From positions 5,024,001 through 5,088,000 of the forward strand of contig CAWAIF010000003.1 in the NCBI GenBank assembly GCA_963782055.1: a stretch of DNA of 64,000 bases, given 5' to 3'. Made by a program: the position numbers and the translations under genes. Of this stretch, positions 1-64,000 are shown piece by piece (within the stretch, counting starts at the first letter, position 1; the number at the start of each line of letters is the position of its first letter). The notes under the pieces were generated by a model. That model saw nothing but the letters and a program-made list of their open reading frames with translations, was not told the DNA's origin and did not search any database. This stretch comes from an uncultured delta proteobacterium (GTDB taxonomy: Bacteria; Myxococcota_A; Polyangia; Polyangiales; Polyangiaceae).

Positions 1-1418
1 TGTCCACCCTCGCCTTCGTTCTCGCCACCGGGTGCAACCACGCCGCTGCCGCCGCGTCACCCGGCGCCGTACCCTCCACGCCCGCGCCTTTCGCGTCGCC
101 GCCGGTGCTCGCCGGCACGCCGGACATCGCCACGCTCGTGTCGCGCGTGCGCCCGGGCGTCGTGACGATCACCACCACGAAGGCCGTCAAGCTCTCCAGC
201 GCGCCGATGCCCTTCCCCGGCGGCTTCGGCAACTTCTTCGGCGGGCACGGCTTCATGATCCCGCGGCAGGGCAACGGCGGAAACGGCGGCACCATGGAGC
301 AGCACGCCGCCGGCTCCGGCTTCATCGTCGACGCCGCGGGCCACGTCATCACCAACGCGCACGTCGTGGAGGGGGCGGATGTCGTGAAGGTCAAACTCGA
401 GGATGGACGCGAGCTCGACGCCAAGGTCGTAGGCCGCGACAAGCGGATGGACGTGGCGCTGCTGCAGCTCCAGGGCGCGAAGGGCCTTCCGGCGGTCTCG
501 CTGGGCTCGAGCAAGGAGATGCGCGTCGGCGACTACGTCGTCGCGATGGGCAACCCCTTCGGCCTGGGCGACACGGTGACGATGGGCATCATCAGCGCCA
601 AGAGCCGGGAGATCGGCGCGGGCCCCTACGACGACTTCATCCAGACCGACGCCTCCATCAACCCCGGCAACAGCGGCGGGCCGCTCTTCAACCTGCGCGG
701 TCAGGTCATCGGCATCAACACCGCGATCAACCCCAACGGCCAGGGCATCGGCTTCGCCATCCCGGTCGACGCGGTGAAGGAGATCCTGCCGCAGCTCATG
801 ACCAAGGGGCACGTCGACCGCGGCCGGCTCGGCGTGGTGGTGCAGCCGGTGGACCAGCCGATGGCGCAGGCGCTCGGCCTGAGCAAGCCGGCGGGCGCGC
901 TCGTCGCGCAGGTGCAGAAGGGCAGCCCCGGCGAGAAGGCGGGCATCCAGGCGGGCGACCTGATCCTCGCGGTGGACGGCACGCCCATCGCGCGGGAGCA
1001 GGACCTTCCGCGCATCGTGGCCCGGCACGCGCCCGGCGCGCACGTGTCGGTCAAGGTGCTGCGCGACGGCAAGACTGTGACGCTCGGCGCGACGCTCGAC
1101 GAGCTGAAGGAGACCGCGACGACCGGCGACTCGCAGGACGACGACGGCTCGACGGCGCCCGCGCCCGGCAGCCTGGGCATCGCCACGCGCGACGCCCCGG
1201 ACGGAAGCGGCGCGCTGGTCGGCGGCGTGCGGCCGGAGTCGCCGGCGGACGGGCGGCTGCGCCCGGGCGACGTCATCGTGCAGGTGAACCACCACCCGGT
1301 AACCAGCGCGAGCGATCTGGAGGCGCAGGTGAAGGCCGCCCCGAAGGACCGGCCGGTGGTGCTGGAGGTGCGCCGCGGGAGCGACACGCACTTCGTGGCG
1401 ATCCCGCACGAGCCCTGA
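1..1418 (+). CDS. HtrA/DegP (Do) family serine protease with two PDZ domains, probable lipoprotein; start lies upstream of the window
   Basis: TNAHVV, DVALL and GNSGGP triad motifs and two PDZ-like segments. The frame is open to the window edge and reads STLAFVLATGC (lipobox). Confidence 0.93.
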   Translation, partial: STLAFVLATGCNHAAAAASPGAVPSTPAPFASPPVLAGTPDIATLVSRVRPGVVTITTTKAVKLSSAPMPFPGGFGNFFGGHGFMIPRQGNGGNGGTMEQHAAGSGFIVDAAGHVITNAHVVEGADVVKVKLEDGRELDAKVVGRDKRMDVALLQLQGAKGLPAVSLGSSKEMRVGDYVVAMGNPFGLGDTVTMGIISAKSREIGAGPYDDFIQTDASINPGNSGGPLFNLRGQVIGINTAINPNGQGIGFAIPVDAVKEILPQLMTKGHVDRGRLGVVVQPVDQPMAQALGLSKPAGALVAQVQKGSPGEKAGIQAGDLILAVDGTPIAREQDLPRIVARHAPGAHVSVKVLRDGKTVTLGATLDELKETATTGDSQDDDGSTAPAPGSLGIATRDAPDGSGALVGGVRPESPADGRLRPGDVIVQVNHHPVTSASDLEAQVKAAPKDRPVVLEVRRGSDTHFVAIPHEP

Positions 1419-1431
1419 CCCCGCGCGGGGA

Positions 1432-1482
1432 CAAAAGACGAGCGCCGCGCCCTCGCGAGGAGGACGCGGCGTTCGTGTTTCG
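1432..1482. terminator. Probable bidirectional intrinsic terminator
   Basis: Hairpin acgagcgccgcg...cgcggcgttcgt flanked by AAAA and GTTT, between convergent genes. Confidence 0.6.
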
Positions 1483-1494
1483 TGCGCGCGAGCG

Positions 1495-1728
1495 TCAGGG
1501 GGTGCCGGGTGTGCCGCCGCCACCCGCGGGGCTACCCAGCATCGTGGTGGCGAGCTGGTTGATGTTGCTCGAGAGCTTGACGATGTTGTTGAGCGCGTCG
1601 ACCTGCGCCGGCTGGTCCGGCGGGCCCGGCGGCTTCTGGCCGTTGACCCGCTCGAGCGCGGCGTGGGCCAGACGCAGCGTGCCGACGATGGCCTGAAGCT
1701 CGAGGGTGATGACTTGATCGCTTGCCAT
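1495..1728 (-). CDS. Small hypothetical helical protein (77 aa)
   Basis: GGAGG SD 8 nt before ATG at 1728; non-shadow composition (MASDQVITLELQAIV...). Confidence 0.6.
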   Translation of the reverse strand: MASDQVITLELQAIVGTLRLAHAALERVNGQKPPGPPDQPAQVDALNNIVKLSSNINQLATTMLGSPAGGGGTPGTP

Positions 1729-1887
1729 TGAAGAGACCTCCATTGAGCGAGCCCCGAGGCCGCGCGCTGCCCTGCCCCGCAAGCTGCGGTGGTACTGCTG
1801 GTGGCTCGCCCGCCCCTGCGTCGACGACCCTGCGAGCCGGCCAACAGCGCCGGCCCGGCGAGCTCAGCCGATGCTAGCATCGCCGCC

Positions 1888-4347
1888 ATGGGGGACGGCA
1901 AGCCCTACGAGAAGGATGCGCGAACCCTGGGGCCGGAGGAGGTCGTGGAGACCTTCAAGGCCAAGGAGCGTCCCTCCGGTCTCGCCCCCCGGTCCAGCCG
2001 CGACGCCGCGCCTGGCCCTGACACCCGGGCACGGCTGGGCAACGCCGAGACCCTCCCGCCCCCGCGGGGCGAGCCGTCCGGCCCGCGCTACGTCCTCGTC
2101 AAGGAGCTGGGACGCGGCGGCATGGGCCGCGTCGACGAGGTCTTCGACGCCGCCCTGGGCCGCCCGGTAGCGCAGAAGACCGTCCTCGCCTCGTCGCACG
2201 CCACCCTGCTCGTCGCCGAGGCGCAGACGTGCGCGCAGCTCGAGCACCCGTCCATCGTGCCGGTCTACGATCTGGGCGCCGGGCCGGAGGGGCAGCCGTA
2301 CTACACCATGCGGCAGATCCGCGGCCGCACCCTGCGGGAGGTGCTGAGAGACAACGCCGACCCGGCCAAGCAACGCAGGACGCTGGTGCAGATGCTCAAC
2401 GTCTTGCGGCAGGTGTGCCTCGCCGTCGACTACGCCCACAGCCGCGGCGTGGTGCACCGCGACCTCAAGCCGGAGAACGTCATCGTCGGCGAGTTCGGCG
2501 AGGTGTACGTGCTCGACTGGGGCATCGCCCACCTGATGGAGGGGAGCGACGTGAAGCGTCCGGAGCTCGCCGAGTACGTGGCGGGGAGCCCGGGCTACAT
2601 GGCGCCGGAGCAGGAGGCGGGCGGGCCCATCGACAGCCGCACCGACGTCTACGCGCTGGGCGCCATCCTCTACGAGATGCTGACCGGCCGCGTGCCCTTC
2701 GAGGACCCCGGCTTCAAGGTCCCCCAGCACCCCGGGCTGGACGCGCCCCCGAGCGCGCGCAACCCCAACGTCTCCTCGTCCTTCGACAGCCTGGTCGCCT
2801 CCTGCCTGCAGCCCGACCCCGACGACCGCCTGCCCACCGCGCGCTTCGTCGCCGACGCCATCGACGTCTACCTGGACGGCGAGCGGGAGCGCACTCAGCG
2901 CGAGACCGAGGCGGAGCGCTACGCGTCGGAGGGCGAGGCCTCGCGCGATGCGTTCGTCGCCCTCCAGGACGAGAGCAAGCGCCTCGCGCGCGAGGCCGAC
3001 GCCGCGCTGGCGGAGGTCCCGCGGTGGGAGAGCGCGGGGGTGAAGACGCCGGCGTGGGAGAAGCAGGCGCGCGCGCGCGAGCTCGCCGGGGAGGCGGCCC
3101 GCGCTCTCGCCCGGGCGGAGACGGCGTTCATGCGCGCGCTCGGCCGCGTGGAGAACCACCGCCGCGCGCGAAGAGGGCTCGCCGGGGTCTCCTTCCGCCA
3201 GTTCGAGGACGCCGAGACGGCCGGCGAGGCCGAGCGCATGGCCCACTACCTGGACGTGGCGCGCGCGTACGACGACGGCGATCTGGCGCTAGAGCTCGCC
3301 GACGAGGGCGAGGTGACGGTGGTCTGCGAGGAGGAGACGGCGCGCGTCGTCCTGGCGCGCTACGAGCCACGCGGACCTCTGCTGGAGCTGGGCCGGGAGA
3401 AGGAGCTGGGGTGGACGCCGACGCTGCGGCTGCGGCTGCCATCGGGATCGTACCTGATCGTCGCCAGCGCCCCGGGCGGCCGGCAGGTGAGATACCCACT
3501 CCTGTTGCGGCGCGCGCGACGCCACACGGTCCGCCTCCGGATGCCGCGGCCCGACGAGCTGCCGGAGGGGATGGTGCTGATCCCGGGCGGTCCCACGGCA
3601 GGAGCCCTGCAAGACGAGCGGCTCCGCGACTTCGCGATCGGACGCTTCCCCGTGACCTTTGCCCAGTACGCCGCGTTTCTCGACACGCTCCCGGACGCCG
3701 CGCGTGCTGCACGCATGCCGCCCGTGGAGAGCGCGAGCATCCTTCGAGGGCCGGACGGGGCGTGGCACGTGACCGAGTACTGCGTGGAAGGCGAAGGCCG
3801 GAAGCGCATCGCAGGCCGGGAGCTGGACGTGCCGGCGGACACCGTCTCCTGGTACGACGCCCAGGCGTACGTGCAGTGGCTCGCCGCCAAGACGGGCTTG
3901 CCGTACCGGCTCCCCACCGACGCGGAGTGGGAGAAGGCGATGCGCGGCGCCGACGCCCGCCCCTTCCCGATGGGCACGCGCATGGACCCGAGCTTTGCCA
4001 AGCTGCGCGAGTCGCGCCCGGAGGCCTCGCAGCCGGAGCCGGTGGGCGCCTTCCCGCTCGACGAGTCGCCCTACGGCGTGCGCGACATGGCCGGCGGCGT
4101 GGGCGACTGGACCTCGACGATGACCGACGGAGCGCGTCCACCGCGCCGCGAGGAGGAAGGCACGGCGGCGGACAACCGCGAGGCGGTGTGGCGCGGCGGA
4201 AGCTGGAGCTCCACTCGTCCCGGCACCGAGATGCGCTACACGCAGATGCTCCATCACCGCGTCGGCTGGGTCGGCTTCCGACTCGCGCTCTCCCTCCGCC
4301 AGCACGGCAGCTCTGACCTCGTCGTCGAGCCCATGAAGCGTGGCTAG
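1888..4347 (+). CDS. Hanks-type Ser/Thr kinase fused to a C-terminal FGE-sulfatase (SUMF1-like) domain
   Basis: Kinase motifs GRGGMG, HRDLKPEN, DWG, GSPGYMAPE; FGE motifs PVT..QY, RLPTDAEWEKA, SPYGVRDMAG, RGGSW, GFR. Confidence 0.9.
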   Translation: MGDGKPYEKDARTLGPEEVVETFKAKERPSGLAPRSSRDAAPGPDTRARLGNAETLPPPRGEPSGPRYVLVKELGRGGMGRVDEVFDAALGRPVAQKTVLASSHATLLVAEAQTCAQLEHPSIVPVYDLGAGPEGQPYYTMRQIRGRTLREVLRDNADPAKQRRTLVQMLNVLRQVCLAVDYAHSRGVVHRDLKPENVIVGEFGEVYVLDWGIAHLMEGSDVKRPELAEYVAGSPGYMAPEQEAGGPIDSRTDVYALGAILYEMLTGRVPFEDPGFKVPQHPGLDAPPSARNPNVSSSFDSLVASCLQPDPDDRLPTARFVADAIDVYLDGERERTQRETEAERYASEGEASRDAFVALQDESKRLAREADAALAEVPRWESAGVKTPAWEKQARARELAGEAARALARAETAFMRALGRVENHRRARRGLAGVSFRQFEDAETAGEAERMAHYLDVARAYDDGDLALELADEGEVTVVCEEETARVVLARYEPRGPLLELGREKELGWTPTLRLRLPSGSYLIVASAPGGRQVRYPLLLRRARRHTVRLRMPRPDELPEGMVLIPGGPTAGALQDERLRDFAIGRFPVTFAQYAAFLDTLPDAARAARMPPVESASILRGPDGAWHVTEYCVEGEGRKRIAGRELDVPADTVSWYDAQAYVQWLAAKTGLPYRLPTDAEWEKAMRGADARPFPMGTRMDPSFAKLRESRPEASQPEPVGAFPLDESPYGVRDMAGGVGDWTSTMTDGARPPRREEEGTAADNREAVWRGGSWSSTRPGTEMRYTQMLHHRVGWVGFRLALSLRQHGSSDLVVEPMKRG

Positions 4348-5599
4348 CCTCGCGAGCCCGGCGCGCCCGCGCCCGCGCGGCATCCTGCTCGCCCTCACCC
4401 TGCTCTACGCGGCGCAGGGCGTGCCCTACGGCTTCGCCAGCGAGTACCTGCCCGTCGTGCTGCGGCAGGCTCACTACTCCCTCGGGCAGATCGCCGCCGC
4501 CGGGTGGCTGCAGCTCCCGTGGCTGCTCAAGATCTTCTGGTCCACCGCCGCAGACCGGCGCGCCATCCGCGCGCGCAGCCGCGGGATCCTGCTCACGTTG
4601 CAGGTCTGCCTCTTCGCGTCGCTCGCCCTCTTCGCGCTCGCCCCGCTCACCGCCGCGCCGCGCATGTGGTTCGGTCTGACGTTCGTCGCCGCGCTCCTCG
4701 CCTCCACGCAGGACATCTTCGTCGACGCGCTCGCGGTGCGCTCGCTCCTGCCCTCCGAGCGCGGCTTCGGCAACACCGCGCAGGTGGCGGGTTACCGCCT
4801 GGGCATGCTCGCCGGCGGCGCGGGCCTGCTGCTCCTGGTGGCGCCCGTCGGCTACCGCGCCGCCGTGCTCTGCTGCGCGGCGCTCGTCCTGTTCGCCAGC
4901 GTGAGCGCCTTCTTCCTGCGTGACGAGGACGCCGCGGCGCCGTCCGGAGACGGGAGCGCGGGGCGCGAGCGGCTGCCCGTCCTCCGGCTGCTCCGCCACA
5001 TGTTCTCGCCGCGGGTGTGGCCGATCGCGGTGATCGCCCTCACCTACAAGCTCGGCCTGCACATGGCGGCGGTCCTCATCAAGCCCATCGTCGTCGACGC
5101 GCACTGGAGCGATCGCGAGATCGGCCTGGCGGTCGTGACGCTGGGGACGACCGCCGGCCTCACCGGCGCCGCGCTGGGCGGCCTGGTCCACCGGCTCGTG
5201 CAAGAGCGGCGCGCGATGATCCTCGGCGCGCTGGTTCAGGCGGTGGTGTGCCTGCCGCTCCTCGTCGCGCTCCACTACGGCCTGCCGAAGGCGTGGACCA
5301 CCGCCGCCATCGCCACCGAGCACTTCGTGAGCGGCCTGGGCACCACCATCCTCTTCGCCGCGCTGATGAGCGCGACGCGCCGGGAGGACGCCGGCCTGCA
5401 CTACACCCTGCTCACCAGCGCCAACGCGCTGGCCATCGGCGTCGGCGGACAGGTCGGCGGCCTGCTCGCCGATCGGCTCGGCTACACGCACACCCTGGAG
5501 ATCGCCGTCCTCGTCTGCGTGGCGCCGCTCGCCCTGCTCGGCAGGTGGGACGAGGCGGCGAGCGCCTCCGCGGACCGGCCTTCGCTCAGCCCCCGATGA
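4340..5599 (+). CDS. MFS transporter, AmpG/RhtX-like
   Basis: LYAAQGVPYG, LPWLLK..W and ASTQDI.VDA motifs; about 12 hydrophobic segments; overlaps the kinase stop. Confidence 0.85.
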   Translation: MASLASPARPRPRGILLALTLLYAAQGVPYGFASEYLPVVLRQAHYSLGQIAAAGWLQLPWLLKIFWSTAADRRAIRARSRGILLTLQVCLFASLALFALAPLTAAPRMWFGLTFVAALLASTQDIFVDALAVRSLLPSERGFGNTAQVAGYRLGMLAGGAGLLLLVAPVGYRAAVLCCAALVLFASVSAFFLRDEDAAAPSGDGSAGRERLPVLRLLRHMFSPRVWPIAVIALTYKLGLHMAAVLIKPIVVDAHWSDREIGLAVVTLGTTAGLTGAALGGLVHRLVQERRAMILGALVQAVVCLPLLVALHYGLPKAWTTAAIATEHFVSGLGTTILFAALMSATRREDAGLHYTLLTSANALAIGVGGQVGGLLADRLGYTHTLEIAVLVCVAPLALLGRWDEAASASADRPSLSPR

Positions 5600-6305
5600 C
5601 GCACGCGGCGAAGAAGGCGCGGTGCTCGTGCCGCACGGCATCGACGAGCTTCTGCGCCATCACGTCGGGGTGACGGCTCGTCGCCGACGCGACGGTCGCC
5701 TCGGGGACCTCGTGGCTGACGAGCACGAGGTGGTCGCCGGCGTGCAGCGACCACGTCGCGCGCCCCGAGGGCGACGCGGCGTCCTCGAAGGCGGCGATGA
5801 CGCGTGTCTGCACGTTGGCGACGCCGCCCGTCGGCCAGCTCTCCTCCCGCGCCTTCTGCAAGAGCGTGTGCGGCGCGGTCCGCGCGATGACCGCGCCGTG
5901 GCGCAGGAGCAGCGCCTGATGCTCGCCGATCCACTCCGCCACCGCACACGCGCCGTCCGTCGCGACGCACAGCAGGCTCGCGGCGGGGCCGCCTCCGATG
6001 TTCTCCACGTCCAGCGGGAGCGCCGCCGCCTGCGCCGGGAAGGACTCGCGCACCGCGGCGAACGCGGCGGCGAGGCGCTCCGGCAAGGCGAGGCCGCGAG
6101 CGGCGTCGGCGCGCCACGCGCGCTCCAGGATCTCCAGAACGAGGCGCGACCCGGGCGCCCAGCACACCGACAGGCCGTTCTCGTACCCGTTGGCGATCGC
6201 CACGAGGAGCGGGCCGTCCTCTTCCTCCACCACCCTCACCACGTCGTCGGCGACGAGGCGCACGATGGGGCGGACGTGGAAGCATGACGCGGCACGGGCG
6301 AGCAT
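5586..6305 (-). CDS. Degenerate PP2C/PPM-fold protein (probable pseudophosphatase)
   Basis: PP2C motif order recognisable (LVAIANG, WIGEHQALLLRHG, RTAPHT, NVQTR, GDHLVLVSHE) with the catalytic Asp positions substituted. Confidence 0.6.
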   Translation of the reverse strand: MLARAASCFHVRPIVRLVADDVVRVVEEEDGPLLVAIANGYENGLSVCWAPGSRLVLEILERAWRADAARGLALPERLAAAFAAVRESFPAQAAALPLDVENIGGGPAASLLCVATDGACAVAEWIGEHQALLLRHGAVIARTAPHTLLQKAREESWPTGGVANVQTRVIAAFEDAASPSGRATWSLHAGDHLVLVSHEVPEATVASATSRHPDVMAQKLVDAVRHEHRAFFAACVIGG

Positions 6306-6310
6306 TCCCT

Positions 6311-6350
6311 CTGATCCTAGATCAGCGGTCGCGATTCGCGAACGCGAACC
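6311..6350. repeat. Short intergenic repeat family B, copy 1
   Basis: ctgatcctagatcagcggtcgcgattcgcgaacgcgaacc, about 90% identical to 34923-34961. Confidence 0.75.
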
Positions 6351-6441
6351 AAGGGGGGCCCGCCGAACTCGGGTTTCTCCCGCTCGAGGCGCGCCAGGCG
6401 TCGCCCCTCTCGGCGGCGAGTGGTACAAAGGTCGCGGCGCG

Positions 6442-6735
6442 ATGACCTACGACGACTTCGTCCACTCGCTCGACCGCCCCTCCCCGCCCCCCGGGCTGGA
6501 CGCCGCGCTGCGCGCGCTGTGGCTGGCGCGCAAGGGGGACTGGGGCGGCGCGCACGGCGTGGCGGGCGACATGCCCGGCGCGGTCGGCGCGCGCATCCAC
6601 GCCTACCTCCATCGCGTGGAGGGCGACCTCTCCAACGCCCGCTACTGGTACCGCCAGGCGGGCGTGGCGCCGGCCACCGGCACGCTGGACGAGGAGTGGG
6701 AGGCGCTCGCTCGCGACTTCGCCGGCGGCGGCTGA
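6442..6735 (+). CDS. Conserved small helical hypothetical protein
   Basis: Motif W..AH...HAYLHRVEGDLSNARYWY, recognised as a widespread uncharacterised family. Confidence 0.8.
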   Translation: MTYDDFVHSLDRPSPPPGLDAALRALWLARKGDWGGAHGVAGDMPGAVGARIHAYLHRVEGDLSNARYWYRQAGVAPATGTLDEEWEALARDFAGGG

Positions 6736-6842
6736 TCTCGACCGGCGCATCGCGCTCTAAATCGGCGTTCGTGATCCTCGAACGCCGATCTTCGCGAGCA
6801 GAGCGAGCGCCGCGTGGGGTGGGGCCCCGAGGAACCGCGTTT

Positions 6843-6925
6843 TTCGGGGCGGGGCCGCGCGTGCGCCCCGTGAGACAAGACCTAGATCGGACGAGCGCGA
6901 TTCCGAATCGCGCTCGTTCATCTAG
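6843..6925. repeat. REP/MITE-like palindromic intergenic repeat family A, copy 1
   Basis: About 92% identical to 41710-41793; two hairpins separated by tgagacaagacc. Confidence 0.85.
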
Positions 6926-8820
6926 AAGGGACGACCGCGCCCGTCTCCCTCGGCGAGCTGCAGGAGGCCGCCGCACGCGCCCGCGCCGAGATCGTGCGTC
7001 TCTCCCGGATCGGCCGCGACGTCGAAGCAGCTCCACGCGCTGTCGCCCTGGTGCGCGAGGAGCTTGCGGGTGCCGCGCATCGCGCCCCAGTTGCGGAACC
7101 CGCACGTCCACAGCGCGGTGCAGTTGGTCAGCACCACCGGAGTGTTCACCGGGGAGCCGCCGCGCAGGAGGCTGTGGCCGGGCATCGGCCGCTCGAGCGG
7201 CGCGAGCGCAGGATCGTCGTACACGCCCATGAGATCCAGGAGCGTCGGCAGCACGTCCAGGGTGGTCAGCGGGGTGTCGTGCAGGGCGGCGAGGTGCGCG
7301 CGCTCGGCGCCCGTCAGCGTGCCGGGAGGCGCGTCGATCCACGCCGGGATGCGGATCTCCTCGTCGAAGACGGTGAGGGTGTGGCCCTGCTGCCCGTGCT
7401 CGAGCAGCTGCTCGCCGTGGTCGGACACGAAGAAGGTGACGGTGCGCGCGCCCTCCGCCCGGGCGTGGAGGCCGCGCAGCAGCCGGCCGACCGCGATGTC
7501 CTGCAGGTAGACGGCGTCCTGGTAGCGATTGCGCAGCGGCGTGTCGTGGATGAAGGGAGACCGCGCGAGATCGATCTTGTAGGGCTGGTGCGTGTTGGAC
7601 AGGTGCACCACCGCGACGAAGGGCTCGGGCAGGTTGTCGAGATCGCCGAGGACGTAGTCGACCAGCTGCCCGTCGTCCGAGCCGACCTCCATCGTCGCCG
7701 CCGGGTCCAGCTCGGTCGCGTTGATCGTGCGGTCCAGCGGGAGGCCGGCGAGCCACAGCCCGGAGTTGGCGAAGAGGAGGTTCTGCGAGGTCCAGTACGC
7801 CGTGTGGAGCCCGGCCGCCTTCGCGTACTCCCAGAGGAGCGGCATGGAGTGCAGCTCGGCGCGGGTGGCGGTGGGCACGCGCCCGCCCCACATGATGCCG
7901 AGCGAGATGGCGGTGGTGGAGTCCAGCGCGCGCATCTGCGTGAACGGCAGGCGGTCCTTCGCGGCCTCGTTCGAAAAGGGGGTAAAGACGCAGTGCGGAT
8001 CGTAGGCGACGCACGTGGACTGCGCGCGCACGCTCTCGGTCACGATGAAGAGCACGTTGCGCTTCACCGGAGGGCGGGCGACGAGCGGCGGCACGGGGGT
8101 GGGGGTGCGTGGCCCGGGATGCGTCTGGTCGACGAGCTTGTCGTGGTCCCAGCGCGCGAGGGAGAGCCGTCCCATGGCCGACACGTACAGGACGTCCGGG
8201 GGCGCGTCCTGGGCGGCGCCGACCCTGCCGAAGAGGGTGAGCACGAGCATCACGGTGGAGAGGTCCAGCGCGAAGAGCGGAGCCCTGCGGCGCCGCCGCG
8301 CGACCTTGCGGCCGACAATGGGCAGCGCGAGCGCCAGGAGCACGGGAGGCAGGAGCGTCTCGCCGAAGTGGTACCGGTCGCTCCAGAGCTGCTGGCCGAC
8401 GCTGGGCAACATGCTGGTGCCCACGAGCGCCGCGCGGCCGTCGAGGTACGCCCGGTAATGGGCGAAGGCGTACGCCTGACCCCCCACCGCGATCGCCGCG
8501 CCGGTGAGCAGCAGCAGGCGCGCCCACCAGCGCATCGCGCCCGCGCGCACCATGGCGACGTAGACGAGCGCGCCCCAGAGCGTGGCGCCGCACGCGGCCC
8601 ACTCGACGTAGGAGATCGCCTGGCTCGCGTTGAAGTGGTCGATCTGGGCCCACCGCCGCGCGAGGTCGAAGAGGACGATGGCCACGCCCGGCGCCAGCAT
8701 CACGGCCCACACGGCCACCCGCCTCGCCCACCGGAGCGCGCGCCTGCGGCGGGAGGACGCCGCCGGGCCGCGGGAGCCGGCGAGCCCGGTCGCCCCGGTA
8801 CGGCGAAGCGGGGACATCAT
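6922..8820 (-). CDS. Membrane-anchored sulfatase/LtaS-like phosphotransferase
   Basis: N-terminal TM helices; NVLFIVTES, STT (Thr nucleophile position), HLSNTHQPY, SDHG; start uncertain. Confidence 0.82.
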   Translation of the reverse strand: MMSPLRRTGATGLAGSRGPAASSRRRRALRWARRVAVWAVMLAPGVAIVLFDLARRWAQIDHFNASQAISYVEWAACGATLWGALVYVAMVRAGAMRWWARLLLLTGAAIAVGGQAYAFAHYRAYLDGRAALVGTSMLPSVGQQLWSDRYHFGETLLPPVLLALALPIVGRKVARRRRRAPLFALDLSTVMLVLTLFGRVGAAQDAPPDVLYVSAMGRLSLARWDHDKLVDQTHPGPRTPTPVPPLVARPPVKRNVLFIVTESVRAQSTCVAYDPHCVFTPFSNEAAKDRLPFTQMRALDSTTAISLGIMWGGRVPTATRAELHSMPLLWEYAKAAGLHTAYWTSQNLLFANSGLWLAGLPLDRTINATELDPAATMEVGSDDGQLVDYVLGDLDNLPEPFVAVVHLSNTHQPYKIDLARSPFIHDTPLRNRYQDAVYLQDIAVGRLLRGLHARAEGARTVTFFVSDHGEQLLEHGQQGHTLTVFDEEIRIPAWIDAPPGTLTGAERAHLAALHDTPLTTLDVLPTLLDLMGVYDDPALAPLERPMPGHSLLRGGSPVNTPVVLTNCTALWTCGFRNWGAMRGTRKLLAHQGDSAWSCFDVAADPGETHDLGAGACGGLLQLAEGDGRGRPF

Positions 8821-8910
8821 CAGAAACCACCAAATTACCACGGCGCCACGCGGGAGGACGCGAAAGGTCGCGGCGATGGCGCGTGGCTGGCGCACGAGTA
8901 CGCTACGCGC

Positions 8911-9192
8911 GTGACAGGCGCTCTCCAGCACGCGGACGGCGACTCCGTCGCGCGGTGCATCCACTGCGGCGCGAAGGCCGCGGGGCCGTGCGCGTCTTGC
9001 CGTCAGCCCGTCTGCGGGGACTGCTCGACGCTGACCGAGGGCGGCGTGCGCGTGTGGGCCATATGCCTCGAGTGCGACCGCCGCAAGGGCCGGAAGCTCG
9101 GGGGCGCGTGGCTCGGCTTCCTTCTCTGGCTCGGCGCGATCCTCGTCGGGCTCGGGGTCGTCACGTGGGCCCTGGCGCGGTTCGTCGGGTGA
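8911..9192 (+). CDS. Small B-box-like zinc-finger membrane protein
   Basis: CIHC...CASC..VCGDC...CLEC followed by one TM helix. Confidence 0.65.
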   Translation: MTGALQHADGDSVARCIHCGAKAAGPCASCRQPVCGDCSTLTEGGVRVWAICLECDRRKGRKLGGAWLGFLLWLGAILVGLGVVTWALARFVG

Positions 9193-9314
9193 TCGCCTCG
9201 AGAGACGGCGCGCCGTGACGGGTGCGGGGGACGCCTTCCCTCCCGTGCTCGCTCCGGGCCGCTCCGCGCCATGGTTCTCATGAGACCCATGGCTCGGTAG
9301 TATCAGTCGGCCCC

Positions 9315-10295
9315 ATGCCGTCGGTGCGCTGCGAAGCCTGTGGTCTTTGCTACTTCGACCACAAGGGACAATGCCCCCGCTGCGGGTCGACCGCCTCGTC
9401 TCCGTCCGATCCTTCCAGGCCGGAGCGCGCGCCGGACGCGCACCCGAAGAGGCGGCTCGTCGTGCCGATCCTCGTCGGCGTCCTGGTGGCGGCCGCAGGG
9501 CCCGTGTCGATCGCCACGATCCGCACGACCTCCTACTCCACGCTGGGATCCCAGGCGCGCGCGATGGGCGTGTGCCTCGGTGTGGGCGCGCTCGTCGCCG
9601 CGGCGCTCGTGGTCTGGTTCACGCGTGCGAGCCGCCGGGGGCTGTTCGTCGCGCCCGCGATCCCGACTGCGCCATACCGGAGCCGGCCCGGTGAAGCGCT
9701 CGAGCGCACCCTCCAGGCGGCCACGCCGGCGCCGCAGGCGGCAGGCGGACTCGCGTTCGAGACGAGCCTCGGCGGGACGCCCACCAGCATGCGCCTCGGA
9801 CCACGGGTCTTTCTCTTCTGTCTGCTGTGCGCATCGGTGACGGCGACCTGCTGGTGTAGCTGGTTCGCGTGGAACGAGCGCGGCGCGAGCCCACGGCACC
9901 TCGACTGCGAGGTCTCGCACATCGGCCCGATCCAGTCCGCCCAGGGCGGGTCCTACGCCGATGTCCGGTTCTCGTGCCCGCTGCCGGACGGCACGACGCT
10001 GGCGGACGAAGCGCCGGCGAACGTGCCGGACGACATCGAGTCGCTCGACTCTCGCGGGGCCACGGTATCCATCGAGGCCATGCAGGGGGCGCACGGCCTC
10101 TGGTACATGAAGGTCGGCCAGTCGCTCCCCGGCGTCCTCGTGTCCGACGCCAAGAAGAAGCGCTCGCTGGAGAGCGTCCTCCACGGCTCGCCGTCGGCGA
10201 AGCTGATCCCGCTGACTCCCGAGCAGCGCCAGGACATGGACAAGGTCTTCGAGAGGGCGCGCGAGCAGCGGGACCGGCAGGGCACCGCGCGCTGA
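9315..10295 (+). CDS. Hypothetical membrane protein with N-terminal zinc ribbon
   Basis: CEACG...CPRCG, then three hydrophobic segments. Confidence 0.6.
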   Translation: MPSVRCEACGLCYFDHKGQCPRCGSTASSPSDPSRPERAPDAHPKRRLVVPILVGVLVAAAGPVSIATIRTTSYSTLGSQARAMGVCLGVGALVAAALVVWFTRASRRGLFVAPAIPTAPYRSRPGEALERTLQAATPAPQAAGGLAFETSLGGTPTSMRLGPRVFLFCLLCASVTATCWCSWFAWNERGASPRHLDCEVSHIGPIQSAQGGSYADVRFSCPLPDGTTLADEAPANVPDDIESLDSRGATVSIEAMQGAHGLWYMKVGQSLPGVLVSDAKKKRSLESVLHGSPSAKLIPLTPEQRQDMDKVFERAREQRDRQGTAR

Positions 10296-10385
10296 GGACG
10301 AGCGCGGCGAGCTCGCCCGTCCGGGAATGGTTCGGGCTTGCGAGGCGTCTTCGGAGCAGGGACGGCCGGAGCGGCCGGGAGGGCG

Positions 10386-10685
10386 ATGGGCAAGGTCGGA
10401 CTTCAGCACATCGCGGGCCGGACGCTGAGTGGCCTCGGGATCGTCGCGCTCGTCGTCTTCGTCGCGCTCGCCGCGTTCGGCGCGCTCGTCGTCTTCCAGA
10501 TCGCGCACGTCGTCGCGCACGGCGACGACGAGACACGCCTGAAGGCCGCGGCCGAAGCCCTGGCCTGTCCGTCCGACGAGATCACGGTCGAGGGATCGCG
10601 CGCGAAGGGCTGCGGCAAGGAGTGCACGCTGGAGACGTACGGCTCCTCCGCGACCTGGTTCAGCTCGTATGTCTGTCGTCGGTGA
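10386..10685 (+). CDS. Small membrane-anchored Cys-containing hypothetical protein
   Basis: TM helix followed by LACPSDEITV...GCG. Confidence 0.55.
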   Translation: MGKVGLQHIAGRTLSGLGIVALVVFVALAAFGALVVFQIAHVVAHGDDETRLKAAAEALACPSDEITVEGSRAKGCGKECTLETYGSSATWFSSYVCRR

Positions 10686-10718
10686 AGTCGGCACGCACGC
10701 GCCATGGCGCGCCGGAAG

Positions 10719-10961
10719 CTACTCGTTCGCGCAGCAGTAGACGACGTAGGTCCGGAAGGGTGAGGGATCCGACAGCTCGGTGCACGCGTGGGAGAGCTCG
10801 TCGGCGCGCTTCGCGCCGGTATTCTCGTCCACCTTGAAGGCGTACGGCTTGCCCTGGACCGTCTTGCATCGGTAGTCGAGATCGCGCGCCCTCGCGGTCG
10901 AGCAACCTGCCGCGAAGAGGGCGGCACACGTCACGGCGAGGCACGTCACGACACCGCGCAT
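10719..10961 (-). CDS. Small Cys-rich lipoprotein (80 aa)
   Basis: Lipobox FAAGC; TGgTATCTT -10 element 6 nt upstream of ATG. Confidence 0.6.
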   Translation of the reverse strand: MRGVVTCLAVTCAALFAAGCSTARARDLDYRCKTVQGKPYAFKVDENTGAKRADELSHACTELSDPSPFRTYVVYCCANE

Positions 10962-11138
10962 TCGCGGAAGATACCACCACGAGCCACGATGCTGTCGCCC
11001 GCGACCCGGGCGTGACCCCGGCGCGGTCCGCCTGCTGGGGCCGTGCACCGAGTCCGCGCGTGGCTGCCACTGCTGTCGGCGGCAAACCGCGGGGCGAAAA
11101 AGGTCGACGAAGAGCAGCGGGCCTGGGTATGCAAGGCC

Positions 11139-11831
11139 ATGTCCAAGGCCGCCACCAAGAGCAAGCCCGCGAAGAAGACGTCGAAGGCGACGGCAGGCAA
11201 GCGTGGGTCGACCGCGAAGTCGAAGCCCGCGAAGTCGAAGCCTGCCTCGAAGACGAGGCCTGCGCGCGACCCGAAGGTGACGTCCAGCAAGAGCGACCCC
11301 AGGGCGGACACCTCCAGGCTCGCCGCGGCGCTCGTGGCCCTCGGCTACGACGAGCACGTTGCGAGGCGAGAAGCCAGGGGTCCTGACGCGCGCCGGACCG
11401 CGGTGCGCGGCGCGGTGCTGCGCCTGCTCTGGAAGCTCGTGATCGACGAGGACGCCAGGGTCGGCGGCGAGCCGCGCTGGATCGAGAGCTGGATGCGCTG
11501 GCCAAGATCGCAAGACGAGCCGCTCGATGGCGTCGCGGCGGCGATCGAGCGCGTGCTCGCGTCCGGCGCCGACCCCGACGACCTCACCGACATCGTGCGC
11601 GCGATGCAGTACGACGTGGTTTGGAACTTCTGCGACCTGCTCGATGGCGAGGGCGTCGCGGAGCTTCGCGAGCGTGTCCCTGGACTGCCGGAGATGAGCT
11701 GGCGCCTGTACGCCGTCGACGAGGACGACGATGGGGAGGCCGCGCCCCTGTGGCCCATCGAGTCCCTTCACGAATCGATCGGCAGCTTCGACCCTGCCGG
11801 ACGCGAAGGCGAGCCGCGCAAGAGGACGTGA
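11139..11831 (+). CDS. Hypothetical protein with Lys/Ala-rich N-terminal tail
   Basis: KSKPAK repeats, then an acidic globular region. Confidence 0.6.
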   Translation: MSKAATKSKPAKKTSKATAGKRGSTAKSKPAKSKPASKTRPARDPKVTSSKSDPRADTSRLAAALVALGYDEHVARREARGPDARRTAVRGAVLRLLWKLVIDEDARVGGEPRWIESWMRWPRSQDEPLDGVAAAIERVLASGADPDDLTDIVRAMQYDVVWNFCDLLDGEGVAELRERVPGLPEMSWRLYAVDEDDDGEAAPLWPIESLHESIGSFDPAGREGEPRKRT

Positions 11832-12025
11832 CCTGGCGTCCGCAGGTCGCCGGCGGCGACGCCGAGTGGCACCGAACGCTCGAGATACCGTTCGGCTTGT
11901 GATGACTGCGGCCACTCCGGCCGCACCCTCCGCGTGCCGTATCGCGCGGCGGTCGGACCCCGGCCGCGCTCCACGTCGTGTGCTCGCGTCGTCGCGACGC
12001 CGGTGGCGCGCGACGCCTCGGGGGC

Positions 12026-12769
12026 TCACGACGCGTCGCTCAAAAACTTTCGCATCAGTGTCTTGCGCTCGCCGGAGTCGAAGACAATCTCGACTTTGTC
12101 GCCATCGGCTCTCACCACGGTGCCCGCGCCGAACTTCGGGTGACGAAGGCGCACGACGGGCGCGGCGCGCGGGCGATCGTCGACGACACGCACGACGAAC
12201 GACTCGTCGATGGCCCGCGCGTCGTTCGCCGCCGCGTCGAGCGCGCGAAGCCAGCGCTCGCTGCGACCGTAGCGCCGGGCGAGCCGCTCGCGGACGAACG
12301 CGGACAGCTTCGTCGGCGGCGACGCGCTCGACGCGTCGACGGCGCGCACGTCCGGGTCGCCTTCGCGCATCGCCTTGCGCGACGTGCAGAGGAGCGTGTC
12401 GAAGCCGAGCATCGCGCCCGGCGCCATCGCCTCTTCTGCGAACGAGCCGACCGCCAGCCACCCGCGCGGCGCGCCGAACTCGCCGGCGCAGTCGCGCGTG
12501 GGCGCCGCGAGCGACGCGATGTGGAGCCCGGTCGCGCGAACCAGCAGCGGGACGCGCAGCACCGCGAGCGTCACGACGTCGAACGGCAGCACCACGTCCA
12601 CATCGCGCTCGATGCCCTGGAGGTACACGAGGCTCGCCTCGCGCGCTTCGGGTGCGAGCTCCGCGCGGCTCTCGGGCACGTGCTCCGAGAGCGCGCGAAG
12701 GAGCCGGAGGACGAGCGCCAGCCCGTCGCTCGGGGGCAGCGGTCCCTCGCGCAGTGGCTCGGCGCTCAC
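12026..12769 (-). CDS. Hypothetical protein with C-terminal PcrA/UvrD-type Tudor-like domain
   Basis: C-terminal RHPKFGAGTVV...VEIVF..GERKTL; GTG start 7 nt after TATGCT. Confidence 0.55.
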   Translation of the reverse strand: MSAEPLREGPLPPSDGLALVLRLLRALSEHVPESRAELAPEAREASLVYLQGIERDVDVVLPFDVVTLAVLRVPLLVRATGLHIASLAAPTRDCAGEFGAPRGWLAVGSFAEEAMAPGAMLGFDTLLCTSRKAMREGDPDVRAVDASSASPPTKLSAFVRERLARRYGRSERWLRALDAAANDARAIDESFVVRVVDDRPRAAPVVRLRHPKFGAGTVVRADGDKVEIVFDSGERKTLMRKFLSDAS

Positions 12770-12950
12770 GCACCCGAGCATACCGCGGGTCGGTTCACCC
12801 GCGAAGCCAGCGCATCACCGCGCGATCGCGCTGGCGTGTCCCGTGCTCATCCTCCTACGACTGGAGCCGATCTCGAGGCGTCCACACGTCTGGGGGATAC
12901 CGGTCGTCGTCAGCATCGGCGTCGCCGGGTCTGGCCTCGGGAGCCCGCGT

Positions 12951-14718
12951 TCAGAGCGCGAGCGGGTGCGGGTAGACGAACGGGACGTATCCAGGCTTCG
13001 GCACGCCGTTGTAGAAGTCTCGATTCTCGACGATGTGGAGCGTCGTGCGATCGGCGCCGCCGTCCGGGACCGTCCCGTACCCCCCGACCACCAGAAAGCC
13101 GCCGACCGTCCCGAGAAAATCGTTACCCCAGGAGTACGTCGGCGAAAGCTCCTGGTTCGTCGTCCTGCCCGTCTGGTCCTTGCACGGGTAGCCCTGCATC
13201 CCCTGAAAGTCACCGTCCACGGCGCCGTCGACGTGCGGCAGGCCATTGCAGAACGAGGCGTTGGCGGTGTCGGCGCCGGCGCCGAAGAAGCCATCGCTGC
13301 TGCGGTAGTTTCTCAGCTGCAGGAACGCGTTGTACGTGCCGTATTGCTGTGTCGCCCCGGGGCCGTTGGAGATCTTGTTGTCGAACACCACGCCCGACCC
13401 GGAGCGCGACTCGCACAGGAGACCGTGCGGATAGTCGGGCTCCGTCTCGCCCGTGGGCGAGCTGTTGACCATCGTGTTGTCGTAGATCTCGTACTGCATG
13501 GTCCCGCGGATGCTGCTGTCGAAGCCATGCCACCCGAGGTTTTGCCCGAACACCTTGCTGTGGCGCAGCACGAGGCGCGCGCCTTCGTAGGCGTCCTCGG
13601 GGCCGTTCGCGGTGTTCGGCATGTCGAACGTGTCGTCCTCGAGGAAGAGAGCGCCCGCCGTTCCGAGGCTCGGCGGCCTCGCCCACGAGTCGTTCGGGTC
13701 GCTCGTGCGCTGCGTCGTGTCTCCGACGATCGCGACCTCGGTCACGGACCCGGCGGTCTTGGACTTGCTGAAGTAGTCGTGATCGATCAGGCCGTACACG
13801 GCGTAGACGTGCATCCCGTAGGTCTGGAGGTTGACGAAGTTCGCGTGATCGACGCGCACGATCGCGCCGACGTCGCCGCCGACCTGCACGGCGCCGGTGC
13901 CGGACTTGGTGTTCTGCGCGCCGTCGAAGGTGAACCCGGTCACGCGGACGGACTTGCCGGCGGGTATCGCGACGGCCAGGGCGTACCCGCCGCTCAGCGT
14001 GTACTGGATCGTCGTGACGTCGACGCCGGCGCCGGCGAGGGTGACGGCCTTGCCCGTCGCCGGCTTGGTGGTCGAGGGTTGCGCCCCGATGGTGACGGCC
14101 TTCGTCCAGGTGCACGTGCCGGCGGGTACCTGGACGGTGTCCCCGTCCTTGGCCTGGTCGAGCGCCGACTGCACGTCGGCCGAGGAGCAGCTCGCCGCCT
14201 GGATGGTGTTGCCCGCGACGAGCCCGGAGAGATCGTAGCCGGATTCGATCCGGGCGGCACTTGAGCGTGCCGGACGCGTATCCCGGGACCATGAGCGTGG
14301 TCATCGAGCCGAGATCCGCGCCGTCGCAGGCCTCGCCCGCCTCCATCACCCCGTTGGCCGACGGGCCGGCCATGGCGGCCTTCGTCTGGAAGAGCGCGTC
14401 GACGACCGTGTCGGCGGCGACGGTGATCGTGCACGTCGGCGACGATCCCGAGCACGCGCCGCCCCAGTTCAAGAAGACCGAGTCGCTGCTCGGCGTGGCG
14501 GTGAGGGTGATCGAGTCGCCGACGGCGAGGCCCGACTGGCTCGCGCGCTTGCAGGTCGTGTCGCAGGAGATCGACCCACCGGTGACGAGGCCGGAGCCCT
14601 CGTACGATTTCTCGAGGGTGACCGTGAGGCCCGATACGCCGCCGTCAGGCGGCGTTGACGAGCCGGAGTTGCCGCAAGCCGCGAGGAGCAGGACCACGAG
14701 GCAGGCCGTTCGCCGCAT
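12951..14718 (-). pseudogene. Secreted lipoprotein (InlB-B-like repeat + Cys-rich-like linker + probable parallel beta-helix), interrupted by a +1 frameshift near 14244
   Basis: Lipobox LLAAC and TLTATP..F.NWGGAC repeat. Removing one base joins GTLKCRPDR to SGYDLSGLVAGNTIQAASC in the 12951-14174 frame. Confidence 0.7.
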
Positions 14719-14857
14719 TCTCCCTCCGTATCACGGTCCCCCGGCGGCCTCTGGTTACTTGTGGTTACATGCCCCAGCGCGCGGGAGGGGTGCACGACCG
14801 AAGCGCAGCGGTCGTGGTGTAGTGAACCCGGGGGGGCACAGCCGATGGAGGTCCGAG

Positions 14858-17800
14858 GTGGCGCAACGGTTCGAGCTGGTCGACGGGAAGTCGTCGAAGT
14901 TCTGGGAGGTGGAGCTCGTGGGGAGCGAGCTGCACGTGGCGTGGGGACGCATCGGCACCCGCGGCCAGTCTCAGGTGAAGCCTTTCGCCGACGAGGCAAC
15001 GGCGAGGGCGGCGCGAGACAAGCTGATCGCGACGAAGAAGGACAAGGGGTACGCGGCGGTGGGGGCCGACACGAAGGACGCCCCCGCGAAGAGCCCCGCA
15101 GCGAAGAGCCCCGCAGCGAAGAGCCCCCCCGCGAAGAGCCCCGCAGCGAAGGGCCCCGCAGCGAAGACCGGGCGTGCCGCTCCGACGAGCCCGGCGCCCG
15201 GGAGTGCCACCAGCGCCGGGCCCATCCCGCAGACGCCAGCAGACGACGCGCGCCCGGCACTGCCGGACGAGGACACGTTCGTCCTGCCGGATGCCTGGGC
15301 CAGACGTGTCCACCCGTGGCGCGGGCGCCGGAGCGACGGCGGCGCGACGACTCTGAACGGCAGCAGTTGCTACCGCAAGCTCCACACGCAATACGTGAAG
15401 ATGCAGCCCAAGGTGCAGGCGGCCTTCGGCAGGAAGACCGGCCGCCCCGACCTGCTCCGACGCATCGACGCGCTGCTCGGCACCACCGAGACGCACGTGC
15501 CGGACGACGTGGAGCTCGAAGCGGCTGCCGCCGTCGTCGTCGCGTACCCGGAGGCCGACAGGCGGAACAAGCCGGCCCACATCGTCGACTACTGGGTCGC
15601 CGCCGCCGGATACGTCTTCGCCACCGACGCGGCGCTCGAAGCGCTCGGCTTCGCGATGAACATCGTCTACGAGCTCGGCCGACCTCCGGAGGTCACCGGC
15701 CCGAAGTGGCGCAAGGAGGATGTCACGGTCCTCGCGCGGCTGCGCGAGCTCCTCGCCCAGGCGGACGAGGCCGACTACCTCGCGGCGCGTGACGCCGCAG
15801 CCGCGCGACGCGCGGGCGGCGACCGCATCGTGCGCGTCGCCACCTCGTACCTCTTTCCCACCGAGCAGGGCTGGGTGGAGGCCGACGTGGACCTGCTCTC
15901 CCAGGGCCGGACGACCGATTCCCGGGAGGTGGCCCTGGTCGCGTCGGTGATGCGCTTCGATCAGCTCGAGCGGCTCGGCGTCATCGCGCAGCCGCGCGGC
16001 ATCGTCGTCCAGACCTACGGTCTGCCCGACTGGCTGCCCTCCGTCGCCGCGGGGCTGGGGGCCGAGGCGGCCCGGGCGTGCAACGTCTGGCTCGACACGG
16101 CGTACGTCGACGCCGCCACGAAGCGTCGTCTGCTCGAATGCCTCGCCTTCATCCCGAGCGACGAGGCGATGGCCTGCCTCATCGATCGGCTCGACGAGCA
16201 ATACGTCCTGCCCGCCCTCACCGAGGCGACCGACCGCTTCCCCCGCCGCGCCCTCCGGCTGCTCGGCGCGCGCACGACCGACGGTGGCAAGGTCCACGAC
16301 AAGGCGCGCTCGCTCCTCGAGGCGGTGGCCCGGAGGTGGCCGCAGGCATTCGACGCCGTCCGCCCGGAGCTGCCCGAGACCGCGATCGCGGCCGTCGACG
16401 CCGCCGCCGAAGCGCACGCGCGAAGGCCCGACGCGCCCGCCGAGCTCCTTCCGAAGGTCCTGGTCTCGCCCGCCTGGACGTCCGGCAAGAAGGCGCCGAA
16501 GGCCGCGACCGTCACGGGCCTCCACGTGCTGCCCTACGAGGCCCGCATGACGTGGGAGGAGGGCGAGGAGGCGGCCTGGGCCAAGCGGCGCGCCTACTAC
16601 ATCCCGCCGGGCATCAAGGAGTGGACCCCGGCGAAGTGGAAGGACATGCACCAGGCGATCCGGACGGGCAAGATGCGGCCCTTCGAGGCGGGCCAGCTCC
16701 TCGTGCTCGGCCCGGAGGACGTGGCGCGCGCAGCGCTGGGCGACTGGGTGCCGGGCGACCCCTGGCACACGAGGCAGTGGATGGCGTCTATCGTGGCGCG
16801 GCACGGGATCGACGCGCTCGCGCCGCTCACGGCCTTCGCCGCAAGCTCGCTCAAGGACGCCGTCCAGTTCTTCGGGCCCTTCGACGCGCCGGCGCTCGCG
16901 CCCTGGGCCGCTCAGGCCCACGCAGGTCTCAAGTCGGCCCGGGCAGACGCCCAGGCGTGGCTCGTTCGCCACCCGGAGGCGGCGACGGTCGGCCTCTTGC
17001 CCGACGCCGTCGGCGGCTGGCCGAGCAAGGCGCGCGACACGGCCGAAGCCGCGCTCCGCTTCCTCGCCCAGCACGGACATCACGACGTGGTGATGGCCGT
17101 CGCCCGGCGCTACGGCGAGCCGGCGGCCGCGGCCGTCGAGCAAACGCTGTCGATGGACCCGCTCGACCTCCTGCCGGCGAAGATGCCCACGATGCCGGCG
17201 TTCTGGAACCCGAGCGCCCTGCCCCCTCCCCTGCTCCACGATCGCTCGCACCAGCTGCCGAACGCGGCCATCGAGCACCTCGGGACGATGCTCGCGATCT
17301 CTCCACCGGGCGAGGCCTATGCGGGCCTCGAGATCGTGAAAGAGGCGTGCGACGGGCCCTCCCTCGCGCGGTTCGCCTGGGCTCTGTTCGAGGCATGGCG
17401 AGCGGCGGGCACGCCGTCCAAGGAGAGCTGGGCCTTCACCGCGCTGGGCGTCCTGGGCGACGACGAGACCGCCCGCTCCCTCGCACCCATCATCCGCAAG
17501 TGGCCCGGCGAAGGAGGGCACGCGCGCGCCGTCATGGGGCTCGACGTGCTCGCCGCCATCGGCTCCGACGTGGCGCTGATGCACCTCTTCGGCATCGCGC
17601 AGCGCGTGAAGTTCAAGGCGCTCAAGGAGCGGGCGCGCGACAAGATCCAGGAGATCGCGCGGGCCCGCGACCTGACGCCGGAGGAGCTCGCCGATCGGCT
17701 GGTGCCGGACCTGGGCCTCGACGAAGGCGGCTCGATGGTCCTCGACTACGGCGAGCGCGCCTTCACGGTGGGCTTCGACGAGCACCTCAAGCCCTTCGTC

Positions 17801-18628
17801 CTGGACGCTTCGGGCAAGCCCCTCAAGGTGCTGCCCAAGCCCGGCAAGCAGGACGACCCGGACAAGGCACCCGCCGCGTACGACGCCTTCGGCGCGTTGA
17901 AGAAGGACGCCCGGACCGTGGCGAAGGACCAGCTCTTGCGTCTCGAGCTGGCGATGTGCGGGCAGCGCCGGTGGCCGGCCTCCCTGTTCCGGCAGTTCTT
18001 CGTCGCCCATCCGCTCCTCATCCACCTCGTGCGGCGTCTCGTGTGGGCGACCTACGACGGCGACGGGCGGGTCGAGGCGACGTTCCGGGTCGTCGAGGAC
18101 AGCTCCTTCGCCGACGCGAACGACGAAGCCTTCACCCTCGACGAGAGCGCGACGGTCGGCATCCCCCACAGGCTCGACCTCGACGGGGCGGTCGCTGCGC
18201 GGTGGGGGGACGTCTTCGGCGACTACGAGATCCTGCAGCCCTTCGTCCAGCTCGGTCGCGACATCCACGCGCCGACGAGCGACGAGAAGAAGGCGACCAG
18301 CATCGCGCGGGTCAGCGGCACCACGATCCCCACCGGCAAGGTCCTCGGCCTCGAGACGCGGGGCTGGCGACGCGGCACGCCGCAGGACGCCGGCATCGTC
18401 GGCTGGGTCGAGAAGGAGCTGCGGGGAGGTCACCGGGCCTACCTCGCGCTCGAGCCGGGCATCTTCACCGGCTACATCGAGGAGTCCCCGGAGCAGAAGC
18501 TGGGCGAGGTGTACGTGGGCTCGGGCGACCATGTGGTCTGGAACCATGAGGGCACGGTGCCGATCGGCGACCTCGACCCGGTCGTCTTCAGCGAGCTGGT
18601 GCGTGACCTGGCGCAGCTCACGGAGTGA
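14858..18628 (+). CDS. WGR-domain + DUF4132 protein (MolR-like)
   Basis: SKFW...WGRIG..GQ WGR motif; C-terminal ELADRLVPDLGLD, RLELAM..QRRW, HPLL..L.RRLVW, QPF.QL.R; GGAGG SD before GTG. Confidence 0.88.
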   Translation: MAQRFELVDGKSSKFWEVELVGSELHVAWGRIGTRGQSQVKPFADEATARAARDKLIATKKDKGYAAVGADTKDAPAKSPAAKSPAAKSPPAKSPAAKGPAAKTGRAAPTSPAPGSATSAGPIPQTPADDARPALPDEDTFVLPDAWARRVHPWRGRRSDGGATTLNGSSCYRKLHTQYVKMQPKVQAAFGRKTGRPDLLRRIDALLGTTETHVPDDVELEAAAAVVVAYPEADRRNKPAHIVDYWVAAAGYVFATDAALEALGFAMNIVYELGRPPEVTGPKWRKEDVTVLARLRELLAQADEADYLAARDAAAARRAGGDRIVRVATSYLFPTEQGWVEADVDLLSQGRTTDSREVALVASVMRFDQLERLGVIAQPRGIVVQTYGLPDWLPSVAAGLGAEAARACNVWLDTAYVDAATKRRLLECLAFIPSDEAMACLIDRLDEQYVLPALTEATDRFPRRALRLLGARTTDGGKVHDKARSLLEAVARRWPQAFDAVRPELPETAIAAVDAAAEAHARRPDAPAELLPKVLVSPAWTSGKKAPKAATVTGLHVLPYEARMTWEEGEEAAWAKRRAYYIPPGIKEWTPAKWKDMHQAIRTGKMRPFEAGQLLVLGPEDVARAALGDWVPGDPWHTRQWMASIVARHGIDALAPLTAFAASSLKDAVQFFGPFDAPALAPWAAQAHAGLKSARADAQAWLVRHPEAATVGLLPDAVGGWPSKARDTAEAALRFLAQHGHHDVVMAVARRYGEPAAAAVEQTLSMDPLDLLPAKMPTMPAFWNPSALPPPLLHDRSHQLPNAAIEHLGTMLAISPPGEAYAGLEIVKEACDGPSLARFAWALFEAWRAAGTPSKESWAFTALGVLGDDETARSLAPIIRKWPGEGGHARAVMGLDVLAAIGSDVALMHLFGIAQRVKFKALKERARDKIQEIARARDLTPEELADRLVPDLGLDEGGSMVLDYGERAFTVGFDEHLKPFVLDASGKPLKVLPKPGKQDDPDKAPAAYDAFGALKKDARTVAKDQLLRLELAMCGQRRWPASLFRQFFVAHPLLIHLVRRLVWATYDGDGRVEATFRVVEDSSFADANDEAFTLDESATVGIPHRLDLDGAVAARWGDVFGDYEILQPFVQLGRDIHAPTSDEKKATSIARVSGTTIPTGKVLGLETRGWRRGTPQDAGIVGWVEKELRGGHRAYLALEPGIFTGYIEESPEQKLGEVYVGSGDHVVWNHEGTVPIGDLDPVVFSELVRDLAQLTE
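15081..15167 (+). repeat. 15-bp coding tandem repeat (AKSPA, about 5.5 copies)
   Basis: gcgaagagccccgca units in the WGR linker. Confidence 0.85.
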
Positions 18629-18747
18629 TCGCGGCGCCACGGTTGTTCGCGCCCGATCGCGCTGGCGTCCCGCCGGTGACGGATAGGCGGCGCGCTTGGT
18701 TAAGCGGGCCCGCCGGCGAGCCGTAGTCCATGCAGGAGGCCACGGCG

Positions 18748-19886
18748 ATGCGGCTCGAGACGCGGATGTACACAAGGGCGGCAGGCTGGTCCGCGCCGCT
18801 GCCCGCCGAGCTGGACTCGGAGGCCACGGTGGTCCTGGCCTTCGGCGCCCCCTCCTTCCGCGACGCCCCGGCGGCCCTGGGCGAGCTGCGCCGCGCGCTG
18901 CCGCGCTCCCGCGCGCTCGGATGCTCCACGGCGGGGGAGATCCTCCAGGACCGCATCCACGACGAGTCGCTGGTGGTCGCGATCGCGCGCTTCGACGCGG
19001 TGCGCGCCCGTACGGCGTCCGCACCCATCGCGCCCGGGAAGGCCTCCTTCGCGGCGGGGCAGGCACTCGCCGGGCAGCTCGCCGCACCTGGCCTGCGCGC
19101 CGTCTTCGTGCTGAGCGAAGGACTTGCAGTCAACGGGAGCGAGCTGGTGCGCGGCCTCCAGGTGGGTCTCCCCGCGGGCACCAGCGTCACCGGGGGTCTC
19201 GCGGCGGACGGGACGAGCTTCGGCCGGACGTGGGTGCTGGACGGAGAGGGTCCCGCGTCTCACCGCGCGGTGGCGCTCGGCCTGTACGGCGACCGCCTGC
19301 TCACCACCCACGGGTCGAAGGGCGGCTGGGACATCTTCGGGCTGGAGCGGCGGGTCACTCGCTCCGCGGGCAACGTGCTCTACGAGCTGGACGGCAAGCC
19401 GGCGCTGGCGCTCTACAAGGACTACCTCGGAGATCGTGCCACGGGCCTGCCCGCCACGGCGTTGCTCTTCCCGCTGGCCGTGCGGGCGCGGACCGGCGAC
19501 GAGAAACATCTCGTGCGCACGGTGCTCGCGGTGGACGAGGAGGAGCAGTCGCTCACCTTCGCCGGGGACATCCCCGAAGGGTGCCTCGCGCAGCTCATGC
19601 GAGCGAACTTCGACCGGCTGATCGACGGGGCGCACGGGGCCGCGAAGCTCGCGCAGGTGCAGGAGGGCGACGGCCCGGTGCTCCTGGTCGCCATCAGCTG
19701 CGTCGGCCGGCGCCTGGTGCTGGGGGAGCGCACCGAAGAAGAGGTGGAGGCCACCCTGGACGTGCTGCCGCGGCCCGCGACGCGGCAGGTCGGCTTCTAC
19801 TCGTACGGGGAGATCTCCCCCTTCGCCGCCGGTGGCTGCGACCTGCACAATCAGACGATGACCCTCACCACCTTCTCGGAGCGCTG

Positions 19887-19887
<1 letters not shown>
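18748..19887 (+). CDS. FIST-domain sensor protein (NosP-like)
   Basis: GCSTAGEI, GGLAAD, LYELDGKPAL..Y, SCVGR and GFYSYGEI motifs. Confidence 0.9.
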
Positions 19888-21935
<2,048 letters not shown>

Positions 21936-22007
21936 AGGCGCTTGCACGCGGGTGGAAGCCGCGCCGCCCCCTTTCCCTGCCGGCGGGGCTCAGGCTAGGC
22001 TCCGCCA

Positions 22008-22601
22008 ATGCCCCGAGCGACGCTCCTCTTCGCCGCCGCCGTCCTCACCGTCGCCGCGTGCGCGAAGGACCCGCCCGGGACGGTCGCGCCGCCGGCGTCG
22101 ACCACCACCAGCCCGCCTCCGAGCGCTGGCGGCGGCGGGTGCGGCGAGCTCGGCGGCGCGTGCTCGCCGGAGGGCGCGTCGTGCTCGCCGCAGCCGATCG
22201 GTGGCGGATGGTCGCACGCGCTCCGTTGCAGCGGCGGCCGGTGGACCGAGCTCGAGATCGCGCCGCTGCCGCCGCCCCACCCGTCCACGACGTCGCCGCT
22301 CTCGCGGAGCGCGTCCGGCTCCGCGCACGCAACCCGCTCGCTCCCGAAGCTCGACGCCTCGTGCAACGCGGACGCCGATTGTGTGGTCTTCGACGAGGAG
22401 CTCGCGGACGCCCCTCCGACGACGTACGCGTGCTGCGGGGGCTGTACGCAACGCGCCGCGAGCAAGACGTGGCACGAGCGGTTTCGGGCGGCGTGCGCGG
22501 CCGCGCCGCCGCCGATGTGCCCGCCGATGGGTTGCGCGCAGCTGCCCGTGCGCGCGGCGTGCGTCGCGCACCGCTGCAAGGTCGTTCCCGCGGGGAAGTG
22601 A
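22008..22601 (+). CDS. Cys-rich lipoprotein
   Basis: Lipobox VAAC; two Cys-rich modules. Confidence 0.65.
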   Translation: MPRATLLFAAAVLTVAACAKDPPGTVAPPASTTTSPPPSAGGGGCGELGGACSPEGASCSPQPIGGGWSHALRCSGGRWTELEIAPLPPPHPSTTSPLSRSASGSAHATRSLPKLDASCNADADCVVFDEELADAPPTTYACCGGCTQRAASKTWHERFRAACAAAPPPMCPPMGCAQLPVRAACVAHRCKVVPAGK

Positions 22602-22754
22602 TTTCGGTCGACGGAGGCCGCTCGGACGACCCGGGCGCGGGCGCGGGTCCAGCGGCTACGGCCGAGGTGCCCCGGACGCCCCACCAGCCCCACTGGAGGG
22701 CGACGTTTTTCGTAACCCGGCCGCGCTGCCTCCCCACTGCGACCGGGAGAAACC

Positions 22755-23594
22755 ATGCGACGCCTCATCTACCTGTGCGCCTTCGGCGTGACTCTGCTGG
22801 GCTGCTACCTCGGCAACAGCGCTACGACGGGGGATCCTCGAGGGGGCGGGACGACGCCATACGACGGCGGAGGCGGCTCCTCCCTGCCCGGGGACGTGCC
22901 CTGCGACGTGGCGAGCGCGGTGGAGCTCTGCCAGGCGTGCCACGGCCCGACGCCGGCCGGGGGCGCGGCGATCTCCCTCGCTTCGTACGCGGACCTCACG
23001 GCTGACTCCCCGCAGTACCCTGGCCAGACGGAGGCGCAGCGCGCCGTCGCCCGCATGCAAGGCAACCCGTCGGCGATGCCGCCGGCGCCGGCCTCCCCCC
23101 CGCCGCAGGCGAACATCGACGCGCTCAACACCTGGATCGCCGCGGGGTACCCCAAGGGCACCTGCGGGGGAGCGCAGTCGGTGTGCACGAGCGGCAGGAC
23201 CGTGACCCTCAACGAGGGCCGGGACATGCAACCGGGAGCGGCGTGCATCACCTGCCACCAGGGCTCGGGGGGCGAGGCGCGGATCTACACGTTCATGGGC
23301 ACGGTCTATCCCACCCTGCACGAGCCGGACAACTGCGCCGGCGCGTCCTCCTCGTCGTACGCCGGCGCGCAGGTCACGGTCATCGACGCGCACGGCAACA
23401 CCTTCTCCATGACGCCAAACAGCAGCGGCAACTTCATGGGCTCGCCGACCTCCTTCACGATGCCCTTCACCGCGAAGGTCACCTACCAGGGCCGCGAGAT
23501 CGACATGACGACGCCGCAGACCAGCGGCGACTGCAACGCGTGCCACACCGAGCAAGGCGCGAGCAGCGCCCCGGGGCGGGTCGTGCTGCCGTGA
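22755..23594 (+). CDS. Triheme c-type cytochrome lipoprotein
   Basis: Lipobox LLGC; CQACH, CITCH, CNACH. Confidence 0.85.
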   Translation: MRRLIYLCAFGVTLLGCYLGNSATTGDPRGGGTTPYDGGGGSSLPGDVPCDVASAVELCQACHGPTPAGGAAISLASYADLTADSPQYPGQTEAQRAVARMQGNPSAMPPAPASPPPQANIDALNTWIAAGYPKGTCGGAQSVCTSGRTVTLNEGRDMQPGAACITCHQGSGGEARIYTFMGTVYPTLHEPDNCAGASSSSYAGAQVTVIDAHGNTFSMTPNSSGNFMGSPTSFTMPFTAKVTYQGREIDMTTPQTSGDCNACHTEQGASSAPGRVVLP

Positions 23595-23634
23595 GCTGAG
23601 GCCAGGGCTCCGCGGCTCGTTCGGGGGCGCTCTG

Positions 23635-24381
23635 CTAGTGCTTCTTCTCGAACTTGTCGGTGTAGATGCTGACGTAGATCCCCTTGTGCGGGACCGCCGG
23701 CGGGATCTCCACCGCGACGAGCACCTTGCCGACCTTGCGCACCTCGGTCGTCGACGGACCGCCGATACGCCAGCCGTTCGTGGCCAAGGAGAGCGGGTAC
23801 TTCGCCTTCGCGCTCAGGCCGCGCACGTAGTCGTAGAGTCCCCCTTCGATCTGCGCCTCGTCGCCGTCGTTCTTCAGCAAGCTGGCGAGCTCGATCGTCG
23901 CCGCGAGCATCGCGGGCTTGTCCCCCGGATCGGTCGGCTTGATCGTCGAGATCCAGGCGAAGCGATCGCCGCCGCGCTTGCCCACCGCGAGCGCGGAGAG
24001 CTCGACGTTCTTCTGCAGCGACTGCGCCGCCGGAAAATCGTCGGAGAGGCCGATGCTGAAGCCGAGGTAGCTGCCGGCGTCGTCGAGCGAGCCGTCGCGC
24101 TCGCCCTTGTCGAAGCCATCGGCGAGGCACCACAGGCGGTTCGGGCCCGTCTTCGTGGGGCAGCCGGCGGCCTTCGAGAGGGCGCTCATCAGACGGGGGA
24201 CGATGGCCTGATCGGTGATCGGGGCGACGGTCGCGGTCGCGGTCGCCGTCGCCGCCGTCGCGGTCGCGATGCTGGTCGTGCCGCCGCCGTCGCTTGCGTG
24301 CTTGTGGCCCTTGCAGGCGAGCACGCCGGCGAGCAGGAGGGTGGCGGCAGCCGTGACCGACAGGCGCTCGGGAATGCTCAT
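23635..24381 (-). CDS. Hypothetical lipoprotein
   Basis: Lipobox VLAC, Ala/Thr linker; ATGA overlap with the lipocalin stop. Confidence 0.7.
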   Translation of the reverse strand: MSIPERLSVTAAATLLLAGVLACKGHKHASDGGGTTSIATATAATATATATVAPITDQAIVPRLMSALSKAAGCPTKTGPNRLWCLADGFDKGERDGSLDDAGSYLGFSIGLSDDFPAAQSLQKNVELSALAVGKRGGDRFAWISTIKPTDPGDKPAMLAATIELASLLKNDGDEAQIEGGLYDYVRGLSAKAKYPLSLATNGWRIGGPSTTEVRKVGKVLVAVEIPPAVPHKGIYVSIYTDKFEKKH

Positions 24382-25016
24382 TGGGTCCTTCGTCTGCGGA
24401 CCGTGAGGGCGAGCAGGCCGGCCATCGTCAAGATCAGCCCCGCGCCGTCGTGCGCCCCGCCGGCGCCGCCGGCGTCGCAGCCGCTCGAGGGGGGTGGAGC
24501 CGGCGGCGGCGTGCTGTCCTGGTCGGTATACTCGATCTTGGTCGTGTCGAAGCCGTCGTCGCTGGCGAACTTCAGCGCCGCGTCGATGTCGCTCTGCGCC
24601 ATGTGCTTGTCGCGGGCGAGGATCCACAGGTACTGCCGGGACGGGTGGCCGACGACGAACCAGCTCTGGTCGGGGGCCATGTACAGGACGTCGTAGTCCC
24701 CGAGGAAGCCGCCCAGGTCGATCTTCAGCCGGCCCTGCTCCGAGGGGTTGGAGGCGTAGAGCGCCGCGGTGGACGTCAGGTGCTCGCCGTTGGCCAGCAC
24801 GCAGTCGTGCACGACCCCCATCTTGGACGAGTCGATGGCCTTGTACGTCGCCACCGTGTGGCTGCAACCCTGCTCGGTGGGCCGCGGCAGGTGGGCGATC
24901 TCGTACCAGGTGCCCTGGAGCTGAGCGAGCTTCACGTCGGGCGCCACGTCGAGCGGCGGATCGCACGCCGCCGTCGCGAGCGCCACGCAGAGGAGAGCCA
25001 CCTTCACGACGTTCAT
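24378..25016 (-). CDS. Blc-type lipocalin with C-terminal MYXO-CTERM sorting signal
   Basis: GTWYEIA and YLWILAR lipocalin motifs; ends SSGC...TM...RRRR. Confidence 0.85.
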   Translation of the reverse strand: MNVVKVALLCVALATAACDPPLDVAPDVKLAQLQGTWYEIAHLPRPTEQGCSHTVATYKAIDSSKMGVVHDCVLANGEHLTSTAALYASNPSEQGRLKIDLGGFLGDYDVLYMAPDQSWFVVGHPSRQYLWILARDKHMAQSDIDAALKFASDDGFDTTKIEYTDQDSTPPPAPPPSSGCDAGGAGGAHDGAGLILTMAGLLALTVRRRRTQ

Positions 25017-25522
25017 GCTCGCCTCCTCCTTCGCCGAAGGATCACGCCGCCCACGAGCAGCGCCGCGATCGCCGGCACCATCGGGCCGGTGCCGCCCGGC
25101 GACGCGCCGCAGCCGTAGATCACGACGTCGCCCGTGTTGCCGCCGCCGGCGGTGCCCCCGTCGCACTGGACGTTCGCGTTCGGGTCGTTGCACGCCTTGA
25201 GCTCGTCGGTGTCGATCAGGCCGTCGCAGTTGGTGTCGATCTTGTTCGACGTCATCTGGGTGAGGGCGGCCTGCAGCGACGCCTGGTCGTACTTCACCAG
25301 GCCGTAGATCTGCATCTGCCGGCCGAACGGCTTGGTGATGGTGCCCGCACCGCCTGCGTTGTTGGTGTGGCACACGTTGCACTGGGGCACGCACGAGACG
25401 CCCAGGTCCGACGCGATCGCCGCGGGGAAGTCGGGCGTGGCCCGCGCGACCGCCGGCGTCAGCAGGAGCGCCGCCGCGATCGACGCGAGCACGAGGGCGT
25501 GGCGGGTCGGGGAGGCGGACAT
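25013..25522 (-). CDS. Monoheme c-type cytochrome-like surface protein with MYXO-CTERM
   Basis: Signal peptide, CNVCH, DxNxDG Ca-binding-like loop, YGC...TM...RRRRRR. Confidence 0.75.
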   Translation of the reverse strand: MSASPTRHALVLASIAAALLLTPAVARATPDFPAAIASDLGVSCVPQCNVCHTNNAGGAGTITKPFGRQMQIYGLVKYDQASLQAALTQMTSNKIDTNCDGLIDTDELKACNDPNANVQCDGGTAGGGNTGDVVIYGCGASPGGTGPMVPAIAALLVGGVILRRRRRRA

Positions 25523-26787
25523 CAGAGGTACCCGTGGAGCTGGAAGAGGAAGGACGTCACGTCGGAGCGGGAGGACACGCCGGCGATGGACTGCTGCACC
25601 CAGTCGAAGCGGAAGTCGAAGTGGGGCGCGAAGAACCACCAGACCCCGAGCCAGCCACCCACCGACGTGGACACCTGATCGAAGGACGGGTTGTAGAACT
25701 CACCGGTGGCGAGGATGTGGATGCCCTGGAACACCTGCACGTCCGCCTGGAGGTAGCCCACCGTGCCGAAGTGGTTCTCCGCCTGGCCGGAGACGAGCTC
25801 CGAGTTGAAGAGCAGGTCCGCCTCCGCGAGCAGGACGAGCGGCTCCACGGGCGAGACCCGGGCGAACAAGCCGTGGGCCTGGCGCCACGCCGGTCCCGGC
25901 TGCACCGCGGGGTTCATCTCCTTGCCGATGAGATCCGTTCGCGACTCGTCCGCGTGCGTGATCTCGGAGCTCACGCCGAAGCCCATCTTCTCCGCGGCGA
26001 GCCACTCGAGGTAGGCGGAGCCACCGCGCTCGTGCGGGCCGTCCCAGCTGCTGGCCCCGTGGATCTGGTAGTTGCCGAGGATGGCCATCGCCTCCCCGCG
26101 GAAGTGCTCCCCGGTGTACGCGAGGGAGAGGCCGTGCTCCTGCGCGGCGTTGATGTCACTGCGCGTGGCGACGCGCGCCCAGAGCGTGTGCTCCACCGAT
26201 CTCAGCCCGAAGGGCACGTTCATCCTGCCGAGGCGCAGCAGGAACTGGTTGTCCGCGCCCAGATCGACGCCCATCCAGTACTGCCGCGCGACGATGGCGC
26301 CCCAGTCGGCTGGCTGGTTGGTCACCGAGGCGGCGAGCGCGCCGCTGTCGCGATTGTAGCCGATGCTCCCGTTCAGGCGGAACCGGCCGAACTTGAGCTG
26401 CGCGGACTGGTCGGCCTGCATCAGCACGACGCGCGGGGTCGCGTACCCGGACGAGCTCGTCCCGTTGACGTACAGGAGCGTGCGCACGTCCGTCTGCAGC
26501 AGCAGCTGATCGGGCAGCGTCACGCCGCCGAACAGGAAGTTGCCGAGGGTCCCGGGGTCCTCAATCTTCCCCTTGTAAGGCGTGCGGAGGACCACCTCCT
26601 CCATCCCGCGGCCGTACTGCGTGAGGATCCCCGAACCGGATGGGTCCGCGTGGCACGTGTTGCACGTGTTGTAGCCCTCGCGGATCATCCACGGGAACGC
26701 GTGGGCGGTGCGGCTGGACAGCACCACGTACAGCATCACCGCGAGCGCACCGAGGGCGCGCAGCACCAGTTGGGTCGACCGAGTCAT
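25522..26787 (-). CDS. Outer-membrane beta-barrel with N-terminal CxxCH heme motif
   Basis: Signal peptide ending AHA, CNTCH, amphipathic beta-strands, terminal FQLHGYL. Confidence 0.75.
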   Translation of the reverse strand: MTRSTQLVLRALGALAVMLYVVLSSRTAHAFPWMIREGYNTCNTCHADPSGSGILTQYGRGMEEVVLRTPYKGKIEDPGTLGNFLFGGVTLPDQLLLQTDVRTLLYVNGTSSSGYATPRVVLMQADQSAQLKFGRFRLNGSIGYNRDSGALAASVTNQPADWGAIVARQYWMGVDLGADNQFLLRLGRMNVPFGLRSVEHTLWARVATRSDINAAQEHGLSLAYTGEHFRGEAMAILGNYQIHGASSWDGPHERGGSAYLEWLAAEKMGFGVSSEITHADESRTDLIGKEMNPAVQPGPAWRQAHGLFARVSPVEPLVLLAEADLLFNSELVSGQAENHFGTVGYLQADVQVFQGIHILATGEFYNPSFDQVSTSVGGWLGVWWFFAPHFDFRFDWVQQSIAGVSSRSDVTSFLFQLHGYL

Positions 26788-26821
26788 GCGTGCGTCGAAG
26801 GCTTTGGAGGGGCCTCTCCCG

Positions 26822-27004
26822 CTACTCCGTGGCGTTGAACTCCACCTGCACGTCCACCCCGGGCTTCACCGTGATGCCAAGAGACGAAGGGGTCGGGGTG
26901 CCGCAGTCGCGGATGTCGAGGCGAACCGTCCCGAGCTCGCGCAGCGTACTCCGAGTCCTGCCGAGGGTGTAGTGAAACGTTCTCGCCTTGGACTTGCCGT
27001 GGAG
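26822..27004 (-). pseudogene. C-terminal remnant of a YceI-like protein
   Basis: LHGKSK...GTVRLDIRDCGT.TPS.LGITVKP.VDVQVEF resembles a YceI C-terminal half; many atypical codons; no room for the N-terminal half. Confidence 0.55.
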
Positions 27005-27109
27005 TCTTCGCCATCCTTCCATCGCGTGGGCGCGAACCGGGTGCGCCCTTCGTGCAACGGTCGCCCAAGACGGAAGACCCCGCACAAGTCCAACACGCGG
27101 AGGGAGCGG

Positions 27110-28528
27110 ATGATGTCCAGGACGATTTCGGTGTTCATTGCAGGACTCGTCACCTTCGCGCTCGGGTGCGGAGCGGAGACCGCCGCGGGCAAGATCGGCC
27201 CTGTCCCGGTGCCCCCCACGCCGCCCCCCCCTGTCGTCCACGGTGTTGCGGCCACGCAGTTTCGCGCGGCCATGGCCGCCTTCATCGCGCACGACACCGC
27301 GAGCCCGCCGTCGTGGGACGCCGCGAGCTGCGCCGAGGTCGCCCGGATGTTCGACGCCTCGGCCTCCTCGCACGGCAAGTTCCCCGAGGCCACCTTCGAC
27401 GCCGGCCTCGCCTACCAGCGCTGTCACGACTCCAGCGCGGCGCTCGAGCACTTCCAGAAGGCGCTCGCCCAGGACGCGAAGTTCCACCCCGCGCGCGTGC
27501 AGGTCGCCCTCTACCGCTACAGGGCGGATGGCAACATCGACACGGCGATCGCCCAGCTCCACCGAGCCGTCCTCGACGCCCAGTTCCGCGACGTCGCCGC
27601 CCTCGTCAACCTCGCGATGCTCCAGATGCAGCGCGGCGCCCCCACCGCCGGCATCCGCTGCAGCGACGACATGGAGTGTGCGAAGACGAACCTCCAGCGC
27701 GCGCTCGCGATCGACGACAGCTACATGCCTGCGTTCAATCAGCTCGCCCTCTTCTACCTTCAGCAGGCGAAGGCCCGCGCCGGGGAGAGCACCCATCGCG
27801 GCGGCCGCAGCGTCGCCACCAGCGTGTCGACGACGAAGCGCGCCGACGTCCAGCAGCTCGAGCTCGCCGCGCTCGTCTGCTCGCAGGCCATCCGCAAGAG
27901 TCCCGACTACGCGCCCATCCACAACACCGCAGGCCTGATCCAGAACGAGCTCGGCTCCATCAACGGCGCCGTCGCCGAGTTCGCCACGGCCGCCCGCCTC
28001 GACCCGGGCTTCTTCGAGGCGCGGATGAACTACGCCGCGGTCAACCTCTCCTTCCGCGGCTTCGGTCAGGCCGAGAGCGCCTACAAGCGCGCGCTCGCGC
28101 TGCCCGGGCACGAGAAGGACTACGACGCGCACCTCGGCCTGGCGCTGGCGCTGCGCGGCCAGATCACCGACGCCAACTACGAGGCGCAGGTCGCCGCAGT
28201 GCAGTCGCAGCTCGACACGTGCAAGTCGGTCGACCCGAGCCGCCCCGACGCCTACTTCAACGAGGGCATCCTCACGCAGGAGTACAAGGCGAAGGCAGGG
28301 ACCAGCGCGGACGCGACCATCGCGTCCCTCGAGGCGGCCATCGCCAGCCTGACCGACTTCGTGGCGAAGGCCGCGGGGAAGCCGGCGTACGACGGCGCGG
28401 TGAAGCGGGCGGAGGAGCGGATCCAGGACGCGAGGGACACCATCAGCTTCCTCCGGGTGCCGAAGCTCACGCCCCAGGCCGGTGCGGCGCCCGGGAGTGG
28501 ATCGGCTCCCACGCGCGCCGGCGAGTGA
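27110..28528 (+). CDS. TPR-repeat lipoprotein, myxobacterial gliding AglT/GltE-like paralog
   Basis: Lipobox ALGC; multiple TPR helical repeats. Confidence 0.75.
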   Translation: MMSRTISVFIAGLVTFALGCGAETAAGKIGPVPVPPTPPPPVVHGVAATQFRAAMAAFIAHDTASPPSWDAASCAEVARMFDASASSHGKFPEATFDAGLAYQRCHDSSAALEHFQKALAQDAKFHPARVQVALYRYRADGNIDTAIAQLHRAVLDAQFRDVAALVNLAMLQMQRGAPTAGIRCSDDMECAKTNLQRALAIDDSYMPAFNQLALFYLQQAKARAGESTHRGGRSVATSVSTTKRADVQQLELAALVCSQAIRKSPDYAPIHNTAGLIQNELGSINGAVAEFATAARLDPGFFEARMNYAAVNLSFRGFGQAESAYKRALALPGHEKDYDAHLGLALALRGQITDANYEAQVAAVQSQLDTCKSVDPSRPDAYFNEGILTQEYKAKAGTSADATIASLEAAIASLTDFVAKAAGKPAYDGAVKRAEERIQDARDTISFLRVPKLTPQAGAAPGSGSAPTRAGE

Positions 28529-28597
28529 GCTGCATCGAGAACGGAGGGCGATCGCGCGTGCCACCAGGTTCCGAGACACGTAGCCTGGACGCGCGAC

Positions 28598-28624
28598 GAG
28601 GACCTCCGTCGCACGGAGGTCCTC
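28598..28624 (+). promoter_or_regulatory. Perfect 12-bp hairpin occluding the SD of the downstream gene
   Basis: gaggacctccgt-cgc-acggaggtcctc; GGAGG at 28615-28619 is in the 3' arm, ATG at 28628. Confidence 0.5.
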
Positions 28625-28627
28625 CGC

Positions 28628-29560
28628 ATGTCGAGCAACGCGTACACGACCCAGCTACGCGCCCTGATGTGTCCTACCTGCGGCGCGCCGGTCACGATGT
28701 CACCGCAGGGCGGCACCTACCAGTGCGGCTACTGCCGCGCCGTGGGCAGCGTCGGCGCGCGCAACGACGCGCCCCAGCAGCGGCCGCCGCCCTCGCCCGC
28801 CGAGGAGCAAGCGCGGATCGCCAAGCTGCGCTTCCAGTACGAGCAAGGCCCCCAGGCGAGCCCCTACACCACCTTCTCTGCGCCCACCGACGTCACGCAC
28901 CTCGCCAAGCTCCGGCCGCCGCATAGCTGGGGTCCGTGGTTCGAGGCGTGGAAGTACGCCGTCGCGCTGCTCGCGCAGGACCCGAGCGCGCACAACCAGA
29001 AGCGCGTGGCCTGGCTGGCGCAGCTCACGACGACGGGCATCCTCGATCTGTCGACGAGCGACCCGGTGCGGGCCCGCGCCATCCGCGAGACCGCGCTCGA
29101 GCTTTTGTCCGACCCGGGCCACAAGCACCTGATCCGCTGCGCCCTCAGCCGCGCCGCGTGCCTGCAGAGCGACCTGCCCTCCGCGGAGCAGTGGCTCGCG
29201 GCGTGCGACCCGTACCCCGGCAACATCACGCTCGACACCGACTATCGTCTCTCGGCTTCGTACCTTCACGTCGCTCACGGTCGCGCGGGCGCGATCTTGG
29301 AGACCCTCGGCAACCAGCCGGGCGCCGTACCGATCGACTACGGGCGCGACATGCTCGCCGGACTGCTGCGGGTGCACGCGTGCGAGGAGCTGGGCTACCC
29401 GCAGGCGGCGGACGGCCAGCTCGGCTGGCTGTACGAGCAGGAGAAGCAGCTCGATGGGCCCATCATCCTGTCGATCCTCAAGGCCAACGCGGCCCTCAAC
29501 CTGTGCCGGCGCACGTGCGCGCGACTCCGGATCCGAGATCCCGCAGTGAGCGTCGGGTGA
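28628..29560 (+). CDS. Hypothetical protein with N-terminal zinc ribbon and helical repeats
   Basis: CPTCGAP...CGYC. Confidence 0.7.
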   Translation: MSSNAYTTQLRALMCPTCGAPVTMSPQGGTYQCGYCRAVGSVGARNDAPQQRPPPSPAEEQARIAKLRFQYEQGPQASPYTTFSAPTDVTHLAKLRPPHSWGPWFEAWKYAVALLAQDPSAHNQKRVAWLAQLTTTGILDLSTSDPVRARAIRETALELLSDPGHKHLIRCALSRAACLQSDLPSAEQWLAACDPYPGNITLDTDYRLSASYLHVAHGRAGAILETLGNQPGAVPIDYGRDMLAGLLRVHACEELGYPQAADGQLGWLYEQEKQLDGPIILSILKANAALNLCRRTCARLRIRDPAVSVG

Positions 29561-29613
29561 GCCCCGGCGAGCCCGATGTGCCTCACGACGCGGCGACGAA
29601 GACGTCGACCCAT

Positions 29614-30916
29614 TCAGCGCGCCAGCACCGTCCCGAAGCGCGGCGCGGGGCTGATCACGCCGCCGGCGGGCACCTCGGTCTTGCCGCTGCGCGAGTGGAG
29701 GACGACGCGGCCCACCGCCCCTCCCCCGCCGCATGCGTACCGGGAGGAGAGACCGCCCGGAGCATCGTCACCCTGACCGGCGGGGCCCTCCAGCAATCCG
29801 CCGCGACCGCCGTCGGTCCCGGCAGTGGTCGCCTGCGCCGCGCCGAGAATGCCGTCCGCTCCCCCGGCGCCGCACCCGCCGGCACCCCCATTGGCCGCGG
29901 CCGCGGCGGCCGGGGTCACGTCGATCACCGGCGCCTCCAGCAGCGCCATGCCGCCGGCGCCGCCACCGCCCTTGCCTCCGGTCGTGCCCACGCCGCCGCA
30001 CCCGCACGCGTCGATGGACGCGCCCAGCTCCAGCGTGTCGCCCGCCACGAGCTGGACGGCCCCGCCGCCGGCGCCACCCGCTCCCTTGCCCTGCGAGCCT
30101 CCGCCGCTGCCGCCGAAGATGGCGAGCAAGCCGCCGTCGAGCGACGGAAGCGGCGCGCCGCCCTCGCCTCCGGCGAACTTGAGGATGGATCCGCCCGCGC
30201 CGCCGGCCGCCCCGTGACCGGCGCCGCCTCCGCCCGCGTAGCACGAGACCCCCATCGAGTCGCAGAATCCCACCCGCGCCGTGCCCGCCCGGAGACGGGC
30301 CTTGCTCCGCGCCGTATCCGCCCGGGCCCGGCGCACCGGCCTCGCAGTCACCGCGCACCGTCAGCGGCCCCTCCAGCAGCATCTTCGTCGCGGCGAGGAT
30401 GGCCGCGGCGCGGCTCCCGATCACGGTCACGTGGGTCGTCTTCGCGATGAGGAGCGAGCGGAAGCCGAAGATGCCCAGCTTCGGCGAGGGCACCGTGAGC
30501 CGCGAGTCGTCGAGCTGATCGGCCAGGCGGAAGGTGATGCCGCTCGCGGCGTCCACGCCGACGCCCGGCGCGCGCACCACCGTGGCGCCGCTGGAGATGG
30601 CGCCGTCGTCGGTGTCGATGACATAGCCGTCCGGCGAGGTCCACGTCGCCTCCGCGGTGGCCGGCTCGTAATCGGTGGGGTCCGCGACGCCCGCGGGGTC
30701 GATCTCCCTGCACCGCGGCGAAGGGTCCGCCACGCAGCCGAGGGGGCACGGCTGCACGCCGCCGTCACACGCCTTCAGCCCCGTGGCGTCGGCGGTGCAC
30801 GCGACGCCGCACGGCGTCCCGCCGTCCTCGCCCCGGCCCAGGTCGTCCAGCGAGGTGATCAGGCTGCACCCGACCAGGCCCGCGGCGACCGCGCTCAGAA
30901 GGAGCCCCCAGCGCAT
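29614..30916 (-). pseudogene. Gly-rich secreted lipoprotein interrupted by a +1 frameshift near 30270-30277
   Basis: Lipobox LVGC. Removing one G from a GGG run joins ...GGHGA to VGFCDSMGVSCYAGGGGAGHG... with GGGSGG/GGGGAGG repeats. Confidence 0.7.
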
Positions 30917-31016
30917 CCCGCGAAGGTAGACCCGCCGTGGGGTGGCGTCGAGGGCGGCCGAGCGTCCACCTTCGCCGCGGTTGGCGCGCCGTCCGGCGCG
31001 TTGGTATCGTCGGGGG

Positions 31017-31586
31017 ATGAAGGGCGTGTCTCTGCTCGCGACCGCGCTGCTCGCCGGCTGCAACGCGTACGCCTCACGGCCCCCCGTGAACGCGGTGAAG
31101 GACGCGCCCATTGCCCACTTCGCGCGGGTGCGCGACGGACTGTATCGCGGCGGGCACCCGTCGGCGGCGGGGCTGGACTACCTGAAGGCGCACGGCGTGC
31201 GGACCATCGTCGACCTGGAGGTCGCCGACCTCGTCGAGGCCTCTCCCGGCGCCATCCACGACGAGGAGCGCGGCGCGAAGGTGCGCGGCATCCGGTGGGT
31301 GCACGCGCCGATGAGCGCCTTCGAGCCCGCGCTCAGCGGTCGCTTCGACGCGCAGGTGGACCGCCTGATGACCGTGCTGGCCGACCCGCACGCCGGACCG
31401 GTCTACGTCCACTGCCTGCACGGCCAGGACCGGACGGGCCTGGTCATCGGGCTGGAGCGGGTGATCGTCGAGGGCTGGACACCCGGCCGCGCGCACGCCG
31501 AGATGGTCCGCGACGGCTTCCACACGGCGTTCGCCGGGCTGGATGGCTACTTCGAGCGCAAGACCCACTCCGAAGCGGACCGGTGA
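31017..31586 (+). CDS. Cys-based protein tyrosine/dual-specificity phosphatase lipoprotein
   Basis: LYRGGHP and VHCLHGQDRTG (CX5R); lipobox LLAGC. Confidence 0.88.
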   Translation: MKGVSLLATALLAGCNAYASRPPVNAVKDAPIAHFARVRDGLYRGGHPSAAGLDYLKAHGVRTIVDLEVADLVEASPGAIHDEERGAKVRGIRWVHAPMSAFEPALSGRFDAQVDRLMTVLADPHAGPVYVHCLHGQDRTGLVIGLERVIVEGWTPGRAHAEMVRDGFHTAFAGLDGYFERKTHSEADR

Positions 31587-31639
31587 CGCTTCGCGATCAG
31601 GGCCGCTCGACGCGGCCTCGATCGGTGCGGAGGCCCGGG

Positions 31640-32440
31640 CTACGGGGGCAGCGCCGAGAAGTCATCGTAGGTGTAGACGCCGGTGGCGCCGTTCCCGCCC
31701 GAGAACCCGACCGCGCCCGGGGTGTCGATCCGCTCCGGGTCGGAATCGGACCACGACTGCTCGGCGATGAGCGTCCACTGGCTGTTCGCGTCGAGCGCTT
31801 CGATGGTCGCGCTCAGCTGGACGGGGTCGGTGCCGGCGGCGCCGAGCGACAGGCGATAGGAACCTCCTTCGTGCAGCACGGGTGAGATGGCGACCGCCGC
31901 CAGCTGGGTCTCCGCGGCCGCCCCGGTCTGCCGGGCGATCCAGGCCAGCGCGGGATCGTCCTCGATGTAGAAGATGTAGCCGTCGAATGCGTCCGGGGTC
32001 GCGGCCGTGGCGCTCTGGACGCGAACGTCGAGTTGCGGGTACGAGGGCCCCGGAAACCCGACTCCGAAGGTGACAGTCATCTGCGCCTTCACGTCGAGTC
32101 GATCCTCGGTCGCCGGTCGACGGACGAGGTGGTCGCGGTAGCTCAGGGCGTCGCCGACCCACTGCACCATCCCCGACGCGAGCGCGTAGCTCGGCGGGTC
32201 CTTGACGAGCCAACCGTTGCCGATGACCGAACCGTCGGGGCGGTCGAAATCGTCCGTGAAGTAGACGGTCGGTCCGGCGTCGGACGCGCCGTCGCCTGCC
32301 TCGCTCGCGACGTCCGGAGACGCGTCGCCGCCGGCATCGCTCCCGGAGCGGCCTCCGCCTTCGAGGTCACCCAGGCCGGGGAACAAGCAGGCGGCAGAGA
32401 GCAGGGGCCCGACGGTCGCCACGAGAATCCATCTCCCCAT
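31640..32440 (-). CDS. Hypothetical lipoprotein, probable beta-sandwich domain
   Basis: Lipobox SAAC, DAG linker, FTDDFDRPD...GAVGF...YDDF. Confidence 0.7.
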   Translation of the reverse strand: MGRWILVATVGPLLSAACLFPGLGDLEGGGRSGSDAGGDASPDVASEAGDGASDAGPTVYFTDDFDRPDGSVIGNGWLVKDPPSYALASGMVQWVGDALSYRDHLVRRPATEDRLDVKAQMTVTFGVGFPGPSYPQLDVRVQSATAATPDAFDGYIFYIEDDPALAWIARQTGAAAETQLAAVAISPVLHEGGSYRLSLGAAGTDPVQLSATIEALDANSQWTLIAEQSWSDSDPERIDTPGAVGFSGGNGATGVYTYDDFSALPP

Positions 32441-32595
32441 CCAAGGAGCGTATCAAGGAAGGCTTCCCCCGCCCAGCGATGGTCCAGGTGGACCGAAACT
32501 CGCCACGCGAACGCAAATACTTTCGGAGGGCGGCCGGTCCGGTCTCGTGATGGAATGAGTGCGTCACTGCGGCCGGGCCACCGCATGATGGAGAC

Positions 32596-34926
32596 GTGAA
32601 GATGTCGAACGCTCGAGCAGCCCTCTTCCTACTGGGAGCGGTCGGGGTGGCCTGCGGCCCCAACGCCACCACCACCCCGGATGACGCGTCGACGCCGGAC
32701 GCTTCGTGGGTCGACGGCAGCGCCGACGCCGCCACCGACGCCGGCGCCGACACCGGCGGCCCGGCGACGCCGGGGATCCTGCAGCTTGGCCCCGGGGGCG
32801 ACGCCTTCACGAACGAGGTGGTCATCGACCCGACGAACCCGCAGTACGTCTACATCTCCTCGGACAACGGCGGGTTCATGCGGTCCGAAGACGGCGGCGA
32901 TACGTGGGAGCGGATCATCGGGGAGCACGGCGGCCTCCTGAGCCAGAAGATCGTCGGTATCGAGCTCGACCCGACCGACCCCTCCACCCTGTACGTCTCG
33001 ACCATGGGTGGGATCTGGAAGTCCACGGATCGCGGCAAGACGTTCGTCGATCTGCACAATGGCTTGCCCGCCTACGGATACGCGAGCGGAGCTGCGCTTC
33101 ACGCGAACGCGTTTTCGGCGATCAAGATCAGTCCGTTCGACAGAAACGTCATCTACATCGGCGCGGGCTCGAACACCAAGTGGCGAACCAAGCCCGACTA
33201 CCTCGTCATGGGATACAGGTCCCTCGACGGCGGCAAGTCGTGGTCGCCGCTCGGCCTGACGGGAGGCCCCGTCCTCTCCAAGGGTTATTCGACGGCGGAG
33301 ATCGCCGTCGGTTCGAAGGACGGCAACACCGTCTACTACGCGGGCATGAACGGGATCTTCAAGTCGGTCGACGGGGGCGGTTCGTGGAGCAAGATCGCCG
33401 ATTCGAGGCTCCAGGACCACGTCATGGCGATCGACGCGGTGAAGGACAATCCGTCCATCGTCTACGCCGCGAAGGGCATGAATTCAGGCTCGGACGCGAC
33501 ATACGGCCTCTACAAGTCCATCGACGCCGGGAACAGCTGGACGAAGATGAACCCCGGGGGCGCGGCCAACGCACGTGTCATGGAGTTCCGGATCACGGAC
33601 GACAGCGGCCAGACCATCTACGCGATGTTCGGAAGCACGATCTACAAGACCGCCGACGGTGGCACCACATGGTCGTGCTACTCCTATCCGTACAACACCG
33701 GGTGGGCGACGTATTTCGGTGTCTCCGCCGGCCTGAGCTTCGACGTCTCGAGGTCGAATCCGCTCATCCTCTTCGCGGGGGCGAACGTCTACATCAAGAC
33801 CAACGGGCAGCCACTGTCTTGCGACACGACGCTGACCAAGAAGTCGTGGGTGCCGACGTACTCGACACCCGCGAACGTCGCCGGATTCTACAAGAACACC
33901 GGGCAGATCATGATCACGGGCGGGTGGGACGTGTTCGTCGACCCCGACGACACCCAGAACGTGATGGTCGGCGGGTTCGACCAGGGCTTTTCCATCAGCA
34001 AGGACGGCGGCCTCAGCTGGAAGAATTTTCAGCAAATCGGCACGAAGACCCAGACGGACGGTCACGACGCGGGCGGCTTCGCCAAGGACGATCATGGCAA
34101 CTTCTATGTCACGTACGGCGGAGACAACGTGCCGAACGCCAAGATCGGCTTGTTCACGAGCACCGACATGGAGACATGGTCCCTGGTGCACACGTTCCTG
34201 GCGACCTCGACGGTCCAGGTCCAGTTCCTGAAGTCCGGAGCGACCAGGAAGCTGTTCGCGATCGTGCGCGGGGCCGGCAACACGTCCAATACGTGGGACA
34301 CGGGCATCTGGTCGTCCTCCAACGACGGGGCCACGTGGGCCCGGCTCCCGGGGCTTCCCGTGTACAAGGGGAACCAATATCCGACGGGGCTCGCGCAGGA
34401 TCCCACGAATCCGGAGAACCTGTACGCGACGTTCGCGGTCGCCGGCAGCGGAGGGGTCTGGAAGTCGACCGACTTCGGAGGCTCGTGGTCGCAGGTGGCC
34501 GGGAGCAGTGCGACCAGCGCCATGTCCGACGCGCGAGGCGTCACCGTGGGGCCCAAAGGTCAATGCGTCGTGGGCGTTCGCGGGTCGAGCGGTGGCGTCT
34601 GGATGTCCGCCACCGGGGACTCGAGCTGGACGAAGATCGATACCAAGCTCGTGACGGCCAGCTCGACGTTCCCGAAGATGGCGTCCGCGCTGACGTACAC
34701 GAAGGACGGGAAGCTGGTCGTGGGCTACACCTCCTACGCGAGCTCGGAGAGTCCGACCAACGTCAATCCGCTGGCGATCACGCCGGACGACGGCGCGACG
34801 TGGACCGAGCTCCCGACGGGGAGCATGGTGTCCGAGTTCGGGCACATCGTCGCCGACCCGGTCGACGCCAAGGTGCTCTGGATCGCCACCGACGGCGGTG
34901 GCAGTTTCAAGTACACGATGCCCTGA
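32596..34926 (+). CDS. BNR/Asp-box beta-propeller lipoprotein (sortilin/GH74-like fold)
   Basis: About 10 S.D.G.(T/S)W Asp-boxes; lipobox GVAC. Confidence 0.85.
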
Positions 34927-34961
34927 TCCAGACGAGCGGTCGCGATTCGCGAACGCGGACC
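34923..34961. repeat. Short intergenic repeat family B, copy 2
   Basis: ctgatccagacgagcggtcgcgattcgcgaacgcggacc; its TGA is the stop of the upstream gene. Confidence 0.75.
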
Positions 34962-34999
34962 GATTGCTTTTCGTGCGCGCGTCACTACCGTCGCGCGTC

Positions 35000-35983
35000 A
35001 TGGTCCCGCTCTCGATCCTCGATCTCGCACCCATCACGCAGGGCAGTGACGCCTCGCGCTCCTTCCGCAACACGCTGGACCTCGCACGGCACGCCGAGCG
35101 CTGGGGCTACAACCGCTTCTGGCTCGCCGAGCACCACGGGATGCCCGGAATCGCGAGCGCCGCGACCGCGGTGCTGCTCGCCCACGTGGCGGACGGGACG
35201 ACGACGCTGCGCGTGGGCGCGGGCGGCATCATGCTGCCCAACCACGCGCCGCTCGTCATCGCGGAGCAGTTCGGCACGCTGGAGTCGCTCTTCCCCGGCC
35301 GCATCGACCTGGGCCTCGGGCGGGCGCCCGGCTCCGATGCCGCCACCGCCCGCGCCCTGCGCCGCAACCTCGCCGCGACACCCGACGACTTCCCGCAGGA
35401 CGTTCTGGAGCTGATGGACTACTTCTCGCCCGCGCCGGAGCAGCCTGTGCGCGCGGTCCCCGGCACCGGCCTCCAGGTGCCCATCTGGATCCTCGGGTCC
35501 AGCCTCTTCGGCGCCCAGCTCGCCGCGGCGCTCGGCCTGCCCTACGCCTTCGCCTCGCACTTCGCGCCGGCGCAGATGCACGACGCCGTCCGCGTCTACC
35601 GCGCGCGCTACCGGCCGTCGGAGCGCCACCCGCGCCCCTACGTCATGCTCGGCTTCAACGTCTTCGCCGCCGACACCGACGAGGAGGCCGCGGTGCTCGC
35701 GACCTCCGCGCAGCAGGCGTTCGTCAACCTGCGCAGCGGGAGGCCTTCGCAGCTGCCGCCTCCGCGGCCCGGGTACATGGACCAGATCGGAGCGCCGGAG
35801 CGCGCGCTGCTCGCCGGCGTGCTCTCGTGCTCGGCCATCGGCTCGCCGGCGACCGTGCGACGCGAGGTCGCGGCCTTCGTGGAGCAGACCGGCGCCGACG
35901 AGCTCATCTTCGCCTCGATGATCCACGACCACTCCGCGCGATTGCGTAGCTACGAGATCGCGGCGGACCTCCTCGACGCGTGA
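35000..35983 (+). CDS. LLM-class flavin-dependent oxidoreductase (YhbW-like)
   Basis: [35 protein letters not shown]. Confidence 0.92.
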
Positions 35984-36014
35984 CTCGGCACGAGCCTTGC
36001 TGCCCCGGGTGCCC

Positions 36015-37091
36015 ATGGTCCCCAAGCTCCTTCTCTGTGCTGCCGCACTCCTGCTCTTTGCCGCGAGCTGCAACAAGAAGGAGGAGTCCGGGGGCGCACC
36101 GACAGCGTCCGCCTCCGCAGCTCCTGCGCCCAAGCCGGCGTTCGACCCGAGCGTGATGGCGGTCTTCCAGCCGCTGCCCAGGAGCGCCGACCTCCCGGGC
36201 ACCAACCCCGACCGCGTCGCGCTCGGCAAGATGCTCTACTTCGACGCCCGGCTTTCCAAGAACCACGATGTCTCGTGCAACAGCTGCCACAAGCTGGACG
36301 CCTTCGGCGTGGACGGAACGCCCACGAGCGTGGGGCACAAGCAGCAGCACGGCACACGCAACTCGCCCACCGTGCTGAACGCCGCCATCGAGTTCCGGCA
36401 GTTCTGGGACGGCCGCGCAGCGACGGTCGAAGATCAGGCGACCGGTCCGATGCAGAACCCGGTGGAGATGGCCTCCGACGACAAGCTGGTGGTGGCGACG
36501 GTCTCCTCCATGCCGGAGTACGTGACGCGGTTCGCCAAGGCCTTCCCGGACGAGAAGGCGCCGATCACCATGAAGAACGTGGGGATCGCCATCGGCGCCT
36601 TCGAGCGCAAGCTGCTGACGCCCGGCCGCCTGGACAAGTACCTGGAGGGCGACCACTCGGCGATGACGGAGCCGGAGCTCCTGGGCGCGCAGAAGTTCGT
36701 GCAGACCGGGTGCACCACGTGCCACATGGGCCCTGGCGTCGGAGGCAGCATGTACCAGAAGGCGGGCCTCGTGCACCCGTGGCCGAACCAGAAGGATCAG
36801 GGCCGCTACGAGGACACCAAGAACGACGCCGACCGCATGATGTTCAAGGTGCCCAGCTTGCGGAACGTCGCGAAGACGGCACCCTACTTCAGTGACGGGT
36901 CCGTCGCGTCGCTGGACGAGGCGGTGCACATGATGGCGCACTACCAGCTCGGCAAGGAGCTATCGCCAAAGGACGTGAAGAGCATCGTCACCTTCCTGGA
37001 CGTGCTGACGGCTGCGCCCCCTCCCGACCTCGTCGCGCCCCCGACGTTGCCCAAGAGCACGGCGAAGACGCCGAAGCCCAATCCCAACTGA
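36015..37091 (+). CDS. Di-heme cytochrome c peroxidase
   Basis: LGKMLYFD, SCNSCH, RNSPTV.N, QFWDGRA, CTTCH, FKVPSLRNV..TAPY; lipobox. Confidence 0.92.
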   Translation: MVPKLLLCAAALLLFAASCNKKEESGGAPTASASAAPAPKPAFDPSVMAVFQPLPRSADLPGTNPDRVALGKMLYFDARLSKNHDVSCNSCHKLDAFGVDGTPTSVGHKQQHGTRNSPTVLNAAIEFRQFWDGRAATVEDQATGPMQNPVEMASDDKLVVATVSSMPEYVTRFAKAFPDEKAPITMKNVGIAIGAFERKLLTPGRLDKYLEGDHSAMTEPELLGAQKFVQTGCTTCHMGPGVGGSMYQKAGLVHPWPNQKDQGRYEDTKNDADRMMFKVPSLRNVAKTAPYFSDGSVASLDEAVHMMAHYQLGKELSPKDVKSIVTFLDVLTAAPPPDLVAPPTLPKSTAKTPKPNPN

Positions 37092-37115
37092 CCGGTCCGC
37101 GGAGGTGGCGTCGGC

Positions 37116-37472
37116 TCAGTGGCACTGGAAGACGGCGTCGCCGCCTTCGAAGACATAGAGCGAGCCCACGTCGCCGAGGTTCAGCTCGGGGACGAGGCCG
37201 TCGTTGATCTGGATGAGCAGGCCGTCGTCATCGCCGTCGAACTCCTGGATCCAGAACGGCTTGCCGAAGATGTGGGCGCCCGCAGACCAGATGGCCTTGC
37301 GCAGCGTCTCGACGGCGGCGGCTCGTTCGCCGTCGCCAAAGACCTCGAAGTCCTTGGTCTTGGATTGTCCGGCGGTACCCAGCTTGCCCCACCGTGTCGT
37401 CAGCGAGGTGCCGGCGACCGCGCCCGCCCAGAACTTGGCGTGCCCATCCTTGGTGCATTCGAAGCGTCGCAT
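37116..37472 (-). pseudogene. WGR-like N-terminus fused directly to a YwqG/DUF1963-like C-terminus (probable internal deletion)
   Basis: KFW...RWGKLGTAGQSKTK truncated before the WGR helix, then GKPFWIQ...LLIQ...NLGDVGSLYVF...QCH. Confidence 0.5.
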
Positions 37473-37568
37473 GCCGCCATGTACGTCGTAAACCCAGGAC
37501 CCTTCCCTGGCCTCCGGGCTCGCTCGGCCAACGAGCCGGGGACGGAAGCTGCTATCGTCGCGCTCTCT

Positions 37569-38192
37569 ATGACGGACCAGGCGACGGGCTTCGATCCCTT
37601 CGATGGGCGCCGCGACCGCCTCGGTCCTCTCGACGACTTCCCGTGCAAGGCGCACTGGCAGGCGGCGCGCCATCGCTACGTGCTCGACGAGTACGGCGAG
37701 CGCGGCGTGAGCGACGTGCTCTCGCGGCTCACGCCTGCGCTGCGCGAAGCCTTCCTCCGGCCGGCGGTGACGATGGCGTGGAGCACGGTGGCCACGGTCG
37801 TCGGCATCGATCGCGCGATCTACGAGGGCCCGATGGGCTCGAGCCTGAATCGCATGCGTCACTTCGGCTCGGAGATCGCCAAGTACGACGTGCCGGGGAT
37901 CTACCGCGCCTTCTTCCGGCTCGGCACGCCCGGCTTCATCCTCGGAAAGATCCCGCTGGTGTACCGGCAGTACTTCAAGAAGGGCGCGGTGAAGTGTCAC
38001 GTCGAACAGGCGCGGGCGGAGATCCACCTGGAGGGCGTCGCCTTTCCCCACTACCTGTGCGCGTACGGCATCACCGGGTGGTTCGACGCCATGCTGGAGC
38101 TCGTCGGAACGCGGGGCTCGAGCCTGGAGCACACCGCCTGCGTCCACCGCGATGATCCTGGATGCACGTGGACGGCTACCTGGCGCCGCTGA
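37569..38192 (+). CDS. Myxobacterial DUF2378/TIGR02265-like (V4R-related) protein
   Basis: YR.F....P..IL.....Y.QYF..G...GW....LE..G...C..R....C...W pattern. Confidence 0.55.
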   Translation: MTDQATGFDPFDGRRDRLGPLDDFPCKAHWQAARHRYVLDEYGERGVSDVLSRLTPALREAFLRPAVTMAWSTVATVVGIDRAIYEGPMGSSLNRMRHFGSEIAKYDVPGIYRAFFRLGTPGFILGKIPLVYRQYFKKGAVKCHVEQARAEIHLEGVAFPHYLCAYGITGWFDAMLELVGTRGSSLEHTACVHRDDPGCTWTATWRR

Positions 38193-38211
38193 GCCGCGGC
38201 GGGGGGATGCG

Positions 38212-38571
38212 TCAGCACCCGTCAGGGAGGGCCACGCAGTGGGTCGTGACGGTGTCGCAGTAGTAGCCGCCGAAGCACCCGTTGGGCTGGCAGGCGTTGC
38301 TCGAACCGTTGCAGGCGTGGCACGTGGCGGCGGTGTCGGGGGCGACGTAGTCGGCGCACAGGCCCCCGTCGGGGGCCGCGTCGTCGTCGCTCGATTCGTC
38401 GCTCGAGGCATCGGCGTCGATGGCGGGCAGCTCGGTCACGTCCGGTCGCACCGCGGCGTCGCCATCACCCGCCGGGTCGTCTTGCGGCGCGGCGGGGTCC
38501 TGGAGCGTGGTGGGCGCGGCGCCGCTGCACGCGGCGAGCAAGAGAAGGAGCGGCACGGTCAGGCGATGCAT
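38212..38571 (-). CDS. Small Cys-rich lipoprotein
   Basis: Lipobox LLAAC; C-terminal C..C...NGCFGGYYC...C. Confidence 0.65.
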   Translation of the reverse strand: MHRLTVPLLLLLAACSGAAPTTLQDPAAPQDDPAGDGDAAVRPDVTELPAIDADASSDESSDDDAAPDGGLCADYVAPDTAATCHACNGSSNACQPNGCFGGYYCDTVTTHCVALPDGC

Positions 38572-38666
38572 GGGCGGTCGTACGACGCGGCGCCCAAAAT
38601 CTTCCTTTCCTGCTGGACCGCGGGGCGCCGCATCGCGCGGGGGCCCGCGCGTGCCGGTGGGTCAGG

Positions 38667-39275
38667 TCACCGGCACTGACTCGTCGACGTCAGCTTCTGG
38701 CACTGGTTGGAGCAGCAGTCGCTCCCGTACCGGCAGTACGCGCCCGACTGGCCGCAGTTGGTGCCGCCGTCGCCGCCGCCGGTCGGCGTCGCGCACACAC
38801 CCTGCGGCAGACAGAGGCCGAAGCAGCAGTCGCTCGCCTGCCCGCACGCCTGCCCGCCGAGCGCGCAGCCGAGCCCGCCGTCACCGACCGGGGGGAAGGC
38901 GCACCCGCCGAAGCCGTTGTCGTTGAGACAGTAGCCAGTGCAGCAGGAGTTGGAGTCGGTGCAGGCCGACCCCAGCTCCAGACACTGGTTGCCGTTGCCG
39001 AAGCAGAGGTTGTTGTCGCAGAGGCCGCTGCAGCAGTTGCGGTTCTGCGTGCAGAAGTTCTGGTCGGTCACGCACGCCTGCTCGACCGCCGGCTTGGCCT
39101 GGCAGTACGCCGCGTCCTCGTAGAGCAGGCAGTAGCCCGTGCAGCAATCGGAGTCCTGCGTGCACTCGTGACCGACGCCGGTGAGGCTGCACTGCGTGTC
39201 CCCCGGACCCGCCGAGCCGCAACGCACCAAAAGCACGAGCCCGATCGGCAAGAGCACGGCGGCGGTGCGTCGCAT
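38667..39275 (-). CDS. Secreted protein of five C-C-CC-C-C modules
   Basis: Signal peptide followed by five six-Cys repeats. Confidence 0.75.
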   Translation of the reverse strand: MRRTAAVLLPIGLVLLVRCGSAGPGDTQCSLTGVGHECTQDSDCCTGYCLLYEDAAYCQAKPAVEQACVTDQNFCTQNRNCCSGLCDNNLCFGNGNQCLELGSACTDSNSCCTGYCLNDNGFGGCAFPPVGDGGLGCALGGQACGQASDCCFGLCLPQGVCATPTGGGDGGTNCGQSGAYCRYGSDCCSNQCQKLTSTSQCR

Positions 39276-39330
39276 CGAGGAACCCTACGGGTGGGACGCT
39301 CCCCGCGCAAGGCTGTGCTAGGACCCGGCC

Positions 39331-40095
39331 ATGGAGAAGAGCATCTTCGTCACCGGCGCGGCCTCGGGCATCGGCAAGGCGGCGGCGCTGCGCTTCGCCC
39401 GGGAGGGGTGGTTCGTCGGCCTCTACGACGTGGACGAGCGGGGCCTCTCCGCCGTCCGCGCGGAGGTGGGGCCGGAGCGCTCCAGCCAGGGTGTCCTGGA
39501 CGTGACCGATCTCGACGCCTACCGCCGCGCGGTCACCGCCTTCGGCTCCGCCACCCGCGGGAGGATGGACGTGCTCTTCGGCTGCGCCGGGATCCTGCGC
39601 CTCGGCCGCTTCGAGGACGTGCCCCCGGCCGAGGCGCAGAAGGAGATCGCCGTCAACGTGGGCGGGGTGGTCAACGGCGTCTACGCCGCGCTGCCGCTGC
39701 TGGAGAAGACGGAGCGCAGCCTCGTCCTGAGCATGTCCAGCGCGTCGGCCATCTATGGCGTGCCCGAGCACGCGGTCTACTCTGCGACCAAGTTCGCGGT
39801 GCGCGGCCTGACGGAGGCGCTGGACCTCGAGCTTCGCTCCAAGGGCATCCGCGTCGCGGACCTCATGCCCGGCTACGTCGACACGCCCATGGTCCAGTCG
39901 CAGACGCACCGCGCGGGGACGCTGCGGTCGATGGGGGTGAAGCTCACCGCCGAGGACGTGGCAGAGCTGGCGTGGGAGGCGGCGCACGGCGACAAGGTCC
40001 ACTGGATGCCTCGGCTGGACATCAAGATCATGGCGCGGTTCGCCGGCTTCGGCAGCCTGGCCCGGCCGCTGATGCGTCGCTTCTCCGGGATGTAG
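39331..40095 (+). CDS. Short-chain dehydrogenase/reductase
   Basis: TGAASGIG, MSS, YSATK. Confidence 0.92.
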   Translation: MEKSIFVTGAASGIGKAAALRFAREGWFVGLYDVDERGLSAVRAEVGPERSSQGVLDVTDLDAYRRAVTAFGSATRGRMDVLFGCAGILRLGRFEDVPPAEAQKEIAVNVGGVVNGVYAALPLLEKTERSLVLSMSSASAIYGVPEHAVYSATKFAVRGLTEALDLELRSKGIRVADLMPGYVDTPMVQSQTHRAGTLRSMGVKLTAEDVAELAWEAAHGDKVHWMPRLDIKIMARFAGFGSLARPLMRRFSGM

Positions 40096-40149
40096 CGCCC
40101 CCGGAACGTTGCCCGGACGCGGGCGGCGTGGGATGCTGATCTTCCGAGC

Positions 40150-41673
40150 GTGTCCGTGAGCCAAGCCACGAATCAGCTCATCCTTCCTCTCGACGAATTC
40201 AGCGCGCACCCCAGCGCGACGATTCCGAAGACGAAGCGTGTATTCTGCAACCGCAACCTGCGCATGACGGGCATCGCGTGGGTCGGCTTCGACATGGACT
40301 ACACGCTGGCCATCTACGACCAGCCGGAGATGGACCGCCTCTCCATCGACGCCACCAAGCAGAAGCTGGTGGGTCGCGGGTACCCGGAGTTCATCGTCGA
40401 CGTGCCGGTCTCCATCGACTTCCCGGTGCGCGGCCTGCTCATCGACAAGCGCTTCGGCCACGTGCTGAAGATGGACCGCTACAAGCAGGTGGCGAAGGGC
40501 TACCACGGCACCCGCCAGCTCTCCCGCGACGAGCTGCGCTCCCTCTACCAGGCGAAGAAGCTCCGCCCGGCGACGCCGCGCTACCACTGGATCGACACCC
40601 TGTACGCGCTCTCGGAGGTGGCGCTCTACACGGCGCTGGTGGACGCGCTGGAGCAGCGCGGCCAGGCGGTGGACTACGCGCGACTCTTCTCCGACATCCG
40701 CGAGAGCATCGACGAGGCGCACCGCGACGGCACCATCCTGGACGCGGTGCTCGGCGACCTGCCGCGCTTCATCCGGCGGGATCCCGACCTCGCGCCGACG
40801 CTGCACAAGCTCCGCAGCGCGGGCAAGAAGCTCTTCCTCCTGACCAACTCGCGCTGGCCTTACACCGAGAAGATGATGCAGTACCTGCTCGGGGGGGCGA
40901 TGGCGGAGTATCCGGCGTGGCGCAACTACTTCGACGTCGTGGTGGTCGCCGCCACCAAGCCCGCCTTCTTCACCGAGCGCCGCCCGCTGATGGAGCGCGA
41001 GGGCGAGACGGTGCGGCCGGCGACCTTCCCGCTGGAGCGCGGCCGCATCTACGAAGGCGGCAACCTGCACGAGCTGGAGCGCGCGCTGGGCACCCCGGGC
41101 GACCGCGTGCTCTACGTGGGCGATCACATCTACGGCGACATCCTGCGGTCCAAGAAGGACAGCGTGTGGCGCACCGCGATGATCATCCAGGAGCTGGAGA
41201 CCGAGGTCGCCGCGAGCGAGCAGTGCCGGGAGGACTACGCGCGCACCCTGGAGCTGGAGGACATGCGCGAGCACCTGGAGGACGAGCTGCGCTTCCTGCA
41301 GGCGCGCTTCAAGGAGCTCTCCCGCGCGACGGGCAAGCAGAACGGCAACGGCAACGGGCACTCCGGCGGCAACGGCCACGGCGACCTGACAGCCGAGGCG
41401 GAGCGCGGGCGCGTCAAGCGCGCCGTGGAGCGGGTGCGCGGAATGCTGCGCGAGTGCGACGCCGAGATGATGGCCATCGAGAAGCGCATCGACGCGCGCT
41501 TCCATCCGTACTGGGGCTCGCTGCTGAAGGAGGCGAGCGACCAGTCCAGCTTCGGCGCGCAGGTGGAGGAGTACGCGTGCCTTTACACCTCGCGCGTCTC
41601 CAACCTGATGCTCTACTCCCCGCAGCAGCACTTCCGGAGCCCGCGGGACTTCATGGCACACGAAGAGGGCTGA
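40150..41673 (+). CDS. HAD-IG family (cN-II-like) 5'-nucleotidase
   Basis: GFDMDYTL, LTNS, KP.FF, YVGDHIYGDI, YACLYTSRVSN. Confidence 0.92.
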   Translation: MSVSQATNQLILPLDEFSAHPSATIPKTKRVFCNRNLRMTGIAWVGFDMDYTLAIYDQPEMDRLSIDATKQKLVGRGYPEFIVDVPVSIDFPVRGLLIDKRFGHVLKMDRYKQVAKGYHGTRQLSRDELRSLYQAKKLRPATPRYHWIDTLYALSEVALYTALVDALEQRGQAVDYARLFSDIRESIDEAHRDGTILDAVLGDLPRFIRRDPDLAPTLHKLRSAGKKLFLLTNSRWPYTEKMMQYLLGGAMAEYPAWRNYFDVVVVAATKPAFFTERRPLMEREGETVRPATFPLERGRIYEGGNLHELERALGTPGDRVLYVGDHIYGDILRSKKDSVWRTAMIIQELETEVAASEQCREDYARTLELEDMREHLEDELRFLQARFKELSRATGKQNGNGNGHSGGNGHGDLTAEAERGRVKRAVERVRGMLRECDAEMMAIEKRIDARFHPYWGSLLKEASDQSSFGAQVEEYACLYTSRVSNLMLYSPQQHFRSPRDFMAHEEG

Positions 41674-41709
41674 CGCGCGACGACCCCCTGCCGCGAACGA
41701 GGGTCGTTC

Positions 41710-41793
41710 TTCGGGGCGGGGCGGCGCGTGCCGCCCCGTGAGACAAGACCTGAATCGGACGAGCGCGACTCCGAATCGCGCTCGTCCATTTAG
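41710..41793. repeat. REP/MITE-like palindromic intergenic repeat family A, copy 2
   Basis: About 92% identical to 6843-6925; perfect stem ggacgagcgcga/tcgcgctcgtcc. Confidence 0.85.
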
Positions 41794-43748
41794 AGTGATC
41801 GCAGGTACGCCACCAGCGCCGCGGCGTCGTCCGCCGAGAGCTTCGTCGCGTCGCCCACGTGCGCCGCCGGTCCCTTCAGCACGTCCTGCAGCGTCGCCGC
41901 GCTCCCGTCGTGCAGGTACGGCGCGCTGTCGGACAGACCGCGCAGCGAGGGCGTGTCGAAGGCGCACGCGCCGCGCGGGTGGCCCTCCTCGTCGTCGACC
42001 GCGACGTCCACCCACGGGCCGGAGGTCACGCAGGTGCCGACGTCGTGCAGGAGCACCGGGCCGGAGAGGTCGAGCGTGGCGTTGCCCGCGCCGGAGTCGG
42101 TGAAGGCCGCGCCGGAGTGACAGCTCGCGCACCCGAGCGAGCCGAACAGGTCCTTGCCGTGCGCGACCTGCCCGGGGTCGAGGCCGCGCGGCGGGGACGG
42201 GTAGGGCAGCGCGTAGTCCACGAATTTCTCCAGCGCGTCCAGGTCCGCCGAGAGCGCCGGCACGTTCGGGTCGAAGTGGCCGCCCTGCTCCACGTTGATG
42301 GTCTGCCAGTAGTCCTGCACCTTGTTGCGCGCGCCGGTTCGGAAGAGGAAGCCCGTCTGCTTGGTGCCGCCGGCGTTGGACGGCGTGTCGCGCGGCCCCT
42401 GGCCGAAGCGCCAGGTGACCGCGTCGCTGCGGCCCTCCAGGTGGCAGCTCGCGCAGGAGACCCAGTGATCGGTCGTGACCGGCAGCTCGTCGCTCTGGGC
42501 GGAGAAGAAGACGTGCTGGCCGAGGCGCAGGTCGGCGGGCATCGGGTCCTTCGCCAGGCGCGGGATGGCGGCGCCGTCGACGGTCACCGTGACCGGACCC
42601 GCCTCGCCACCGGAGACGGCGAGCACCGCGACGTCGCTGGTGTTGCGCTCGTCGACGTACACGTGACCGTCGGCGGAGACCGCCACGCCCTCCGGCTGGT
42701 GGCCGGGCAGCGGCCGCACCAGGGCGACCTCGACGCGCTTGTCGGCGTCGACGACCAGCACGTCCTCGCTGCCGGTGTCGGCGACGAAGGCGAGCTTGCC
42801 GTCGGCGGAGAAGGCGATGGCCCGCGGGCCGGACACCACGTCACCGAAGGCGCCGCCATCCTTCGGCGCGGTGCTCACCGTCAGCCGCGCGAGCGGCGCG
42901 CCGCCGGCATCGAACAGGGAGATGGCCGGGAAGACGGTGCGCTGGAAGTCCAGCGTGGGCTGCGGCGTGTCGGTACCGAGCATCATGTGGAGCGCCCAGG
43001 TCTCCGTCGTGCCCGGGCGCGCCAGCACGTCGTAGAGGCCGCGCGACTCGCCGTGCGGCACGGTGGGATCGGCGCCCGGGGGGCCGTCGGCCACCGCCCA
43101 TGTCGTCTGCAGGGCGAGCGGCGAGGGCGCGAGCACGCTCACGCCGGGCCCGAGCAGGTGCGTGACGTAGATCTGCGAGCGGTCGGCGCTCCAGGCGAGC
43201 GTCCACGGCTTGCGCGGCGTGTCCACGCGAGCGGTGACCGCGAGCGTCGTCGCGTCCAGGGCGAGCACCGCGTCGTCCTGCGAGCACGCGACGTACACGC
43301 TCTTGCCGTCCGGCGCGGCGAGCACGCCGATGGGCTCGGAGCAGGTGTCGGCGTCGGCGGTGATCGCGCCGGAGGCGGTGTCCAGTGCGTAGACGTGCCC
43401 GTTGCGCTCGCCGGTGACGTAGAGCGTCTTGCCCCCGGGGCCGAGGGCGAGGGCGCGCGGCCCGACCGCCGGCTCGTAGCGGCCGGCGCCGTCCACCGCG
43501 GGGGGCGCGCTCGAGAGCGGCGTCTCCCGGATGAGCGTCCGCGCGCGCGCGTCGACGAAGGAGACCGAGTCGGCGTCGGCGTTGACGACGTAGACCGTGG
43601 CGCCGTCGGTGCTCACCGCGATGCTCGACGAGTGATCCGACTCGCCCTGCGGGCCGCCGGCCGGCGGCGGCGTGACGTCGGACGACGAGCAGGCGAGCGA
43701 GCCGGCGACCCCGAGGAGGGCGAGGCGTGCGAGGAGGCGCGCGCTCAC
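41790..43748 (-). CDS. Lipoprotein: YVTN beta-propeller fused to a di-heme bCcP/MauG-like domain
   Basis: YV.N/YVT repeats; SCASCH, RDTPS, GCASCH, FDTPSLRG....APYLHDG; lipobox SLAC. Confidence 0.85.
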   Translation of the reverse strand: MSARLLARLALLGVAGSLACSSSDVTPPPAGGPQGESDHSSSIAVSTDGATVYVVNADADSVSFVDARARTLIRETPLSSAPPAVDGAGRYEPAVGPRALALGPGGKTLYVTGERNGHVYALDTASGAITADADTCSEPIGVLAAPDGKSVYVACSQDDAVLALDATTLAVTARVDTPRKPWTLAWSADRSQIYVTHLLGPGVSVLAPSPLALQTTWAVADGPPGADPTVPHGESRGLYDVLARPGTTETWALHMMLGTDTPQPTLDFQRTVFPAISLFDAGGAPLARLTVSTAPKDGGAFGDVVSGPRAIAFSADGKLAFVADTGSEDVLVVDADKRVEVALVRPLPGHQPEGVAVSADGHVYVDERNTSDVAVLAVSGGEAGPVTVTVDGAAIPRLAKDPMPADLRLGQHVFFSAQSDELPVTTDHWVSCASCHLEGRSDAVTWRFGQGPRDTPSNAGGTKQTGFLFRTGARNKVQDYWQTINVEQGGHFDPNVPALSADLDALEKFVDYALPYPSPPRGLDPGQVAHGKDLFGSLGCASCHSGAAFTDSGAGNATLDLSGPVLLHDVGTCVTSGPWVDVAVDDEEGHPRGACAFDTPSLRGLSDSAPYLHDGSAATLQDVLKGPAAHVGDATKLSADDAAALVAYLRSL

Positions 43749-46114
43749 GGCCCCACCTTGGTGATCTTGAGGACGATGGAGTCGGCCAGCGCGGAGGGCC
43801 TGCCCGCCGCCGAGATCTCCGGTACGCAATCCGGCTCGCGGTCGGTGGCGATCTTGCGAGGCCCGGCGTCGCTCTTGTCAGCCACCGTACCCGTCTCGCC
43901 GGTGAGGGTGCGCTCCGCCATCTGCAGGCCGCCGCGCGGCAGGCCATCCACCACCTGGATGCACTCCGCCGGCCAGTCGACCCCCTTGTTGCCGTTGCGG
44001 TCGTCCCAGCCGTTGAGCAGGAGCTTGTCCAGCCGCCCGACGCGGTCCTCGATCTGCGCGGCGAGGTCCTCCTGGCCCGCGCGCACGCCGATGAGCTCGT
44101 AGGTGTCGCGCAGCATCGCTTGCAGGAGCGCGAAGCGCATCACCCCGAACTCCACGGTGTCCGACGTGTCGCCGGGCGTCGGCCGGTAGAGCCGCGCCGA
44201 GGGGTCGTAGAACTTCGCCTCCACGCGCTGGTAGACGGCGAGCGCGCGGTCGCGCAGCCGCGTGTCGCCTGTCGCCAGGTAGCCGAGCAGCAGGCCGCGC
44301 ACCGCGGCGGTGTGGGCGTCGAGCACGTCGTCGTCGCTGGTGACGGCGCCCTTCGCCACGTCCCAGCCCGGCCACGCGCGGCCGGAGGCGTCGGTCAGGT
44401 GGTCGTAGAAGAGGTTGGCGAGGGCGGCGACCATGGAGTTCAGCTCCTCGGTCACCACCTCCGGCTTCGGTGTGGTCGCGATGGGCGGCGCGTCCAGGGG
44501 CGTGGTGACCGTCGCGGTGTCCGGCTTGTTGTTGCCGTAGAGGCTGAGCTGGTCGGAGAGCGCCCGGCGCGTGGTGCGCAGGGCGAGCAGCGCGTAGGCC
44601 GCGGTCACCGCCGAGAGCGTCGTGCCGCGCGTGACCTGGCCGCCGCTCACCGAAGCGTCGTCGACGGGAAGGCCGGAGGCGGGGTCGCGGTGCATGCGCG
44701 CCAGGTCCACCAGCGCCACGCGGATCATGGCGAGCGCGCGGTCGTGCAGGGTGGGCTCGCCGTCCGCGATCTGATCGTCGGCGGGGAACGGGTCGCCGTC
44801 GAAGTAGGCGCGCACGGCCTGCGAGCCGCCGACCTCGGCGTTGGCCTGATCGGTGAGGGCGTAGAGCGACGCGTACGCGCCGAGCAGACCGGACAGATCG
44901 AGCAGGCGGCTGCCCGGCGTGCGGACGGCGTAGGCGCTGGGCCGCGGGAACTCGCAGTCGGGGTCGGTCGCCTCGGTGACGGCAATCTCCGCCGGGAAGT
45001 AGAGCAGCGGCGCGTTCGCGTCGTAGGCGAGCGCGCCCGCGAGGTCCTTGAAGCCGCCCAGCGCGGTGCCGTCGCCCGTCAACCTCTCGGTGAGCCAGTC
45101 CTGCGCCTCGTTGTCCAGCTCGCTGAGCATCAGCCCCGCCTGGAAGCCCTCGATGTCGCTCGAGCCGAGGTAGGTCCCGGCGACCGCGCCGTCGTCCTTG
45201 GCGAGCACCGCGTTGCCCGGCGCGCCCACCTGCGCGAGATCCGCCTCGTCGACCTGCGTGACGGCGGTCTCCGCGGCGTCGTGCATCGACTGCAGGTAGT
45301 TGATGATCCACAGCGCCGACTTCCAGCCCGCCCAGCCGCTGGAGCCGGGGGAGATGGCCGCGTCCACCTGGTTGGCGCGATCGACCAGGTGCAGGGTGGT
45401 GGCGTCGCACTCGTAGTCGTCGCTGAGCAGCCCGCCGCTCGCGCCGGGGTCGTCGTCGGAGGTGATGGAGCACGCGAGCGAGACCGAGTTGGTGGGCGCG
45501 ATGGTGGGATCGAAGGAGACGAAGGGCTCCATCGTCGGCCAGATGCCCGGCCACCCGAGCGGGTTCTCCGGCGTCGCCTGCGCGTGCACGAAGCGGGAGG
45601 TCGCGTTGCTCGCCGCGCCGAGCGACTGCACCACGTCGCGCAGCGCGGAGCACGCCGCGGTGCCTCCCGCCTGCGCGGTGTCGATGAGGGGCGCGTACGC
45701 CAGCGAGATCCCTGCGCCGGACTCGAACGCCAGCTCGTTCATCGGCTGCTTGGAGTACTCGTACGACTCGATCGCGCTGGCGAAGCCCGCCGGATCCAGG
45801 AACGGACCGAAGCCGTCGAGCGAGGGGTCGAAGTAGATGTCCGGCGGGCGGAAGTCGCGGCTGTAGCGCGTGAGGTCCCGGCCCATCGCCTCGGCGAAGG
45901 GCTCGCCGGAGAGCTGCATCTCCAGCCCGGCGAGCATGTGCTCGCGCACCACGAAGCGATCGTCGCGCGAGACGACCGAGATGATGGGCGGCGAGGCCAC
46001 GGGGCCGTCGGCGCCGGCGTCTCCCGCCGGCGGCGTGGTGTCGTCGCCGCCGGAGCACGCGGCGGCGATGGCGACGGCGACGAGGGTTCCGCCTGCGGCG
46101 AGCGCGCGCCTCAC
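43745..46114 (-). CDS. Large lipoprotein of unknown function (789 aa)
   Basis: Lipobox AAAC; acidic; GTGA overlaps with both neighbours; C-terminal helical-barrel-like segment. Confidence 0.8.
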   Translation of the reverse strand: MRRALAAGGTLVAVAIAAACSGGDDTTPPAGDAGADGPVASPPIISVVSRDDRFVVREHMLAGLEMQLSGEPFAEAMGRDLTRYSRDFRPPDIYFDPSLDGFGPFLDPAGFASAIESYEYSKQPMNELAFESGAGISLAYAPLIDTAQAGGTAACSALRDVVQSLGAASNATSRFVHAQATPENPLGWPGIWPTMEPFVSFDPTIAPTNSVSLACSITSDDDPGASGGLLSDDYECDATTLHLVDRANQVDAAISPGSSGWAGWKSALWIINYLQSMHDAAETAVTQVDEADLAQVGAPGNAVLAKDDGAVAGTYLGSSDIEGFQAGLMLSELDNEAQDWLTERLTGDGTALGGFKDLAGALAYDANAPLLYFPAEIAVTEATDPDCEFPRPSAYAVRTPGSRLLDLSGLLGAYASLYALTDQANAEVGGSQAVRAYFDGDPFPADDQIADGEPTLHDRALAMIRVALVDLARMHRDPASGLPVDDASVSGGQVTRGTTLSAVTAAYALLALRTTRRALSDQLSLYGNNKPDTATVTTPLDAPPIATTPKPEVVTEELNSMVAALANLFYDHLTDASGRAWPGWDVAKGAVTSDDDVLDAHTAAVRGLLLGYLATGDTRLRDRALAVYQRVEAKFYDPSARLYRPTPGDTSDTVEFGVMRFALLQAMLRDTYELIGVRAGQEDLAAQIEDRVGRLDKLLLNGWDDRNGNKGVDWPAECIQVVDGLPRGGLQMAERTLTGETGTVADKSDAGPRKIATDREPDCVPEISAAGRPSALADSIVLKITKVGP

Positions 46115-47211
46115 GAGCGCGCGTCCTCGCCCCTGGGCGTCCAGAGGTCCGACTCCAGGGTGTCGAGCAGCGCGCGCTGCGCCTCCGGCGGCGGCAAGCC
46201 GGCGTCACGCACCAGCGAGGCCGGGAGGTCGCGCGCCGCCTGGCGGCGGAGCGTGGCGACGGCCGCCAGGCGTGCATCGCGCACGCGCGCGCGCGCCCCG
46301 GCGTCCAGCCGCGCCTCCGCCCAGCGCGCCACCTGCCACGCGAAGGCGGCGTGGCGCGTCTCGTCGGCGGCGATCGTCCGCATCGCCGCGGCGATGGCGC
46401 CGTCCCCCGCGTGCGCCGCCTGCCACCAGGCCACGAGCGCGGCGAACGTCTCGCCGACGCAGCCCTCCGCGGCGTTCTCCGCGGCGAAGGTCTCCAGGTC
46501 GCGACGCCGTTCGCGCGCGGCGTGCACGCGCGGCGGTCGTGCGCCGTGGCGCGCGGCGAGATCGCGCACCGCGCGCGCGTGGCGGCGCTCGTCGCGGGCG
46601 CTCCGCGCCGCGAGCGCGGTGAGATCGGCCGGCGCACCGAAGGCGGCCAGCTCCGCCTCCATCCGCCGGAAGGCGACGACCGCGGCGGCCTCCATGTGCG
46701 CCGAGCCGGCCAGGTACGCGCCGAGCGCCGACGCCGCAGGCGAGGCCTCAGGCGGGCGCAGCCCCTCCGGGCGTCGCCCCGGCCCGCCCAGGCACGTCGC
46801 GCAGTCGACGAGGAGCGGTGAGGCGTCGGTGATGCCGCCGTCGACGCAGGAGTCGCCGGTGGCGGAGCAGTAGAAGACGATGCCGTTGCAGATGTTCTCG
46901 CAGTCGCCGAGGGTGAGCGAGCAGCCGGAGGTCGACGTGCCCGGCGGGAGCCCGCACGGCACCTTCACGGTGAAGCCGCAAAGCTCCGCGGCGGCGTCGA
47001 TGTCCTGCTCGATCGCGCACGGGTCCACCCCGCCGTCACCCGGCGGCTCCTGCGCATCGACGCCCGTGTCGGCGAGCGGCATGGCGTCCTGCCCGGAGAT
47101 CGCGTCGGCCCCGCTGTCCGCGCCCGCGGGTCCGTCGGACGATCCGCACGCGCAGAGGGTGGTGGCGGCGGTCGCGAGGATCGCCCGTCGGAACAAGGAC
47201 CGGAGCCGCAT
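46111..47211 (-). CDS. Exported Cys-rich + ferritin-like diiron domain lipoprotein
   Basis: Lipobox LCAC, Cys-rich region, GRRPEG, then E...DERRH...EGCVGE...DETRH. Confidence 0.8.
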   Translation of the reverse strand: MRLRSLFRRAILATAATTLCACGSSDGPAGADSGADAISGQDAMPLADTGVDAQEPPGDGGVDPCAIEQDIDAAAELCGFTVKVPCGLPPGTSTSGCSLTLGDCENICNGIVFYCSATGDSCVDGGITDASPLLVDCATCLGGPGRRPEGLRPPEASPAASALGAYLAGSAHMEAAAVVAFRRMEAELAAFGAPADLTALAARSARDERRHARAVRDLAARHGARPPRVHAARERRRDLETFAAENAAEGCVGETFAALVAWWQAAHAGDGAIAAAMRTIAADETRHAAFAWQVARWAEARLDAGARARVRDARLAAVATLRRQAARDLPASLVRDAGLPPPEAQRALLDTLESDLWTPRGEDARS

Positions 47212-47268
47212 CTCTTCTCGTCTCATCGCCAACCTCACCTGCAACGAGTGTAGCCCGTCTTATTGAAC

Positions 47269-47285
47269 TTGAAAATGACTTTCAT
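47269..47285. promoter_or_regulatory. Fur-box-like operator in divergent promoter
   Basis: tTGAAAAT-g-ACTTTCAt 7-1-7 inverted repeat, 11/14 match to TGATAATnATTATCA, in a conspicuously AT-rich patch. Confidence 0.65.
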
Positions 47286-47345
47286 ATCCCTTAAGACAGA
47301 GCCATGCAGGATGGCCTTGCTGGCGCTCGGCGACAGGTGCTGGCG

Positions 47346-47882
47346 ATGAAGCCGGTCTTCGCGGTGGTGATCGCAGCTACGCTCTCGTGTGCGTCGGCGG
47401 ACGCCACCTCGCGAGACGAGGGGCAGACCTTCGTCGCCTACACGGCCAGCTTCGCCGACTACCGCACGTGGGAGCCCTTCCAGGTGGGCACGCCGGTCGA
47501 CGGCGCCGACGCTGGCTGCGCGGCGCACGATCCCTCGGCGTCGCGTGTCGCCTACCTGAACCACCGCCCCCCGCCGGGCTCCACGCGCTTCCCGGTCGGC
47601 ACCGTCATCGTCAAGGAGACGCAGAAGGGGGCCGAGGCGGACTGGAAGGTGTTCGCGATGGTCAAGCGCGGCGGGGGCTACAACGCCGGCGGCGCCAGGG
47701 ACTGGGAGTGGTTCGAGCTCACGCCGCCCACCTCCGGACCGCCCACCATCATCTGGCGTGGCGTCGCGCCGCCGACAGGCGAGGGCTACGGCACCGGCTG
47801 CGGTGGCTGCAACGAGTGCCACGCGGCGGCGGCGGGCAACGACTTCGTCCAGTCCCCGCTGCTCGACCTGTCCTCCTTCTGA
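47346..47882 (+). CDS. Cytochrome P460 family protein
   Basis: FPVGTVIVKE, FAMVKR, DWEWF, C-terminal CNECH...DFV; signal peptide. Confidence 0.8.
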   Translation: MKPVFAVVIAATLSCASADATSRDEGQTFVAYTASFADYRTWEPFQVGTPVDGADAGCAAHDPSASRVAYLNHRPPPGSTRFPVGTVIVKETQKGAEADWKVFAMVKRGGGYNAGGARDWEWFELTPPTSGPPTIIWRGVAPPTGEGYGTGCGGCNECHAAAAGNDFVQSPLLDLSSF

Positions 47883-47883
47883 C

Positions 47884-47900
47884 CATCAGCCAGACCGATG
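47884..47900. promoter_or_regulatory. Possible LysR T-N11-A operator
   Basis: CATC-N9-GATG just upstream of the LysR gene. Confidence 0.35.
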
Positions 47901-47924
47901 TGTGACTGCTAAGGTCCATGCACC

Positions 47925-48920
47925 ATGTCGATGGACCCCGTCACGCTGGACCAGCTCCACGTCTTCGTCACCGTGGTCGAGCAGGGCAGCTTCTCCGCCG
48001 CCGCCCGCCACCTGCGCCGCGCGCAGTCGGCGGTCAGCTATGCCATCGCCAACCTGGAGCGCCTGCTCGACGTCCCCCTCTTCGATCGCCGCAGCAAGAC
48101 GCCGGAGCTCACCGACGCCGGCCGCGCGTTGCTCAGCGACGCGCACGCGATCCTCTACCGCACCGCGGAGCTGCAGGCGCGCGCGCGGGCGATGCACCAG
48201 GGCGTCGAGCCGCGGCTGACGCTGGCGGTGGACGTCCTCTTCCCGATGGCCACCCTCGTGGAGGCCGTGGAGGCGTTCCAGCGAGAGTTCGCCGCGGTGG
48301 AGCTGCTCCTCCGCTCGGAGGCGCTCGGCGGCGTCGCCCAGCTCGTGCGCGACGGCGTGTGTCAGGTGGGGCTGAGCGCGGAGCTTCCGCGCTTCCCCGA
48401 AGGGCTCCACCGCTGGCCGATGGGGAGCATCGAGATGGTGACGGTCGTCGCGCGCGAGCACGAGCTTGCCCGGCACCGCGGCTTCATCCCCGCGCAAGTC
48501 ATGCGCGAGCACGTCCACCTCGTTTTGTCCGACCGCAGCGATCTGACGGCAGGCGTCGACTTCGGCGTGCTCGGCGGGCGCGTCTGGCGCCTGATGGACC
48601 TGCGCACGCGCCACGCGCTGCTGCGCGCCGGCCTCGGCTGGGCGCGCATGCCCAAGCCCCTGGTGGCGGAGGACCTGCGTCGCGGGCGTCTGGTGCGCAT
48701 TCGCCCAGCCGATTATGGCCCTTCGCCCTTCCACCTGAACCTGTTCGCCGTCTACCGAACCGCCGACCCGCCCGGTCCGGCCGCCCGCTGGCTGCTGGGC
48801 CGGCTGGGTGCGTGTCCGGACGACATGGAGACTCCCGCGCGGAGGCCCCCCCGACCCCGGCCCGCGGCTCGTCCCCCACGCCGCCCGCGAGGACCAGCCC
48901 GACGGCCCGGCTCGTGGTAA
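47925..48920 (+). CDS. LysR-family transcriptional regulator
   Basis: TLDQL..F..VVEQGSFSAAAR.L.RAQSAVS..IANLE HTH. Confidence 0.93.
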   Translation: MSMDPVTLDQLHVFVTVVEQGSFSAAARHLRRAQSAVSYAIANLERLLDVPLFDRRSKTPELTDAGRALLSDAHAILYRTAELQARARAMHQGVEPRLTLAVDVLFPMATLVEAVEAFQREFAAVELLLRSEALGGVAQLVRDGVCQVGLSAELPRFPEGLHRWPMGSIEMVTVVAREHELARHRGFIPAQVMREHVHLVLSDRSDLTAGVDFGVLGGRVWRLMDLRTRHALLRAGLGWARMPKPLVAEDLRRGRLVRIRPADYGPSPFHLNLFAVYRTADPPGPAARWLLGRLGACPDDMETPARRPPRPRPAARPPRRPRGPARRPGSW

Positions 48921-48931
48921 GAACCCCCCCG

Positions 48932-49993
48932 ATGGGCCGTGTACCCGGGGTCATCAAGTCGGTACCCGAAGACTTCGTCGTGGAGGAGATCCCCGCCTAC
49001 GCGCCGAGCGGCGAGGGCGATCACGTCTTCATCCGCTTCCGCAAGCGGGGGATGACGACCGACGCCGCCGCGCGCGTCATCGCCGCGGCGCTGGGGGCCG
49101 ACGCGCGCGCCGCCGGCATCGCCGGGATGAAGGATCGCGTCGCCGTCACCACGCAGACGATCTCCCTGGCCCCGCCGCGCGGCCAGACCGCGGAGGAGAT
49201 GGCCCGCCGCGCCGCCGCGCTGTCCCTCGACGGCATCACCATCCTCGACGTGGCGCGCCACCCGCACAAGCTCCGCACCGGCCACCTCGCGGGCAACCGC
49301 TTCACCATCCGCATCCGGCACGTCCCGCGGGAGCGGGCGCCCGAGCTCGACCACGCCTTCCGCGCTCTCGCCGCGCGCGGCGTGCCCAACGCCTTCGGCG
49401 CTCAGCGATTCGGCCGGGAAGGCGACAACGCCGACCAGGCGAAGGCGTGGCTCGCCGGCACCAAGCAGCCCCCGCGCGACAAGCGGCTTCGTCGCCTCCA
49501 GTTCTCCGCGCTGCAGTCGGCCGTCTTCAACGCGGTGCTGGCCCGCCGGCTGGAGCGCGGGGACTGGGACGCGCCCATCGAGGGCGACGTGCTCAAGCGA
49601 CACGACTCCGGCGGTCTCTTCGTCTGCACGGACGTTCAGGCCGACAGGGAGCGCGCGGCGCGGGGCGAGCTCTCCCCCACCGGCCCGCTCTTCGGCCCCA
49701 AGATGATGCGACCCGTCGGCGACGCCGGACGGCTCGAACAAATCGTGACCGACGCCATCGTGGGAGACATCGCGGACCTGGAGGCCCGGTCAGCCGGCCT
49801 CGGGGACGGCACCCGGCGGCCGCTGCGCCTCTGGGTGACGGATCTGACGGTCGACGTAGATTCGACCGAGTTGCAGGAACATCCGAGCTGCGTGGTTTGC
49901 TTCGTGCTATCGAAGGGAGCCTTCGCGACCACCGTGCTCGACCAAGTCGTGGCCCCGCCCGAAGCCGAAGTCAGGGACGCCACATCGACGTGA
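48932..49993 (+). CDS. truD: tRNA pseudouridine(13) synthase
   Basis: PEDFVVEE, GEGDH, AGMKDR.AVTTQ, GNRF.I, PN.FG.QRFG, SA.QS..FN, L.KG.FAT. Confidence 0.93.
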   Translation: MGRVPGVIKSVPEDFVVEEIPAYAPSGEGDHVFIRFRKRGMTTDAAARVIAAALGADARAAGIAGMKDRVAVTTQTISLAPPRGQTAEEMARRAAALSLDGITILDVARHPHKLRTGHLAGNRFTIRIRHVPRERAPELDHAFRALAARGVPNAFGAQRFGREGDNADQAKAWLAGTKQPPRDKRLRRLQFSALQSAVFNAVLARRLERGDWDAPIEGDVLKRHDSGGLFVCTDVQADRERAARGELSPTGPLFGPKMMRPVGDAGRLEQIVTDAIVGDIADLEARSAGLGDGTRRPLRLWVTDLTVDVDSTELQEHPSCVVCFVLSKGAFATTVLDQVVAPPEAEVRDATST

Positions 49994-50032
49994 CGTCGGC
50001 CAGACGGCCGCACGAGAGGACGAAGAAGACGA

Positions 50033-50821
50033 ATGCTGGAACGAGTCAAGAGCGCGTTGGTTGGACTGGGGGCCGGGTGGGTCCTCATCTTGATGTTCAT
50101 CCTGAGCATCATCTCGGTCGCCGTGATGCTGGAGCGCGCGTGGCTCTTCCTCTCCCTGCGCGACGATGTCCCCCGGCTCATGCGCGACCTGGCGCAGCTG
50201 CTCCGCCGGGGCGACCTTGAGGGCGCGCGGCGCCGTCTGGAGTCCTCGCCCAGCGCGGAGGCGGCGGTCGTCGTCGCCGGCCTCGTGGAGGCGGAGCTCG
50301 GCGCGCTGGCGGCCGAGGAGGCGATGGCCGGCGCGGCGGCGCTGCAGCGCACCCGGCTGGAGAAGCGCCTCGCATTCCTCGGCACGGTCGGCAACAACGC
50401 CCCCTTCATCGGCCTGCTCGGGACCGTCATCGGCATCGTGGCGGCGTTCGACGAGCTCGCGCGCGAGTCCGGCGCGGTGACGACGACAGGCGGCGCCACC
50501 GGCACCGGAGCGACGGTCAGCGCCGCCCTGCAGGCCCACATCTCGGAGGCGCTCGTCGCCACCGCGGTCGGCCTGTTCGTCGCCATCCCGGCGGTGGCCG
50601 CGTACAACTACTTCCAGCGCATCGTGAAGGGCACTGTGGCCAACACCGACGCGCTCGCCCACGTGCTGCTCGCTCACCTGAAGTCGGTTCCCGTCGGCGC
50701 GCTCGCGGGGGCTCCGGTGGAGGCGGCGCCCCGCCCCGCGAAGGAGGGGAAGGAGCAACCTCCGCCCTCCAGGCGAGAGCCGAAGGAGAAGGAGCCCGCG
50801 GCCGAAGAGGCGGAGTCCTGA
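50033..50821 (+). CDS. exbB: MotA/TolQ/ExbB proton channel
   Basis: LGTVGNNAPFIGLLGTVIGI, ISEALVATAVGLFVAIPA. Confidence 0.88.
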   Translation: MLERVKSALVGLGAGWVLILMFILSIISVAVMLERAWLFLSLRDDVPRLMRDLAQLLRRGDLEGARRRLESSPSAEAAVVVAGLVEAELGALAAEEAMAGAAALQRTRLEKRLAFLGTVGNNAPFIGLLGTVIGIVAAFDELARESGAVTTTGGATGTGATVSAALQAHISEALVATAVGLFVAIPAVAAYNYFQRIVKGTVANTDALAHVLLAHLKSVPVGALAGAPVEAAPRPAKEGKEQPPPSRREPKEKEPAAEEAES

Positions 50822-50824
50822 GCC

Positions 50825-51265
50825 ATGGCGGGCGGACAGGTCGCAGAGGAAGACGCCATCGTCGGGATCAACGTGACGCCGCTCGTCGACGTCACCCTGG
50901 TGCTCGCCATCGTGCTGATGGTGACGGCGAAGATGGTCGTGCAGCCGTCGGCGGTGCCCCTCGACCTCCCGCGCGCCGCCACCGGCTCCAGCCAGGTGCA
51001 GACGGTCTTCAGCATCGAGCTCGCGGCGGACGGCACCACCTACGTGGACAAGAAGAAGCAGCCCAACGACGACGCCATCTACAATCTGGCCAGGGCCGCC
51101 CACCTCCGCGACCCCGAGCTGCGCGCCGTCATCAAGGCGGACACCACCGTCCAGCACGGGCGCGTCATCCACGTGCTGGATCTCCTCAAGCAATCCGGCG
51201 TCACCAAGATCGCCTTCGGCGTCGCCCCCACAGCGCCGGTCCACCCGGACGAGCCGAAGAAGTGA
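50825..51265 (+). CDS. exbD: ExbD/TolR family protein
   Basis: INVTPLVDVTLVL, IKAD...HG.VI.VLD. Confidence 0.88.
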   Translation: MAGGQVAEEDAIVGINVTPLVDVTLVLAIVLMVTAKMVVQPSAVPLDLPRAATGSSQVQTVFSIELAADGTTYVDKKKQPNDDAIYNLARAAHLRDPELRAVIKADTTVQHGRVIHVLDLLKQSGVTKIAFGVAPTAPVHPDEPKK

Positions 51266-51271
51266 GGTGAG

Positions 51272-52144
51272 GTGAACGGCACCGCCCACGGCCCGCGCGC
51301 CCGGCACGTCGCCACGATGACGCCGGCGTTCTCGCAGGACCCGATGCATCGCATCGACGCCCTGGGGGAGCACGGCCTGCGCGCGATGGTGGTGGGGATC
51401 CTGGTGGCGCTGGCCGTCCACGGCGTCGCGGCCATCCGCACGGCGTACATCCACGCCGAGCTCATCGCGTGGGTCCAGCAGCTCGCCGGCTCGCTCGACG
51501 GTGACCTGACGCAGACGATCGACATCGTGCCGGAGAAGGTGGACCCCCCTCCCCCGCCGCCGCCGGAGCAGAAGGACGACTCCCCGCCCCCGCCCCCGCC
51601 GCCGACCCCGGAGGCGAAGGACACGCCCCCGCCCCCGCCGGCCCCCGCGGAGGCCGGGAAGATCCTCGCGGCCAACCCCGACAATCAGGCGCCGCTCGAC
51701 CTCACCAACACCTTCGTGCAGGGCACCGGGGACAGCTACGCCGGCGGCGTGACGCAGGCGACCGGCACCAGCAAGGTGGCGGTGCACACGCAGGCGGTGA
51801 GCCCGCGCGGCGTGCCCGGTGGCCGCGGCCCGGTGCGACCGCAGCAGGCCGTCGCGGCCGCCAATCTCTCTCGCCCCATCCAGCTCGCCGGCTCCAGCGA
51901 GTGGCACTGCCCCTTCCCGCCGGAGGCCGACGCCGACCAGATCGACGAGGCCGCGGCCGTCGTGTCGGTCACGGTGGGGCCCAGCGGGCGCCCGCAGCGC
52001 GTCACCATTGTGCAGGATCCCGGGCACGGCTTCGGCCGCGAGGCCCGCGCCTGCGCCCTGCGCGAGTCCTACAGCCCCGCGCTCGACCGCGCCGGCAACG
52101 CCGTCGTCGCGGCCAAGAGCTTCCGCGTGCGCTTCGAGCGCTGA
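51272..52144 (+). CDS. tonB: TonB family energy transducer
   Basis: N-terminal TM with His, Pro-rich spacer, TonB_C-like domain. Confidence 0.8.
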   Translation: MNGTAHGPRARHVATMTPAFSQDPMHRIDALGEHGLRAMVVGILVALAVHGVAAIRTAYIHAELIAWVQQLAGSLDGDLTQTIDIVPEKVDPPPPPPPEQKDDSPPPPPPPTPEAKDTPPPPPAPAEAGKILAANPDNQAPLDLTNTFVQGTGDSYAGGVTQATGTSKVAVHTQAVSPRGVPGGRGPVRPQQAVAAANLSRPIQLAGSSEWHCPFPPEADADQIDEAAAVVSVTVGPSGRPQRVTIVQDPGHGFGREARACALRESYSPALDRAGNAVVAAKSFRVRFER

Positions 52145-52164
52145 ACCCCTTTCCACGGAGAGCC

Positions 52165-53112
<948 letters not shown>

Positions 53113-53117
53113 GCCCT

Positions 53118-53459
53118 TCAGTCGCCGGTCCAGACCATCGGGCCCTCGCACGGGCCCCACTCGCCGGTGTCCAGGCACGTCATGTAGCCCTTGGAGCAGT
53201 CGATGATGTCGCCTGCCCTGCGGTAGATGAGGCCGCAGTAGAGCTGATCGCCCGCGTCGGCGCAGGGGCAGCCCTCCTTGGGCGGGCTGCAGGGCGAGGG
53301 TGGGACGGGCGTGCCGGCGTCGTAGGGCTCGGAGACGCCGGCGTCCTTGTACGACTGCACGAGAGGCGGAGGCGCGGCATCGGAGCACGCGACCACCAGC
53401 GCACCGCTGGCAGCGGCGAGCAGCACCAATCCCATCGCCAGGCGCCCGACTCGCATCAT
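53118..53459 (-). CDS. Small Cys-rich lipoprotein
   Basis: LVVAC lipobox; EGCPC...C...C..G...C...WGPC. Confidence 0.65.
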   Translation of the reverse strand: MMRVGRLAMGLVLLAAASGALVVACSDAAPPPLVQSYKDAGVSEPYDAGTPVPPSPCSPPKEGCPCADAGDQLYCGLIYRRAGDIIDCSKGYMTCLDTGEWGPCEGPMVWTGD

Positions 53460-53601
53460 GACGAGAGTAGCGCCGAACCGCCGCGAGCGACAAGGAGCCC
53501 CCGGACCCGGATCTCCGCGGCCGCCGGAGAGCCCGACGCGCAGCGGAGGGCCCGCGTGGGGAGGAGGGCCCGTGCCGCCCCTCCCGGGACATCACATCCT
53601 C

Positions 53602-54369
53602 TCAGAACGCGACGCTCAGGCCGGCGCGCAGATCCTTCTCGCCGAGCGCGGAGGTGTCCACGTCCAGCGCCACCCGGCCGCCGAACAGGGCGAGCGCGAG
53701 CCCGGGGCCGATCTCGTACTTGTACGCGTCCGTCCCGAGGACCGACTCGCCCAGGTACGTCCAGAGCACCGGCCCACCGAAGACGCGCGCCGCGAGATAC
53801 GGCGTCAGCACCCCGCCGAGCGTCGTGCCGAGCACCGCGCCGAAGCGAAAGTCGGACGCGAAGTAGCTCGTGGCCTGGGCGTCGCCCGACTTCGACGTGG
53901 TGGCGTACACGGCGGAGAGGGTGAAGGTGGTGAGCAGGAAGGGCGCCGCCCAGCCGCGCCCCTGGAAGACGCGGTCGGAGAGGGAGACCGAGCCGATGAC
54001 GCCGGGGAGGAATGGCGACGTGCCCGTGGGCGTGTACAGGCCGCCGCCGACCAGCGCCCCCGCGCCGACCTGCAATGTCCATCGAGGGCCCAGCCGGTGC
54101 TCCCACGAGGCGACCACCACGTGCCGCTCCGTCTCCGCGCGCAGGTCGCCGGAGAAGAAGAGGATGCTGTGGGTGAAGCCGTAGCTCGCGCCGATGCGAT
54201 CGGCCGCGGCGATGCGCTTGGCGTCGATGGCCGCCGACGCGTCGCACACGCCCGCCGGTCCGCCGGCCGCGCCCACGCCACACGCGCGCGCCGGGCGCGC
54301 GAAGGCGGCCGCGCCCGCCGCGAAGGCGACGCACGCCGCGAGGCGCGCACCCCCGCGGCGCCGGCTCAC
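53602..54369 (-). CDS. Probable small outer-membrane beta-barrel
   Basis: Signal peptide, alternating beta-strands, terminal AGLSVAF; GTGA overlap with upstream gene. Confidence 0.6.
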   Translation of the reverse strand: MSRRRGGARLAACVAFAAGAAAFARPARACGVGAAGGPAGVCDASAAIDAKRIAAADRIGASYGFTHSILFFSGDLRAETERHVVVASWEHRLGPRWTLQVGAGALVGGGLYTPTGTSPFLPGVIGSVSLSDRVFQGRGWAAPFLLTTFTLSAVYATTSKSGDAQATSYFASDFRFGAVLGTTLGGVLTPYLAARVFGGPVLWTYLGESVLGTDAYKYEIGPGLALALFGGRVALDVDTSALGEKDLRAGLSVAF

Positions 54370-54758
54370 TTGCGGCGGCGGCGAGTGCGCCCGACGAGCA
54401 GGCCCGCCGCGACGAGCCCGAACATCCCGAGGCCCGCCGCAGGATCCGACGGCGCCGCGGAGCAGCCACCCCCCGAGTCGTCCCCCGAGCCGCCGCCGGC
54501 GTCGGGCTCGTCGGTGCCGGTGTCCGCGCGGACGGTGCTCACCCCGCTGTCGTCGGAGGTGCTGGCGTCGTCGCTCGCGTCCGGCGTCGCGGCCGCGTCC
54601 CCCGCGTCCCCCGCGTCCCCGGCGTCGTCGCCCGCGTCCAGCGCGGCGTCGTCGCCCGCGTCGGCCGGGCCGCCGTCCGCGGCGCGCGCGCTCGCCGTCC
54701 ATGCCGTGGCGGCGAGGACCATCGCCAGTACGTGTATTCTACAATCAAGCATCGTCAC
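54366..54758 (-). CDS. Small acidic low-complexity MYXO-CTERM protein
   Basis: Signal peptide, DAG repeats, GGGCS...TM...RRRRK; start uncertain. Confidence 0.65.
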   Translation of the reverse strand: MTMLDCRIHVLAMVLAATAWTASARAADGGPADAGDDAALDAGDDAGDAGDAGDAAATPDASDDASTSDDSGVSTVRADTGTDEPDAGGGSGDDSGGGCSAAPSDPAAGLGMFGLVAAGLLVGRTRRRRK

Positions 54759-54795
54759 CCACTGTTAGCACGCCGTGCTATGAGCCCCAAGCCGC

Positions 54796-55713
54796 ATGGA
54801 CCGGGCCCCCGAACGACGCGCCACCGCACGGGTGCTCCTCGCGGCGATGCTCTGGTCGACGGGCGGGCTCGGCGTCAAGAGCGTCACCGCGAGCCCGCTC
54901 TCCCTCGCCGGCTGGCGCAGCCTCTTCGCCGTGCCGGTGCTCCTCCTCGCGGCGGTGGTGGAGTCCCGGCGTCGGGGCCTCCGGCTCCTCGCGACGCTCC
55001 GGCGGCCGTACGTGTGGGGGGCGGCGGCGAGCTACGCGGTGATGGTCATCTGCTTCGTCGTCTCGGCCAAGCTGACGACCGCGGCCAACGCCATCCTGCT
55101 GCAGTACACCGGCCCCATCTACGTGGCGCTCTTCTCCTGGCCCCTGCTGCGCGAGCGCGTGCGGCCCGTCGACTGGGTCGCGACGGTGGGCTGCGTGCTC
55201 GGCATGGTGCTCTTCTTCCTCGACAAGGTCTCCGCCGAGGGACGCCTGGGGAACCTGGTCGCCATCCTCTCCGGGCTGGGCTTCGCCGGCGTGCCGCTGC
55301 TCATGCGGATGGAGCAGCGCGTCCAGGGGCCGGGGTGGAAGGGCGAGGCGGCCTCCCCCTTCGTCGCGATGGCGCTGGGCAACCTGATGGCGGTGGTCGT
55401 CTGCGGCCGGTCGATGCTCGGCGGGCCGATGCACGGCGCCGCCGCGTGGGTCATCGTCGTGCTGCTCGGCACGGTGCAGATGGGCGCCGCGTACTGGCTC
55501 TACGGCGCCGCGGTCGGCCGCCTGCCCGCCATCCGCTCCACGCTGCTCGCCACCATCGAGCCCATCCTCAACCCGGTGTGGGTCGTGCTCGTCAACGGCG
55601 AGAGGCCCTCGACCTACGCGATCGCCGGGGGCGCGGTCATCCTCGCGTCGGTGACCGCCTCGGCCCTGGCACGCGCCGAGCGCGCCGCGGGGGCCGAAAG
55701 CGCCGTGCGCTGA
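54796..55713 (+). CDS. EamA/DMT family transporter
   Basis: LWSTGG, TTAANAILLQYT.P, EPILNPVWV. Confidence 0.9.
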   Translation: MDRAPERRATARVLLAAMLWSTGGLGVKSVTASPLSLAGWRSLFAVPVLLLAAVVESRRRGLRLLATLRRPYVWGAAASYAVMVICFVVSAKLTTAANAILLQYTGPIYVALFSWPLLRERVRPVDWVATVGCVLGMVLFFLDKVSAEGRLGNLVAILSGLGFAGVPLLMRMEQRVQGPGWKGEAASPFVAMALGNLMAVVVCGRSMLGGPMHGAAAWVIVVLLGTVQMGAAYWLYGAAVGRLPAIRSTLLATIEPILNPVWVVLVNGERPSTYAIAGGAVILASVTASALARAERAAGAESAVR

Positions 55714-55770
55714 GCGGCATGCCGGTTCGGTTCGTGCGGGGCGCCGGACTCGACTACAATCATCGCCGCC

Positions 55771-57462
55771 ATGATGACCTTCAGCGACGACCCGACCCTC
55801 GCCGAGCAGCAGATGCACGCCATCATCTTTTACCTGACGACGTTCGGGTACATCGATGGTGACTTCGACGCCTCGGAGAAGGCGTTCGTGCGCGACTACA
55901 TCGGCAAGCTCGTCGCGGAGCGCGCGGACACCGCGATGCGCGGCGCCGACACGGCCATGAAGACGGACGTGGTGAAGAAGTTCACCACGCACTTCCACGA
56001 GGTGTTCGAGGGCATCGACCAGAGCGTCAAGGAGCTCTTCACCGAGTCGGTCGCCGACAGCGAGGACCCGACGGCCTTCGTGCACTCCAAGCTCAAGGTG
56101 CGCTGCTTCGAGATCTTCCAGGGCTTCGACCGCGCTGGCCAGGAGCAGCTCATGTCCACGATCGACGAGCTGATCATGGCCGACGGGCAGGTGCACCCGG
56201 CGGAGGCGCAGTTCCGCGCGGAGATCGCGCAGCTCCTCGACGCCGACACCGGCATCGAGCTGGAAGAGGACGAGAGCGACGCCGCCGTGGTGCAGGTGGA
56301 GAGCGCGCGGAGCCTGCCGCAGGTCGTGCAGAACCACCCCTTCTTCACGCCCACCGAGTTCCACTACTCGCGCGACCCGCAGCGCATCGCGCAGCAGATC
56401 TCGGCGGACCGCGCCCTGCTCGACCGGGTGGCGGAGCTCTGGGACGAGCAGCGCGCCAAGGGCAACGGCAAGCTCGCCGGGAAGAAGACGGTGGGCGATT
56501 TCGCCGGGCAGGAGTCCTTCCTGGACGGCCACGTCTACGTGGTGCCCGCGAAGCCGGACCACCAGTACGAGCTCACCGTCCTGGGCGATCTGCACGGCTG
56601 CTACAGCATCCTGAAGGCGACCCTCATGCAGTCGCGCTTCTTCGAGCGGGTGGACGCCTTCCGGCGCGACCCGAAGAACGCCCCGGAGCCGCGCCTCATC
56701 CTGCTCGGTGACTACATCGATCGCGGGCTCTTCTCTCTCAACGGCGTGCTGCGCGTGGTGCTCCAGCTCTTCGCCACCGCGCCGGAGTTCGTCTACGTCC
56801 TGCGCGGCAACCACGAGTACTACGTGGAGTTCAAGGGCAACATCTACGGCGGCGTGAAGCCGGCCGAGGCGATCAACTCGCTCAAGCCGCACCTGCCGGT
56901 GGACGTGTTCCGCCACTACCAGGCCACCTTCGAGAAGATGCCCAACATGCTCTTCTTCGATCGCGTGCTCTTCGTGCACGGCGGCATCCCGCGCGACCGG
57001 CTGCTCAAGGAGCGCTACAAGGACCTCTCCTCCCTCAACGACCCGGACATCCGCTTCCAGATGATGTGGAGCGATCCGAGCACCGCCGACGTCATCCCGG
57101 CGGACCTGCAGGAGAAGTCGGCGCGCTTCGCCTTCGGCAAGCTGCAGTTCAAGGCCTTCATGCAGCGCGTCGGCTGCCACACGATGGTGCGCGGCCACGA
57201 GAAGGTGAACGACGGCTTCCACACCGCCTACGACGACCCGCAGGCGCGCCTCTTCACCCTCTTCTCCGCCGGCGGCGGCGACAACGAGGACCTGCCGGTG
57301 GACTCCAGCTACCGGCAGGTGAAGCCGATGGCGCTGACGGTGAAGCACGGCCCGGACGGGACGACCTTCACGCCGTGGGTGCCCGACTACAAGAGCTACA
57401 ACGACCCCGAGCACAACGCGTTCTTCAAGGTGCCCCCGGAGATCGAGCACAAGAAGGAGTGA
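55771..57462 (+). CDS. TerB-like domain fused to a PPP-family Ser/Thr phosphatase
   Basis: IDGDF..SE and ADG.VHPAE (TerB-like); GDLHG, GDYIDRG, LRGNHE, HGG, WSDP, RGHE, TLFSA. Confidence 0.85.
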   Translation: MMTFSDDPTLAEQQMHAIIFYLTTFGYIDGDFDASEKAFVRDYIGKLVAERADTAMRGADTAMKTDVVKKFTTHFHEVFEGIDQSVKELFTESVADSEDPTAFVHSKLKVRCFEIFQGFDRAGQEQLMSTIDELIMADGQVHPAEAQFRAEIAQLLDADTGIELEEDESDAAVVQVESARSLPQVVQNHPFFTPTEFHYSRDPQRIAQQISADRALLDRVAELWDEQRAKGNGKLAGKKTVGDFAGQESFLDGHVYVVPAKPDHQYELTVLGDLHGCYSILKATLMQSRFFERVDAFRRDPKNAPEPRLILLGDYIDRGLFSLNGVLRVVLQLFATAPEFVYVLRGNHEYYVEFKGNIYGGVKPAEAINSLKPHLPVDVFRHYQATFEKMPNMLFFDRVLFVHGGIPRDRLLKERYKDLSSLNDPDIRFQMMWSDPSTADVIPADLQEKSARFAFGKLQFKAFMQRVGCHTMVRGHEKVNDGFHTAYDDPQARLFTLFSAGGGDNEDLPVDSSYRQVKPMALTVKHGPDGTTFTPWVPDYKSYNDPEHNAFFKVPPEIEHKKE

Positions 57463-57486
57463 GGCGCGAGGGCGAGGGATCCGCGA

Positions 57487-58194
57487 TCACGCGGTGCGGG
57501 GCCAGGTGATGCTCAGCACGATGCGGTGCGATCCGCGGAGCAGCTCCACGATCACGTGACCCGCGCGCTCCAGGTGCGCGGGGTCGAGGTCGAAGAAGGT
57601 GCCGTCGTCGAGGCGGAAGCCGTTGATGCCGACGACGATGTCGCCCGTCTCCAGGCCGCACGCCCGCAGCGGCGAGCCCGGCGTGAGACCGCGGATCTGG
57701 ATGCCGCTCACCCGCTCGCCGGAGTAGACGGGGACCGTCTCGGCGGGCAGCCCGCGGCCGCGCGACAGATCGTCCACCACGTCGGGGGAGAGCGCGACGC
57801 GAAGGATGGTGAGGTCGACGACCTCGGCGATGGCGTGCGCGCGCTTCAGCAGCACGACTGGGTCGTGGCCCGCGCGGTCATCCAGCAAGGCGAACGCCCC
57901 GGCGAGGTGGATGGCGGCGGGCGCCGGCGTGGCGGCGACGGGCAGCGCGGCGCGCGAAGGCGGCGCCTTCCCCACCGCGCGCTCCAGGACGCGCGGCTCG
58001 ATGTCGACGTGCCTCGCGAGCGAAGCGTGCGCCGTCGCGCCCACCGCTGCGGCCGCGCCCAGCAACGCCACCGCGCCCGCGGCCCGCAGCGACGAGCGCG
58101 CCGAGCCCTCCACGCGCGGCGGCGGACACGTGCCGGCGTCGACGCAGCGGACGGGAGGACCGGGGAAGGGCGGCAGGGGGCGATAGGGGTGCAT
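57487..58194 (-). CDS. Membrane protein with GspC-like PDZ domain
   Basis: TM helix; VP....GIQI.GL.PGS....GL..GDI...ING. Confidence 0.55.
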   Translation of the reverse strand: MHPYRPLPPFPGPPVRCVDAGTCPPPRVEGSARSSLRAAGAVALLGAAAAVGATAHASLARHVDIEPRVLERAVGKAPPSRAALPVAATPAPAAIHLAGAFALLDDRAGHDPVVLLKRAHAIAEVVDLTILRVALSPDVVDDLSRGRGLPAETVPVYSGERVSGIQIRGLTPGSPLRACGLETGDIVVGINGFRLDDGTFFDLDPAHLERAGHVIVELLRGSHRIVLSITWPRTA

Positions 58195-58369
58195 GCGAGC
58201 GACCTTTCAAGGTCGGTGCCAGCTCTCCCATCGTCGCAACTGCGCGATCTCTCGTGCGCGCGTCACACGGCCGGACGAAACGCTGGCAACGGCAGGGCCG
58301 AGCGTCGCCATAATGACAATTCGGTTTCGGGTGTACAGCCCACCGCGGCCGTGCTTGCTTGCGTCGCCC

Positions 58370-59605
58370 ATGGCCGAGGCGGCTGGCGCACCATCCTCCT
58401 CGCGGGCGTTCGCCTCGGCGGACTTCCGCAAGCTGCAGACCGCGCGCTTCACGTCGATCGTGGGCATCCAGGCGCAGGGCGTGGCGATCGCGTGGGAGGT
58501 CTTCTCGCGCACGCACCACGCGATCGATCTCGGCTACGTCGGGCTCGCGCAGTTCGTGCCGATCGCCGGGCTGTCGCTGATCGCCGGCCACGCGGCCGAC
58601 CGCCTCGACCGACGCCGCGTGCTCACGGCCGTGCACGCCGCGAGCGCCGTGCTCTCCCTGGTGCTCTTCGCCTACGTCCGGACCGGGCGCGCCGCGCTCT
58701 GGCCCATCTACGCCGTGCTCTTCTGCCTTGGCGTGGCGCGCGCCTTCGGTCAGCCGGCGGGCGCCGCGCTGCTGCCCGACGTCGTCCCGGCGGCGGCGTT
58801 CGAGAACGCCGTGGCGTGGAGCTCGTCACTCTGGCAAGTGGCCGCGATCGCCGGCCCGGCCCTCGGCGGGGTGCTCTTCACCGCCGTCGGCGGGCGCGCG
58901 GTGTACGTCATGTGCGCGGTCCTCTGCGCCATGGCCGGCGCCAGCGTCGCGCGCATCCGCAGCACGCCGGCGCGCATGTCCGGCCGCGGGGCCTCCGGCG
59001 AGGCGGTGCTCGCCGGCGTTCGCTACGTGTGGGCGCACCCCATCATCCTGGGGTCCATCTCTCTCGATCTGTTCGCGGTGCTCCTGGGGGGTGCGGTGGC
59101 GCTCCTGCCCATGTTCGCGGACCTCCTGCACGTCGGCGCGTGGGGCCTCGGGTTGCTGCGCAGCGCCCCGGGGCTGGGCGCTGCGGTCACCGGCGCGTGG
59201 ATGGCCGCGCGGCCGCTGCGCCGCCGCGCCGGCGCCTGGATGTACGCATGCGTCCTGGGCTTCGGCCTCGCCACCGTCGGCTTCGCGCTCAGCAACCAGT
59301 TCGCCCTCTCCATCATCCTGCTCTTCCTCTCCGGCGTGACGGACATGGTGAGCGTCGTCATCCGCCAGACGCTGCTTCAGGCGCGTACACCACCGGAGAT
59401 GCGCGGGCGCGTCTCGGCGGTGAACCTGGTGTTCGTGGGGGCGTCGAACGAGCTGGGCGAGTTCGAGTCGGGGGTGACCGGTCAATGGCTGGGACCGCGG
59501 CTCGCCGTGCTGGTCGGCGGGGTGGGCACGTGCCTGGTGGTCGGGGTCTGGGCGTTCCTCTTCCCCGAGCTGCGCAAGGTGGACAGGCTGATGGACGACG
59601 GGTGA
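58370..59605 (+). CDS. MFS transporter (MFS_3/EntS-like)
   Basis: ADRLDRRR, SLDLFAVLLGG, RGRVSAVN..F.GASNELGEFESG. Confidence 0.88.
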   Translation: MAEAAGAPSSSRAFASADFRKLQTARFTSIVGIQAQGVAIAWEVFSRTHHAIDLGYVGLAQFVPIAGLSLIAGHAADRLDRRRVLTAVHAASAVLSLVLFAYVRTGRAALWPIYAVLFCLGVARAFGQPAGAALLPDVVPAAAFENAVAWSSSLWQVAAIAGPALGGVLFTAVGGRAVYVMCAVLCAMAGASVARIRSTPARMSGRGASGEAVLAGVRYVWAHPIILGSISLDLFAVLLGGAVALLPMFADLLHVGAWGLGLLRSAPGLGAAVTGAWMAARPLRRRAGAWMYACVLGFGLATVGFALSNQFALSIILLFLSGVTDMVSVVIRQTLLQARTPPEMRGRVSAVNLVFVGASNELGEFESGVTGQWLGPRLAVLVGGVGTCLVVGVWAFLFPELRKVDRLMDDG

Positions 59606-59691
59606 GGTCGGACCGCCAGGCTACTTGCAGGGGCAGATCGACCGCCTCGAGCTGCCGCCGCGCGCCGTACCAGCGGAGACCTGGGGGACGG

Positions 59692-61536
59692 TCAGGGCTT
59701 GTGGCCGGCCGCGGCGGCGGCGTCCGGCGCGCGCCATACGAGGACCGCGTTGAGCAGCAGGATCAGGTCGGTGACGGTGCTCGCCACGAAGCACATGTCG
59801 CGGTCGACGACGGCGACGAAGAACCCCGCGAGCATGGCGATCGCTGCGGGCCACACCCCTCGAACGAGGGTGACCGAGATCATCCCGAGGATCGCGAACC
59901 ACAGGAACATGAGGGAGGCCCGCGTGTCGGCGACGGAGAGCCCCGCGACGTCGGCCCCGACGTGCGCGGCGACCTCCGCGACCATGGCGAACATGACGCT
60001 CGCCGCGAGCTGCCGGTTGAGCCGCGAGCTCCTCAGGTACGTCCAGTACGCGCGGAAGAGCACGCCACACACCAGCGCGTGGAGGACGCCCTGAAGCACG
60101 AAGTACCCATGGGTCTCGTGCGGCGTCCCGATGATGAAGATCTGGTCGAACACGCCGCTGGCGGCGAAGACGGCGAGGATGATCGCGGCGATCTGCATGC
60201 GGATGCGCCGTCCCGTGCCGGGGTCGAGCTCCGTCCCGAGCTGCCGGAGCGCCGCGACCTTCCGCTCGTCGGCGCGCACGAGCGACAGCGCCTCCACCAC
60301 GCGCTTCGCCAGCGCCTCGTCGGGCGCGGGGAGGTCGGCGAGGTGCATCTCGGCGGTGCGCGCGAGCCCGCGCGCGAGATCGTGCTCGATCATCGCGCGG
60401 GCGGCCCGCCCCAGCCCGGCCCGCGCGGCGGCGTTCTCCGGCCAGGCTTCGAGCGCGGCGCGGAACGCGAAGACGCACTCCCCGTAGAGCGCAGGCGCCT
60501 CGCTCCGCGCCGGGTCGTTCGGCGCGACCAGCGAGTCACGGCTCGTCAGCGCGTGCTCGAGATCGCGAACCTTCGCCTCCGCGTGCCCGGCGAGCGCCGC
60601 GGAGTCGCGATGGCGCAAGAAGGCGACGAGCGCGCGCCGGACCGCCTCCGCCGTCTGCGGTCGCTCCTCCGGCTCGCGGCTCATGCACGCGCGCGCCAGC
60701 GCCGCGAGCTCCTCCGGCGCGACGACCGGCATGGGCGGCGGACCCCGGAGCGCGCTCTCGATGACGCGTCGCACCTCGGCGTGCTGGTGCGGCGGCTTGC
60801 CGCTCAGGATCTCGTACAGGATGGCGCCGAGGAGGTACACGTCGGTGCGCGCGTCGAGCGTCCCTCCGAGCAGCATCTCCGGCGCCATGTAGGCGGGCGT
60901 CCCGACGATGCCGTCCTTCGCGTCGAACGTCTCGCCCGCCTGCGTCGCGATCCCCCAGTCGACGACGTAGACCTCGCCGAAGTTCCCCACCATCACGTTG
61001 TCCGGCTTGAGGTCGCGATGCACCACCCCGCGGCTGTGTGCGAAGTGCACCGCCTGGCAGACCTGCGCGAGCGTCTCGAGGTTCCACTCGAGCAGGTCGC
61101 TGGCGCCGAAGAGCCGCTCGACGCCCTCCTCGTCGTTCATCCGGTCCAGCCACGTCGTGCCCTCGATGCGCTTGAGCACGAGCTGCGGCAGCCCCTCGGC
61201 GTTCGTGACGAGGTCGTGGACGGGCACGATGTTCGGGTGCTCGAGCGCCCCCGTGAGCATCCCCTCCCGGACGAGTCGCTCGACGGCGTCGGCGTCGTGG
61301 CGGCGCACCGTCTTGACCGCGACCTTGCGGCCGAGCGAGCGCTGGGTCGCCAGGGCGACGATGCCCATCCCGCCCTCGCCGAGCGTGCCCTCGAGCTCGA
61401 GCCCGCTCTCGGCGCTGCGCGGGATGATCGACGCGGTGGTCTTCGGACGGAGCGTGGCCCGCATCGACGCCGTCGTTCCGACGCCCAACGTCACGAGGCT
61501 CGCCTCGATGGTGTCGAGCAGATCGCTGGAGGTCAC
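59692..61536 (-). CDS. Hanks-type Ser/Thr kinase with C-terminal multi-TM region
   Basis: GEGGMG, VAVK, HRDLKPDN, DWG, GTPAYMAPE. Confidence 0.9.
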   Translation of the reverse strand: MTSSDLLDTIEASLVTLGVGTTASMRATLRPKTTASIIPRSAESGLELEGTLGEGGMGIVALATQRSLGRKVAVKTVRRHDADAVERLVREGMLTGALEHPNIVPVHDLVTNAEGLPQLVLKRIEGTTWLDRMNDEEGVERLFGASDLLEWNLETLAQVCQAVHFAHSRGVVHRDLKPDNVMVGNFGEVYVVDWGIATQAGETFDAKDGIVGTPAYMAPEMLLGGTLDARTDVYLLGAILYEILSGKPPHQHAEVRRVIESALRGPPPMPVVAPEELAALARACMSREPEERPQTAEAVRRALVAFLRHRDSAALAGHAEAKVRDLEHALTSRDSLVAPNDPARSEAPALYGECVFAFRAALEAWPENAAARAGLGRAARAMIEHDLARGLARTAEMHLADLPAPDEALAKRVVEALSLVRADERKVAALRQLGTELDPGTGRRIRMQIAAIILAVFAASGVFDQIFIIGTPHETHGYFVLQGVLHALVCGVLFRAYWTYLRSSRLNRQLAASVMFAMVAEVAAHVGADVAGLSVADTRASLMFLWFAILGMISVTLVRGVWPAAIAMLAGFFVAVVDRDMCFVASTVTDLILLLNAVLVWRAPDAAAAAGHKP

Positions 61537-61589
61537 GCGCGATCACCTCACCACATGCGGGCGGGCGCGACAAGCCGTCCCGCCGCGCC

Positions 61590-62228
61590 TCACCTGGTGG
61601 GCAACCAGGGCACGGGCAACATCCGGTGCAGGATGAGGTTCACCTGCGTCGCCGTCAGGCGCAGCAGCTTGCGCAGGACGCTCATCTTCTCGTCGCCCTC
61701 TCCGAGGTCGACCTCGAAGGCGATGGTCTCGTCGCCTGTCCCCTTCTCCTCGGCGCCGGCCTCGCGCAGCGCCTTGACGACGTGCTCGTTGGCGGCGAGC
61801 ACCTCGCCACGGAAGCGATGGATGCCACGCTCGCGCGCGGCGCGCACGGCGGTGAGAGTGAGCAGGGTGCCGAGGCCCCGGTTCTGCATGTCGTCCACGA
61901 CCGTCACGGCGAGCTCGGCGACCTCGGGGTCGTCCTTGAACCGCACGAAGCGCACCACGCCCACGCCGCGCTCGCTCTTGAGGTCGAGCGACTCCACGAG
62001 CGCGACGAGCGCGAAGTGGTCGAAGCCATCGACGCAGGTGAGGTAATCCACCGTGCGATCGTCGAGGGTCGAGACCGGACCGAAGAAGCGCCGGTAGCGC
62101 GACTCCGGCGAGAGGGCGTCGAAGCCGCGCCGGAGCTCCGCCCCGTCCTCCGGGCGGATGCGCCGGAGCACCACGCGCGTGCCGTCGGGCAGCGTGTGCG
62201 TCTCGCGGAAGCTCGGCCCGAACTCCAC
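61590..62228 (-). CDS. GNAT acetyltransferase (Pat-type GNAT domain)
   Basis: LSPESRYRRFF, AELAVTV.D..Q.RGLG, VLAAN. Confidence 0.88.
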   Translation of the reverse strand: MEFGPSFRETHTLPDGTRVVLRRIRPEDGAELRRGFDALSPESRYRRFFGPVSTLDDRTVDYLTCVDGFDHFALVALVESLDLKSERGVGVVRFVRFKDDPEVAELAVTVVDDMQNRGLGTLLTLTAVRAARERGIHRFRGEVLAANEHVVKALREAGAEEKGTGDETIAFEVDLGEGDEKMSVLRKLLRLTATQVNLILHRMLPVPWLPTR

Positions 62229-62238
62229 TGCGACTCTC

Positions 62239-63198
<960 letters not shown>

Positions 63199-63271
63199 CT
63201 ACCACGCCCGCGCCCTCCCCTCCAGTCTGGTGCATCTTGACTGCGGGCCGCGGTGCGGCGACCGTTCGGTC

Positions 63272-63601
63272 ATGTCCACCGACCTCAAGATCGACGCCCT
63301 GCGTGAAGGAAATGGCCAGGAGGCCAAGTCCGGCGACAAGGTGACCGTGCACTACGTCGGCACCCTCACCGACGGCAAGAAGTTCGACTCCTCGCGCGAC
63401 CGCGGCAAGGGTTTCAGCTTCACCCTCGGCGCAGGCCAGGTGATCAAGGGCTGGGACCAGGGCGTGGCCGGGATGAAGGTGGGCGAGATGCGCAAGCTCA
63501 CCATCCCGCCGCACCTCGCCTACGGGGAGAAGGGCTTCCCCGGCGCCATCCCCCCCGACGCCACCCTGGTGTTCGAGGTCGAGCTGCTCGGCATCGGCTG
63601 A
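63272..63601 (+). CDS. FKBP-type peptidyl-prolyl isomerase
   Basis: [35 protein letters not shown]. Confidence 0.95.
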
Positions 63602-63616
63602 GCGAGCACGCCGCCC

Positions 63617-64000
63617 GTGCGTCCTCTCCGGCGCCTCCTCTTCGCGCTCTCGGCGCTCGTCGCCGGGCTCGCTGCGTGGGCGTCCTGCGCCGTCTACGAC
63701 GCCTCGCTCCTGGTGCCCGCGGAGGCAGGCGCCGAGACCGGGACGCCACCCGACGCCGGCGACGGCGGGACCGGCTGCGACCACGCGAGCTACCCCCCGC
63801 GCCCGGACCATGACGACGACGGCGGCGTGGACGCCGGCGACATCGTCCTCGCCATCGATCACTTCGACTTCAACCTGGACGCGGGGGCGCCGGGCACCCT
63901 GCGCGGCTACGACCTGGACCACACGTGCACGTGCCCCGGGGCCCCCTCGTGCATCCCGCCGGAGGCCGGCACGGTCTGCGACGATCCCAACGGCCGCGAC
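63617..64000 (+). CDS. Myxobacterial lipoprotein, truncated by window end
   Basis: GTG start, hydrophobic signal ending ASC, DAG linker, GYDLD..CTC. Confidence 0.6.
   Translation, partial: MRPLRRLLFALSALVAGLAAWASCAVYDASLLVPAEAGAETGTPPDAGDGGTGCDHASYPPRPDHDDDGGVDAGDIVLAIDHFDFNLDAGAPGTLRGYDLDHTCTCPGAPSCIPPEAGTVCDDPNGRD

Follow-up and report, generated by a model that had tools for sequence, protein, structure and literature searches.

A conserved, iron-linked pair of a barrel lipoprotein and a propeller/di-heme protein in Polyangiaceae with a probable role in iron acquisition

The window, a stretch of 64,000 nucleotides with a GC content of 72% from an uncultured member of the Polyangiaceae, carries a compact set of genes for apparently exported proteins arranged around a candidate Fur box:

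41790..43748, minus strand: propeller/di-heme lipoprotein of 652 aa, a 7-bladed YVTN β-propeller with a CcP-fold di-heme domain; proposed redox partner
43745..46114, minus strand: core lipoprotein of 789 aa without sequence match in Pfam, NCBIfam or the PDB, predicted to form a decorated (α/α)6 barrel; proposed iron-capture subunit
46111..47211, minus strand: Cys-rich ferritin-like lipoprotein of 366 aa with a putative AurF/rubrerythrin-clan domain and ExxH at 208 and 284; accessory, first gene after the box
47269..47285, no strand assigned: Fur box of the deltaproteobacterial type between the divergent genes, agreeing at 15/16 specified positions
47346..47882, plus strand: exported mono-heme P460-like cytochrome, putatively of the P460/c'β fold family, with one CNECH motif; frequent neighbour of the core

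As a sequence-only reading of this DNA had described, the 366-aa, 789-aa and 652-aa ORFs form a minus-strand operon linked by 4-bp GTGA overlaps, and each starts with a hydrophobic N-terminus that runs up to a lipobox-like Cys, consistent with its proposal of three lipoproteins. The Fur-like box that it had placed between the divergent genes is present, lies midway, with 58 bp separating it from the start of the ferritin-like gene and 61 bp from that of the P460-like gene, and scores above chance. Likewise, its YVTN propeller with two CASCH motifs agrees with a TIGR02276 match above cut-off and with CASCH at positions 432 and 540. Two of its labels hold in part: the ferritin-like ORF does have both ExxH motifs, but its Pfam ferritin-clan matches are weak (AurF E 0.027, below cut-off), and the divergent ORF carries one CNECH motif, but the Cytochrome_P460 match stays below threshold (22.7 bits vs 27), which is why we call the protein P460-like. 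Its profile matches to P460 and c'β structures are also weak (E 0.03 to 0.05); Lys90 falls on the same alignment position as the Lys of solved P460 structures. Orthologs have Lys there in 17 of 25 cases and Glu in the remaining 8, which suggests that the cross-link is dispensable in this family. Three nearby candidates, a LysR gene (47925–48920), a stand-alone CcP gene (35997–37091) and exbB/exbD/tonB-like genes (50033–52144), were dropped as parts of the module because they lack a box and are not found together with the core as a recurring unit.

The 789-aa core protein is single-copy in its own genome and, in line with the earlier designation of it as an unknown lipoprotein, a profile-to-PDB search returned nothing significant (E 0.4 or worse). 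Among 7999 candidates scored we found 981 homologs. Three subfamilies can be told apart: A comprises myxobacterial lipoproteins (the named relatives of the window are Polyangiaceae and Kofleriaceae), B includes many proteins with a type IX secretion tail (named members from Bacteroidota, Marinimicrobia and FCB), and C covers Anoxybacillus, Aeromonas and metagenomes. ESM Atlas leads consisted of hypothetical clusters and weak AGE/GH76 matches; its automatic family name "DUF4856" was rejected, as Pfam scans of six members gave no DUF4856. An AlphaFold2 model (pLDDT 92, pTM 0.92; alignment of 148 sequences) has an (α/α)6 barrel like that of the AGE epimerase superfamily and is closest, by Foldseek and VIA-align, to mannose isomerase, cellobiose and GlcNAc 2-epimerases, GH105 and GH76, with a best match of Z 17.4 and rmsd 3.1 over 346 aligned residues. 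Polar residues common to all three subfamilies (34 representatives) are E65, SGEP69-72, E116-x-YEYS121, K265, W269, H278, E/D322, Y364, E381, D439, H475, R606, R669, Q731, E734, E/D740 and D762, several of which, judged from secondary structure, probably cluster at the mouth of the barrel.

This fold raises the prospect that the barrel is an iron-starvation enzyme that cleaves or modifies an iron-holding ligand (siderophore, acidic polysaccharide, humic matter or citrate) or builds a small chelator outside the membrane, with the heme partner handling released iron or oxidising the product. Solved relatives of the AGE/GH76/GH105 fold are sugar epimerases and glycosidases, conserved acids of the core could be a catalytic pair, subfamily B is apparently T9SS-secreted, and the Aeromonas homolog works without a heme partner and beside amonabactin genes. 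Yet what AGE, cellobiose 2-epimerase, GH76 and GH105 share with the core is the barrel fold (Z ≤17.4 over ca. 345 residues): identity is 7–13% in the top rows, about 400 core residues are additions to the barrel, and the core differs in being a lipoprotein with other conserved residues and an iron-linked context. AGE enzymes have a catalytic His in the last helices, whereas both family-wide His of the core, 278 and 475, fall in the N-terminal 60% of the sequence, with no conserved His in the final helices; moreover, genes for sugar transport or catabolism are not among the recurring neighbours. On balance, we regard an enzymatic role as unlikely.

The gene pair itself is well conserved. Of 301 genomes sampled evenly from the phylum in a single draw, 13 match the core, comprising 8 strong ones of subfamily A (host genome included), 4 of subfamily B and 1 marginal. 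The di-heme subfamily (E ≤ 1e-100) was found in 7 of the 301 genomes, all within the 8 with a subfamily-A core, confirming that the 789-aa and di-heme genes co-occur in other genomes; in the one that is left, a contig end lies 254 bp from the end of the core. Gene neighbourhoods were taken from the best 80 of 222 relatives, which represent 79 loci and, after addition of 5 loci and removal of 2 short ones, gave 82 loci in 60 groups. In this set, a di-heme gene lies at most 1.6 kb downstream of the core in 40 of the 54 groups with enough downstream DNA and is absent next to the core in the other 14, as it is in four subfamily-B loci inspected and in the Aeromonas group. The 39 groups of the same set with 5 kb on both sides feature a 170-aa lipoprotein family (23/39), a P460-like gene (13/39), an outer-membrane barrel and a Kelch propeller (11/39 each), the ferritin-like family (4/39) and DUF4397 (3/39), and we use these counts descriptively because kin loci are not independent. 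In a FastTree phylogeny, also used descriptively, those subfamily-A branches that split off deepest and include downstream DNA carry the di-heme gene as well as the box, and partnerless, box-less paralogs make up several inner clades. The conserved unit is the 789-aa lipoprotein with the propeller/di-heme gene. The diiron protein that the sequence-only reading had counted among the core components does not belong there: besides its rarity in the 39 dereplicated groups, it has five unlinked paralogs in the host genome and is missing from the 26 most widespread subfamily-C neighbour families listed. Like its paralogs, it gives weak AurF/rubrerythrin matches. The ferritin-like lipoprotein is accessory.

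The model of the partner (pLDDT 84.8) combines a seven-bladed propeller with a helical heme domain, and resembles CcP, MbnH and the β/γ subunits of hydrazine synthase only distantly. With two CxxCH motifs and a CcP-type two-domain sequence it follows the pattern of the bCcP/MauG superfamily, with a CCP_MauG Pfam score of 24.1 bits just below the cut-off of 25.6 and a DHOR score of 19.6 bits against a cut-off of 22. Hallmarks of MauG and MbnH are a Tyr distal ligand on heme 2 and an inter-heme Trp, and this signature is absent from the 48 orthologs compared: the heme-2 distal-ligand segment has Met in 46 and His in 2 (the window's protein among these) but Tyr in 0 of 48, and the inter-heme Trp position, mapped by motif, is Arg (Arg470) in 47 of 48. 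The Anoxybacillus ortholog keeps Trp there. A Met or His ligand and Arg in place of Trp speak against high-valent protein-modifying chemistry of the MauG/MbnH kind and fit electron transfer. A complex prediction for core residues 44–785 with the di-heme domain, run without the propeller, scored 0.00 and carries no weight either way.

MbnH modifies MbnP and MauG modifies MADH, and in MbnH/MbnP, MauG and SACCP/MopE the gene of a bCcP/MauG-fold di-heme protein adjoins that of an exported partner in a setting of metal limitation. The di-heme gene of the window likewise stands beside an exported partner, and by analogy it might mature the core post-translationally by making a metal ligand from Trp or Tyr, an option close to the cofactor-maturation system that had also been suggested for this locus. 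Strict gene pairing, the superfamily fold of the partner and the invariant W269, Y118 and Y120 of the core would suit such a role, but it is the weaker reading and in our view quite improbable: alongside the missing Tyr ligand and the Arg at the Trp position, scores fall far below the MbnH and MauG cut-offs (48.9 vs 362.85 and 28.4 vs 443.85), the same Trp and Tyr residues are kept in members without a neighbouring heme partner, and a cytochrome b and four extra hemes in other lineages point to continuous electron flow. The module further differs from those systems in its fused propeller and in being iron- rather than copper-regulated. Far less probable still, and close to negligible, is nitrogen chemistry on NO or hydroxylamine in the manner of hydrazine synthase, for which a β/γ-like fusion together with the P460-like neighbour could be invoked; the propeller and heme domains do resemble HZS β and γ, but the equivalog score is 53 bits against a cut-off of 1250, the core, as a helical barrel that has no CxxCH, differs from HZS α, the P460 Lys is replaced by Glu in 8 of 25 orthologs, and Fur regulation does not fit this chemistry.

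Upstream of the operon, the deltaproteobacterial Fur palindrome WTGAAAATNATTTTCAW is matched at 15 of 16 positions, and the same motif is found at feoA and at bfd/bfr. Of 92 locus records, some of them duplicates, 29 have a Fur-like pattern of at least 10/14 upstream of the core, compared to 0 of 92 gene-internal controls. From 28 such sites in other genomes, with the window's site left out, we built a matrix whose consensus is the published dFUR box, described upstream of deltaproteobacterial feoAB (PMC545781). With this matrix the window's box scores 35.1 bits, third best in the 7.58-Mb genome, and 5 sites at 4 loci reach at least 28 bits while none did so in 10 of 10 shuffles of 200-bp blocks; since the matrix is independent of the site, the box is more than chance. 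Of the four loci, one directly precedes feoA-feoB, a second separates bfd from bacterioferritin, a third precedes the gene of an acidic outer-membrane barrel, and the last is that of this operon. Agreement with the dFUR consensus and a motif in common with the feoAB and bfd/bfr loci support, at the level of sequence, the putative Fur-type iron regulation that the first reading had put forward; three Fur-family genes are recognizable by motif in the host genome. Among subfamily-A groups from the best 80 of 222 relatives, a box accompanies 24 of 40 with a di-heme gene and is missing from the scanned upstream region of the other 16, and it occurs in 1 of 13 groups without the gene, counts that are partly circular since the matrix was trained on those loci. 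The three closest relatives of the window's core are among the 16 groups without a box there. As the partnerless paralogs beside Kelch proteins mostly lack the box, part of the family may act otherwise.

The boxed outer-membrane barrel, unlinked in the host genome, belongs to the same family that adjoins the core elsewhere, and its 14 invariant Glu/Asp positions (14-sequence alignment) would suit a cation pore. Of the 301 genomes, 10 have close members of this family, and since 5 of the 10 lack a core altogether, the barrel is not exclusive to the module. The host genome (97% complete) contains neither imelysin/EfeO nor FTR1, and has one FecCD permease and six TonB receptors with no box above 13.6 bits within 6 kb of the latter, which leaves Fe(II)/FeoB as the visible exit.

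Distant homologs carry the same association into other phyla. Anoxybacillus amylolyticus has a core homolog (WP_066327942.1) of 24% identity and, after it, a propeller/di-heme protein of 651 aa (profile E 1e-122), with Fur-like boxes of 15/19 and 14/19 upstream of the pair. The best 80 of 131 metagenomic subfamily-C relatives formed 40 groups at 90%, and these loci seem, by composition and gene style, to belong to several phyla. Within this set, 32 of 38 groups have a classical Fur box (at least 13/19) upstream, compared to 1 of 38 controls; these controls were coding sequence from inside genes and not intergenic DNA of matched composition. Of the 25 groups with 5 kb downstream, 24 encode a propeller–heme partner, 18 a cytochrome b-like membrane segment and 8 a linked FTR1; feoB occurs in 3 of the 40 groups. 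The partner has six CxxCH motifs in the non-bacillus loci. Fused or adjacent to it, the membrane segment is not recognized in a Pfam scan and carries four His that are the same in all 10 sequences examined, which we take to be the pattern of a di-heme cytochrome b.

Linked FTR1 is also an argument for the opposite redox direction, in which the heme protein would oxidise Fe(II) like EfeB or a ferroxidase and the barrel would hold Fe(III) for Ftr1 or surface storage, or in which the module would mainly remove peroxide or NO during iron starvation. The CcP fold, a second heme ligated by Met in 46 of 48 orthologs, and the P460-like and ferritin-like neighbours are compatible with this proposal. 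Against it, FTR1 is missing from the host genome, the other targets of the motif are iron genes of the Fur type rather than genes for catalase or peroxiredoxin, a CcP gene stands alone at 35997–37091, and the inter-heme Trp is missing in the myxobacterial members. We judge this reading to be clearly unlikely, slightly more so than an enzymatic barrel. Nevertheless, an oxidase is the usual partner of Ftr1, and this speaks against reduction as the sole direction.

The Aeromonas core homolog (27% identity, HMM E 5e-70) sits between amonabactin genes and glgC with a weak box of 13/19. It corresponds to AHA_2481/ORF01830 of Aeromonas hydrophila, since a published cloning primer and the length of 2001 bp match the gene, and the flanking genes AHA_2479 and AHA_2482 reported elsewhere fit this identity (PMC4541717, PMC3341381). 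According to the published data for this protein, it is found in the extracellular proteome, rises 10.19- and 9.82-fold in iron starvation, gives a western blot signal that is undetectable without chelator, and its deletion raised the LD50 in zebrafish (PMC6387970). AHA_2481/ORF01830 is thus of the same family as the core, iron-starvation induced and extracellular (PMC6387970), but unlike the window's core it stands without a heme partner, and it goes by the name of "hypothetical protein". The barrel can hence act alone or with an unlinked partner. We note that the Aeromonas protein cluster comprises 2503 sequences and has already been studied as a fish vaccine antigen.

Among known systems, the module resembles in outline imelysin–DHOR and EfeUOB: imelysins (IrpA/ICMP/LruB) are described as Fur-regulated, exported and putatively iron-binding lipoproteins that almost always come with a partner resembling a heme peroxidase and may or may not have an Ftr1 permease beside them (PMC3143127), and the module likewise pairs an apparently Fur-regulated exported lipoprotein with a heme peroxidase-like partner. 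However, the Peptidase_M75 (imelysin) domain is absent from both the core, an (α/α)6 barrel, and the host genome, the window's partner is a fusion of a YVTN propeller to a CcP fold with DHOR below cut-off, and the genome has no FTR1, so that the module appears analogous to, and not homologous with, these systems. P19–Ftr1/FtrABCD, where an Ftr1 permease works with extracytosolic redox partners (bioRxiv 10.1101/2021.01.07.425746), recalls the FTR1 linkage of the 8 of 25 subfamily-C groups (best 80 of 131) but has a different capture protein, and neither P19/cupredoxin among the recurring neighbours nor FTR1 in the host genome was found. The original remark that the cluster matches no named pathway stands with regard to imelysin–DHOR/EfeUOB, MauG/MbnH and hydrazine synthase, whose defining features it lacks. 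In a literature search that covered few subscription papers, we found no published description of the module. The pair is real, conserved, iron-linked and apparently undescribed.

Its role in iron acquisition appears quite probable. The earlier idea of an all-exported module for metal acquisition or oxidation thus survives as an exported iron-acquisition module, supported by the Fur box and the motif in common with feoAB, though without a diiron protein at its core. Somewhat more specifically, we lean narrowly toward a pair that captures ferric iron at the envelope and reduces it for import by FeoAB; capture and reduction as such form a mechanism to which we give about an even chance, and iron binding, redox direction and complex formation of the pair are what we infer. 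Low iron would lift Fur repression of the operon, feoAB and the unlinked acidic outer-membrane barrel, which would admit iron. Conserved Glu, Tyr and Lys residues at the starts of the barrel helices may then bind Fe(III), free or weakly chelated, and the heme partner would hand an electron to the bound Fe(III), drawn from the attached cytochrome b-like segment in the hexaheme versions and possibly from the P460-like cytochrome here. Iron might subsequently pass to FeoB in this organism or to Ftr1 where that gene is linked, and the ferritin-like lipoprotein would be an optional add-on, perhaps a buffer of envelope iron or peroxide. We prefer reduction, since Feo is all that the host genome shows and since a cytochrome b-like segment is attached in other lineages.

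In its broadest form, which we hold tentatively and a little below even, the proposal is one of a multi-phylum iron acquisition independent of siderophore receptors, in which an epimerase-type (α/α)6 barrel would have been turned into a surface iron-capture protein and a propeller–multiheme partner would wire it to the membrane electron pool (through cytochrome b and six hemes in some lineages, two hemes and a P460-like cytochrome in myxobacteria), with FeoB or Ftr1 as interchangeable exits. Cultured carriers exist, and the module can therefore be tested now. If true, this would be an unrecognised route of iron uptake in soil myxobacteria, thermophilic bacilli and many aquatic bacteria, encoded by genes that are all annotated as "hypothetical"; it would be the first metal-handling role for a fold known from sugar enzymes, and would give a testable function to an abundant, iron-induced secreted protein of Aeromonas.

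Besides the minus-strand lipoprotein operon, the window holds the following genes:

35997-37091, a di-heme cytochrome c peroxidase, here a stand-alone lipoprotein, matching CCP_MauG at E 4e-55
38212-39275, two small cysteine-rich predicted lipoproteins with repeated, knottin-like cysteine patterns
50033-52144, an exbB/exbD/tonB-like trio recognised from sequence

The peroxidase gene lies 4.7 kb from the operon, and our motif scan of the genome found no Fur box for it; the exbB/exbD/tonB-like trio is also without a Fur box and is followed by a gene, ending at 53112, for a predicted glutaredoxin–HesB–rhodanese-like fusion. The cysteine-rich lipoproteins gave only weak Pfam matches. Elsewhere in the genome, an unannotated outer-membrane barrel (L116:6390-7202, on G000:C3) has the genome's strongest Fur-type box, at 4235320, and numerous Glu/Asp residues that are invariant in the alignment. 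We consider this barrel, whose wider family occurs in 53 of 301 genomes drawn evenly from the phylum, a candidate iron porin.

In subfamily C, the larger operons (loci L152, L155, L202, L204 and L217) also carry, next to FTR1, genes for an FAD oxidoreductase, for a membrane protein that is glycosyltransferase-like (weak PMT_2 match) and for an exported protein of ~190 aa that has no annotation. In bacilli and in loci of low GC content (L138:8001-8297; L143, L190 and L204), DUF2325 genes are repeatedly found close to the core gene and to feoB, and that of Anoxybacillus has a Fur-like box upstream. Comparing upstream regions of the Aeromonas gene (L137:8400-9000 versus L139:8700-9000), we found that the plasmid copy has lost the native region with its Fur-like site.

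Core paralogs with neither a di-heme gene nor a Fur box (L055, L074, L090, L098, L106-L108, L113-L115 and others) have as neighbour either a propeller protein of the Kelch/galactose-oxidase-like type or a cysteine-containing lipoprotein of 170 aa, and are possibly a branch repurposed under a different regulator or for a different metal. Subfamily B may be tied to another metal: at a distance of 1.2 kb from one of its core genes (L033:12168-14396) is a TonB-dependent receptor that carries CxxxM, a motif known from copper receptors.
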